Assembly: GCF_024521635.1 (NCBI RefSeq)
Contig: NW_026250441.1
Coordinates: 1-64,000, forward strand
Direction of reading: 5' to 3'
Source of the DNA: Tricharina praecox
Lineage: Eukaryota
DNA: 64,000 nucleotides
Part shown: positions 1-64,000 of the stretch, piece after piece
Numbering within the stretch: the first letter of the stretch is position 1
Layout of the letters: the number at the start of each line of letters is the position of its first letter
Made by a program: the position numbers and the translations under genes
Notes under the pieces: generated by a model
Databases searched by the model: none
What the model saw: the letters and a program-made list of their open reading frames with translations, nothing else
Told to the model about the DNA's origin: nothing

Positions 1-1211
1 ACCGGCATCACAACCATCAAGCCATCGACATCGAACAAGCGCGGCCGTCGCCCAAGTACCCCGCAGCCCGCAGCCCGCCTCCCCGAAACCCACCACCGAT
101 GCCGACCTGTACCGTTTCGAGATGACGCAGGAGCACATCCGAACGACCCTCAAGCTCCGATACTGGCAGATCCCGCCGTTCCTTCCATTGCTGATCCGTC
201 CGTCGCCGGTTCGTCTCCGCTGCCACCACCAGCTGCACCGCCGCCATACACGCCGCTCCCCCCTGCCACCGATCCTGGATGGAAAATCTGGACGGTTGGC
301 AACGTCGATGGGGACTGGGACTGGGAAGGGAGTGACAGTCCCAGTGCTCAAAGAGGTGCTGAAGCGAGCCTACGTCGTACTTGGTATCCTGGGGAGAGGT
401 AGGAAGAAGGATACCAAGGCGGCGTTGGTCGCGGAGGTGGCGGAGAAGAGGAGAAAGTTGGAGAGAAGGGGGGGTCTCAAGCCTACGGGCTGGGAGACGG
501 ACAAGATGTGGTGGTTTTTTTTGTGGAGAAAGGGAGGTGGGTTAGAGTGTCCCATGATGGACATGGACGGAGCGCCGGCCGTGGAGCAGGCGGCGGCGAA
601 CAAGGGGACGAAGCGCCCAAGAGAAGAGGAGGACGAGGAGCAGTCCGTCGATGCTACCATGCCCGACACGAGGAGACGCAGGGTCGAGAAGAAAGAGGAG
701 GAGTTGTTGGAGATGGACCTGGCCGGGGAGTTGGAGGCCCCTTTGGTGGAGATGTAAGTTCTCTGTTCTGATCAAGTCGTTGGTAAATGCAGTACTAACT
801 ATCTCGCAGATCCGAAGAGGAGGATGACTTCGACGCTCTCGTCGGTGAGCGGAATACCGCATTGACAGAGACGTAAATTTCGCGTTCCGGTTAGATCATC
901 GGTAAACACATCACTAACGATCTCGCGGGGAGCCAGCCGAGGATGACGATCCGTGAAATCTGACTAGTGAGATAGATGCCGCATTGGCAGCCATGGATGC
1001 TCCTCTAGTGGGCCCATCGACCAGCGCAGAGGAGGATCACCCCGGTGATCCGACTCTTGACGCACTTCGATCAGGGCCCGGCATTGCGCCGGCCACGATT
1101 GAGAGCGTCGAGTCACCCCCCGACGACATCAAGCGGGACGACCTGTTCGAAGACCTGGACGCGCCTCCAGAGGGTTTGGAGTCCTCGGAATTGATCTTCG
1201 GGGAGGACTAA
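1..1211 (+). pseudogene. 5'-truncated, intron-containing orphan gene, probably disrupted
   Basis: ORF 122..757 runs into intron 754-809 (GTAAGT..CTAAC..CAG). A second, similar intron at 873-928 ends in CGG instead of CAG. The spliced frame meets a TGA near 954 and then continues in the frame of ORF 984..1211. Confidence 0.45.
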
Positions 1212-1558
1212 CTCTCTGGTGGTCGGCCGAGGTTCGGGACGGGGTCCTTTTGTTTTTTCTTTTCTTTCTTTTTTTGTCTTTCTTTTTTCTTTATACAATT
1301 AATGTTTTCTTTTTCTCCAATTGTCCGACCGCGGAGTTTTTTTCCCAATTATCTTGCTCCTGAATGTTATATAACAGCGTCTGGGGAAGCAAGGTATGCA
1401 GCGAAGGTGAGTGGTGCTGGTGGCGAGGGGAGAAAATTCCTAAGCTGTAGCGGGGGAGGGAGCGAATTTGAAGCGTTGGGGGGTCAAATTCTGCGTGCAC
1501 TCGCTTGAGGGTGGGGGGGGGGTTGATAACCTGGCGAAGCAACACTAAAACATCAGTG

Positions 1559-1785
1559 TTGAATATAAGAGGTAGATAATCATTTCAATAGTATTCTTTA
1601 CGGCAGCGACATCGAGAGCAGCCAGCTCCCTCTATATACAAGCTTAATATACTAGGAAATGTCTGCATCAATCCCCTCAGGAGATCGGTGTTCCGTTACC
1701 GGTCACCCGTGCTCGATACCCCACTAGGATAGGGACTTCGCCGTCTCCGGACGTCCCCTATTCTGACAACAGGAAGCTCCGTGGC
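1559..1785 (+). repeat. ~200 bp dispersed repeat family, copy 1
   Basis: TTGAATATAAGAGGTAGATAA...CTGCATCAATCCC...CCGGTCACCCGTGCTCG...TCTCCGGACG aligns by eye with 11242-11495. Confidence 0.85.
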
Positions 1786-2274
1786 TCGTGTAGGAAGGCA
1801 AGGTCTTTAATACGACCGGCGTCGCTACCATGTCGTGGATTCGAGTTCGGTTGGTAGCGAGCGGGATAAGGGTGCTTTGATCATGGACGCGGTGGTGAGG
1901 CTTGGGTAACGGTAAGAACCGCGGGGGGCCTCCCGGGACTTTGATTTTTTCGTTTTCTTTTTACGCAGGATTGATGTAGGCCACCTGGGCTTGCTCGGTT
2001 TTTTTTCCTTTCACGCTACTTTAACACAGTGATCTGCCGTGCAATTTTGGATCTTTCTCGCCGTGGAACTGCTTCAGCCCGTATCATCTCAGGATCATCA
2101 GCACCAATGATTGCAAGTGGCTCACCGCAGTCGCCTGCACGTAGTGTTACATTTCAAATTTGAATACAAAATGTGTAAAATAACTGATGAATGTTTTCTG
2201 TATCGGTGTCTAACATCTCCATCATGTAGAAGTTTCGATCTGTTGCCTAGGCTGTTGCATTTTACCGCAGTCGA

Positions 2275-2480
2275 TGTTGGATTATCAGGTAGGTGATATA
2301 CAGGAAAGTATTCGGGATACCAACAGTATGGTGAGCAGCGAGCTCTCTCCATGTACACGTTTAATTACCAAAACATCTCTGCAAAGACCGTATTAGATGG
2401 TGAGTCTTCAGTGCTGGAATACCCCGCTCCACTACATCAGGGACATTGTCATCTCGAGCCGTCCCATATTCTGAAACTTC
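2275..2480 (+). repeat. ~200 bp dispersed repeat family, copy 2 (more diverged)
   Basis: GGTAGGTGA..AGTATTCG..GAGCAGCGAGCTCTCTC..TCTCTGCA..CCACTAC..GGGACATTGTCATCTC..CATATTCTG matches the other copies. Confidence 0.7.
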
Positions 2481-2699
2481 TCCTACAGAAGATGATCAGA
2501 AACCCAATAAAGCAGCATAAAAAATGAGATCAACAGTAGCAAAATCCCACAGGAGCTGAAAAGAGAAAAACAGTGATCCTCAATTCGACACCGTGCCATC
2601 GTGAAAAAGAAATGCGTGGGAGAAACACCACGGAGATAGGACAAGGTGTGCACTCTCAAAAAAGAGGGAAATTAAAATCACCTTATTTCAACCGCTTTC

Positions 2700-3160
2700 A
2701 CGTGCATCAATAGAGACATCCACCGAATTGACTCTCCATGTGACCCGGGTGCAATACGTAGTCTGCGGATATATGTCCACGCCCCACCCGAGGGACAATC
2801 ATCTTCATGGTGTCGTCTTCATGATTGTATTTGATCGCATTTCTCTGACAGCTGGTGGGCCAAGGTGAAGACATGCCGGATGTCGACTTTTGGGCGTCTT
2901 CATCACAGGTAATTCAGAGTCTCTGGCGAAGTCTGCCTGTTCAATGAAGTGCGCGTCTCTATTACCGCCAGGGAGGTTCATGTGATGTCCGGCGAAGTAA
3001 CGGATGGCCAGATCGGATGTGTTGCACAGATACTGGTCGGTGTAAGTAGAAGACAGATTGATATGGGTCGCGGTGCGGGATCGGTCGCCTTGCGTATGGC
3101 GTGGAGATTGTTCTTGAGTATGGCAACCCGTTCGATGGAGGGTTGCATACTCGCATTGGC
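2700..3160 (-). pseudogene. degenerate orphan gene, paralogue of 9820-10260
   Basis: Translated segments ERVAILKNNLHAIRKATDPAPRP..TPTSICAT and MSSPWP match ERVTAFKNYLRAEYQMTDF*PRP..TPSGICTT and MSSSWP at 9820-10100. Both contain stops. Confidence 0.5.
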
Positions 3161-4116
3161 AACGGCCGAGAGATCTGAGAAACGGGGCAATAGAGCGGAT
3201 CTATCATCATCACTGCAGCTAGGCACGTAGTTACTTGCACGCTGTACGTATTCATCGAGAGATGCGGATTTCCTAACATTACCGCACATGCCTCTATGAA
3301 GTTGAAATCCCCCGGCGCGCCGTCATCTCATCTTCCTTCGGCCAGTTCATCTCAAGATTTTTTGAAGACAACAGCGAATTTTGTAAGAGCTTTGATTCCG
3401 CAACTAGAGAAACGCCTTAAAACTCAAAACAAAACAAAAGAGAGCTGTTCCGCCCTACCCCCTTCTCTCGCCATCGACCAACCGCCGGACGTCTAATAGA
3501 GACCGCCTCAGAGACGCTTCGCATCTTGAACTATGGCACAGCGAAGTTCTACAGTACTAGGACAAAAAAGATTGGCCATTACCATTACACTACACCAAAA
3601 ATGGCCGTTTTCAACCACCGATACAACAACCACAACGTATCGAAAAAAAATCAGACATCATCGAGACTCGGGAGACCTCTATAACTACACCGACAACGAT
3701 ATCGAGACTCCTCACGGAGTTGTGAATTGTTCTTGTGGAGCAATCCAATACGGGGGAAAAGTTAATGGTTGCCAAATAGCTTTTTGTATGTGAGCCCCAT
3801 ACAAAATGTCGTGCCACTTTTCAACTCCTGCGAAATACAACGCCGTACAGCCCCAATCGTTGATGAAAGCCATCAACGTTTTTATTGAAGAAGAAGCTTG
3901 TGATTGTAAAGCTTCTGTAAAAGAGACGATATTTTTTGGACCAGGTGGAGGGTATGTTTGGTAGCATCAAAATGGGCATTTGTTGTGCAAAACGGGCTTT
4001 GTCCAATCCTTTTTGGCATGGTCCTTTACATACCTATGTACGAGAAATTGTACCTGCTGGCATCGGCGGTCTATAGAGTAGTTAGTCTCCACACGTCACC
4101 TTGAATTGATGCATCA

Positions 4117-5418
4117 TCAACCTACAGGTGCGGGCGGGTAGCCGGCTCTGCGGCGACGTTTGGCCTCCCAGAGCTCTTTAGCCGTCTCCATCATGACCGC
4201 GTACTCGGAGCCCACAGGCCCAGGCACCTGGAGCTTCTCGCGGTACGCGCCAGATTCCTTCTGCTCCTTGAGCTTGGCCAGCTGTCACAGGGGATGTCAG
4301 TATGGTGTCCTTCAAAAGGGGGGCTAAGCAGGGAAACCTACGACCTCCATCACCTCCTCGTCATCGTAGTACCGCTGCCGGTCATCGTCAGCCCGGATGA
4401 ACCTGCCGCCGACGATGACCCTGGCGACGTTGGTGTTGGCTTGTGGATCAGCTGGATCGGCTTCGGCACCAACCGCAGGAGCAGCGGCAACCTTACGGAC
4501 GCGCCTGCTCCTGTATTCCTTCGTCTCCTGGCGGATCTTGGCGGCAGCCTTTCGGCGGGTGTCGAGATCGTTCTCCTCGAACCAGCGGCGCTCCTTCTTC
4601 GCGCGCGCCTCCCTCGCCGCATCCCGACGCTCCAACAACGTCTGGTCGTCGGGGCGCTGCGGCGGTGGGGTGACGGAACGCGAGAAGTAGGAGCCGTAGC
4701 GCCCGACGCCACCGCCGCTTCCTCCGGCGAACTTGCCCCGTCCGCGCCAGTCTGCACAGGTGTTCCCGGGAGCTTGGTGGTTATGGGCACCGCGACCATC
4801 GACCTGGTCTCTGCGCCACGGGGTGTTCCTGAACGTATCAGTAACACCGCCGGTCTCCGTGGGAGAGTTGGGCTTGGTGACAGCGTTGTCCTGGATGGCA
4901 GCGTTGCTCTTGGTGACAACTTTGTACTTGGTGACACCCGAAGTGACGATGTTGTTTCCATTAGCTGCGACACCCACCGTCGTGTCCTTGGGGACTCTCT
5001 TGGTCGTGAACGTGTGCGTAGCGCCATTGTTAGCCTTGACAACATATTCGTCCTTGTTGCGAGTGATACTGCGTCCCTCCTTGCTGCTAATCACATCGTT
5101 CTTCGCGACGGAAGAAGTGTCTGGAGCGGTGGTGGTGTTGTTGGTGTTGCCAACGCCATTCCTGCTGTTATCCTTGGAGACAACGCCTTCGACAAAGTTC
5201 GAAGACCAGTTGGTGGGCGACGGGTTCAAAACAGCAGGAATCTCGAGCCCCATGCCAGCAGCAACATGGGAGTCGTTAGTAGACACCGGAGATGAACCAA
5301 CCTTGCTCTGCTGTGTAGCGCGAGGAAGACGCTGCATGGACTTGTCGGTAGGCGTCCTCGAGTCGACGTTAGGGTTTGGCTTCATAAAATCAGCCGCGGT
5401 GGGCCGTTTAGGAGGCAT
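4117..5418 (-). CDS. hypothetical low-complexity protein with a basic C-terminus, 2 exons
   Basis: Long ORF with ATG at 5418 (MPPKRP). Intron GTAGGT..CTGAC..CAG at ~4341-4282. The last exon LAKLKEQK...PAPVG ends in TGA at 4117. Confidence 0.65.
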
Positions 5419-6957
5419 TTGAATTTTTCCCTGAATCAGACGACTGTGGTTTTGAAAGGTAGGAAGTGAGGGAAAAGGTCGTCGCGATGCGAAAGAGGAT
5501 GACTGGTTGTGGGATGGAAGCAAAGAAGTTGTGAAGTTGTCGCGGAAGGGAAGAGGTTGCGCTGAACTTGCTGTGAAGTTAAGACGGAAGGGAGGAGAGA
5601 AAGTGGCAAAGCGAGGAAAAGGGATGGCGAGGGAAAGAAGCGCTTGCCAGGGAAATTAGTATGGCTAGACAGTGAGGTACAGACCTAAACATTCCATCAC
5701 TCGACTATTTCAACAGTAGAAACAAATTCTCTGCGAAGGTAGTCGGCTGCATGTATAATAGTGGCTACGTTAAGCGCGCCGAGTGAGCTGGTAACGTATG
5801 AACAGATCTATCCCACCATATTCTGTGGCAACGACGTCAGTAGGGTGTGCGAAAATTCGTTGGAAAGCTATTCTGCAAAACATAGACGGAAATCGGTGGG
5901 ATTTCTGTTTTTTCATTGATTGGATGTCGCCTATCTGGAGAATGACATTATCTACATCTCGTATGCTCCCTCGACTCTTCCGTGCCCCGACCCTTCAGCC
6001 ACCTGACTCTTCCGGGGCCTTCACTCGCTCTCGAAGCCCTTCCGTAGCCTCTCCCTTGACTGGTGCGCTCCCTCAACGCGTTTGCGTCATGGATTATTCC
6101 TGGAATGAAGGTAGCATTGCAGCCAGCACTACATTGCAATCCAATTACTGGATCGCAATACGAACGGCGAGCTGGCTATTAATGTCCGTCTGTGCATACG
6201 GCTCTTTGCCTGTACCCCTCTAGGCCGGAGGCTCGATGTAGAAGAGAGCAAATGAAAAGTAAAGGGGGTGTACGCATACATCGGCGTAATTCAGCTCTTT
6301 TGGTTTCCATCGGATGTTTCTGTTTTAGTTTTTGTTTTTGGCAAGACGTGTGGAGCACTACATATCACCCGGAACATGACACGTAACATCGCTTGGGCTG
6401 CCGGAGATTTTTTGTGCGAGGATCATCGGACTCGATGAAGAGAAGTAGATCATGATATCCGTCTACTCCTGGGTGTTGCCACCAACCCTTGTCCCCTAGC
6501 TCGATACTGCTTCCCTATTGCTTTTCGACCCGCCCTCCTCGGGAGTCAACCCTCCCTCCTCCGTCCCCGTTCAAGCCTCTCACCTAACCCGACAGAAAGA
6601 ATGACTCACAACATCTCCTGCCTGCTCCAGTCGGGCTCAGAACCCGGGATTTGTCGGCTGGCAGGTATTGTATAACAGGTGAGCTTGCCAGCTTTCTATG
6701 CATCATACGGGCTGGAGGGATGGAAGGGGTGTGTTTCATCCAAAAGATACCGCCAGATCGCTGGCTAACATTCCTTCATCCGTACTCACATCTTCCCTCC
6801 TCCATCATCCTTCTCTAACCTTCCAAACACCTCACGAACACACTCAAACCCCGCAGAACATATCCCCGCTTGTCTTTCGAACTCTTTCCACACCTCAGTT
6901 TACTTCACCCCGACTCGGTACCGTCTTTCAACCCACTACTCTCAAAACAGAAACGAA

Positions 6958-7137
6958 ATGGGTTCCGGATTGTCAAAGCCAGCCATTTACAAGTGGAAAT
7001 GTATTATCTGCAAGCATAAGCACAGTGTGAGCATCCAGACGTGCGGGCGATGCAGCAAGCGATGTTCGGACAAGGCCTGGGCCGCACACAAGGCTGCCGC
7101 GCAGCAATATGAAGCGCGCTACCCTAATTTGTTTTGA
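6958..7137 (+). CDS. 59-aa RanBP2-like zinc-finger microprotein with a possible N-myristoylation motif
   Basis: Manual translation MGSGLSKPAIYKWKCIICKHKHSVSIQTCGRCSKRCSDKAWAAHKAAAQQYEARYPNLF* has W-x-C-x2-C-x10-C-x2-C spacing. A pyrimidine-rich leader precedes it. It is absent from the supplied ORF track, whose shortest entries are 60 aa. Confidence 0.6.
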   Translation: MGSGLSKPAIYKWKCIICKHKHSVSIQTCGRCSKRCSDKAWAAHKAAAQQYEARYPNLF

Positions 7138-7618
7138 TGCGTTGCTGTTATTACCGGTATCACGGCCGCGCAAGTGTTCGGTCCGCGGAGTGCCTGGTAG
7201 GGAATTGCGTTTGTAGAGTGTGCGGACAAAGAGTGTGATCAAAGGTTCCCTTTGTAGACTTGGTTGATAGGTAGCTGCGCAACAACGGACCGTGGTGGCT
7301 GAGCTTACTCACAAGCCGGCGCAGCTGGCAAAAAAGGTCGGGCAGTTGGTGGTCACCATAGTCTATTCCATGAACTGATGCCAGATCATATACGATTCCC
7401 AGTTTCTTTCATTATACAGGAATGTATCTCGTGTGAGTTATTGTCGATACATACCGGCGGGCAACCATCAGCAGGCCTTCCATGTCGAGATATAGGCGGG
7501 ATTAGAGCAGTCGAATTTAGAACTGGCCTAGCTATCTTCCGGTGATGCTAGTTGAGCTTTTTTGAAACCTACGATGTCATGCAAGCCGGTTTTTTTTTAG
7601 ATGTGGGCCTGACCAGAG

Positions 7619-7788
7619 CAGTGTTCTCCATAGTCCGGTCTGGACTGCAGTCCAAACGGGACGGACTGCAATGATCTAGTCCCGTCCATTCCTTTTTGCG
7701 GACGGAATAAAAGTAGTCCGTCCCGTGCGCCCATTCGCTGGACAAGGTTGGACTGCAGTCGACTGCAGTCCGGTAGTGAAAACAAATG
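7619..7788. mobile_element. degenerate hAT-like MITE
   Basis: Starts CAGTGTTCTCCATAGTCCGG, carries many internal GGACTGCAGTC/GTCCGTCC palindromic motifs, and has a decayed inverted end. Confidence 0.55.
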
Positions 7789-7900
7789 CCTCCATTTACA
7801 GCACTTATCCACCAACTGTAATAGTATTTCCCACTGTCGTGTGTTGAATTCCGTCCAGTAGCATTAAAACCGTGAGCGACGACATCATCTTCGTCCAGTA

Positions 7901-9195
7901 CCGTATAAACCCGGATATTTGTCCTCACTGTGAAATACCTTAGCGCGGTGTGGAGGCGCGCTAGGGCGCTTAGGGTTCGTGTGGTGGCGGCAATAGAACC
8001 TCACTTAATTACGAGGTTGGAACCTGAGGCTGAAGGAGTTCGTGAGAATGGCAGCGAGCTGCCAGCCTCCGAATGGTTGATGTAGACTTTTACTTAGAAC
8101 CATACCAAAACCACGTCAACTGGAATCAGGACGACGATAATGGAGAACAGCAGAGTCAATGCGACCGTATCGAACGCCATGGACACAGTTCTACTGCAGT
8201 TCATAGCTCTGGTACTTTCACCTACGGTTCAACAAACTACTGACCATACTTTAGACGAAGATGAAGATCATCACAGACACGAGCCGTATCCCCGTATACT
8301 ACTATCGCCTCGGAAACAAAAACCAAAGCCCGGCCCAAAACGATAGGCTACCGCAGATCTCATGCGTAGATTTCCACCTCCAGCTACAAGCTCCAACCGA
8401 TAGCGACGAGCATATACGACTGCGTTCAAATTGGGAGTTCTGTCATACGCGGCGTATGGCAGGGTGTTCGATCAGGGCAAAGGCATCCTGCGAGTTCCGA
8501 CGCCTGCGGAGGTTTGTGAACGTTACAACCTAAAGCATACATGCTATTTTCGAAGATGGCGACAAGAGGAGGAGAAATTAATTGCGATGAAACTTTTACA
8601 GCAACGACGCCGGCCATCCCGTGGGCGTTGGCTTAAGCTTGAGAAAGCTTTAGTGCAAGCGTTTGCAGATCGACGTAAAGAGGAGAAGACGGTACGGAAA
8701 AAGCGGTTCGAACGGACAGCAAGGTTGTTATTTCTTCAACTTTATTCCGACACTCCTACGGTATTTATGGTTTCGAATGGCTGGTTCAGTCAGTTACTCT
8801 CACGTAATAGGATTACCATCCGCGCTGTCACAAATACAGCCCAGCAAATCCCAACAGAATACTGTGCGATGATTGTTTCTTTTCGATGTTTTAACCGGCG
8901 GAACTCTCAGCTACGCGACGGCATGGAAGATACAGCGGTACAGTCGGTACTTTCAGCCGGTTGCTGTCTTCCATCGAATATTCTTAACATGGACCAAACA
9001 CCACTCCCTTGGGAGTATCTTGATGGGAAGATCTAAGATATCAAAGGGAGTAAGACAATACGGGTAGCTTCACGGAGATCAGGGTGGGATAAAAGGCAAG
9101 CGACAATACAGCTGACAATCTTCGCCGACGGTATCGATCGTGTTAAGCCTCTCATTATATTTCGCGGGGCAGAAGACAACACGACGAGGTAGTGG
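7901..9195 (+). mobile_element. truncated pogo/Tc1-mariner-superfamily DNA transposon relic
   Basis: TA followed by CCGTATAAACCCGGATATTT is a candidate left TIR, upstream of the transposase remnant. No right TIR was found. Confidence 0.65.
8431..9192 (+). pseudogene. pogo-like transposase pseudogene (CENP-B/Tc5 HTH plus the start of the DDE domain)
   Basis: Contains LEKALVQAF..FMVSNGWFSQLLSRNRIT and NILNMDQTPL. After an in-frame stop at 9036 the frame continues GWDKRQATIQLTIFADG..KPLIIFRG and is then truncated. Confidence 0.85.
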
Positions 9196-9283
9196 GAGGC
9201 TGATGGCGTTCGCTGGCAGGTGTTTTACCCCGAGGACGCGGCATGCAGTAAGGTGGGATGGGTGTTAGGAGCGACAGTAAGCT

Positions 9284-9345
9284 ATGGCGGTGGACGTAGC
9301 GATGGTGGACGTAGTGATGGTGGACGTAGCGATGGTGGACATAGC
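9284..9345. repeat. 15-bp minisatellite, ~4 copies
   Basis: GATGGTGGACGTAGC units. Confidence 0.85.
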
Positions 9346-9544
9346 GGAGGTCCTCTATATCTACATAATCTCGAGTCCCCCCCATCGGTCATCCTATAGC
9401 ATACTCATGCGCGCTGACGCTTTCTCTGCGACCATTGTTGTGGTCTGCCAGCTTTTCTGCCACAGTTATAGCCACATTGCGGACGCCCTACACTTCCAGC
9501 ATTGGCTGCGGCCGTCTTCGACACATTGCGGACGCACATCTATG

Positions 9545-9732
9545 ACAGAAAATATTGCGGCTGATACGCTTAGCCGTTATCCCGACGCCGGCCGTCTTAG
9601 GCCGACCGAGCTTGGCAAGGACTGGTCGGTCGGCATATATCCCGACCTACAAAATCCTTGGTCGAGTTTTTTTAATATTATCGTGATCGACCTGACCATT
9701 CGTCCGACCGGTTTTGTCTATGTAGAACACCG
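9545..9732 (-). mobile_element. partial inverted copy of the MITE at 10317-10656
   Basis: Ends GTCTATGTAGAACAC, the reverse complement of the TIR, and shares the ATCCCGACC subterminal motifs. Confidence 0.55.
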
Positions 9733-9819
9733 CTCTATCCTGTAGATCTTCATCATAGAAAGAGACAAGCCTATCGGACGGCCTCTCAAGAATCAGGTTG
9801 GCGTCCTCCCGCCGCCAGC

Positions 9820-10260
9820 ATCTTGAACGAGTGACCGCATTTAAGAACTACCTCCGCGCCGAATATCAGATGACAGATTTCTGACCTCGACCCACCCGAA
9901 GCTCCCTGCTACAGGACACACCATCAGGCATCTGCACAACATAGCCCACCAGGTTATCTAGCTCGAAGACGCAGAGGTTGCCGGAGACGTAGACATTGTC
10001 GGAAACGGAGACGGAGACGACCGAAATATGCCATCCGGAGATGTCTTCATCTTGGCCGGACCGGGTGCCAAACCACCGCAATCCTAACAACCTACCTGCC
10101 GACATCATGATGAAGAATCTTCCACGGGAACCACATTCAAAGTATATCCACGGGCTATGAACCAAGGTTCTGTTAGCCTAGACACCGGGGAGGTGAATTC
10201 TGTGGAAGCTTCTAGTGGAGATGATGACGAAGGATTTAAAGAAGGTCCTTCAGCTCTCCT
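9820..10260 (+). pseudogene. degenerate orphan gene, paralogue of 2700-3160
   Basis: Inverted nucleotide and peptide similarity to 2700-3160, with multiple stops. Confidence 0.5.
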
Positions 10261-10316
10261 TTTTGTCATGAGGTACCCGGGGATGAATGTTTTTTGTTCT
10301 GTTTTCACTCGCCATT

Positions 10317-10656
10317 TAGTGTTCTACATAGACTAGACCGGCCGGCCGACCGGACGAGTCAATCAGGATATATCCCGACCCGATCATGACTTTAGCCGGT
10401 CGAGATAAAATTAGGTATACCCGACCTATGATTTAGTAGGTCGGGATACATCCCGACCAACCCGACGTCGGGTTAACTGTTAATTCTCTCAGCCGCAAAA
10501 GTTTCCTTAGTTTCTGGCGGTCTTTAGAGCATTTCCGATGTCAAATGTTGTTTCTTAGCCAGATTTATCCCGACCTATGCCTGGTCGTTCATGATGTATT
10601 CCGACCAGACCATACCACGCCCAAATTTGGTCGGGACTAGTCTATGCAGAACACTG
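10317..10656. mobile_element. 340 bp hAT-like MITE
   Basis: TIRs are TAGTGTTCTACATAGACTAGACC and GGACTAGTCTATGCAGAACACTG, with repeated CCCGACC motifs inside. The flanks CTCGCCATT and CTGGCCGTT may be a decayed TSD. Confidence 0.8.
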
Positions 10657-10854
10657 CTGGCCGTTCCTTCTGGCAGTTGATCTCATAGTTTGACTAGTGG
10701 GTCAACACTTTCTCCTACAGTGACAATAATCCTTTGTCCTCTGCGAGGCGTTTTGACATGATTACAAGCTTTGAGGAGGTACCCGGGGATTTATTTTCTA
10801 GATTACATTCTGCCTTGCTAAGATGGGGTTCAGATCATCTTCCTTACGCGAGGG

Positions 10855-11048
10855 TTTGTCAGCATATGCGACGTCCGGAGGTGACAGTGTACCTAGCGAG
10901 GTATCCGGGCCCGGCAGACGTTTCCTCAAATGGAGTGATGCAGAGACTTTCTGGTTGATTAAGGTTGTATACAGACAGAGCTCACTGCTTAAAATATTGC
11001 TGCCGTACCGAATTCTATTATGATGTTCTACCTACCCCAATATCTAAC
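10855..11048 (-). repeat. ~200 bp dispersed repeat family, copy 3 (inverted)
   Basis: The reverse complement reads GGTAGGTAGAACATC..GAATTCGGTACGGCAGCAATA..GCAGTGAGCTCTGTCTGTATACA..TCTCTGCATCA..CCTCCGGACG. Confidence 0.75.
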
Positions 11049-11241
11049 AGTCACCAAGGCTCGGTACATAGCTCTTTCTGATCAGCGGAGAGACAGGGGA
11101 CGTAGACTGCAGTTTTTGGGAAATTGGAAGATAGATGTATATGCTCTTTGGTTTCCGCGGTCTAGGAAGGGAAGAGGCCGCTGAATTGACACCAATTAGT
11201 ATTTTGGGGGTTTCCATTGCGATCAGAATGAAAAGGTGCCA

Positions 11242-11495
11242 TTGAATATAAGAGGTAGATAAACATGACAGTAGTATTCGATACAGCAGCAACATCGCGA
11301 GCAGCGCGCTCTCTATATATACAGTCTTGATAGACTAGGAAACCTCTGCATCAATCCCTTCAGAAGGTCGGCGTTCCGTCGCCGGTCACCCGTCACCCGT
11401 GCTCGGATACTGCTGCCTCCACTAGAGTACACTGGGGACATCGTCATCTCCGGACGAACCATATTCTGGCAAAAACAAACCTAGAAAGTTTCGTG
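11242..11495 (+). repeat. ~200 bp dispersed repeat family, copy 4
   Basis: Close direct match to 1559-1785. Confidence 0.85.
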
Positions 11496-11951
11496 AAGCT
11501 CATTTTGACAGCGCGGTGACGCTGGCCTTCGCGTTGCGCATCACAGATATTTGGGAGGGGTTGGATTCCGTGATTCGTATCACCGGGATTCGCGAGGAAC
11601 TCGTACGGAAGGCCAGCAGCAGGCGTACTCCTCATACCCCGTATCCACCACCGGCCGCTATTTTCAGCTCTCCTCTTGCCGCTACCGCTGCCAAACTCTG
11701 CGACTAGAAACCTCCTCTCCGCCACCACCTCGAAGTGGGGCGTTGCGCGATTTTCCGAATCAGTTCCACGTCCACCCACGCTGACTCGGTTAAAATCGCT
11801 GTCTGCATCGCTGTATATCCTCGGTAACGTCCTGGGATATCACGTCCGTAGCAGGCATCTTCGTCCTTTCAATTCACTCATCAATTTCCGCGTTGGTAGT
11901 CTTGTACCGCAACCGACTATCCTCCAGTTTTAGCCAGATTTCCACTCTTTT

Positions 11952-13873
11952 CTACTGAACCTTCTTCTTCCATGTCACTATCTTCTGAATCCGCCTCCCT
12001 TCCGTGAGATTTGCGACCTGCTCCACCAAGCCACTATCCTCTGCGTCCGCCAGATACCCACTCTTCTCCGGTGTATTTTCATTCTCCTCCACCAGAACCT
12101 CTCCTGTACCAGTCTCACTGCTGTCTTCATCTGCCGTATTTTGTCCATCGGAATCCACCACATTTTCTTCATTAAATCCGCCAAGACATGACAGTTGTCA
12201 ATACCATCAAATCCACCTGTACAGCTGGCTTGCTCAACAACACAACATTCCACTGAACCGATGCCGTGGCCTTCCTCTTTACCAGCAGTGTTTATCGGTA
12301 ACTGAATTGCCTTGCGCACCTTGTTCGTGTCATTATCGTCAGCCACAGAGTAGGCATCCTCTGAGTTGGTATCGTCGTTTTCGTCCTCGGCCGGGTCGGT
12401 ATTGGAGTAGCTATCGTCCGTGAGGTTGGCATCGTCGGTCTCACCCGAGTCGACTGCCTTGCAGTAGATATGGTTCGAGCCGTCCGCTTTGCAGTAGCTG
12501 TTGTTCGAGCCCTCCGTCTGAGCGTGGTTAGTCTTTCCTGAATCGGTCGAGCCGGGATTGTAGTTGCCACCTTCCGTTTTTACGACAGTCCACGACTCGT
12601 CCATGTTACCGTAACTGTCCTCGGGCCAGGATTTCATCCCATGCTCCAACTGATCCAGCTCCCGCAAGGAAACGATGATTTCATCGATGTTCGGCGTGAC
12701 GACGCTGGCTCGCCGGTGGTGACTACCAGCGGGCGAGGTGTTCCAGGAGCGGACTGCTGTCGGACGACTTGAGAACGTTGTATAACCATCCTCTTCGTCC
12801 ACCGCCAGCAGCACCACTCCCGGCCTCTCGACCGGGGTGGACCCTAGCCAAGCTCCACACAGTCCACTTCGCCCCGGAGACCTGGAGCCGACGCAGTGTC
12901 CTGGCGTCTCTTGCCAGACACGGACAGCTTCTTGAAGCGATCCACGAATGACTCTACCCCGTCCGTCCGCTTGGGAGGAGCCGGAGCTGACACCGCATTC
13001 TGGCCTCTCTTGCCAGACACGGACAGGTTCTTAAACAGAGCCACAAGTGACTCCACCTCGTCCTTCTTGGTCCTCTCGTCAGACATGGAAAGTTTCTCAA
13101 AGAGAGCCACAAGTGACTCCATTCCGTCCGTGTCTTTGGAACTTCCGGTGGCTGGAGAGTAAGGAAGTGCACTGCTCTGTTGTTCGACCACAGCAGCAGC
13201 GGATACACTTCTCTGGATCGTCTTGCGAGACACGTAAAGCGTCTCAAAAAGAGTCGCGAGGGATTCTAGTTCGTCCTCGTCAAGTGGGCTACCACTTACC
13301 CCACACTGGTCATCATCGTTGGAGTCGTCCTCATCGTTGCAGTCGTCATCATCAACGGAGTCGTCGCCACTCCTCCCCCCCTCCCCCCCCCCCTCCCGTC
13401 AGTCCCGCGGAACGCAGAACGCTGCACGTTCACCTGCCTGTCCGTCCTTCTTGTGGACTTCTTTGTCTTCCTCGTAGAATTCAGGGTCACTGTCTTCGTC
13501 GTCACAGCTACGAGGAGAAGGAGTCGAAGCAGCTCCATCGCCGGAGTCCGATTTGTCACCATCGTCGCCGCTTTTCGCGTCGTCTCCATTCGAACCGTCG
13601 GCTTTCTTGTCATCGGCTTTCTCGTCCTCGTCTCAGTCTTCCTGGTAGAAGTCGGAGTCTGTCTTCGTCGTCACAATCAAGAGGAAGAGCCACGAAAGGA
13701 GCTCCATCCCCGGAGTCGGTGTTTTCGTCATCTTCGCCGCCGTCTTTCATCTCGCTGTCGGAGTTGTCGAAGTCTTGGATACCCAACTTGTAGACTATCC
13801 TGTCAGAGCCGTTGCCACCGTCGCCACCGCCACTGCACACTTTCGCCACAATCTTGCTGGTAACGTTGTCCAT
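11952..13873 (-). pseudogene. acidic, internally repetitive orphan gene with frameshifts/stops (or two fused gene remnants)
   Basis: Consecutive minus-strand ORFs 13610-13882, 12844-13233 and 11978-12817. A duplicated SGDGA..CDDEDSD.FY.ED unit has a frameshift and TGA in the first copy. ESLVALFxxLS repeats are present. Candidate introns lie at ~13433-13374 and ~13298-13265. Confidence 0.5.
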
Positions 13874-13934
13874 ATCTGACAACTTTGCTTCACAAACTCG
13901 GTCTTGTGAAGTAATGTGTAAGAAATCTCGGTGT

Positions 13935-14515
13935 CTTCATGGTAATACGGTCAGTCATTTTCCGCACTACGGAAGAACCCCCAGGTGTAGTAGATTGTAT
14001 AGGGAGATATGTACCGTAAACTACCTAAGAAAAAGGTATCGACCGTCGTCGTATCTGACACTATCGTAGCACGTGTCTAACAGGAAGTCCTGATGGTGGT
14101 TTGGTCAGTACGTCTTCGCAACTATGGAAGAACTCCAAGTTGTAGCAGAGTCTATAGGGATATCTACCTTAGACGACCGTTCAAGAAATTACCGACCGTA
14201 CTCGTAAGGTCGCACTGTACCCTAGTACGTCACTCGTAAGTCCTGGTGGTGGTTTAGTCAGTGACCTTCCGCAGATATGGGAGAACCCCATGATGTAGTG
14301 ATGTATAGGGAGATATGTACCGTAGACAACCTCTTCAAAGATTACCGACGGTAGTCGTAATCCAACAGTCCCGTAGGATCTGTATAGGAAGTCCTAGTAG
14401 TGGTTTCGTTAGTCATTTTCCGCAAGCATGAGAGAGCCCCATGGTGTAGCTAAGTAGGGGGAGATATGTACCTTAGGCGACGTTTCGAAAATAAATCCGA
14501 CCGTCGTCGTAAAGC
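13935..14515 (-). repeat. ~153 bp tandem repeat, ~4 copies, each unit being one intron plus a 73-75 nt exon
   Basis: Minus-strand units read GTA(C/G)ATATC...GACT(A/G)AC...AG|GACTT. Exons lie at 14321-14393, 14168-14242 and 14015-14089. Confidence 0.85.
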
Positions 14516-14807
14516 GAAACGAACCGTAGTCCGAAACGTCGAAATGAGATTTGCTGTCGCAAGCTCTTCGTAACTTGTGCTGTGCACAAGAAAACGTAAA
14601 GGGAGGAGGAAGAGGGGGGAGGAAGAGGAAAGAGGAAGGGGAGCAAGAGCAAAGCTAGAGCAAGAGTAAGAGCAGAAGAGGAGGGTTGCAGAGTAACAAA
14701 GGTGTAAAGAGCAAGAGAGTAGTGAGCAAAACGTAAACGTTGAGATCAGAGCAAGTCTTGAGAATTCACGAAGAAAACAAGGGAAGAAGGGTGGATGAAG
14801 ACGTAAC

Positions 14808-14815
14808 TATTTATA
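14808..14815 (-). promoter_or_regulatory. candidate TATA box for the minus-strand transcript
   Basis: TATAAATA on the minus strand, followed by a ~200 nt CT-rich leader. Confidence 0.45.
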
Positions 14816-15774
14816 CGGGTTGGTGGGTTTGGAATATTCAAAATATCCAAAGAACTAGCCAAACACTGTCGGCAAACATTTGTCCGCCACCATCACTCGG
14901 TGGTAGTATCGAGTATTCCGTTAGGGTTGCGAAGAAATGACCTAATCGCAGGCGCTTTTCGCGGCTCAGCAACATCACGTACGTTTACGGGAGAGGGTAA
15001 TAGGTTAGACTATGTACGTCCAGATATTTGCCCATGCAGAGATATATTCCCCTAGATAGGTGAAGAGATATTTCCCGAGCGAAATACCCAACGTCCAAAA
15101 CACATATTTGAAAACTCACCACCACTTAGCACTAGAAACCGGTAGAGAGATCCTTCATGTATTCCGGACGGCATTATATGACACGGTTCCACTCGCCAAC
15201 CATTCGTATACCAAAACATCACATCCGCCACATGGGTCATATCACGGCAGCCTGAATGTTCCGGCCAGGAGAAATATGGCAGCGCGCCGATCAAGAATGG
15301 AAGATTTTACCGTGCTGACAAAGTTAACCTGTCTCCAGCAATGAGCACTGTCTCTGGCTGGATTCACCGCGCGGCTTTCATGCACATTCTACTCATGCCG
15401 CGTGCGTGCGTAACTCGAAAGAATTACTCCTATTAAGACCTAACTACGCGCAGGAAACGGCTTCGGCGGACCTCCGGTTCGTCGCTACCATTGCCAAACT
15501 TGCAGAACAGCACCAACTGAATTGCTAACAAAATTCTAAGTAAGTGACTATCAGGCCCCATGCACTACAGCGACGAGTTCAAAGACAACATTAATAATAA
15601 CAGAAAGCAGAAAGCAGAAAGCAGAAAGTAGAAAGCAGCGACCAAATTAACTCGTAAAAATACATCTCGCACATCTCCTCACTCGGTAACTTCCCTTTTC
15701 CCAGCAGTGGCCGCCCCCATTTCCCCTCTGCCACCCGCTGGCCAAGTATCAACAACCTGCGCCTCATGCTCCGC

Positions 15775-17144
15775 CTACATAGTAGCGCCCCTGTAATACC
15801 CCTCGACGAAAGTCGCCATCTCGTCAACACGCCAATCATGGCGGATCTCATTCTGTAGTATCACCAACTTCTCGACTGGGAGAGACTTGGCGGCAGTGTC
15901 CAATATGCGGACGAGGCGCTCCAGATTTGAGGTGAAGTCTAGAAGTTCGCGGGTGGCCAGTTGGCGCGCGGTCGAAAAGGCACGGTATGGGCCTTGCGCG
16001 GCTTCGGAGGCGGGCGATCCCTGGTTTTCGACGGGAGATGAGGCTTCGCTGGGAGAAGCTAAAGTTTTGTGCTCGATAGCGGCGGCGCTGAGGAAACGGG
16101 AAGGAGTGCGACCCATGGGAGAGGTGGCGCGGCGCTTAAGACGCGCAACTTGCGATTTGGATCGTTCTTGGGAGAAGGTGGCGCCGGCACAAGTTTTGCT
16201 TGTTGGTACTGAAACCTGGGCGCCCTTCAGGGTTGGGTCACGGCTAGCCGGAAGCGTTGATTGCGCAGGCTTCTTTGGCGAGTGTACTTCGGAACCCTCG
16301 TGCGTATGGTTGGTACCGCTCGCAGGCCGACTAGAACGGGCGCGTAATGACATCCTCCTGACTACCTGAGTAGTTCTAGCTGTGTCCTGGTGGTCATGAT
16401 CGCTGTCCGAATCACTGCTAATCGTGTAGGCGGTCTGACGATCGGCGGAGGAGTCGATCTCTTCCAAACCGCTTGGCGTCGCCCCGCCGGCTGGAGGGGA
16501 CTCGGAGATGACGCGCTTCACAGCAGCGTTGACGTTGCATAGGTTGATGCCCATGCGGCGACGCTTGACCTCTGACGCTGCTGCAGACGGCTTTCTCATC
16601 GTAGTGGCCCTAAGCTGCCGTGGAGTTTCGTCAGGTGTGTCTGTCTCGCTGGTTCCAGCGATGCCTTTCCCCTTTTGCGATACATCTTCGTCCGTCGTCG
16701 ACGATGATTCTTCTTTCGCAAGAGGCTTATTTTTGAGCGCAGGCTCATCACTGGATTCGTCTGCTTCTCCGCCATCGTTCTGGACGGGGAGCGGGTTCCG
16801 ACGGGGACGACCCCTCTGAATTCTGTCAGATTTGCGAGATGGAAGCCAGGCACTATGTAACCTACCTTTCTAACCGGGACAACATCAGGGGCTTCCGTCG
16901 TCACGCTCCGCTGGGCGGTTGTGCTCCTACCAGAACGTGTGCTCCTGCCCGAACACGTGCTCCTTCCCGAACGTGATGCGTGCACTTTCTTGGCCGCTTT
17001 CGTCCGACATTCATTGCAGGTGCGCAAGATGTCCATCTCGCCGGGTTTCTTTGCGTTCCGGCTGTGGTTGATGCCCATAAAGAGGGTCATCGGACGGTCT
17101 TTCTGACAGTGACTGCAATACTTGGAATCTGGCATTGCGGACAT
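15775..17144 (-). CDS. hypothetical nuclear protein with an N-terminal Cys4 zinc-binding motif and an AT-hook, at least 2 exons
   Basis: Contains CSHC..(x29)..CNEC. Splicing intron 16865-16816 (GTAGGT..CTGAC..CAG) joins the two ORFs in frame and creates KRGRPRR. Confidence 0.7.
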
Positions 17145-20100
17145 GCGTAGGGTGATCTGGAAGCACCGGTTAGTGGTGACGTTGTGAAGGTGACAACGTC
17201 AGGTTCTGAGGTGGGTTAGGGGTGAGTAGTTCCACCGAAGGACGTATCACTTACACGTCAACCACGCTGAGCAGTCACGATGAAATATGGAGATGAGAGG
17301 GTCGGGAAAAAGAACTGAGGAGACAATAAGAGTGATGCTGGTTCTGTTGTTTGTGCGTAGGGATATTGGCGATGGAAGCCGGATGGCAGTGGCTATCAAC
17401 GGGGATTGAGTGTGAGTGTATTTGTGAGTGTGTGTGTGTGTGCGCGTGTGGCTGAGAGCAAGCGAACGGTCGCGAGGGGATGGTTGGGGTTATATGGAAA
17501 TTCGTTTGCCGGGTAAACCATAGCGGAACGCTGACACGCTTGCTTAGCGCCCCAGTACTAAGAAGAAAAAAAAGAAGCGGATTTAGGTCCGAGCTGGCGA
17601 GGCAAAACACTCGACCCCTAAGGAAAGCATAGATTTGGACCCTAGTGCGCGATCCCCGCTCCTCCGTCTTGTTGTGAACTCATCGCGTGGGATCAGGGAG
17701 ATTGCGCATCTGGATTTCGCCTGTCGATGGCAGTCACAGCGTGAACAACGCTCCTCACAATCGTGGTACCTGGCACCGTAACACAGGGGAGTCACGGGCG
17801 ACACGCTGCCCCATTCTGGAGGTCAAACTAACGGAAACCCAGCAGAGCGGATGGGGCATCGCGATGCACGAATGATGGCAGATGATGCGGATCGGCTTGC
17901 TAGCGCTGGCTCATGCGGGCTTCGTTTGACGTCTGTACTGTGGCGGACATTTTTGGAGCGACCGACTGGTTGCGGACGTTGCCGTTGCAGCGTCACCTGT
18001 CTGTAACTACGTCGCTTGCACCATTCCAATGGAGTTCGCCGTCAGGAAATTATTGCGGATTTCGCCCCTAACCCTGAACTCTCAATGACATGATACACCT
18101 CCGCAACGGTCGTCATGGCGGAGAACTACCCTTCAACGCCTGAGATGACGAAAAGTATGCACCACCTCTGATATCGCCGAGGTGGAGCTCTGTAGTTACC
18201 GTATGGAAAACTTGTTGGACGCGCTTTTTCAAAAATTTCTCCTGCGTCTTAGTCCTATCATGCACGCCTTGGGATCTCAGGAGGCATCGCCGGTCGAGTG
18301 AAATCCGCTGTTCTCCATCGTTGCGACTGATGTTTTGAACCATTGGTAGCTTTGTGCTGCGTGCAGCTGAGGTTAATGAAGCCACCAGGACTGCTGGTGC
18401 CGAAGGCAGAAAACGAAGGGTGGATTATGGCTCCATTTCGAAACGATTTTGCCCAGCGATGGAAGAGCTGTCGGCGGGAAGACGGAGCGAGAGGGAGATA
18501 TATCGCCATGTTGGAGGGGGGGGGGGGAGATGGAGGTGAAGGAGGCGAATGGGGTCAGTAGACAGCTCCAGCATTGGGGGTCCAGCGTGGTCGTATCCGC
18601 TCTTAGCCGTCTGCTGCCGCTTCCGCTTCTTCCGCTTCTTCTCCCTCTTCTTCTTTTTATCGTCATCATTATTCAGATTGACGATTTACCCCCACGTCGT
18701 CGCCTTCCTCTCTGTGCGCTCCACTCTCGATTCTGCCTCCCGCCTGGAACGTTCTTGGCAAATGAGCCCCTCATAATGACGGAGCTGACAACGACGATGC
18801 ATAGGACCTCGTCAAGATGCGCAACAGTTACCGTCCAGACTCTATGCTGCCTACCGGTCCGCCCACTTCGGTCAGCTCCGCGGATTCCACCGCAGCATTA
18901 AACGAGATATCCACCGCACCCCCTATCCGCCGCGCCTTATATCCTCCGCCGTTTCTCGGGAGCACCGGAATGCCGCGGAGAAATATATTCATGCAACGCA
19001 TCAACGGACCACGGTCATGTGACATGACAGAACCCGGGGGAGGAGTACATAGGAAAGAACGCACCGCAAACCACTTGATCGGGGATTGAGCTTGCACCGC
19101 GGACTTACGCAATGCCGAACCGTCACCTAACCGCGCGCTGTGAATGCCGGAGATCAGGTGCGTGGGATTGGCACTGGAGTTATCACCGTGATTAACCAAC
19201 TTCTGCGAGCGGTTCGTTACCCAACCACTACGAAGAAAAAGCAGAAGAAGGGGTAGACAGCTAAGAGAGCATACGACACCGCTTGACCCCCCAGCGCTGA
19301 TGCTACCTACAAGCCCCATTCACTTCTTCCCTCCGTTATATGCTCTTCGCGCTGCCTCTTTCCGCCTACAGCTCTGAGCTCTCCCATCGCTTTTCAACAC
19401 CACCTCGAGACTCCAGCACATTCGGCGTCTTCCTCGGTGGAATTGAGTCTTTCACACGTGGCGACTGAAACACCTCCAAAAACATTGAAGGCTCAAACGA
19501 TGGACTTAGTCACGACTGGAAATGTAAGGAAAAGCGTCCTTAAAGGTGAAAATTTACCAAACTCGAGTGCAGGTGGTAGGGCTTAAATGAAAAAATCAAA
19601 AAACGTTTGCGGTTTTGTCATTCTAGGACTCGTTGCACAGTCGGCCGTCATCGGTTTGATCAATAATAGTTTACCGTGCGGTAGCGGTGTCGCTGTCAAG
19701 CGTCGCATGTTTGATAAAGACGCCACATCTTTTCTCTGAGCGAGTCGTCATTCATTCTAGCCCTAGGTGCACGGAACCTACAATCACTACTCACCGCACG
19801 TGCCGCGAGGTTTGATTGGTGCCAACTTGCAAACTAGGGCATTTATTGCGTGCCCTGGACAAACTGGGCAAACGCTAGGGATTTTTACATGATGCGCTCG
19901 CAGGTTCTATTCACGCTCACACGCTTTCCTCAACTAACAACTTGTGAATTACGCTACGGTCTTTTCGTTGCCTGCAAGGTTCTCCCTCCTTAAATACCCT
20001 CCTTTCCCCATACCTTCCTTCCTTCTTTACTCCTTCGACCTTCACTACTTCGATCTTCACTCCTTTTCGCCTTAACGCTCCTTACGACTACCTGATCTAC

Positions 20101-20310
20101 CCGATCTTTTCCCCAAAGCCTACCACCCCTACTAGTGAGTCATCCATTTCACCTGGGCTGCAACCCAAGCTGCTTATTGGATCTGCCTTTACCACTTCTT
20201 CATCCCTTGTTCCATCATGCCCAACTCAACCGAGCTCCGGTTGTATGAGCTTCAGAACTCGCTGACTTACCTGACTTCTTCAGCAGAACGGTTACGACTT
20301 CAGCAACAAC

Positions 20311-22222
20311 ATGAGTAACATGTATGTCTTCACGGCGGGCGGCGACGACCCAAGCAAGCTTATCGAGGCTTTGCAACAGAGCCAGGCCATTCGCTCTGCG
20401 GTTGAGGCTCCTACAGTAAGCCTAACATACCATCTTTTCAACATCATTGACTGACTCCTTTTAGGCCAACCTCACCTCTAGCACCCCGTGCACCGTAATC
20501 CTCCACCAGTTCCGTTCCGAGGATCAGCGCGGCAAGATCCTGTACCACATCTACCTCCCGGCCAACATCACAATCGAGGTAAGCATCACTTCTCATTCCC
20601 GCCACCGTCACTGATCATTGTAGGAACTACTCAACACCATCAGGGAAGAGTTCGGTGATGCTGAACGCACCGTGAGCTTCGGAAACATTCGCGTTAACGA
20701 GAAGGCGGAATTCATCAACAATCCCCTAACCATGATGCCGAAGTATATGGCCTCCACCTACCTCAAGCGGCTGTGGCCTGCAGGATGGCCATGGGTGTAC
20801 TGCTTCCGCTGCATCGCTGACGACAATCCAAACACCGTTCGCTACGATATGGTTATGTCGAAGCAGGCGATGGGTCGTCCTCTATACGGCACCGTCCATC
20901 ATCCAAACGCGCCAACTCTCAACAGCCCTCCGATCATTACGCACCCACAGCCGAATCCGAACCAGACTCAGCTGGGCCCAGCGGGCGTGCTGGTCGGTCA
21001 CGACACTACTGGTAAGCCGATTTATAGGCCTATCGGTGCCCCGATGCCAAGCTCCGTCATTAGGCTCCCTGGCTTAGGTGGTTCTGTTGCCTCCGTTCAC
21101 GACTCACCTCCGAACGACGCTACCCAAGAGAACAATGCATCTGCCCGCTCCGGAAATGAACTGCGGTCTTCGCCAACGGAGTCGATCGCTTCTTGTGCGC
21201 CTAAGAGGGTAACCAGAGAATCCCTCGCCAACTCCGCGGGCCAGGCCAAGGCAGCAGAGACACCTGTGCCGAAAAAGAGTACCATCAAGACTTCCGGCTC
21301 TACCGCGAAGGGCAAGAAATCGAAGCCTACCGGGGTCAAGAAGTCGAAGCCAGGATCGAAGAAAAAGGCGACACTTTCCTCCATCTCCCCCGCATCCACC
21401 GTGGTTACTGAGGAGTTGAAGAGCGAGCACACCTCGATTGGTAGAGACCCACCTGTGCCGAACATGCTTCTTATGGACACTCCGAGTCCTAAGGAGGTTC
21501 CACCCGTCGTTGCTCACAGGCTCGCCGCTATGGGTATCTTGAAGGAAGGAAACGTGAACGCCCCTAACACCTCTTTCTCGGGTGCGGCTGCTCCTCCGGC
21601 GGTGCACTGTGCAGATAAGAGAGAACCCGCGACTCTCAGCGCTGCTTCGGCTCTGATCACGCTGGCCTCTCAGGATCTCTCCATCGGTTCCAACCAGGAG
21701 AAGTTTCCCGAGACGCCAGTTGGTCCCTCGCAGCAGCATAGCCCCAGCAGCTCCCCCATGCTGCGCCGCTTTGAACGCTCCACTTCGCCTACCCACGAGG
21801 CCGAAAAGGAGGAGCTCTTGAAGATGTGGAGTCACTCGGTTTCACGTCTGGGCAAGTCCGCTGCTCTCAAGAAAAAGACTGCTGGCAACGCTGAGATCAC
21901 AGAGACGTCGCAGCGACCTGTCGATGCCAATGCCGCCGAGACCTCGGATGACAAGCAGTACGACTCAGACGAGCCTATGAGTTCTAAGAACAAGCTCGCC
22001 GCTTTCCGCAAACAGGCGGGCGCCTCCAAGAAACAACTTGCTGACTCTCCCTCCAGCTTCACGCCGATCAACAAGCCCATGTCCAAGAAGAAGGTGGCGC
22101 TGCCCAGCAGCTTCACCCCCATCAACAAGCCCACCACCGGCGCGATGCGCATCGTGCAGGAGTGCATGGATTACGACGGCTCTGATGAGGAGGGAGGGTC
22201 AACTCCCGGCACCTCTCCGTAG
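20311..22222 (+). CDS. hypothetical protein (~605 aa) with a disordered S/P/K-rich C-terminus, 3 coding exons
   Basis: Exons 20311-20415, 20465-20578 and 20624-22222 are in frame with canonical GTAAG..AG introns. A CT-rich leader and probable 5'UTR introns lie upstream. Confidence 0.75.
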
Positions 22223-24779
22223 GCATGGTATCCCTCGTGAGGACCAGCCTGCAGGCATCCATCCACGATAGTTCGCTTTCGTGCTTCAAGAAAATATCCT
22301 TTCTCATTTCTTTTGTTTCCGCGACGCTACGGCTTTGGTTTGACAACGGCTCTTTTCCTTGGTTCGGTTTTGTTAGCTGTTGAACGTTTTTAGTTCTACG
22401 CACGCGGGAGCAGTGTAGAATTGAATTTGTTCGGGCCTTGTCACTTGTGTGTTCTCATAATATCGTTCAGTTCCGTGATACTAACACGTAAACCCGACTT
22501 CAAGAAAAGAGCGACTGAGAAGTTGGCATCAGTGAGTTCGCAATTATACAGGCACATAGTACCGGCGGTATCAGTGGTACGTTCCTTCCTCCCTACTTCC
22601 CTACCGTGACTAGGAACTTCACCGTGATCCTCTATTGTTTAGATGATAACAACGTCGACGAGATTCTTGCCGTCAACCTAGCATCAGTGATTCGAATAAG
22701 CAATAGAAAGTGGATGGAAAAATGATATCATAGGCCGGCGATTTCTCGAGGATCCCCTCATCCATAATGCATAATCCGCCGCATACAACGTATTAATGTT
22801 TTCCCCGCGTATACGTCGATTGCGGCAGGGGGTTATCGACGAACATCGCGGGAGCTGAGTAGCCATTCCTGGCGAAGCGTTACCGGTCGGCACCGATACG
22901 TGATCGACGAAAATACTGGCTCGCGGTAATCTTGATCGATGGCGCGATGCTCTGCTGGAGGACTGAGAAGATGCCCACGTCAAAAGGCGTCTAGAGCGCG
23001 CTCGATACGTCGGCGGGTGGGCGCCGTCTCCGCCGCGATTGCGACTGGTGCGTACGTGATGGTGTCTGGTTTCTCCTGAGTATGGTGCATGGCTCCGACA
23101 CTGTGCATGAGGGGTTTTGGCGCTTCATCTTTTACTCACGTTGACAGCTACCACCAACACAATGATGGCAAGCTTCTACTATATACGTACGGCACACGCA
23201 TTGTCGACTCCAACACGGATCGGATAATTGTTTTCCTTCCCTTGATTTGTCAACACACTGTCAACCACCATATTTGTCACCATTTCCAACAGGCACGTAA
23301 AAGCTAGTACCGAGTGATTGTGCATGCTGAAACGTGCACATTGAGATTTGAAGTGAAAATCCGCACTAGGGGAATCGAAGACTGTTGGAAGGAACCGGAA
23401 ATAGTTTCACAAGAACGTATGACTTGTATGAGAGTTGCTCTTTCAATTGACGGCTATCTAGCGACTCTTATATCGATCGTCCTGCCGGCGGCAGACTGGC
23501 CGGCGGACGACTTGGCGGCGCCGCCGCTGACCATCCACACCTTCGTATAGTGCTGGCTTTAAGGTGATTCGTCATACCTTCCAACAAGGACGGCGCTTCT
23601 CCGAGGGCTCTTCTCCAATGACACTGTGGGTCGAAAGGCCTGATGATGACGGGAGCACAGACAGAGGAGTGAGCGGGTGCGAGGTTCGAATCTCGATAGA
23701 TAATGATCAAGAAAGAAGAAGAAACCAGCTGAAGTCCTCCATTCCCATTTAGCGACCGCGCCATGGATACTGAAAACATACGTTTTCTCCCGCCAACACC
23801 TCCTCCATCACTCCGCCACAGCGCCGGCTCCGAAATCGACAGCTTCCTATGTCCTATCCTGGCATCGCCCAATCGCGGAATTCAGCTCACAGATCGCAGC
23901 CGGCGCGAACTAAAAATCATCAATGTCGTGGGACATCGGGAATACATGCTTCTGCGTTGGGAGTGGATACTCACACCCAAGCTCTTCAAACGCACACAAG
24001 GAGATCCTCCTTCGCATCACGCTACACGCGGTACGCGTCGTCGAAATTGTCGCAACCCTGAATCCCCGGGTAGACGCAGACCGCGGCCGCTATCTTTACG
24101 TGTATAGCCACTCCAGGATCAATGCTGCCAACCGGACGCCCCGGCAAAGCACACATTTCCCTGCAGTGAACGCAAAGCTGGTTGTTCACACGGACACCAC
24201 ACCAACTCAATGGTGAGCATACTCTGTCTGTACCGTAGAGTGCTATAAATTGTATCGCAATTATAGTAGTAATACTATGTACACTGAATATTGCGGGCAG
24301 CGGGCTCCACCAACAGCGGTCACCAACAGCATCCAAACGGAGACTTTGCCACGAGTGCGTTTACGTGAATACATCTTCGCATGATACCGTAATACGTTCA
24401 CACGGCACTCTGCCGATCGTGGTGCAGCTAGAATTAAACATGATAGAAGTCCATTACTAGATACAAAAGAAGAAGAAACCAAATCTCAACTAGCCCCCGT
24501 ATCCTCCAAACAACGAACCGAAACAAATTCAGAATCCTCCAGCACACTGCAGTGAACCTATGATTTCAGCATAGAGTCAGCGATTTCTAATTGACCGTCG
24601 AAATTCAGGGAGAAAGAATGGTAAGTTATTCCTCACCCCGCTCTCCCTCGTCTGTGAGGTAGCAGGGATGGGGTATGCGAAGACGACTAGCTAGAGCTGG
24701 AAGGCCCCTCCGCAAGTTGAAAGAAAGCAAGATGAGGGGAAGGCGCGGGCCAGGTCCCAAAGACTTTCTCCAGCTTGCC

Positions 24780-25510
24780 TTCCATCGTGGTTTCCCGGTA
24801 GGTTTAAACCAGTCTCTGAAGCGCCGAAACACCAGATCAGGCCGAGCCAGGTAGCCAGAGCGGGTAGGCAAACCGGAAGAAAGCCCGGGTCGAGGAGGAA
24901 AGTACCGGGTGCCGAATACTTTATAACTCGCTTACGCTTAACGCTCGTGCGGTCCTGGCATATTTAAACCTCTCGGAAGCATTGGCAATACTAGAGCAGG
25001 CAGAGCCGATACCCTTCACTGCAGTATCATCTCTGCCAGAGCAGGCCGGGCCAAGTAGCGGCGGCCGATCGGCTGGCAAAGGAAAGCACGGGACAAGGGG
25101 TGGAGGGGGGGACCGAGTCCTGAAGGCTATCCGTGGTGTCCTGAGAAATCTAAACCCTCTCTGTATCGCGCAATGCCAGAGCAGGCTGAGCCGGTAGGCA
25201 CAAAGCGTTTTCTGATGTATTGACAATGCCAGAGGAGGTCGAGCCAGGTAGCGAGCAGGAAGTCGGTAAACCGAAGAACACAACAGGACAAGGGGGAAAG
25301 GGGTTGACAGTCCCGAAGACAATCTCCAGCGTGCCTTCGCATCGTGGTGTCCTGGCAAATTTAAACGTTTTCTGTAGCATTGGCAATACCCAAGAAGGCC
25401 GAGCCGGACGCCTTCTCTGCAGTATTGCCAATGACGGAGCAGGTCGAGCCAAGTAGCGGCGAGCGGATCGGCTAACCGAAAGCAAGCAACGGGACACGAA
25501 GGGGGAGCAC
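24780..25510. repeat. diverged tandem repeat, 4 units of ~160-210 bp
   Basis: Units start CGTGGTGTCCTGGCA..TTTAAAC at ~24785, 24945, 25131 and 25342, and share GAGCAGG.CGAGCCA.GTAGCG. Confidence 0.8.
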
Positions 25511-26745
25511 GGGCAGGAGGCACGGGAAGGGGCAGTACGAAGAGCACAGGAAGGAAGAAGGGGAAAAGGAAACCGCTGAGTAGGGTTACCCACAGAAAAG
25601 AAACTTTCGACAGTTGTAGTACGGTATTGACGTTCTTTGCTGGTACTTCTTGCCCATCCGTGCCGGTAATGTCGTGCTGTTGCTGGCCTGATGGTTCTTT
25701 TCTTTGTATTAGATAGATAATAACCTATCAAGGGTGGTGTTGGTGTTGGTGGTGGTAGTAAGGAGGAGGAAGAAGAGGAAGAGGAAGAAGGAAGGAAGTA
25801 GAAGAAAGGAATTTGAAGAAAGAAGAAAGAAGAATGCTTACTAAGAGTGTTGTTGGTGTTGGTGGTGGTAGTGAGGAAGAGGAAGCGAATGGTGGAGAGG
25901 AAAAGGAAGAGGAAGAGGAAGAGAAGGAAAGAGGGTAAGTAGAATGTGTGCGGTAGAAGAAGGAGCACTAGTGTTTTCGTCCACTGTTGCATAATTGGTT
26001 TCCGCATCTGAGTGTCCTCGCCGATTGTGCCGACCCCTTCGCACGGTGCAATTTCCGAACCCACATCTTCACCACTTGCAAAACATGAAGAAGAGGGCCC
26101 ATGTAGGTGGGGAAAGGTAGGTTGATTGGGAAGAGACGGTCGAGGACCCGAAGTCTATCTACCTCCGTACATCCGTCGTCACTCGGACTTATCTACAACG
26201 CTACCCTATCTACAACCCTAAAGCCCAGCCGCGACTCGGCGTGTCATCAGCATATTCGTGAAAGGATTAGAATACTAGTGTGTTTCTGGGGCGCCGTTCG
26301 TTCATTTTAGTACTGCCTTTAGCTCTCCAGCCGAGTTTCACCCCACACTCTCCGGCTTCTGCTCCTGATCCTATCAACCACACATACGAAGACAACAGCT
26401 CGCTCTACAATCATCCCGGTGCAACTCTGCCTGTTCCCACCGCCGCCCCCCCCCCCCCCCCCGCATCCCACTCTCATCGACGCCACTATCACACCAACAT
26501 GGACCAGAACGTTTCTACGATCGATGCCAATCTTGTGAGTAATACCGCCTCGTCCAGTGCATCGATTTCCAGCCCCGGATCTAGGGCAGGGTAGGAGAGG
26601 TCTCGGAGCCTCGTATCTCAGCATTATGCTGACATGTAAAAGATCGCAATCCGCCAGAGGAACGAATTGTATGGGAACACCGAGCACACTTCCACAGGCG
26701 ACGTCAGTGATGCCGCGGATAGCGACGTTGGCATAGCAACACGAC

Positions 26746-27198
26746 ATGGTAGAGACTAGCGGATCCGCCGAGTCACAGGAATCGGACAGCGACGACGAGG
26801 ACGTCGCTGTGCCACGCGCGCATACTCTCACCACCATTAACGAGAAGTACTCCAAGGAGACGAAGTCGAACATACGCAAGAAGCCTTCGTCCGACAGTGG
26901 CGAAAGCGAGTACAACACGCTCGTTGGTTCACCAGAGGTGGCCGCCACCACCACCAGCACCACTGCTGCCGACATCGAGCGCATCCGTCTTCTGGTGCAA
27001 CTCGCCCAGGTCGAGGCCAACCTCGCGGCTGACGAGGAGAAACTCGCCAAGCACCGCAGTGAGCAGAAGATGGATGTGTCAAGCGCGGCGAAGTTCCAGG
27101 ACCTAAGGGCACGACGTGAGGAGAAACACGAGAAGTGGGAGATCTTGAGAATGAAGAGAAGACTCTCAAAGCAGGCTTTTCAAGATTCAAAGTCTTAG
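26746..27198 (+). CDS. hypothetical protein with a coiled-coil-like C-terminus; upstream exons possible (ATG 26499, GTGAGT donor)
   Basis: 150-aa ORF with coding-like composition (acidic tract, then an E/K/R-rich helix). Confidence 0.4.
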   Translation: MVETSGSAESQESDSDDEDVAVPRAHTLTTINEKYSKETKSNIRKKPSSDSGESEYNTLVGSPEVAATTTSTTAADIERIRLLVQLAQVEANLAADEEKLAKHRSEQKMDVSSAAKFQDLRARREEKHEKWEILRMKRRLSKQAFQDSKS

Positions 27199-28269
27199 AA
27201 GGTGTTCCATCAGCTGGACTCGATGATCTGGAACATGATTGACATAGGTTCCCAGATGGGGAATGGCGTGGAGTCGCTGGATCCCGATGCGGATAAGTAT
27301 GATGACGCGGAAAAGGATCCTATGTTGGGGACTTCTTACATCACAATTTTGAGACCCAATTCGACCCTGGTTTTTTTTGACGAGCGTTTTGTGTGGCAAT
27401 GTTTTTGAACGTCACCTGATTATGTAGTGCGCTAGCATAACCACTAGTCATGTAAGTTAAGTAACACTTGCTCTATTATAGACGATTCAGTGCTTTTGGC
27501 GGATGGTTCTGATTTTCTGCCACCGTTTTCTGTCATGGACCCATGGTTGAGAGCTTTAATGCCAAGATCTAGTCGAGAAGTAGACTACTATAGTACAGAG
27601 CCGCTAGTCCACATATGGTGACTGGCGCCCCTACATGATGTGGTCAGTAAAAACAAATGTCCCGAGTGATTGGTTTAAGGGGTCCCCAACCACATGATAT
27701 CGATCGACCTTTCCTGAATCGTCAATTGTCCGTCCTGTACATAGCGTCAGGGAGTGAATCTCACGTCGTCCATCTCGTCTTTCGCATAGCCCAAAGCTGT
27801 GCCGACGGTCAACCTACATGCCAAAGGGATCGATTGTGAGTTCTCTGGTAGTAAAAACGCAGAACCGGTAGAACGTCGCGGAGCGTAACTGGCCGGCTAG
27901 TGAGATGAGTTGCGGCAACTCACGCCGTGCTTGTTCAGACAGTGAACTTTGACTGAAAGAAGGATGATCGCCTCGCTATCACTACAACCTGAAGACAGGA
28001 TTGCACAGATAAGTCCCCGCCGCATATATCCGCGTCACATCGACTCGTGGCCAATCGACGAAACGAATAGCTTGACGAAAGTCTTCCTGTGTTTCCGCAA
28101 CACAGCCTTCAGTGACGTATTGATCCCTCTCGACTCCCCCCACTGTACCCACGCCACGACACTGACTGAGCTCACTGCGATTCCTCGGCGCCTTCACGCG
28201 TAGTACTGCCTCTTCACCTTGTACTTTGTCTGTGTTCTAGCCCACATGGCAGATTTTTCCACCTTTAGA

Positions 28270-28650
28270 TGGGCCGGCCCATCTACCAGCTGGCCAGCCC
28301 GTCTATGAATAGTCCTGATCGGCTTGTTGGCCGGACGATGCCCAGAAAAGTTCTGGTCCCTGGGCACGCTCAAAAATAATGTTTTGGAAACTTGGGGCCG
28401 GACCATCCACACACTCCTCCGGCTGGGCTGGACCATCAACAGAATCCTTCGGCTGGGCCAGACCATCCACAAAGTTTAATCTTTCTTTCCAAGCTCCCAA
28501 TATTCTTAACCGCGCTCGCCTAGTATTCCTCCGGGAATATGAACTGACGGTGGGGAAAGAGATTCACTGAACAGGCCGTGACGAAGAACTGGCCGTGAGG
28601 AAAGAGATTCTCTGAACTGGCCGTGAGAAAAGAGATTCACTGAACACTAC
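28270..28650. repeat. two adjacent short tandem arrays (~30 bp GGCTGGGC.GGACCATC.AC; ~27 bp GAACTGGCCGTGAGGAAAGAGATTC.CT)
   Basis: Repeated units are visible at 28395-28472 and 28541-28645. Confidence 0.75.
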
Positions 28651-29764
28651 GCCCTTAATTGAAAATAATTTACATATTTACAACTAAGCATAACCATCCC
28701 TCAATCTTAGACCCGCCTTCCCCTTTTCGTCAGAGATCTTCCCGAGTCTGCACCCTTATTCGGCATAACTTTGGATGGAATGGAAACCCTGCGTACCCTC
28801 TTTCTAATTTGCTGGGCCAGTGGCGGCGGTGACTCCTCCGAGTCTTCAACATCACGAAGCTCGGACTCTTCAACAGTAACCCGGCCTACTTTCTCGCTCT
28901 CCGAGCCCACATTTTGGCAATCAAACTCTGTCGCTCCTGGAGCGAACTGTCCAATCGTGTGCCGCTTGTTGATAGTGGCGACAGGCAGTAGAGTAGAGGT
29001 AGCGATGGGTAGAACAGGTGCGGCGGCGGGTAGTCCTGCGCTTGTCTTAATTCATGCATCTTTCGAATTGCTGAAAATATTCTGTCGAAAACGGAGTGTA
29101 TTGATTGGCTAGATGGCGGCGACGTGGGCGGTGGACTTGATGGTGCTGGGGATAACGTGTTGGTCGAGTGTTCGTTGAAATTGTAAACCTAGGGTGAATT
29201 TTTTTAACCTTGGCGACGGTCTTACTCTATGGACGAGAGGGTCCGCACCACTGAGCTTTATCAGCCCGCGCCGAGACGTCTCCCTCTCTTCCAAATCCTG
29301 TCTCGCTCTTTTTCCGCTTTCCCTTGCCTCTTCCTCTCAACCTTCTTCCATCCTTCATCCTTCTCAGCGTCGCGAGGTGGAGACGCTGCGGACACGGCAA
29401 ATGCTGGTGGTTTAGGTGGTGCGGTGTCGGACTCCACTTCCCTATGCTCAGATTGCTCAGGCGTCTGGGTGGGGGGTTTGTTTCTCGCAAGCTTCTTTCA
29501 CGGAGGAGTTTCCGGGAATGGGCGGACAGAAGATACGCTTGACGTCGAGGAGCAAGTCACGGCCCATGATCTACTTTTTTTTCTGCTGTCGTGGTGCTGG
29601 TTGTGAGGGTCATTACGTGGGTGCTATGATTGATTTGAGGGGCGGAATACCGGTGGTGGGTGGGATGGGTGCAGTTTGGACGCGGATGTCGGCTACACTT
29701 GTGCTTGATAGCTCTACAGGTTGCGAGATAACTATGACGGTGCGGATGGAGCTGAACTCTTGAC

Positions 29765-29836
29765 GCATGTCCCAGGCTTCAGCATAAAGATTATCAAGTG
29801 GCATGTCCCAGGCTTCAGCATAAAGATTATCAAGTG
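29765..29836. repeat. perfect 36-bp tandem duplication
   Basis: GCATGTCCCAGGCTTCAGCATAAAGATTATCAAGTG occurs twice. Confidence 0.95.
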
Positions 29837-30733
29837 GGTTTGTGAAACTCGTTACGTCGACTGTTGGACATGAGTGCTGGAACAGCGATGGCACCGCTGG
29901 TTGTAGTAGAAATGCCTGCTGAGATTCCGGTTTGATGGATGAGCAAAGTATCGAAGCAGAAATGGCCAAAATTATCATTCCAGTCCAGCGCGGGGTGGGT
30001 TACGGCACACTTTTGCGGATCTACAACATCAAGACGGCGCCACTAATATGTCTTCTTCTTTCGGAACCTGCATTCCTACACGGGTAGCAGATCTCAGGCA
30101 TGGACAGCTGCGGTAAGGCATGGAAAGATGTGGTCACATGGCATCGTGCGTATTCAGTGAGTGTGTCTCACCATATGCAGTTCAAGCAGTAGAAACGCCT
30201 CCCCGCACCCACCAGAATTGTTCCAATTCCTGATGCAAAACTCCCTTATCCTCACGATTAAACACCAGGCCCGGGAATTGTCCGTCCAGTCCGTCCTGGG
30301 TTATGCCCCAGACGGGACGGGATTTGTCGGGCCCGGGATAGCAAGGACTATAGGGCTCCGGGAAAGCCAGAGGAAGACTGAAGCCCCATTGGGGCCCGGA
30401 AATGATGCAGCTTGTGGTACTAGTCGTGGCGTAGTGGATCTCTCGGCACCCCTTGATATTAGATCACTCGACATGCATCTCCCTTCCCAATATGTTGAAA
30501 GTGATTCTACTTGGTGAATATGGTGTATGCAGAGTGGCACGTGGTTTGAGGGGATCCAGCAAAATATCTACGTAGGGGTTGAAAGCCCTACTGTTCCAGG
30601 CCCACACCCAAAACGCCCCACTGTGATGGTTGACCTTCTTCTCCTATCGGCTTCCTCCTCCTCTTCTTCTTCTTCTTCTTCTTCAGATACACACAGACAC
30701 GATTGTCCACGACTTTCAGCACCAACCGAAATC

Positions 30734-31915
30734 ATGACGAGCCACAATTGCACTGCGTCTGTACTCCGTCCTCGCACCACTTCCACCATGCCCGACACCT
30801 CTCGTCGGGTTACCCCAGCCACGCGGCCCACCATACCGGAGCTGCTCGCGCAAAGCCGCCACCTGAGCGCCGCGTCGATCAGGACAATCACTAAGGTGAC
30901 GTCAGGCAAACGCCTCAATCCTTTCGGCGAGGAGAACACCGACGGGGGACCTGCAGCCAGAAAGCTTCGGACTACCCGGCGCAGCGGCTCTGTTCAAGCA
31001 CAGGCCGTCGATAGAGCCAGTAATGGCAAGGTAAGGGATTTGACCCCAGTAACGCTGACTATTACTAACTTAAGTTAGAGGTATCGTGATGCGACAGCAC
31101 CGGACCTCGTACGGGAGCGCAGCTCCGCCTTGAACCGTCTTCCTACCAGTGGCCGTGATGGCGAGTCCGCTCGTCAGAGCCCTCTGAAGCGCCCAGCAGA
31201 CGACGACCTCATGTTTCCCAGTGCCAAGCGCCTCACTTTTCCCTTCCCGCGCCTTGTCCCATCCTTCCCACGCAGGTCTCTTTACGGCCCGTTTGGACCT
31301 CGCGTCCATTGTTCATGGGGGCCGCCGAACGCTCCGAAGAAAGAGGAAGACCTCGAGGAAGCGTATCTTGTCGCGCTTGCCTTGGAGGCAAATCCGCTCG
31401 CTGAAGCAGAGGGAAGGAGTGCGCTAGATGGGGGAATGGAGACCTCGACGACCGAGGCGGAAGAGCTTGACCTGGATGGGAATCCTTCAATTTCCGTGAG
31501 CATCGTCGGTATTCCCTCCGCGCCAAGCTCTTCCGGACAGGGGCCACGCAGAGCCGCAATTTCCTCTCGTGTCGGTCGCCGATTTGCTCCCTACCGTCTG
31601 CGGAGGGACCGCGTCCACGGGCGCGAGGTTGAGCATGCAGAGATGAAGGAGAACGACCTTCTAGCCGCACACGATAGGGCTTTGACCCTCGAGCGCCAGC
31701 TCCAGAGAGAGATCGTGGTGGTGACCTTTGCGGATGAGGACGAGATCTGGGAGCAGCCGGGAGTGCGGCAAGCGGCGGAAGAGCCGGAGGACGAATCCCT
31801 TGTCAATGCGCAGGGGGTGGCCGAAGCGCAGCAGAGGCGGGACTTGGAGGAGGGAGTCGTTGTCGAAGAGGCACCCGTAAGCGGGGGGTGCCTGGTGTTG
31901 ATGATACTAGAATGA
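30734..31915 (+). CDS. hypothetical low-complexity protein, 2 exons
   Basis: Intron 31031-31078 (GTAAGG..CTAAC..TAG) joins the 30527 and 31130 frames in phase 0. Confidence 0.65.
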
Positions 31916-32985
31916 AAGAGAGCTTGATCCGTTCCCTCCACTGTCGTTTGACTGCATTCGAAGCCTATCTACAGGAGATCTGTGTGGACAACCAAGGCAC
32001 CATACAGCTGGCCAAGAACCGAAATCCCTATGACGGGACGAGGCCTATCGGTGAGTGATTTTACTTCTTCCTAGAGGCATGCGAGCGGGACGCCATTGAA
32101 ACAATCCATCTGCCGATATCACAGATAGTAGCAAACTTCCTGACGAAGAGTCTCCCCAAGATACGCACTGGAAGCATGTGGTTAGAGTTGAGAACTTGAG
32201 ATGACGCGTTGAGCTCAAGGGGAAGCGTTTGGTTTCGGTTATGAAGCGGACAGCGCTTACTGGTGCGAATTAGGATACATGCTTCTTTCATTTTCTGTTT
32301 GGTATACTCTTTCTCAAGTAGCCACGGGTTTCCTTCTGCTTGAAGGCTTTTTACGTGGCCATGAATTTCGATGAGGTACCAAGATTTTATGAGTCTTCGT
32401 TTGACGGGGTTTTCGTATGGGTCTTCAGTACATAGTTATTTCTTATGGGATTCCGAAGGAAGGGAAATGTTGTGGTTTGAACGTCCGGAAGCGGCTGATA
32501 ATGGTCGCAGCCTGCGAGCGTTGAAGGTGTTCAATAAACACCTTCCACGCTAGAAGTATGTCAGTAGCTTGGACCATGATCGCTTCTGTCAGAGTGGGCA
32601 GTAATGCTCACGGCTGTAAAGAAATCACAGCCTTTACAATGAGCTTTTTAGGATTGGATCTGAAGTAATACAAAGGTGCTACTACGAAGCAGTAGAACGT
32701 CATGCTATCATTACTGGTCATAGTAAAATACTTGCCTACACAGGAGATTGAAGCGAGTTTTGAGCTTGTATGGCTGCGATCACTGATAGAAGGATGAATC
32801 ATGACGAGTACCATTCTAAAGATATCACTGCCGCCACTGCTCATAAATACCATTCCTGGTGTTGATATCACTCTGCTGTTTGTTCCTTGTTAAACTCCCG
32901 ACAGTCCTCACATCCGTACCTACCGACGCCGCCGAGGCCCCACCTTTCACACCAAACCTATCTTCTCTCTGACAACATCATAATT

Positions 32986-33189
32986 ATGGATCAACGGTCT
33001 TCATCTACGTTTTTTCCCACCTGGAAGTGCGTTCTCTGCGGGAACCACAATATAATGAGCGCGCAAACGTGCACCCACGTCGCGTATGACAAGCGCTATC
33101 CCGACAAGGAGTTCATCGCCTTCCACATAGAGGTCCGGATCCGGCTTCCGCAGAGGGCACCGCCTGCCAGGGAAAACGCGCCGCAATAA
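32986..33189 (+). CDS. 67-aa RanBP2-like zinc-finger microprotein, paralogue of 6958-7137
   Basis: MDQRSSSTFFPTWKCVLCGNHNIMSAQTCTHVAYDKRYPDKEFIAFH contains W-x-C-x2-C-x3-N-x6-C. Confidence 0.5.
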   Translation: MDQRSSSTFFPTWKCVLCGNHNIMSAQTCTHVAYDKRYPDKEFIAFHIEVRIRLPQRAPPARENAPQ

Positions 33190-34709
33190 TCATGAGCTGC
33201 GTTCGAGTCCCCCTTACTGCCTTTCACCAATGAGATTTTCCAACGGTTCGGCTTTGTACAACTAACGGGACAGGGAAATTCTGGACAACCAATATTCAGC
33301 GATGGCTTCTGGCATCTCTCGAAAGACGTAGATTGCAATTACTGTCAACCTTCTTACGATAGGAGCTCACGTCGGTCGGGGCTCTGACGTGTAGCGGGGG
33401 CACCGATATTTTCACCTGCGCGCATGTGGGGGGTCGTAGGTTTCCTACAAGACATGTAGTGAGGCGTGCGTATTGTGGGTGGTTCTCTCCTTCGGCGCTT
33501 TCCTGTAATTTTATGTGTTTTAATGAAGTCTTGTAGTCTTCTTTTCTCACTTTCACCCTCATATAGTCATTGCCATGATCTCTTTACCGCGTTCCCAGAC
33601 AACTGAGATGATCTTTCATCAGGCCGCTAAAAGCGAGTGATCTGGCATGACGGTGTTTCGTGGTCCGAAAAAAAAACTGCGGTTCTCTCACCTGTGACCT
33701 CTCCACCAAATAATCTCTCTCGGGCTTTCGGTTGAGAACAGTAATGTGATCCACAAATAACATGTAGAGTGCCGGCTCATCGCGATCGTTGCACTGAAGT
33801 CTGCTTTTACTTTGACCCATCTCTAGGCCTTTAACACGGCGAATTGATTCTCCGGGGTGAAGAAATCGGTATGGATAGACCGGGCCGCGGGTATCAGCCG
33901 CACCACAATCCCCGCTCGGCCAAAATTATTACCGACGTGAATTTTGCGTTTCGGTCGTATTAGGTAACTATACGTGACTATCACGACGTGGGATGGTATG
34001 ACTGTCATACTGCCGGTGGCGGTGGATACACCTACCCGCGGGCTGCGACGTCGCGCGCACCAGACGTACTGCAGCCGGCGCTTAGTGGCTTGGCCACAGT
34101 ATAAAGAAAACAGTGTGTGCGAATTTTAAGCGAAGAGCACGGCTCTCATCACGTGCGCGTGAATTGGGAGGCCCGGCCTGGGAGGTGCGTCTGGCGCCAA
34201 CGTGCACCTAGTGAAGTCCGACAGCGTCAGAACACTGGTCGATGGGAGCTATGGAATACGGGTAGCGTGATAATTCACCCTCGCGTAAAACATCTCGCCG
34301 ACGTTCCCGATTCGCAGGGTTTATCGAGATCCCGAAAAACCTCGATCTAGCGACGTTGTGCGATCCCGCGACGTGGGACTATGGACGTTTACTAGTAGTG
34401 AGAGCCTGTGTTTTGCTAATTATGCGAACGATGGGTGCATTAGGAAAGGTATCCTACGAGGTGAGAAGGGTCCGGTCGGCTTGTACAAATACATGGCGAT
34501 TCTACAGCACAGGGCACACATATACTCAGTCACTCCGCACTCGTTTTCTAACTGTAAATTTTCGTGAACCATGATCTAAGTCCTATGCCATGCAACGCGC
34601 CCCCTCTTACCCGAAATCCTGACGGCCAAATCGTTTATTCGTGAGACAACATTTCTTGGAACTTCTGGTAGCGCGACAGCTCCACCCGGAATCCTGACAA
34701 CCAAATCAT

Positions 34710-36477
34710 TTATTCGTGAGACAACTTTTCTTGGGTCTTCTGGTGGCACGACAACTTCTCAATCTCGCGTTTTAGGATGTTCGCCATGTGGCCGATGACC
34801 TTAGTACTCACCTGCTGTGGCAAATGCATTGGCAAGGCGCTTGGGATGATGTCGCCATTCGTGGGGAGCCACCTGACCTTGGTGGAGTGCGGTACGAGAA
34901 CCTCCATGATGGTCATGCAGACGCCACAGCACGGGGCAGAGGTACTGATGAGCGACGGCGTGTTGTGAAAGAGTTTCAGGAAAGAGTCATGGCGATCTTC
35001 CTTGGCGAGATGGCGGACGGTCGCGAGGACGGCTTCCGGGTGTGTAGTGAACTCGGGTATGAAGGACGGGTTCGCGATGAAGTTCTTCTCGGACCCGTTG
35101 GCGAACTGGGCTTCCAGCACCGAGATGGCGTCATTCTCGGTCTCCAGGTGGTGATAACGATAGATCCACTTGATGCAATCGCGCCACGGCAGCATCTCTC
35201 TAGAAGGGGGGGAGTACTCCAACATGCGTACGCGCACCGGGGGCAGATCAGTGTCGAAAAAGAGGGTTGGCAAATAGACCGGGCTGGTTATCAACCTGAA
35301 CCAGTATAGCCATTCTATCGAGGGCGAGGCCTTTACTTCTACTGGCTCAAAATGGTAGAAGTCGCAAACGTCGGCGTACGCAGATGGCCTTAGGTCTTTG
35401 GTGTCGTCGTGATGATCTTGCGGGTCCAGGTTCTCGACCACTTCCGGGGCCAATGTCTGGAAGTATCTGCCCAGAAACGTGCCGATATGCCACCGGAAGA
35501 TCTTCGATTCCCATGCCAATATCGAGAGGACTTGCAGCGGCGAGTCCAGCTCGGCGATGGTCCTCGTGAGTTTCGCCCTGTCTGGCGTGTCCCTGCCTAT
35601 CTTCAAGCCCCCTTGTACCTCCATCAACGGCGGCAGCGCGACTTCCACATTCAACAGCAACCTGCACAGCAGGTGCTGGAACTCATTCAGGAAGTCACCC
35701 ACCACTCCATACTCATCGGCGAGCTGGTGAGTCTGGAGCAACCGCACCATCACCGGGTACTCCTCAACTTCCTGTTCCTCTCCTTGCTTATCGCGTCTCG
35801 CTTCGAGGAGAGCCCTCAAGATCCAACGCTCATGTTCGTCGATCCGACTCAGTATTTCAATGGCGGGAGGGGAATCGAAGGAGGCAATGTTGACCATGGC
35901 GAAGACGGAGCGGTACCTGTCGAGGTAGAACCTGTCCGACAGCTGGGCTACATGGGTGATGAGCGCATAATCTCCAAGCGCCTTGTGAGCGACATGCGAG
36001 TCTTCACTCTCCGTGAGCAGGGCAGCGACCAGGCTTGCATGTTTATAAAAGTCAACATCGCCCCTGTGCGTTAGGTTAGCAGTGTTTCCAGCTGCATTTC
36101 GGTGCCGGTGGATCGTACCAGTTTGCGATGAGAAACTCCACCACCCCCGCCCTTGTCGCCTCGGACAGCTTCACCTCCTCACAGTCGAAAAGCTCCACAG
36201 TTCCTTTCCCCTCGTTTTCATTCTTGGAAACGGGTGTCCGGCCCACAAATACCACAACCTCGTCATTGGTTCTGCGCGGAATACATGCGACATCATCGCC
36301 GTCCCTCCAAAGGAGCACCGCACAGGCAAGGAGAAGTCGAAAGTCCCGACGCCAACGGGTAAAGCGATTGCTGTCGTTCTTCTTGGTGTTCCTGATGGCA
36401 GACAGAGTATGAAGGAGAGCAGTAATGGTGCGGAACTTCAAATCATCCGAAACGAAAGAGGAGTTGTCGTTAGGCAT
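34710..36477 (-). CDS. OTT_1508-like nucleic acid/nucleotide deaminase-domain protein (~570 aa), 2 exons
   Basis: Intron 36118-36064 joins the two ORFs in frame. The C-terminus carries the zinc-deaminase motifs HPE and ISTSAPCCGVC. Confidence 0.75.
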
Positions 36478-39400
36478 GGTGTTTGACTTTCACCTGACGT
36501 CCCTGAGAGTGTGTGATGGTAGTGGTGTTGTGGGGTACAGACGTTGGGAGACGGAATGTTAAGAGCCAAGTATGTCGGGAAAGGAAATTCGAAGTTCGAA
36601 GTTCGTCTGAAAAGAGATGTGGGAAGCGAGAGTCTTGAAGAGCGGACGAAATGGGGTGGTGAGACTTTCTCAACTTCGAAATTGGTTTGACACCGAGACA
36701 CAACGTGGGATTCAAACTAGCGTTCTGCACCCAATGAGAGTAGGTTATTGCCCGCGGCATTTAGTGACTGTGTTTTTCATTGGTTCACACGATGATACTC
36801 GAAATGCGAGTGAGACCTGTGAAGGACTAGCGTGGAGTCAGGCAGCTTCGGCGGGGTCGGAAAGGCCGCTCTCTTTTTACCCTGATAGTGACAGCACTTC
36901 GCCTTCTGGGCCGCCATTATGTAAACATGTTAACCAGGAGTACAAGTATGAATTCTCGTTCGGATACAGCAGCTGCGAAGCAATCAAGGAACACAAGATT
37001 ACAGAGCATTTCAAATGTCCCAGACCTCCGGGAATAACGCGGTGAATCTGTCTCGCAGCATTGCCTTTCAATTCAGAAACACAACATAAACTAAGGACAC
37101 GAAAACTCTAGCCGCATGGTCTCCCTAATCAACAGACGCACTATCAATAATGATTGAGGGATAGACTCAGAGACATATACAGGCTTGTTTCGTGATTCAT
37201 TCTACACGGCAAATAAAGGAGTGCTCGACGCCAATCGCAGCAACCCATCAACTTCACCCGGCTGAATCCATCTACCAGCAGTTACCGTGCGTGACATTCG
37301 ATCACCCTTTGAGTGATCAGAAACACCCACCGAACTGGATTTCGTTCCTCTAGCAATAATTACCAAGCCCACCTAGTTTCATTTCTCCTGCATCATGTGG
37401 ATAGTCGAGTGCGCGGGCATGAGTCACACTGCAACCCTGGTAATAGATCTCATTCTAACTGCAGGACAAAAATGAGTACCGCAACTCCGCTCCCTATTCC
37501 CGCTCATTCGCTCTGTGGTGCGGCCGATATCATGCATGCGATAGTCGCACCCATCAGGTCGATTGCGGAGAAATTAGTTCGTGTAAAGCTACTGATGCGT
37601 ATACTTTCGCCGCTCCTATGTACTACATAGGCGATGTTGAGGTACCGGCGGCGGCGGTAGGCGACCGAGTGATCGGCGGTGGAGCGCCGGCAGCGCCGGC
37701 GGCGGATAACGGGGATTTGTGGCCTCGACACCAAGAGCCTGGTTTAGGTCGCTATCGCGTTTTTCCATAGTCTCTTCTTACTGTCTGTTGCATAGCATCA
37801 ATACATTCTCATTCTCATCAACCGGTGATTATCACAAATAGTCGAGTAGGGAGATAATATAAGGCGTCGCATGATTTGTAAGCCAGGCGATATGTGCCCG
37901 GGTTATGTAATCCGCGGGGAAAACGACCCACGGACGTGAAACGGTGTTCCATGTCACCGACAAACGCCAGGCCCACAGTTGACAGTGCCGCACCTTCGGG
38001 GACTCCCTATTAACCGCTAGTTACAGGTAGGAGTTGCCGTACCCAATATCACGGCGCACCGACGAAGTACGGAGGTGAATATTTCCCTCTGCGGAACTTT
38101 CCGTCCCAATCGTTGGAAATCCAGCTCAGTACTCGGTATTTGGGACTGTGGGGCCTATCCGCAGCGCATATTTGAGGATAATTGGCCCCGCACCGACAGA
38201 CTGCGAGCAAGGTAGCAGGTAGTTTATCACACCTCCGCGGCGCCGACGTGTGGCGCATTCGGAACTGCCCGGTAGGAATAGTCAAGACTCAAGAGTCGTT
38301 ACCCTCCGTGCACACGGTGGACGTTTATTCGTCCCAACTTGAAGTCCCATTCCCAACATGTCGTCTGTGCGTCAGTGGTGTCCGTGTGTAGTTGTTTCCG
38401 TTTGACCGTCCTTCGACGTCCGACACGTGTCCATCCCGCTTGCGGAACCACCGGTTGCATTGTGCTGTACTCCTGCAGGTCTCATCTACCGACGAACCAC
38501 GGGGCTACGTAGGTGGTGGAAGGAGGGAGTGCTAGTCCTAGTCAGCTTCGATGAGGATTCTAGTTTGTGAAGTGGAGTGAGGAGCGGGTCGTGGAATTTG
38601 ATTCGCACATACCGAAGTAGGTGGGAATCCAATGATCCATTGAAGCCGCACAGACAGTGCTCAGCGAGTGACGACCGCAGTCACGATCGCATGTCGCAGG
38701 ATCACCCCATTGAGGCAGAGCTTTGCCGTCCGGCAATGGAGCCAAAACTCCCAAGCACCGCGTGGCGCTCGGCAAAGTCGAGTCCGACAAAGCTGTGCGG
38801 TGCATGTAGAAGTGGGCAGGTCCTTCGACACCAGCGCTCGTGCGTTATGGATGAGGAAGTGGATTTTCGTGCAGAATCGAGTCGATGTGTCGAGTGATCG
38901 CGGGCGGAACTGGTGTTGTTGTTACTATTATTTCGTGATGGATGGGAGAGATGGACGATGTTTGGAGATGGAATGCGCTCCCGTCCATCCCGATGAGTTA
39001 GAGTAACCCGTTCCGGTGTAAATACTAGGTCTTAGTAGCATGCAGCGAGTGCTGTTTCGTGATGTACCGAGGTATCCGCAACAACAGCTGGCATTATTTT
39101 CCATCGGTGGCCTTGGGGACTAGTTACGAGGTATACCGTATGGACTCTAGAGCCATCTGACACCCCGCGCTCGACGATTATCCGGTGTGATGCGTATCAA
39201 GGTCTTACTACTCTATCATACAAGGTCGGCAAGTGGGGGGTCTGTATATACTACTACTTTATTATGAATCTCGAAGATCCCAGCGAATTTTAACGTCGGC
39301 GAAGAATTTTACGCGAGGAATTGCAGATATGTAGTGTGGAGTGCAGAAGGACACCTCCGGCGCACCGCACTCTAAATCTTAGATGGCCAGGCTACAGTCG

Positions 39401-41767
39401 CGGCTCCGGGTCAGGTTCCGGACCAGCGGGATGATGGGTTCTCCTTATGGATGTATAGATGTATGTGCCTGTTGTTATTTCGACTCCCGACGAACAAACG
39501 TGAGGGCGCACGAAGACAGTGAGGTTAATACAGGACGCCCTACATGCGGCCTAACGGATAGGTTTGTATAGAATTTACCGTATTCATGGGCTTCGTGGGG
39601 AGATTACCATAAACGTCACCATCAAATATCATACCTCGTTATCCGTGCAAGGAGAGGGTATTTACGTACCGTACGCACGGCCACACTCCGCCCACGCGTG
39701 ACCGACTAGGAACATAGCTGTGTTTTCCCAACAAAATGTTTTTGCGGGGAAGCGCCGATCGTTTGGGCCCAGCTCTCGTACCCCTGTAGTTATGACCGAG
39801 ATGCCTCGGCAGGTTATCACGAGCTACCGTAGTTACCGGCAACCCCGTCGCGGCGTTTGTTTACCACCGGCGCTATGTATGCAGGTACATTGAAACCGAA
39901 GAAGAAGTTTATCGAAGACAAAGCTGACTAGACAGGCTTGGTGTGTCTATATGTACTGTACATGCCCGGTGACATTCTTCGACATAATGCAGCTTCCGGA
40001 AAGAAGTGGTGGTTGGCGGACGCCGAGTCGATTACGGTAGTGGAGACTTCAGCACCGTAGGAGATTTTATCCCGCTGGTCCTGTGGCACAACCGATGACT
40101 CGATATCTGGGTAAACTTACTTAGTTCGAATTTACAGTTTACTCACCTTCGGCCTCAAGGCTCACGCCGACATCCGCCCCCAATCCACCGTTATTACCGG
40201 ACTACCGGAAGAGAGGGAAGGGCCAAGATTGCCCCACACCACGTGGCCGGGTAAGGTTCCTCCCCCACCTACCTCCACCATACCCCCGACTCCTGAGCGG
40301 AAGAGACTGAGACAAGGGTGGTGGACAACCTCGGCGATAAGTTAGCCCTTCATATCCATTGAACGTCGTTTATACTAGAGCGCCCATAACGGCCGTGTGT
40401 AGTACATACTTCATACAACCACCCTGCAGAAAAAATAGGCGGGGCTCGTACCCGGAGCCGCAGGCTGTTGCGTCGTCGATTTTAGCCTGCGGCTCATGAG
40501 CATGATGTGGGACCAGCGACCAGCAAGGTACCTAACCCACTTACTTGGATGCATGCCATAGATCTATCGGCGGCTGCGATCAGGCGGCGTGCATGACAGG
40601 TTCTCTCCGTGGGGATTTGGAATACGAGGACCCCGCGATCTCCCCTCCATGACCTTGGTCGTGCGCTAATCGGCTTCGACATTAAGCCGCGGTCAAAACC
40701 TAATCCTTGAACGCTGCCGATACCGTTGGCCTCATATATCTGAATCGTTTGATGCATACGCCTTTGTCACCATCGAACGGCCATCCGCTTCCAGTCAACT
40801 TCTTTAATCGTGTACTAAGAATGTTCATTCACCCCGCGTATGCCCCCCGTCATTGCTGCGGTCCGGTCCGGCTCGCCGTGAACGCACTCGCCATTGCGGT
40901 CGGTCGTGGTGCCAGTCTTCTTGAGAAGCTCCGTTTTCCTGGCAGCTTCGCTCGTGTCGGCGGATCCCGTCACCCTGGGGCAGAGAAGAGCCGAGGGGAT
41001 AACCTGTGCCTTGACCGTACCGTAGGCTATGTACTAGCTACCCGTGGTAGGTACGCAGGTGGCGTGCGGGGATGCATTGCCAGGTCAATGCTGTCTCCGC
41101 TCCGCCACAGTACAGCCAAAGCCGACCAGCGTAGACCTGGCCTCCTACCCCCCGCTCAATCCGTTTTTGACAGCTCGAAACTATATCGGAAATGTCATTA
41201 GATTTCCCACAAACTTCGATGTATGCACATACCTATCGTGCTCTGCAGTTGCTGGACCCATCGTGGTGCACAAGCCACCTAGATCATGACACCGCTCGAC
41301 CGACCAATTGGTTGCAGATGCGCTACGGCCAGTGCGTATTCCCCCACAATATCTGCGCAATCAATTTAACGCTGAGCCCAATACCGATATCGCTACCGGT
41401 CCCCATAGTACCGATGGACCGTGCCAAGTACCCACCCCGTATTCCAACCACAACCGACGTGCCAAGCTATGTTCCATACTGGGCCACTCTCTACCAAACT
41501 CTACGAATGGAACGAACTTGAAGCTCCACCAAAACGTGTGGAGAGGATACTCCCCCGGGGGCTCCCAAGAATCGTCCTCGACTGCTCGCCTGTCTAGACT
41601 CAGAGTATATATACTCTGGTTTCCCTCTCGTTTCATATTCCCATCACCATCCAACCGCCTCCAGTCCTTCACACACTCATTCCTACTCGGTCAGCACCAC
41701 CAGCTCAAAAACCCAAAAAACAGCTTCTCGCACCAGCTCACTCACTCCTTCGTTCCCAACAATCGCC

Positions 41768-42526
41768 ATGAAGTTCTTCATCCCTCTCGTTTTCGTCGCC
41801 GGCGCGCTTGCGTCTCCGGTCGCCCTCGAGAGCCGCCAGCTGCTCAGCAGCTCGACCACCTCGAACGACTACGTGAAGGGAGGCTGCAAGCCTGTCGTGA
41901 TGATCTACGCCCGAGCCTCCACCGAGTCTGGCAACGTCGTATGTACCCCCACCTACACATAGCTCGTTCTCCCATCACTGACATCTCCGTCCAGGGCACC
42001 CTCGGAGCCCCACTCAAGAGCGGCCTTGAGCGCGCCTACCCCGGCAACTTCGCGCTCCAGGGTGTCGAGTACCCGGCCGACTTGGCCTCGAACTTCCTCC
42101 CCCTCGGCAGCGGCCAGGACTCGATCGACGAGATGGCTCGTCTGATCACCGACGTGGCAACGAAGTGCCCCAGCGCGAAGATCGCCGCCGGCGGCTACAG
42201 GTACTTTCCCCCTCCCGCCCTCTCCCCCGCTTCCCCTGCACATCTAACTCCCGCACAGTCAAGGCACCGCCGTCGCCGCGCGCTCGGTCGCGCAGCTGCC
42301 TGCTAACATCCGCGACCGCGTCGGCGCCGTCGTGCTGTTCGGGTACACACAGAACGACCAGCTCAACGGCGGCATCCCCGGCTACCCGCAGGACCGCGTC
42401 AAGGTCTTCTGCAACACGGGCGATCTCGTCTGCGAGGGCACCCTCACCATCGCCCTGCCCCACTTCATGTACTCCGGAAAGGTCACCGAGGCTGTCAGCT
42501 TCATCGTGTCGAAGCTCGGAAATTAG
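41768..42526 (+). CDS. secreted cutinase (CE5), 3 exons
   Basis: Signal peptide MKFFIPLVFVAGALA; ARASTESGN; GYSQG formed across intron 42201-42258; CNTGDLVC and the catalytic His. First intron is 41939-41994. Confidence 0.95.
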
Positions 42527-42810
42527 GCGGTGGGCGTGTGCCAAAAAAGTGTGCTTAGCACGCTGAGGAAGGGTGGTGGATACGGTTGTGGATACGGTGG
42601 ATATGCCGGCGGTGGTACCGGTGGTGTGAAGCGGGCTTCAAAAGCGTGGCGATGATATTGTATCTACTTTCTTTTATATCAATTGACAGTCATTTTTGCG
42701 CATGTTCACGCCTACCGTACTTACCTATCCAGAGACTCAAAAACTTGACGAGACAAAAACAATGAGGAATTGAGAAGTGAGGTCAATGACGTTGATGATG
42801 ATGATGATCA

Positions 42811-42912
42811 GAAGAAAGCAAGACGGACAGGCAGAACAAAAATTGGTGACAACAGAAATAAATCAACGTTTACCGACCGCATCGGGTCTGATCCGTGTCC
42901 CCTCCATAACAC
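42811..42912 (-). repeat. LTR-like dispersed repeat, copy 1
   Basis: TCAACGTTTA..CCGCATCGGGT.TGATCC..CCATAACA is shared with 49878-49974. The minus strand begins TGTTATGG. Confidence 0.6.
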
Positions 42913-43357
42913 ATAGGTCCGACTAGGTCTCAATAAGGTCTCTCCTCCCAAACACAAAGTCTCAACCAGGTCCCTCCACTCCCCGAATCCCCGGGGCCGC
43001 ACTCCGTCGGTACGCAGCTAAATACATCAGACCAGCGCATATCCCCTCCCAGTCGCTGGGAAACGATGCCATCTTCGATCTCGGCCCTTGTTACGAGAGA
43101 GTGGGCGGCAGAGAGTGGTTGCCGACGGCGCCGCTAACTGTAGTTGATAGTATGTAGTGGCCGCCCAAAAAAATAGCCGTGTCAACAGTCAACCAAAATT
43201 TCCCGGTAGTGCTTGGATCAATCAATCAATTTGTAATTTTTTTATGTTGCCACATTGTACTGTTACGTCTATAGCTGTGGCGTTCTCGTGTGTCGTCTGG
43301 TGAGTGCCAAAGACACTAGGTATGGCTCACAGCACACCTGGGGGGGAAAAAATTGAA

Positions 43358-43443
43358 CTCTCTGTCAGGGAATTGAACCCTGGTCTCCCGCGGACTATCA
43401 TTGTAATGACAGGCGGAAATACTAACCACTATACTAACAGAGA
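43358..43443 (-). tRNA. tRNA-Asp(GTC) with a 14-nt intron
   Basis: Reverse complement is TCTCTGTTAGTATAGTGGTTAGTATTTCCGCCTGTCA[ttacaatgatagtc]CGCGGGAGACCAGGGTTCAATTCCCTGACAGAGAG. It shows the cloverleaf, A/B boxes and a downstream T-run. Confidence 0.95.
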
Positions 43444-44590
43444 TTTTCGATGAAACCAACCAGCTGTAAGTGGTTATGTAATCCTAGCGTCATAATAGAC
43501 AGGAGTGTGCACATCGTCGCGATGTGAAGCAAGATCTCCAACTGCTGAACGTAGCAGCATCGTCACACTACTTGGCGGGCGGTCTCAAACACTCGGTATC
43601 ACATCAAGGAAACTGTCGATGAATGCCAGCACCGATGGTACGATTGCTAATTTCTTCTGACGAGGTATGACGCGAAGCTTAGCTCGTTGAACCGTAATAT
43701 AGCCTTGCGTTCCGACGTCCGTGCATCTGCTCACTATTCCAGTCGCTGTTGGCACTTTCGCACTGCTTTTGCTCGACGCTCTATATATGCAAGCGCATCT
43801 GTTCTGTTCCTCCAGTATTGCCAACGAGTACCAGCCAATTGCTCACGTCCGCGCTTGCATGGGCTATTACTCGGCTATATCAATCCTTCGAAAGTCACTC
43901 GATGTGCCAGCACATTGTGGCGGAGCAAATGAGAACGCTTGGTTGCCTTGCCTCTCCAATACAACACGGCTTGCAATTATAAGGAGCTCCTGTTTGTATG
44001 ATAATTAATGCGGACAGCTCCGGGGCTGAGACTTGTCGAGACTCCACACAGTTTAAGGTTCTAGACATGCGATAGGCAGCCGCGATGTATTATGTTTGTT
44101 CTTCCTGCGATATCAATTACGGCCAAGAACGTGCTATATATCTATGCAGTGTTTTTCTTGTATGTTGGGAGAGTTCTCATTTCGCGGCCGTAGATTTAGC
44201 TTCGACAACTAGACGGCGCGACCACTGGCGTTGCAATAGGCGAAGCCGCTAATTGTCTAACCCTGCATACGTGTTAGTGCGTGATCGTCAGCCCTACTTC
44301 ACCGAGCGAAACTTTTCTGTGCGTCCAGAAGCACATAGCTCACCGAATCAATGACCCCGCAGGTGTCTCTCATGAGGCGACCAATTACCCCGCGCCACAT
44401 CCACACAACTTCACGGAGCTCAGGCCGGTGAGTTGGGGCAGTGCGTAGGCAACCACGCCGCAAAGTACAATAAGTACATTGTCTTCGTTTGTGCAGTTGT
44501 AACTGTCCGCACCATTCTTCACAAAATCGTCATCGTCTTCTTCTACACCTCGCGACGCGTCCACCCACTGCACAGCACTCCGACATCACG

Positions 44591-45535
44591 ATGTTCAGAT
44601 CATTCCCCGCGCTCCCATTCCCGCCCGCGTCCCTCGTCGCGCTCGCTCCTCTCGATGCGATTGCCGCTCGCACCGCAATAACCGGCACATCCTCATACCT
44701 CGACTGTCTCCTCCTTGCGCCGGGCCTACACACGCAGCAATCCGCCTTCCGCGCCAACGACGGCGAGCTCCCCGCGACCGCCGCGCTCACCACCGGCTAC
44801 GTATTCCGCGTCGAGAACCAAGCGACGGTGGCGTTCTTCCAGCGCGTGGGTGTACCCGGCCAGCTCGTGAACTGCGCCGTCGCATCGCCGGGAGCCGGCG
44901 GTGCCGGCGTCGGCACCCTCGCGGAAGTCCTCTGGGGCTCCGCGATCTGCCTGACGGTCGCGGCGACGGTCGGCCTCGTCGCGCTCAAGGACTGGTATGC
45001 CGTCTCGTGCATCGGCGCGCTGGTCCTTGCCCGCGCGGTGAATGTCGCCGTTATCCGGCGGCAGAGTCGCCTGGGCTGGAAAGGCGCGCCTGAGCCGGGT
45101 GTGCATGGCGACCTGCTGGTGCTTGTTTCCCAGGATCGCTGGATCCGTATCTCCGGACTGGTGGACGATATAAAGACTGTCACTTCCGGCCAGTGGATGC
45201 GGAATACCACGGACGTGGAGGGGTTTGCGGTGTCGGCGGCTACCGTGCTGGTCTATGGCACTGCGGCGGTGATGGGGGTGGCGTCGGCTACAGGGAGTGC
45301 GGTGATACTGGGACTGCTGCTGGCCGAGGCAGGGTTGTTGGGGTTGAGCAATGCCGTCGCGAAGAGGGCTGTCATGTTTGGAAGGGGAATCAGTACGATT
45401 GGGAGCCCGAAGCCGTACGGGAGAAGGACGGATCTTGTGAAGGAACTTGTGGCGGAGACTGGCAGGGAAGATTGGGCTATTGGCTTGGGGATGATGGTAC
45501 CGAGCGCTGGCCAAGCAAAGGAGATTCTGCTTTAG
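44591..45535 (+). CDS. uncharacterised fungal multi-pass membrane protein
   Basis: Intronless ORF with about 4 hydrophobic segments and motifs VFRVEN and WKGAPEPGVHGDLLVLVSQDRW. Confidence 0.8.
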   Translation: MFRSFPALPFPPASLVALAPLDAIAARTAITGTSSYLDCLLLAPGLHTQQSAFRANDGELPATAALTTGYVFRVENQATVAFFQRVGVPGQLVNCAVASPGAGGAGVGTLAEVLWGSAICLTVAATVGLVALKDWYAVSCIGALVLARAVNVAVIRRQSRLGWKGAPEPGVHGDLLVLVSQDRWIRISGLVDDIKTVTSGQWMRNTTDVEGFAVSAATVLVYGTAAVMGVASATGSAVILGLLLAEAGLLGLSNAVAKRAVMFGRGISTIGSPKPYGRRTDLVKELVAETGREDWAIGLGMMVPSAGQAKEILL

Positions 45536-45902
45536 ACGGACGGAGGTGTTGCATTTGTCTTCTAATAGATCGCGTTGGGAATGGAATCATTGTGCTAGTA
45601 GCCTGTATATGGCAGAAATGGGGAGCTGAACTTCTGCAAATGTGTATTGCCTAGGTACTCGGCATAGGGGCCGCCATCATTGCTGTAATATCCGCACCCA
45701 AAGCATTGTTGCTAGTTGGCGATGTATCATGTATTCACAGTGTACCAATCATCAACACAAATTACAGCGCGACAGTAGATGCTACCCCCATTGTTTTTGA
45801 ATTACAGGACAGCATAAGAAAAAAAACATCAGCTAGCTACATCACCCCCATTCATCCACCCCCTGCCCACCCAGCATTGCAACCCCTTCCCCGCGAGGAT
45901 TT

Positions 45903-48419
45903 TTATAGAAATGTAATCTCCACTCCCGACGCAACTAACCCCATCCGATACAAATCTCTCCCTACATGGCTCGGCATACAAATCACAGAAACTTTCAACA
46001 TCTCATCAAGGGTTCTTCCCGCTTCACATACGACCCAGCATCCACCATGCCGGCAGCCAACTAGAGAATAATCTCCATCGGGTATGGGCGCCATGTGATC
46101 GGCAAATATTTTCCATTCGCGACGTTGCATCCCATGGCCATCGACTACTATCTTTCCATATCTGCACCAGGATTCCTCCTCGGCCTCGGTCGTCTTCTTG
46201 GTCTTCGTGGTCTTCTTGGTCTCCGCAGTTCTCTCGATCCGCATGGGTCCCCAGGTCTCCATGGCCATGTCCTTCCATCTAGGCATCTGGTTACCCGTTA
46301 TCATCTCAAAGCCCGTGGTCTTGTTGAGCCTCCTCCGTTTCTCGTACCCCGATGGCTTCTCGGTCTCCGTTGTGATGTCCGTACTCCAAGGCCTCATGTC
46401 CGTACTCCAAGGCCTCTTGAACCGCGTTGGCGGCATCTCGGGCCGCGTTAGCTTCTCGTAGTTCCACGACTTCTCTGTCTCCGGGGTCATGTTAAACCAC
46501 GTTGGTTTCTCCGTCTCCAGGGTTATGTTGAACCTCGTTGGTTTCTCGGTCTCCGTGGCCATGTTGAACCTCGGTGGTTTCCCGGTCTTCGTGGTCATCA
46601 GGTCGAAGCTCGTTCGTCTCTTGTACCCCGTTGCCTTGCCGTAGATCGTTGGCTTCTCGGTTGGATTGGCCTTGCAGATGTCGTTGTTCCCGCTACCCTC
46701 ATCATCCCCGCTAACCGTGTTAAAGCCAGAAATTGAGCAAGTTCTGATATAGTAACCAATGCAAATGGCAGAGGTGGCCTTGCCGGCTTCATTGCGGTTG
46801 ACAGCGACGTGGTCGAACATCGTATCGTAGGAGCTTGAATCGAACGAGCGCCCAGGAATCATATGTCCCTCGATTTCGCTGCTCTGTTGAAGCTTCGACC
46901 CAGTAGCAGACCACTCCACAAGACGCAGGGACTTTGTATGCTCCCATGATGGACACCACCGGCGTTGTGACTCCTGCTGATCCGAAGGCACAGGGTATCG
47001 GAACAGCAGTTCACCCCTCCCCCATCGCGGCATATGAGAAATGCATAATCCCCAGGCGTCTTCGGGCTTCTCGTCGATGTCGTATGCTGGTAGCGTCGGG
47101 CACCGCAGGATATAAGAGATAGAAGTGATCTTATCGATTTCGTTCGTCGCCTGACGGCCGTGTATCAACAGAAGCGCATAAAACAGCCGATCTCGTTCCT
47201 TTATAAAACAATTCATGGTGTGGGGGTGCATGACGCATTCCACGGCTAGCTGGAGGAAGTCCCTCTCAATATCCTGGCCTTTCTCCCTTCGACCGCCAAC
47301 CATATAGTTGCCGGTTGACTCCTGGACCGTCCACACGCGGTTCTTCCAATGTCGCTTTCCGTCAAGAAGAGCCGGGTTATTATCAAAGCATCTGCCTAGG
47401 CCGTTGTAATACCGGAGAACGAAGGTGTCGGCCTTTTCGCGATACACATTGCCGATGGTCGGTACATCAATGCGCCATTCCTCTTTCCGGAGATCCCATT
47501 CTACCCTCTTTGCCTTCCGTGCTCCAGCTGCTGACAAAGGGCGATCGTTTGTGGATAACGTCGTCGTGCGTTGACGGATCAACCGCAGCCCTTCCGTGCC
47601 CCGAGGGAACCCCTGGCGCAAACAGAGGACATCCAACCAGCAATATTGCACTCCCAATGCAAGCACCTCTCGTCGTATACTTTCCAAGTCGACACCGACC
47701 GGTATGGTCACTGGCCATTGTCCGCCATTGATCGGCGTCATGATCGTTTGTGTATCGTCTGTCCACGCATGTGAGATGGCGCACAGTTTCCGACCAGCGC
47801 TGGAAACGACCTGATCGTTTACGAAGGACTCCCAGCCATTAGAGCCGGTGAATGAGCAATACGCATAGTCGACCACCCTGTTGGCATACAGATCCCAAAC
47901 GCGCCTTGGTGGGATTTGGTACGGATCGATGATCATGGTAACCCCTATCTTGTCGCGATGAATTGCGCCCTTCCTGCGAGCGTGAAGAAATGCCCTCCAG
48001 TTGTCCATCTCCTTCTGTGCGGTCCCAAGTACCCCATGACCTTCGAAGCATCTCCACAACGGACGAAGCATCGCATAAGCCGTGCCAAAGTCCTTTCCTA
48101 TGGTAAAGCCAAGGAGCGAATCGTATTCTAGTCGATACAGATACGATGTTTCCATGTGCTCGTTGATCATCTGGAAGACCCATTGGATGTCTTCACACCT
48201 GATCGATGCCGCGCTTTCGCCTTGAAGTACTGCGGTGACGTCGTGCGAGCGTGAAACCTCGGCGGTGAGGTGCAAAACAGTGGCGGATTGCCCATGCGAG
48301 CCAACAACCTCGGATTGCCCATGCGGGCCAACAACCTCGGATTGCAGCTTCAATTGATGGAAATCTGCTGCCAGGTCTGACTCGCGTTTTTTGAGGATGT
48401 GCGATCGTGATTCTGCCAC
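45903..48419 (-). CDS. HET (heterokaryon incompatibility) domain protein; true start uncertain
   Basis: 838-codon ORF with the HET motifs PRRVWDL, AISHAW, YCWLDVLCLRQ, IDVPTIGNVY and WKNRVWTVQE. Confidence 0.9.
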   Translation of the reverse strand: MAESRSHILKKRESDLAADFHQLKLQSEVVGPHGQSEVVGSHGQSATVLHLTAEVSRSHDVTAVLQGESAASIRCEDIQWVFQMINEHMETSYLYRLEYDSLLGFTIGKDFGTAYAMLRPLWRCFEGHGVLGTAQKEMDNWRAFLHARRKGAIHRDKIGVTMIIDPYQIPPRRVWDLYANRVVDYAYCSFTGSNGWESFVNDQVVSSAGRKLCAISHAWTDDTQTIMTPINGGQWPVTIPVGVDLESIRREVLALGVQYCWLDVLCLRQGFPRGTEGLRLIRQRTTTLSTNDRPLSAAGARKAKRVEWDLRKEEWRIDVPTIGNVYREKADTFVLRYYNGLGRCFDNNPALLDGKRHWKNRVWTVQESTGNYMVGGRREKGQDIERDFLQLAVECVMHPHTMNCFIKERDRLFYALLLIHGRQATNEIDKITSISYILRCPTLPAYDIDEKPEDAWGLCISHMPRWGRGELLFRYPVPSDQQESQRRWCPSWEHTKSLRLVEWSATGSKLQQSSEIEGHMIPGRSFDSSSYDTMFDHVAVNRNEAGKATSAICIGYYIRTCSISGFNTVSGDDEGSGNNDICKANPTEKPTIYGKATGYKRRTSFDLMTTKTGKPPRFNMATETEKPTRFNITLETEKPTWFNMTPETEKSWNYEKLTRPEMPPTRFKRPWSTDMRPWSTDITTETEKPSGYEKRRRLNKTTGFEMITGNQMPRWKDMAMETWGPMRIERTAETKKTTKTKKTTEAEEESWCRYGKIVVDGHGMQRREWKIFADHMAPIPDGDYSLVGCRHGGCWVVCEAGRTLDEMLKVSVICMPSHVGRDLYRMGLVASGVEITFL

Positions 48420-49877
48420 CGCTTGTCGAAACTAACGAAGTCAGTACTAAACTTTCAAATTCGCCAATGATGAACTCAAGACTTGTGGAACGGTTATCGA
48501 CAGTTCTTTGTACAATGAAATAGATGAGGAATGTAGGGCAACTACTTCTGGTATTTCCGTGCCGCTTTGCGAACTCCCGAACTCCCGGGAGGTATTGCTT
48601 AAACTTTGCGGCCTCCTAAATGCCCCACCAAACGCCATAAAAACCTCACCACAGGTATTTCACCGTTGTACGCTAGCGCTTCCACGGCCCGGCGGAGAAG
48701 CAATGTCTCCCGCAGTCGTACGGTACGGTTAAAGGAACTCAGAGTCGCTGATGCGAGGTCTGGAGGCCGTCCGGGGGGTTTAACGTGATATTGAATCGGA
48801 AAGCGCGTGGGAGGAGGGAACGAATGCAGCGACAAGGAGTTCTGGCAGAGGAGTAATATGGACGACCGAAAGAAAAGAACCCATGAGGAACGAACAGTTG
48901 TGGCGGGCGGATGAGAAGAAGACCTGGCTTCCAATTGACCAAATATACGGACAGGACGATTGAGATTTTGCACCCCGGCTTCGATAACAGCCCCGCAGGC
49001 GTATGATACTTGGGGTGTAGTGATTGCATGCCGAGAAGAAGCAACATCAACATTCGATTTATTAACTGGTCGAAGGTGACAGGATGCAGTCCACCTTACC
49101 ACCGAGCTGACATACGGCGATGTTGCGGTAGTGTTTGTACATATCCTCCCGCTTCAACCGAGATCCTAATACATAGCACTATTCGAAAGCTCATTGACAA
49201 ACATCATTCAAAGTGGGGGAAAGAATATTGTTATCCGCTAGCTGCGTGAGCTCTGCCGTAAAAGAACACGCGTATTATCGGTACAGATGCCCATGTTTAG
49301 AAGCACAAATTAGCCAACACCGCAGAAGACACCATCCAAGTTCCAGCAGGAGATCTGCTTCAGATGTTCTGACGACGTCCATATTTGCCGCTTAGCATTT
49401 CTCCCCGTTCGATGTTCCGCGTGCTACAGATGGATATCGGGGGTACCATTGCTGGATCGAAACGCAGGCCGTGTCATGAAATCATTCGATCAGATCGCCT
49501 TCCGAAAGTTTAAAGGACAGCAATTCGTCTGCTTCATCGGCGAAGCATGCCGATTGATTAGTGCGGGGTTTGTGCATGACGGTGGTGGGAGGGGTTGGAC
49601 TCTTTTCAATATTAGACTTTACCTACACACCGTCAAAAATAGATACAGCGACAATTACTCCATGTTGTCTGTCCATTCAATCATTGTAGTGGCTTTGTGG
49701 TGATTACCGATTGGAGTCGTCCACCTGCCGCCTAAAAACAAACTGTAAGCGGAAGTTGGCAGAGCCGGATGTCTCGCACCAGCTGTGCCGTGGATGAGAC
49801 AAACAGAGGTTTCATGAATTATTCGGTGTGATGGATTTGTCGGTGTGATGAATGGGTGATGTGTGAGAAGAACAAGA

Positions 49878-49974
49878 GAAGAACAAGACGAACAGACAAG
49901 CACAGAAAAGAGGGAAACGATTCAACGTTTATCCCTCCGCATCGGGTATGATCCTGGTCACACTCCCATAACAC
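49878..49974 (-). repeat. LTR-like dispersed repeat, copy 2
   Basis: Direct repeat of 42811-42912. Confidence 0.6.
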
Positions 49975-50022
49975 TAGCTCGCCGCAACACAGAGATGCGT
50001 CTATAGTACCCCGCGCTCCCCG

Positions 50023-50190
50023 CAGTGTTCTCCATATGTACGTTGTCGTGTCCGGATTGCCAACACTCAGTCCCATCCGAGCATCGGGCGGACGGTTTGA
50101 AAATAGTCCGTCCGGGGTCGGTCGCAGTCCGACGGTGCGGACCGCCGTCAAAGTCAGGTGACGACGGCCTGTGACTAGTCTGTATGCTGT
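50023..50190. mobile_element. degenerate MITE related to 7619-7788
   Basis: Starts CAGTGTTCTCCATA and contains GCGGACGG..AAA.TAGTCCGTCC, as in the 7.6 kb copy. Confidence 0.5.
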
Positions 50191-52352
50191 TAGACGCTAG
50201 CCGCCTTTTACAAAGCGGGTGAGATATCATGAGATTCTATGTTTGAACTGTGGGATTCGGGGGCAGAGGCGGCTCTGTTTTACGGCGGGCGGCCAAGGTG
50301 CATACTTGAGCATGCCACGTTCATAATATTCCATTTCGTTGCTATATCGGTCTAGGTAGTAAGCTTCAGAGAGTTGCGCGAAGACGCATTCATTTGAATG
50401 CAGACTTATTGCAGGCAGCGATAGTGCGACCAATATCAAATAACTGGATTAATTATATGACTACTTCGCACCGAAATCGCATTGTGCATTGCTTCGGATA
50501 TTCTAAGACTTTTCCTCCTCCAACAATTCCGTCGTTTTTTTACTGCCTGTATTCAATCTCACGACCGTGATGTACCGGTACTGCGGCCACACTGATAAAC
50601 CCCCCTTTTTGCCACAGTATAAGGTAAAGTACTAGGTAGGTCAAACGTCTTCCTACAAGGGCCGTTTTACACCAAAAATGCCCATTCTCAAGTAACCAAA
50701 ACCCACGCTTCACGTGGCGGAAAAAAATCGAGTCTTTCATAGAAGCTTTAGAATCGCAAGAGGCGTACGAAAACTCTTGACCTGGTACTTTACGAACGAA
50801 GCTGTCATATGATGAACGAATTCCTGTCCACCTCCTCAGCTACAGCCGCTGGCACCGAGTTGCGTCTGAAGTAGGTATGCGTCGAAGCCGAACGAGAAAC
50901 AGAGAACCACTATTAAGCGAAAGGCATGAATGATATTAGCCTTCAGCTCCCCATGTCAGGGATTGAGAGCTCAGAGGACCGCACCTCCCACCATTTTAAA
51001 AGCCCAATCGTAAAAAAACTGAACAATCGCTGCTCGGCGGAGGGGCTGAGTTGGAAAGACAAACTTTTGCCATTTCTGCCCCGGATAATATGCGAGATTT
51101 TGTAGGACATGGACCATGTCTCACTGTAATAACCAACACTGCCATATGTATCAATGGATGCCCGACACAGCGACACGCAGCTACTAGGCTCCGTTCATCT
51201 CACCATTATCTCATCATGCGGATGTGCCAAGCACGTAGCGCGACATAATGCTTTTAGCATTATGTCGCATTATGTCGTTTCGGCGCCCAGACTTCTGAAG
51301 CAACGCCACATCTATTGCTGCCACTACATAGAAGCTAGCCGGTAAGCGTAGTTGAAGGGGAGCGAGCGGAGGTGAACCATTATGTAATAGAGTAGGGTCC
51401 TGGAGCCTCAAATGCGATGGAAAAATGGAATGGATTACGCGTTTCCACTGGAATCTCGCGGATTTACTCAGTCATTCTTTCGATGACTATAACTGTATGA
51501 GTTAATTGACTCTGGCAATGCTTCCCGGATGACGCGTGTAATGAAAACCATTGCTTCCATAGTCTTCAGCTGCCAGAAGTTGCAAATTCTTCCGAAGAAT
51601 CACGTTTCCTGCCGAGGCAGGAGTTTTTGCTGTTCTAGTTGTTGAAGTATCTGTACTCTCGTTGATTTTCGCGTCATGGTGGTGGTGATGGTAGTGGTTG
51701 AGGTTGTCGATGGAGACTCCCCCCCTTTTTTGTTTGCGTGGCGCAGCCCTACTTGACATAATAGCGAGATAGTGGGTTGAGATGAACATTTGCCACCTCA
51801 AATTATTAGTGAAATAATGGTTGTCAAGTTTGTGTGGTAGCAGGATGAGATAATGGTGAGATGAACGGAGCCTAAGAGACTGCTAATGAATCACGTACCC
51901 GGAATATCGTCGTCGAGTGACTCCGAATGCATGGCTGCCATCAGTGCCAATGCCAGTAGATACTCTACCGGAGTACTCTTCGTAGATTCGACTTGTCGAT
52001 AAGTCCCACGAATGTCAAGATTCACAGAGCCGATGAAATCTGCTTGTGCAGCACTGCCGTCGCATCGTCCCGACGTCCAAGCTGCCGAAATCACCGGTAT
52101 TACGATGTGCTTGACGTCGTTGACGGTTGTGGCGACTCTGCTCGACAGCATGACATTCATGGGTACTCGAAAGCGAACTTATGCGCAGTCATGTCAACAC
52201 GATTTCCATTTCTAAACAACAGCGTTGAAGACCTCGCCATCACGATCCGGCAGTAGCCGAGAAGCCGTATGTATGTACCACTCCTCTACGCGGCGGCGTC
52301 GCGATCCCTCAACCGCTGCCGCTTATCCCGCGCCTCTGCAACGCACGCACCG

Positions 52353-52961
52353 TCAGCCGCCGCCGCCGTCGCCGCGCGCCCTCGTCGCCATCCACGTACC
52401 TTTCCTAACGCGATACCTCTCCTTCCACTTATCAGTCCTCTTCTCGATCCACGCGTCGAGATCACCATGGCGCTCCCTGGCGAGTGCCATGACATCCTCC
52501 TCCAGCAGCATAGTCGCACGGACACTATGGACCATATACGTGCCCCAGCGACACCGGGCCAGCAGCTCGTCGCGCCCCAGCCGCCACTCCGCCCGCGCAT
52601 CCGTCATCGTCACCCCCTCCCACCGCGTGTCGCACCGCCGACAGCACCGCACATCGTTGAATACGCGCGCGACGCACCGCGTGCGCCGGTCGCAGAAGCG
52701 GCAGCGCATGTGCGCATGCCGCAGGTAGGTGCGCGTGTAGGGCGCCTTGAGGCGGGCACGGGGGGAGGAGGGGAACGCGAGTGATAGCTTCGTGAGCAGG
52801 TGCAGGCTGTAGGACTCTACCGCTGAGTGCAGGGACCGGCTGCTCAGGAAGAGCGCGCTGAAGGCATGGCGACACAGCGAGGGGACGCTGGCGGAAACGG
52901 GTGACAGGTGCGATAGGATCTCGTATAGGACTTCGCGCGGGAGGTCGTCGAGCGTGGGCAT
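52353..52961 (-). CDS. F-box protein with a C-terminal Cys4 zinc-binding region
   Basis: MPTLDDLPREVLYEILSHL is an F-box start; CRFC..CRRC follows. Confidence 0.8.
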   Translation of the reverse strand: MPTLDDLPREVLYEILSHLSPVSASVPSLCRHAFSALFLSSRSLHSAVESYSLHLLTKLSLAFPSSPRARLKAPYTRTYLRHAHMRCRFCDRRTRCVARVFNDVRCCRRCDTRWEGVTMTDARAEWRLGRDELLARCRWGTYMVHSVRATMLLEEDVMALARERHGDLDAWIEKRTDKWKERYRVRKGTWMATRARGDGGGG

Positions 52962-53905
52962 CGCGGTGGGCGGGTGGTGGATCGCCCGACGTGGAGGTTG
53001 CGTGGGTGCGTGCAGCTTGGCTGGGTAGCGGAAGGGGAGAATTCTCCAGATATCTAATGGATCCACAGAAGAAGTTGACAAGTCTTCAGCTTCGCGAACG
53101 GAGATGGTGGTGGTTGGTTAACGCGCCCGCGAGCAAACAGCTTGCAGCTCATCGCTTCAGCCAGACGTCTGCCTGGCCACGCCACGCTAACTAGTCCGTA
53201 TATGGGGTAGCGTAGTTAACATGCGGCGGACGCTGACTCACAGATACCTGGCAGTGAAGGTGTGTCACGTGCGACGATGGGGAAAATGGCTTCCGAGCGT
53301 GGTAGTTGGTAGTAGAGTACTTCACTTGGACTACCGGTAGAAACTGATTCTTCGAGAGGATACGTTAGAATTACGTTGACGTATTGATCCATTGTGACTT
53401 GTCCACATCCTGATCTCACCACGACCTCCACCAGCAGCCAAGAGTCAATCCTCTGCCTCCACCTATGCCTCCGTCCTAATCACAGCAACAGACTCGTTGT
53501 GTGCATATAATTCCGGTTCCATTCTTCCCCCGCAATCCAACCGAGCGGAAACCGGCACCGGCACCGACGCTGCGCACAGACTCGATCATCCTTGACTTGT
53601 CACTGCGCATTGCGTGGCCGGCCGGGGTGATCACCTTAGCGGGGACGGAACATTTTTCGGCTTCCCGTCCGGATGCCGGAATCCGGAGCTCGGATACTAG
53701 TAGTTGCGAGTAACGACGGGAGAAACCCGATGTGCAGTGGTGGGGAAAGGATGCCGGAGTTTGGAGTCTGGAGTTTCGCATAGGTAGTTCATTCTGAGTG
53801 GACATACGTTCTGGATGGATTGCAACCGTCCCCCTCCCGGATGCGCTCTCTCGTTCCAGAGTATCCGACACCACCACCACGCAGGATTTCGTCTTCTCCC
53901 CACAC

Positions 53906-54333
53906 CAGGGGTCCTCAAACTTATCTAGGTGAAAATCTGGCCGGGTGATAAGGTGTTTTTACTGGTCCGGCAAATACCGAATTTTCCAGAACCCGCTAAA
54001 ATTCTCCAAACGCCGCTACTTTTGCAGACCGCGAAAACACCGTCTGCGTGCCCGTCTGGGTGACTGCAGGAGCTCTAGCTCGCCTCTAGCTCACTATAAT
54101 AGGTGTAGGTAACGGCTGGTTTCTGCGATCAAGGACTGAGACTGTAGAAATTTTCTCTCGGCGCCGGTCTGGCCAGTTTGTATTGAGGAAAGCGGCCCGA
54201 TACGCTTCCTTCCAGAACAGCACCCGGCACGGGGTCCTCAAACCTACATCGCACGTCTGGCCATTCTGATTGGCCAATGTTTCTAGACCAGATTCCGGCC
54301 GGATTTTCACCCAGATAGGTTTGAGGACCCCTG
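53906..54333. mobile_element. 428 bp hAT-like MITE
   Basis: 39-bp TIRs CAGGGGTCCTCAAAC(T/C)TATCT(A/G)GGTGAAAATC(T/C)GGCCGG with 3 mismatches. No TSD was seen. Confidence 0.85.
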
Positions 54334-54366
54334 CTATCCATTCGTCAGACTCCCTCAGCTCTTCTC

Positions 54367-54430
54367 CACACCACCACCACCACACCACCACCACCACCAC
54401 CACCACCACCACCACCACCACCACCACCAC
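54367..54430. repeat. (CAC)n microsatellite
   Basis: Direct observation. Confidence 0.95.
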
Positions 54431-55466
54431 GCTAAGCGAGCAGCTGGAACTTGGTTATCAACTTATCATCGATCATGCATGCATGCAGCCTGGATATAAC
54501 TCTAGTGTAATCGAATCACGTCCATCCCCGGTCGCGGCGGCTACCACCGTCGCTCGAGTCTTCTGGGAACGTGGCGCTTGGCTCTCGTCTCGTCGATGGC
54601 TCGGCTCGTGCATGGCTTGAGTGGGGTATGCTGCCCCACTCCGCTCACCCTCTCGCCAGCCAGCTTCATGTCCCGACCGAACACAGACACGGGAAGGAGA
54701 AGGGAAAGGGCAAGAGGAAGGGGATCTCGATTCTCGACGGGATGAACACGCTTCCAGGTTCGGGTTCAGGTTTCCCTGGTCAGGGACTCAGACGATTGGA
54801 ACTGCCGATCTGCAATCTGCAATCTGGACTGCGTTCTGCGCATGCACGCGCCAACCAGACCCAGCCCAGCCTAGCCGAGTCCAGCCGGGCGGTCGTTCGG
54901 TGCGGGGCCGGCGTGCGGGAGGGAGGGTGGATGCAATCGAGTGGGAGGACTCGTCTCGCCGGTGGTGGTGGGCTGGGCCAACTCTGGGATTTCCATAGAA
55001 GAACCAAGTTCTTGGGTTGCCAACCCATCAGAAGTGTATTCCTGCCACCGTCGTGATCCCACCGCACCCGTCCGCAAAGTGCAAACCCAGATTCTCCCCT
55101 CCACCCCCTCCACCGCCAAAACCCAAAACCCAAAAACCAACACCACGGACCAGCGGTCATGCGCACGCGCGTATGCAGCTCCTTCTCGGAACGGAGCGAC
55201 GGCTGCTGCGAGCCGATGTGCACTCACCAACCACGGTAACTAGTGCACATTCATGCATGCGCCAGGAATCGGGACGTAGGCGAGGTGGCCGTGACAACCA
55301 CGGATTCTTCACGATTGCAGGAGCTAAGAAGGTGCTGTCTACGTGGACGTGGATGCGGGAGACGACCTTGGTTACTAGGCGTCTGATAGCTACTCTACAT
55401 AAACCTCCCTCGCCCGCCGCCGTTGCCAGTATCGGCCACTCCACACCAACATTCCACCGCACAACG

Positions 55467-57342
55467 ATGGCAGCCCTCGCCGACCTGCTACGCTACATCG
55501 ACCTCTGGGTCCTGCTGTACACCTGGGCGGTCGTGTACGGCCTAATCGTCGTCCGCCGCGTATGGTTCCACCCGCTCTCGCACGTTCCCGGGCCTCCGCT
55601 CGCCGCCGCGACATATATGTACTTTTCGTGGTACCAGGTGCTCCAAGACGGGGCCATGTGGCAGCAGCTGCCGGCGCTGCATGAGAAATATGGTTCGCAC
55701 TTGTCGGCGGATGGCGCGGGAGGGGGAGGGGAGAGGGAGGGGTAGTGCTGATTGAGATTCCGCTGTTGCAGGCCCCGCCGTACGCATCAGCCCGACCGAT
55801 GTCGATATCATGGAGCCTGAGTTGTACCATCAGTGAGACCCGCACTTCTCCCTGCACAAACAGAACTGACGTCGTACGCACACAGAGTCTTCGGCCTACA
55901 GACGACATACCTCAAAGACCACAACATGTACAAGCTCACCGGTCTCTCGCGGTCGAGCGCTTTGACGTGCGACCCGGTGGAGCACCGGGCGCGTCGCAGC
56001 CTAGTCAACCCGTTCTTCTCGAAAAAAGCGATCAACGACGCGTGTTCGACGGTGCTATCACCGATCATCGAGAACTTCTGCGACAAGCTGGACGCCTTCT
56101 GCGCTTCGGGGGCGCCGGTGCCGCTGGCAAACGGCTTCTACTGCGTCACGGTAGATATCATCTCGCAGTACTGCTTCGGCCGCTGCTGGAATATGCTCGA
56201 TGAGCCGAACTTTACGAGTGACTGGGTCGAGAGCGTGCTCAGCATTAGCGATGGGATCAATATTAGACTGCATTTTCCGATGCTTACGAATGTGCTGCTG
56301 TTTGTGTCGCAGTTCGTACCCAGCCTTGTCCCGCTCGCTTATAAAAGGCTGATGGAGGTGCGCTGCCCTCCCCCTCCCCTCGGATATGCGTGCTGACCCC
56401 AGCTGAAGGAATGTCAAACCCTGGTGCGGGCCTCAATCGCCTCCGTGGCTTCCGCACGCACCTCGGGCGCACCCCGCAAGGCCCGCCCGTCCACGGTAAT
56501 CGAGGCGATAATCGACCCCCCGCCCTCCTCGTCATCATCGAAGGAAGCATTCGTGACTCCCTTCCAAGACCTGGTGGAAGAGGCCGTGGCCCTGACCTCG
56601 GCCGGAACCGACAGCACCAGCAACTGCCTGCAGTACTGCGTATGGCACTTCCTCACTAAACCCGAGGTGCGCGCGCGGCTGCTGGTGGAGCTCGATGCTG
56701 TCGAGAGGGATGCGGACGGCAGGTTTAGCCTCGCGAGGTTAGAGGGGTTGGCGTATTTCGTACTCCCCCCCCCCCCCCCCCCCCCCCTTCCCCCACTCTT
56801 TATGAGTGGTACCCGTGCTAACACGGGAAAGACTGGTTTCCTCCAAGAAGTCCTCCGCTACAACCACATCGCGCCCACCCGCCTTCCGCGCGTCGTGCCC
56901 ACAGGCGGCCTGACGATCCCGTCTACCGGGCTGCACCTCCCCCAGGGCACTAGCATCGCGTTCTATATCACGCTGATACATATGGACCCGCGATTGTTCG
57001 AGAGCCCGGAGGAGTTTCGGCCTGAACGCTGGATGGGCGAGGAGGGGAAGGTGTTGAATAAGTGGTTGGTCAGCTTTAGTAAGGGTGATAGAGGGTGTTT
57101 GGGGGTTAAGTAAGTTATTCCCTGCGACGAGTGGGGGGGAGGGCGGGGGAGGAGGAGGCTAATGTGTGGGGTGCGGCAGTCTGGCGTATGCGGAGTTGTA
57201 CCTTGTCCTGGCGAACCTACTGACGAGGTATGAGATCGAGCTGTGGGAGACGAATAGCGAGAGGATGGAGTGGTCGGATCATGGCGTGGCGAGACCGAAG
57301 GAGAGGATTCAGGTTAAGGTTAGGAGGAGGGTTAAGGCGTAG
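55467..57342 (+). CDS. cytochrome P450 monooxygenase, ~6 exons
   Basis: N-terminal TM plus HPLSHVPGP; I-helix AGTDST; EVLR; PERW; heme motif FSKGDRGCLG. Five canonical introns. Confidence 0.95.
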
Positions 57343-57653
57343 GTACTTGGTCAGGAAGTCGGTCGGTCGGTCATAAAGTGGTACTCGATGAATTATATCC
57401 CATGATGATTCCAGTTGTTCGATAATAGGTAGCCGTGCACTCGCCCCGTGACCCCCATCACTGTGATACCGGCCCGTGCTAGCTGCAGTGGGTCTTCGTT
57501 CATTGAGTACCGTAACTTTCTATACATGCCGGAGAGACACGCAACAGGCTGCCTATGCTTCGGTCCTCCGCTCGTGTAGCTACATTGTACTCGCTTATGT
57601 AACACTTCCTCCAGTCTCCCCGCCCTGTCAATGGTCATCCAAAATACCGGCAA

Positions 57654-57710
57654 GTGCCACAGCCACAGCCACAGCCACAGCCACAGCCACAGCCACAGCC
57701 ACAGCCACAG
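57654..57710. repeat. (GCCACA)n microsatellite
   Basis: About 9 copies. Confidence 0.95.
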
Positions 57711-58772
57711 TCCCAACCACGCACGTGATCAGAGATCCGACTCCCGGCACCTGCACACTGGGCGAGCAGTGACGCGCACGACCGCACGCAAAGAGTATGG
57801 AGTATTGACTATTATGTGTAGCACAGTATGCCAGGCAGAAATCCTCCCCAAGCGGAAATAGCACTCGAGCAGGACTCGTAATTCGCTATGGCACATGTAC
57901 CCCCAGGCTCCCCGCCACACCGGGAACCTACGCTGACAGTCGGAAACTTCGAATGCGCAGTTCGATGGAGGCTGGAGCTGTCGGTATTAGTACATGGGTC
58001 CTGAAATATCCCGTCTGGTAGCGAGAGAGGGAATCGGTTTATTGGCTCATACTTATGGCCTTGCTATCCACACATGGTTGGTGCTAGGTAGACTACGGCG
58101 ACCACAGCTCAGACATTCCCGGACCCAGATACACTAATACTGTGGAGTACCTATACTTAGAGAGAGATCTTCAGTTACTAGCAGCCTACGGCCACGAGTC
58201 CGAGTACGAGTGACCATTTGTGACCCCGTGACCATCCGCCCTACCCACGGTTCTACGGTACCTGTCCATCTGTCCCTGCAGAATCCGCGCCCTACCTCCC
58301 TTCTCCTTTCATTTCCTTTTGTTCTAGAAGAAACGAAACTCGAGCCGATCCGTAGTTATAGTAGGTACAGCTTACGGTCATAGGATGAGAGGAGAGCCCG
58401 GTGAAGCGCGAGGTACCAACTAACTGTTGGGGCATCGGTACTAGAGTAAATAGCAAATAGCAAATAGGTAGCAAATAGCAGGGCGATCGTTTCACGCGCA
58501 GGACTCAGCACTACTGCTGCACCCGGTATTGTCACTAATACCTGTACTAGTATACGACCTAGTATACGAGTGCCCGTTGCTATTGCTGGGATAATGCCAC
58601 CAGCGAGCTGTTTCGTCCCATATTTGGGAAGACCCAGCCAGCAGGGTACCGGCGGGGTATCGATGGTCGGTGCCTGCTGACATACTTGGTGCCTGCTTCG
58701 ATAGGCCAGTATGTATAAGATGCGGCGTGAGCCCATGTCGAAGCACTCACCAAATACCGGACGAAAATAACA

Positions 58773-59847
58773 ATGCGACCAAGTTCCCGCATATTCCTGT
58801 CAATACTCCCGGCCGCCGCGTCGTTGCTCCCGCTGGTCGCCGCAGCAGGCACCTGGCCCGGCTGGAGCGGTCTGAAGCACATGATAGTCTTGTAACTCAC
58901 CCCTCCCTGCCGCCGCTCACCCGCCCCGGGCGCCACCAGCTAACCCCCACAGCGGCGACTCCTTCACGCGTATCGGCTACGTCCCGGGCAGCTCTCCCGC
59001 GCCCTCATCCAGCAACCCACTCGGCGTCCCCGCGCCCGGCCGGCCCTCCTCCAACGGCCCCAACTGGCTCGCGTACCTCACACGCACCTACAACGCGCAG
59101 CACACAGTACTCACACACGACCTCGCCGCAGGCGGAGCGACCGTATCGCGCAACCTGGTCGCCGGGCCGGCGACGGCAAAGATGCTGAACGAGCAGTTGG
59201 CGGAGTGGTTACCGCTCGTAAAAGGGTGGACTGGGAATGAAACGCTGGTGGCAGTGTGGATCGGGATCAATGATGTCCGCCTTGGATGGCAATCGGATGT
59301 GCAGGTGGAGAGCGTTGTCGGGGAGTATTTTGTGCAGTTGCAACGGGTGCGCTCTCCCCCCGTTCGGGCACCTACGGCGCCGTGGCTGATAGGTAGTAAG
59401 CAGATGTACGCCTCCGGCGCACGCAACTTCCTCCTGCTCGACGTGCCGGACATGACGCGTTCGCCGGAGTCGCAGGCACTGAACGGTAGCGAGCGCGCAG
59501 CGCTCGGTGTGTACAATACCGCGTACAACTCCCTTCTATCGCAGGGGGCGCGGGAGTTCGAGGCCGCGAACGACGTCGTGGTTTTCACGTTCGGGATGGG
59601 GGAGGTCGCGGATGATGTCCTCGATCGCTACACCGAGTTTGGGATCAGTAATACGCATGAGTTCTGTGCGGCGTATGAGAACAGGCAGTATAATGGGAAC
59701 GGGGATTGGGAGACGTTCGTGGATGCGAATTGTACTGCTGCGGTTGGGAAGTACTACTGGCTCGATAAGACCCATCCGACGAGTACTGTGCATAGGGAGT
59801 GGGGGAGGAGGCTGGCGGGGTTTTTGCAGGCGAAGGCGCCGCAGTGA
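58773..59847 (+). CDS. secreted SGNH/GDSL esterase (CE16-like acetylesterase), 3 exons
   Basis: Signal peptide; FGDS across the first intron; SNGPNW, WIGIND, GARNF and DKTHP motifs. Confidence 0.9.
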
Positions 59848-61617
59848 GGGACGGAGGGGAGTGGGGCGAGTGCGCAAATAGATTAATAGCGGGAACGATC
59901 ATGGGATATAATTCGTCGAGTCCTGCTGCATGACTGACTGACTATCGACGCCTTGACGGTCCTTCGCTTGATCTTGACGTGTACCTGCTCGACCGGGCGG
60001 GCAACGCTATGATCTGACTAATCTATCCGCTCGGGATCGGAGCCTCGGGCACGAACTCGGTCGGGTACTCGAACACCCGCGGGTACATGCGTGTCATCGT
60101 GATATGAACATACCTAGTGAGGTGAATGGGCGGTGAGGCGGCGGTGTTGAAACTTGAAAGACCACCGCCGGTACACACCAGAAGTACCGCCTGTGTGCTA
60201 GTTGGGAAATCACCTGTGGTCACCTGCTAAATTCAAGAAACGGGAGAGGGCTGCTAACGTCTGAATACATGACTATGATATCATGTATGTTTTTGAAGGA
60301 CCGTGAGGATGAACAGGACCACGAAGAAGCTCGCGACTCCACAGGTGCGGAGACTCGACAGCCAGGGAGAAACATCAACGTGCAAGTGCAGATTTCTTTA
60401 TGATTTCCTTTATTTATTGTCGCTCTTACTCCACCTACTCTAGCGTAGGGTGGGTGATATTGGTGCCGCGACGCGCTAATAGTAACTAACACCTGCGGGC
60501 CAGCGGCGGCCTGGGGGGACAGGTCCTCTGTCATGATCGGTCACGGTCCAACACAGAAAGGTGAAACAATGTATTTTCCCCCCACTTGCCAGCCGTCCTC
60601 CCCAAAGCCCCCTATGGCCTGCCGTCTTTGTTACAGAATCAGGATGTATCCAGATCAACCAACGAATGTCACATGGAAGATTGAACACTGCTTTGCCACG
60701 TGACTCTATGTGCATACTAGTATCGGCCCGTCCCGCCGTCCCGCCGTTTGGAACATTTTCCAAAAGTCCATGCACCGGATGTCACTGGTCACGAACGCTC
60801 CGATTATCGGTATGTGTGGTTTCATAGGTAGTTCCCGTTTCCGAGAAATCGGACATGGTTCTGCATGAACGTCGATATGAGCCTAATGAAACGAACAGGC
60901 GGTGAAGCGGCGGCAAGGGAGCCGCGGTGTTGAAGCTTGAAACCACCGCCGGTCGCTTGGTCGGGAAAGTACAGCCTGGCTAGTTGAGGCTGGCCGTCTG
61001 GTGAACGGGGTAGATCGGGCTGAGAAGGGCGTTCCGCGCCCATTGTCTAGATACTCTATCGATGCCTCGTGAGAACACACGTTGCGGAAATAAACCTGTC
61101 CGCCCAGACTCCGGCCATATGTACTGTGCCTCATTCCTACATTCTAGCATTTATGTAGTGGCCCGGCTCGCCCGGGCGTACACTACTAGTCCATACACAC
61201 AGGCTACGCCGTTGTAATGGGTAGTAGTGCCATCCCCATATCATCGACGACATGATCACGGCGGTTCAGCGATAGCTTCTTTTCTGCAGCGATATCTTCT
61301 TTCCTGAGGTGTAATTTTTCTGTAAGGGCTCTTGATACAAGCTTCAAATGACGTATGGCGTACAGTATGCTATTAATAGTCCACTCCTGCATATGCCATT
61401 ACCCAGCCGCAAGCGCCCATTTCGTCAGGGACCTGGCTGGTGAAGTGTTCGCGCGCCACCCGGAGGCTGCGATTCTTCAGGGACCATCCTCCAAGCAGCA
61501 TCCTCCGTCCCATCGCGCACTACCCCCGCCTAGTTCCTGCCCGGCCCCGCCGTCACGCCCCGCCACCGTCCCGCTGTCGTCCCATCCTCAAAACCCCGCG
61601 CCGCCCGCATTCCAAAG

Positions 61618-62569
61618 ATGTCGCAACCTGTAGCAACAGAAACGGCCGATGCGACGATGTACTACACCCCCTCGCGCTCGATGTTCTTCCTCATCCGCAT
61701 CGCCGGGTACACATGGTACAAGACGTACCGGACGATCGAGATGCTGGCGGGCTCACCCAGTACCGCGACGACCCGGTGGCTGGAACACAAGCAGACGGAG
61801 CTGAACTTCGCGTCGCTGATCGTGAGTCCCTTGGCTGGAGCAGTAGAGATTCGGGGTGCTGATGGTGTAACTACTCTACAGGGCGGTCTCCTCGCGTCGT
61901 GCGTCACCGCGTCGCTTTCGTGGCCCGACGTGCCGACCGCGCACTGGCTCGTGCGCGCGTGCTGGTACGTCTCGCTGAGCATGGTGATCACGTCGGTGCT
62001 GGTGGCGTTCCAGCAGGTGGCGGGGCTGGGCGGAATCCTGGCCACGCATGGCTCGCACGCGAGTCTGTACAGCGCCCTGCTCGACAGGAATGGAAGGCCC
62101 GATATAAAGATCGTGTTCGTCCTGCAGGTGCCCGTGCAGCTGCTGAGCTATTCGATCTTTTTTTATACGCTCGGGTTGGCAGTGCATGTTATCTCGCCGC
62201 TCGGGTGGAGCGTGTGGGGTGATGATTCTAAGGTTCGTTGTCCGCTCCGGAGACTGTTGCGTAAGGTGCTGATGCGCGAAGATTGCCGTGTTCTATTGCG
62301 TCGGTCTCGCCGTCTCTGTCTCGCTGTTCATGATAGGCAGCCACTACAGCCTGCAGTTGCTGGATACGTCGAGTTTGGTCGGGAAACAGAACGAGGTTAT
62401 GGGGAACGAGCATGGAGACAGCGAGGAGAGCTTCTCGAGGAGGCCAACGTTCATGAATAGGGAGACGAGTCTCGAGGAGGCTGCAGATCGTGTCAACGAG
62501 GAGCGAACGAGGAATCAAGGCGTGTCGGGTGGCATCGGAGGGTTGCAGACGAGGGAGATCGTCGAGTGA
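61618..62569 (+). CDS. uncharacterised fungal membrane protein, ~3 exons
   Basis: About 4 hydrophobic segments. Introns at ~61822-61881 and ~62233-62281 join the ORF to the 62288..62569 frame. Confidence 0.75.
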
Positions 62570-62924
62570 ACCAGGAGCTGGACTCTGGTCACGTGAATGG
62601 GAGCTGTACTTCGATCACGTGAATAAGGAGCTGGACTCTGATCACCGTTGGTGGACGAGGGAACGCAGGAGACGAATCAAAGACGCCGGAGTAGGAGGAA
62701 CCGCGTTGTGCGAGAGCATATGGCGAATTATCAGGACGGATGATTAGATGGATCAGATACGCCATAGAGTCTATAGCCGCCGAATAGAGAGCTTGAGCAG
62801 ATCACCCAGAATCCCTGTCCTCACGTGCCACAGTTATCGCCAGATTTCACCTTCTGCGTGTCCCCCTCCCGTCTGATCATCATCGCTACATCGCACGCAT
62901 GCCACCTCTACATCCACGACCGAC

Positions 62925-64000
62925 ATGACCCCGCCATTCTCCTCGGCCGACCACGCACGGCCTCCCGGAATATACACGCTACTACTACCACTGCTTCTAT
63001 TGCTATGTCACGCGACTACTACCGCGGCGATGACGCCGACGCGAAAGCTCGCCCTGAGGGAGGAAGCGAGGACGATGTTTCGCCATGGGTGGGATAGTTA
63101 CTGGGAGATTGCGTTTCCGGAGGATGAAGTACGGAAGCATGTCCTATCGAGGGATGAGTAGGGATGGAAGTGTACTGACGGCGAGCTTGCGCGTGCAGGT
63201 TAAACCCCTTACGTGCATCCCGCACCACCGCGACCGCGCGAACCCGAAGGACATTGGCACGAACGATGCGATGGGAGAGTTCTCGCTCACCGCGATTGAT
63301 GCACTGAGTTCCATGGCGGTTATGGCGGCGAGTGATGAGGTGGAGGCCCAGAGGTTCTGGGAGACGGCGGAGGAGCTGGTGCGGATCTACTGGTGAGCGC
63401 TCCGTTCTGATGTCGGCTAGGGGACGACTGACGTTGACAGGTATAATAAGCCGAAAGACCAGGAGTCGGACAGGAGGAACGCGTCGTCGTCGTGGGGTAG
63501 GTTTCAAGGCAGGCACAGGAATACGCGCGGGTTCGATATCGATGCAAAAGTGCAAGTGTTTGAGACTACGATTCGCGGGCTGGGGGGACTGTTGTCGGCA
63601 CATTTATTTGCAATTGGATCGCTCCCAGGATTGCCGAAGGAATTTGAGGGGAAGACGAAGACGGGATTTGTTTACAACAACGAGCTACTGCACCTTGCGG
63701 AGGACCTGGGTCGGCGACTACTCCCCGCACTGACGAAATCGCCGACGGGAATCCCGTACCCACGGATCAACCTCCGTCACGGACTCCCGCACGGCATCAA
63801 GAACCCACGGTACTACAACCGGATCCTCGGCTGTCCGCAGTACCACCCTGATCCGGACAGCGAACCCGAGCATCCGTCTGAACGCTTCTGGCGACACCCA
63901 AATCCAAAGTCGATAAAACGGGAGCGGCCGGACGAGGAGATTACCGAGACGTGTACTGCGGGCGCGGGCTCGCTCGTGCTGGAGTTTACTACGTTGTCGC
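62925..64000 (+). CDS. mnl1: GH47 alpha-1,2-mannosidase, EDEM/Mnl1-like (3'-partial)
   Basis: Signal peptide, MFRHGWDSY..AFPEDEVKPLTC, SLTAIDALSS, VQVFETTIRGLGGLLSAH, PTGIPYPRINL and ETCTAGAGSLVLEF. Confidence 0.9.

Follow-up and report, generated by a model that had tools for sequence, protein, structure and literature searches.

Within the window (the whole stretch of 64,000 nucleotides of Tricharina praecox DNA that was analysed), the minus strand carries a tandem array of four GT-AG segments of 78, 78, 78 and 80 nt, with internal exons of 73, 75 and 75 nt between them. The units are spaced at 151/153/153 nt; repeat finders give a period of 151-153, and the window units are 62-79% identical along their length. 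The array is not a chance arrangement, since TRF returned a period of 153 with a score of 355 and two paralogous arrays were matched at E values of 1e-170 and 2e-129. A preliminary description of this DNA had proposed a four-intron array with exons of 73-75 nt, lying between a TATA box with a CT-rich leader and an ATG at 13873; the coordinates, the TRF result and the paralogous arrays agree with it, the TATA box being found at 14815 and the ATG at 13873. The gene copy inside the window is here called the window copy, and the other two, on contig C56, L002 and L004. The promoter, the array and the start of the ORF recur in both C56 copies, which are approximately 4.7 kb apart and possess four (L002) and five (L004) introns.

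All features of the locus are read on the minus strand. Upstream promoter motifs lie at 14868 to 14928 and are kept in all three gene copies in the alignment, namely AACCCTAA (14928-14921), CCGAGTGA (14900-14893) and GCCGAC (14873-14868). They are followed by a TATA box (14808 to 14815), whose sequence TATAAATA is invariant in the three copies. Predicted exon 1 (14472 to 14769) consists of a pyrimidine-rich leader followed by a partial repeat unit with two hairpin cores, which lie inside a 10-bp inverted repeat (14541-14532 with 14487-14478). Intron 1 (14394 to 14471, 78 nt) has the donor AAG/GTACATAT (the slash marking the boundary), the branch motif CTAAC and a TAG acceptor, with 9/11 matches to the U1 5' end. 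Exon 2 (14321 to 14393, 73 nt) is the best-preserved exon of the window copy, possessing hairpin 1 (TCC-TACG-GGA, 14378-14369), hairpin 2 with its loop mutated to TACC (14357-14346), and the 5' arm and loop of a junction hairpin. Intron 2 (14243 to 14320, 78 nt; ACG/GTACATAT, CTGAC, CAG) shows 8/11 U1 matches. Exon 3 (14168 to 14242, 75 nt) has two damaged internal hairpin cores in the window copy, and L002 and L004 each have the two cores intact. Intron 3 (14090 to 14167, 78 nt; AAG/GTAGATAT, CTGAC, CAG) again shows 9/11 U1 matches, and it is followed by exon 4 (14015 to 14089, 75 nt), in which the window copy has hairpin 1 broken and the loop of hairpin 2 mutated. Intron 4 (13935 to 14014, 80 nt; ACG/GTACATAT, CTGAC) ends in an AAG acceptor one base out of register, its counterpart in L002 having a CAG acceptor in register. 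The last non-coding exon part (13874 to 13934, 61 nt) ends at the ATG and contains a 25-nt block (13915-13891) identical in the three copies; elsewhere in the genome, no site matches the 22-nt core of this block when up to 3 mismatches are allowed. Exons 3 and 4 are closed by stop codons in all three frames, as had been reported for the middle exon, while exon 2 has one open frame.

The downstream orphan ORF (12856 to 13873) begins at ATG 13873, where public model P0002 also starts. Its product possesses acidic tracts and tandem repeats of the ESLVALFxKLSV type; four to five helical repeats of the form (M/V/L)ESLVALFxKLSV follow the acidic tracts (window 12856-13300, minus strand; L005:8480-8980). 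The hydrophobic spacing of these repeats presumably fits the pattern of a nuclear export signal, which is used here as a candidate label only. The class 1a spacing as printed in the available part of one source (PMC4596688) differs from that of the repeats. No Pfam family and no Atlas match were found for the protein. Two named protein records that match the gene family are labelled as hypothetical proteins of Tricharina praecox; protein matches were confined to models from this same genome and a pair of unrelated repeat proteins, none being a credible outside relative. The ORF is damaged in all copies: the window copy has two in-frame stops and is frameshifted near codon 74, L004 has a frameshift near codon 20, and L002 has deletions that leave a 169-codon frame. 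Pairwise pN/pS values are 0.52-0.69. On the separate branches, where counts are small, pN/pS is 0.28 (10/10) for the window copy, 0.48 for L004 and 1.16 for L002 (5 synonymous and 21 non-synonymous changes), the contrast between the window copy and L002 having a p of 0.055.

The promoter follows the layout of the U1 genes of this genome (TATA / pyrimidine tract / TTCTTC), measuring 46 nt here compared with 42-53 nt in 12/13 U1 genes, and the transcription start was placed near 14769 because of this shared order of TATA box, pyrimidine tract and start. The motif CCGAGTGA is present in 13/21 U1 promoters versus 1.9% of window tiles, and GCCGAC in 12/21 versus 10.6%. CCGAGTGA was also identified upstream of 2/7 histone loci; as the histone loci share parts of the layout, the promoter is read as a strong general one and not as specific to snRNA genes. 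Derivation of the gene from a U1 snRNA was rejected, as there is no profile match and alignment of the gene body gives P values of 0.20-0.38, so that only the promoter layout is shared. Genome-wide, the motif pair CCGAGTGA / GCCGAC is enriched over reversed controls (19 versus 4 and 30 versus 8 matches). Among 49 loci with the pair, none but five U1 loci and the three copies of this gene have a TATA box with pyrimidine tract following within about 100 nt; at 39 other motif-pair loci no Rfam RNA was found except one 5S gene. The genome contains at least 22 diverged U1 snRNA-like genes, nearly all with the same 5' end and all below the Rfam cut-off. They are mostly clustered, some in divergent pairs on C12 (239-306 kb and 490946), with further examples at C10:501602, C50:904180 and C16:144234 (L172-L179 for the whole set). 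For a fungus, 22 such genes seems a high number. Fifteen U2 snRNA matches above the Rfam cut-off were found on C37, C31, C32, C72, C75 and other contigs (L229-L240), and the 12 that were inspected seem to contain a spliceosomal-type intron close to their 5' end (GTAYGY, a branch-like motif and ACAG).

Searches of the genome by DNA and by pattern, a check that had been proposed for the unit, found only the three paralogous loci, these counts being lower bounds; nine other matches to the donor pattern are not units. A covariance model matched only its 13 training exons within the 119,677 bases scanned. No relatives were found outside this genome. The sole metagenome match was rejected as chance, as it sits in a bacterial NRPS/PKS region, and of at least 120 viral pattern matches, the 80 to which the unit profile was applied showed nothing beyond the pattern, with a best E of 0.006. 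None of three soil metatranscriptome contig sets covers the array, which says nothing on its expression. The copies sit near contig ends, and the stretch between the C56 copies contains two blocks of a diverged minisatellite with a repeat of about 21 nt (C56 about 71060-71700 and 72870-73140). Neighbours in the window include a Tc5 transposase DNA-binding fragment (8587-9036), a cutinase (41941-42306), a HET-domain protein (45903-48170), an F-box protein (52353-52961), a cytochrome P450 (55926-56396) and a GDSL lipase (59182-59847); many other ORFs of the window are orphans.

Splice signals and origin of the units

Because the donors lack a G at +5, they were tested against the genome's own U1 5' end (22 U1-like genes) over 11 positions. 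The predicted donors pair at 8-9/11 positions in 12/13 introns and at 7/11 in one, a level of at least 8/11 being reached by 0.75% of 7763 background GT sites. The A at +5 is offset by U1 matches at -3..-1 and +6..+8, and no variant U1 matching GTACAT was found among the 22 genes. A CTRAC branch motif is present in 12/13 introns, 13-16 nt from the 3' end, and the acceptors are YAG in 10 and AAG in 3 of the 13. A GT donor, CTRAC branch point and AG acceptor had been described for every unit of the window array, and they are found in 4/4 (GTACAT three times and GTAGAT; TAG, CAG, CAG and AAG). With such donors, branch motifs and acceptors, the segments are predicted to be U2-type spliceosomal introns whose splicing we infer. 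In three introns (window 13935; L004:2050 and 2184) the in-register acceptor AG has been lost and the nearest candidate is an AAG one base downstream; a shift of this kind would be tolerable only because the leader is non-coding. The four deletions of 5 nt or longer counted in the introns (23, 19, 17 and 5 nt) fall in their interiors and leave every donor, branch point and acceptor untouched, with a chance probability of approximately 0.003, a figure that leaves out a deletion of about 80 nt in exon 1 of L004, which removes a hairpin.

Homology between the units is head to tail, covers exon and intron together and keeps the splice sites in register across 13 units in the three copies. This supports, on the sequences compared, the earlier proposal of intron gain by tandem duplication, in the form of duplication of the whole exon and intron unit, with a further duplication in L004. 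Alignment of introns with the next exon gave P values of 0.10-0.91 in 10/10 comparisons with no homology found, and the Rogers AGGT model of intron gain, which requires an intron homologous to the neighbouring exon, was therefore rejected.

Divergence of exons and introns

Pairwise differences among the three copies amount to 14/167 sites in splice signals, 70/651 in exons and 136/637 in intron interiors. The intron interiors look neutral, since their pairwise divergence (19-23%) matches that of the synonymous sites of the ORF (19-29%). It had been stated that outside its splice signals the unit has diverged, which is wrong for the exons. In the comparison of splice signals with the rest of the unit, put forward earlier as a check, the signals differ less than the intron interiors, and the exons are conserved as well. 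On the C56 branches, 19/506 exon sites changed versus 38/378 in intron interiors (p 2.5e-4; 16/506 versus 38/378 under the other choice of orthology), and splice signals changed at 3/112 versus 38/378 (p 0.011). On the window branch the values are 25/253 for exons, 13/189 for intron interiors and 3/56 for splice signals, showing no constraint. The suggestion that splice signals are under selection is supported for the C56 copies and not for the window branch. Between L002 and L004 the exons are 6% apart and non-synonymous sites 18%. Conservation between the C56 copies extends to the pyrimidine-rich part of exon 1 (12/180), so the constraint spans the whole mature leader and not the hairpins alone; hairpin cores are modestly more conserved than other exon sites, with p of 0.09 or 0.003 depending on the orthology choice. 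Exon lengths across the copies are 71-75 nt, with indels of 1-3 nt. A depletion of ATG in the exons (0, 1 and 0) was strong against base shuffles and was rejected as a signal, since it did not stand out against dinucleotide shuffles (P 0.10-0.59). Judged by sequence, in three related copies from one genome and with few events, the exons and not the introns are the conserved, structured part of the array, which the earlier reading had missed. By the same measure the window copy is a decaying copy, its exons without constraint and its ORF frameshifted, while the C56 copies retain the constraint.

Purely neutral amplification was considered as another explanation, with hairpin words present by chance in the founding unit and gene conversion responsible for the low exon divergence of the C56 copies. 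The closeness of these copies (about 4.7 kb) would suit it, as would the unconstrained window copy, the lack of relatives elsewhere and unremarkable global folding. However, low divergence in exons (3-10%) and high divergence in introns (11-25%) alternate on a scale of 75 nt, and exons are also less diverged than introns when compared with the unlinked window copy (p 0.068 and 0.025). Changes on both sides of the stems described below moreover fall between unit types and predate the gene duplication, and this explanation is held to be improbable.

The introns had also been proposed as hosts of intronic RNAs, for which their being sibling sequences might speak. Their interiors are diverged in a neutral-like manner and have suffered deletions of 17-23 nt; in 13 introns and 10 internal exons there was no C box (at one mismatch or fewer) and no H/ACA end, and introns and exons gave no Rfam match at E up to 1. 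The eight introns folded have z values of -1.5 to +1.2, with neither stable nor symmetrical structure. These results go against the proposal. Coding exons, as drawn by public model P0001, in which portions of three L004 exons are translated, fare no better: exon lengths of 71-75 nt, the indels of 1-3 nt between copies and stops in all frames argue against them, and the model needs sites inside exons and agrees with the periodic structure at only a single donor and a single acceptor. Taken together, intron-hosted RNAs or coding exons are regarded as the least credible account of the array.

Tetraloop hairpins in the leader

Each exon contains three UACG-type words with complementary arms, giving hairpin 1, hairpin 2 and a junction hairpin. 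The arms of hairpin 1 are GAC/GTC, TCC/GGA or TAC/GTA according to unit type, and those of hairpin 2 are CGAC/GTCG. The junction hairpin is divided between exons, its 5' arm and loop closing one exon and its 3' arm opening the next (GUC-UAMG/GAC, the slash marking the join); the intron starts GTA/GTG do not supply this 3' arm. The C56 leaders, in spliced form, have 10 and 11 UNCG loops on stems of at least 3 bp; the window copy has 4 and the introns have 0, the background having a mean of 0.31 and a maximum of 4 (360 tiles). Shuffles of single exons gave P values from <0.001 to 0.03 in 7/7 internal C56 exons, and of 0.006, 0.17 and 1.0 in the three exons of the window copy. In a loop-anchored count, for which hairpins were picked after inspection and anchored by hand, and which leaves aside one absent hairpin and the three junctions whose AAG acceptor is shifted, 112/118 pair cells are paired and 4/10 pairs have changed on both sides; 0/5000 unconstrained simulations on the unit tree reached both stem values at each of five rates. 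With a plain alignment, the covariation score was beaten by 0/500 shuffles, the number of pairs changed on both sides was reached by 61/500, and RNAalifold recovered hairpin 2 only. A junction stem of 3 Watson-Crick pairs is present in 9/13 predicted spliced junctions (five with UACG and four with UAAG loops), and 6/13 junction loops are UAAG and not UNCG. C-G-closed UNCG loops with conserved pairing are accordingly seen at the level of sequence, most clearly for hairpin 2.

Loops of the cUACGg type are unusually stable. In the available part of one study, Z-turns are described for UACG loops of rRNA, and either a U-turn or a Z-turn is possible for UNNG loops (PMC5311481). Folding of the whole leader is no stabler than that of shuffled sequences (z -0.3, +0.13 and +1.26 for three spliced leaders), and junction folds are not better than those with shuffled partners (P 0.10-1.0 in 13/13). 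By ensemble probability, hairpin 2 forms frequently, with values of 0 to 0.99 depending on the site, while hairpin 1 and the junction hairpins are mostly below 0.3. Given such global folding and such low probabilities, a stable fold appears to suit the pattern less well than short stems that carry a fixed loop and are stabilised by protein.

The repeated CUACG/GU words may instead be elements of splicing control, serving as alternative donors or as exonic enhancers for weak donors without +5 G, with the stems secondary. A GT follows the word at the true donor and at most internal copies, the internal sites reach 7-8/11 U1 matches, and P0001 twice takes the GT after hairpin 2 as a donor. Hairpin 1 of exon 2, however, is followed by GG and not GT while its arms are complementary in 4/4 copies, and covariation of the arms would be needless for a linear signal; we consider splicing control a doubtful explanation of the words. 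Pairing of the exons with the 3' end of 18S rRNA, so as to recruit or shunt ribosomes in the manner of the adenovirus tripartite leader, was weighed as well. Exon 2 contains exact antisense blocks to positions 1744-1750, 1754-1761 and 1770-1776 of the genome's own 18S (P 0.003-0.03 within the last 50 nt of 18S, a chosen window), and the last exon aligns best to 1727-1778 in the three copies (P 0.095, 0.045 and 0.02). The pairing was noticed after the fact, and over the whole 5.9-kb rRNA unit the best window of exon 2, alone or with the last exon, has P values of 0.07-0.43, within the range of random genomic pairs. The 18S 3'-end target is also mostly paired in the mature subunit, which counts against such pairing, and a role of this kind seems very unlikely.

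Possible role of the spliced leader and comparison with known systems

The array could have arisen from an ancestral unit of about 74 nt of non-coding exon and 78 nt of U2-type intron that was multiplied to four tandem copies within the 5' leader of a gene specific to this lineage; promoter, leader and ORF would then have been triplicated together, one copy gaining a fifth unit. A non-coding leader, as proposed earlier, is supported. Splicing would remove the introns and join the exons as a cassette of about 300 nt behind the pyrimidine-rich 5' part, each exon giving two short UACG-loop hairpin cores and a third hairpin (GUC-UAMG/GAC) being completed only by exon ligation, whichever exons were joined. 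The spliced leader may thereby form a multivalent landing pad for a putative factor reading a loop on a short stem. Building on the duplication history, the quality of the splice signals, the exon-specific constraint and the covariation of the stems, which the sequences themselves document, this preferred reading supposes transcription, splicing, folding in vivo, a binding factor and an effect. In it, about ten loop-on-stem sites would be shown to an RNA-binding factor, and what becomes of the RNA, whether in its export, its localisation or the translation of the acidic orphan protein, would thereby depend on splicing and on the number of units. We put it forward tentatively, with a probability approaching but not attaining an even chance.

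A second possibility is a modular scaffold assembled by the spliceosome, in which the three-hairpin UACG cassettes act as a multivalent decoy or scaffold independently of the ORF. Tandem duplication would alter the number of units, and exon skipping could do so too, because an identical junction hairpin is restored at each join; in the copies with the best-kept leader, the ORF is decaying. This possibility is rated as rather unlikely. Closely allied to it is the explanation that the gene functions through the spliced leader itself, which would be a non-coding RNA of repeated hairpins acting as decoy or scaffold, the ORF being dispensable. L002 keeps its leader while its ORF has a pN/pS of 1.16, large deletions and an upstream out-of-frame ATG; L004 also keeps the leader, yet is frameshifted near codon 20. 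Conversely, the window copy kept its ORF longest (pN/pS 0.28) and lost constraint on the leader, and the divergence of 6% in L002-L004 exons versus 18% at non-synonymous sites points in the same direction. Against this, the ORF contrast between the window copy and L002 has a p of 0.055 only, pairwise pN/pS values of 0.52-0.69 indicate past purifying selection on the ORF, and the L004 frameshift lies within a G run and may be an assembly error. A purely non-coding product is considered unlikely, and the preferred reading remains a leader that ties the fate of the RNA to its splicing.

The locus offers a clear fungal case in which repeated duplication of exon plus intron yields several sibling introns with a visible source, the three gene copies serving as internal controls and the window copy as a natural decayed control. 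More unusual is that non-coding exons appear to be the most constrained part of a gene, with covarying tetraloop hairpins of which one is split per intron. If confirmed, splicing would here build an array of RNA structures whose valency changes by duplication. The reach of this is limited for now to one genome and an orphan gene. In the literature searched (mostly open papers) no description was found of a fungal leader of this arrangement.

The available parts of the cited papers allow comparison with several known systems. In the potato RdRp gene, introns were gained by tandem duplication of an intron/exon structure, a mode distinct from the Rogers AGGT model (PMC4974935). As there, new introns arose here by direct duplication of intron-exon units and inherited branch site and acceptor; unlike there, four to five units are present, wholly in a non-coding leader, the donor has been passed on as well, and the exons are under constraint as RNA hairpins. 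Introner-like elements and the sister (stw)introns of Hypoxylaceae are likewise families of similar fungal introns, which insert at unrelated gene positions and are themselves structured (PMC4457414; PMC8469720). The array introns, in contrast, are unstructured and confined to three loci, where they stand in tandem with exons homologous to one another. Membership in either family was rejected, as searches match the three paralogs only (lower bounds) and intron z values are -1.5 to +1.2. Targets of Pac1 (RNase III) in snoRNA hosts also have hairpin arms in adjacent exons, formed only after splicing (PMC12508059). Pac1 needs a stem of at least 20 bp, and a Pac1/RNase III junction signal was rejected because the stems here are of 3 to about 10 bp; they are also capped by UACG/UAAG, occur at every junction and are accompanied by no snoRNA. 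The adenovirus tripartite leader resembles the array as a 5' leader of short non-coding exons (41, 72 and 75-90 nt), which are not repeats (PMC5429599); the complementarity of the present exons to 18S loses its significance once the whole rRNA unit is considered.

The closest functional parallel may lie in RNAs with which the array has no sequence relation or Rfam match, the present leader being fungal, spliced and upstream of an ORF. CsrB/RsmZ and the Xist A-repeat are repeated-hairpin RNAs that bind proteins. The tetraloop of the enterovirus cloverleaf is bound by 3C, according to the available part of the source (PMC5633025). A conserved loop on short stems, present several times over and read by a protein as in these RNAs, is the working analogy adopted here for the spliced leader.
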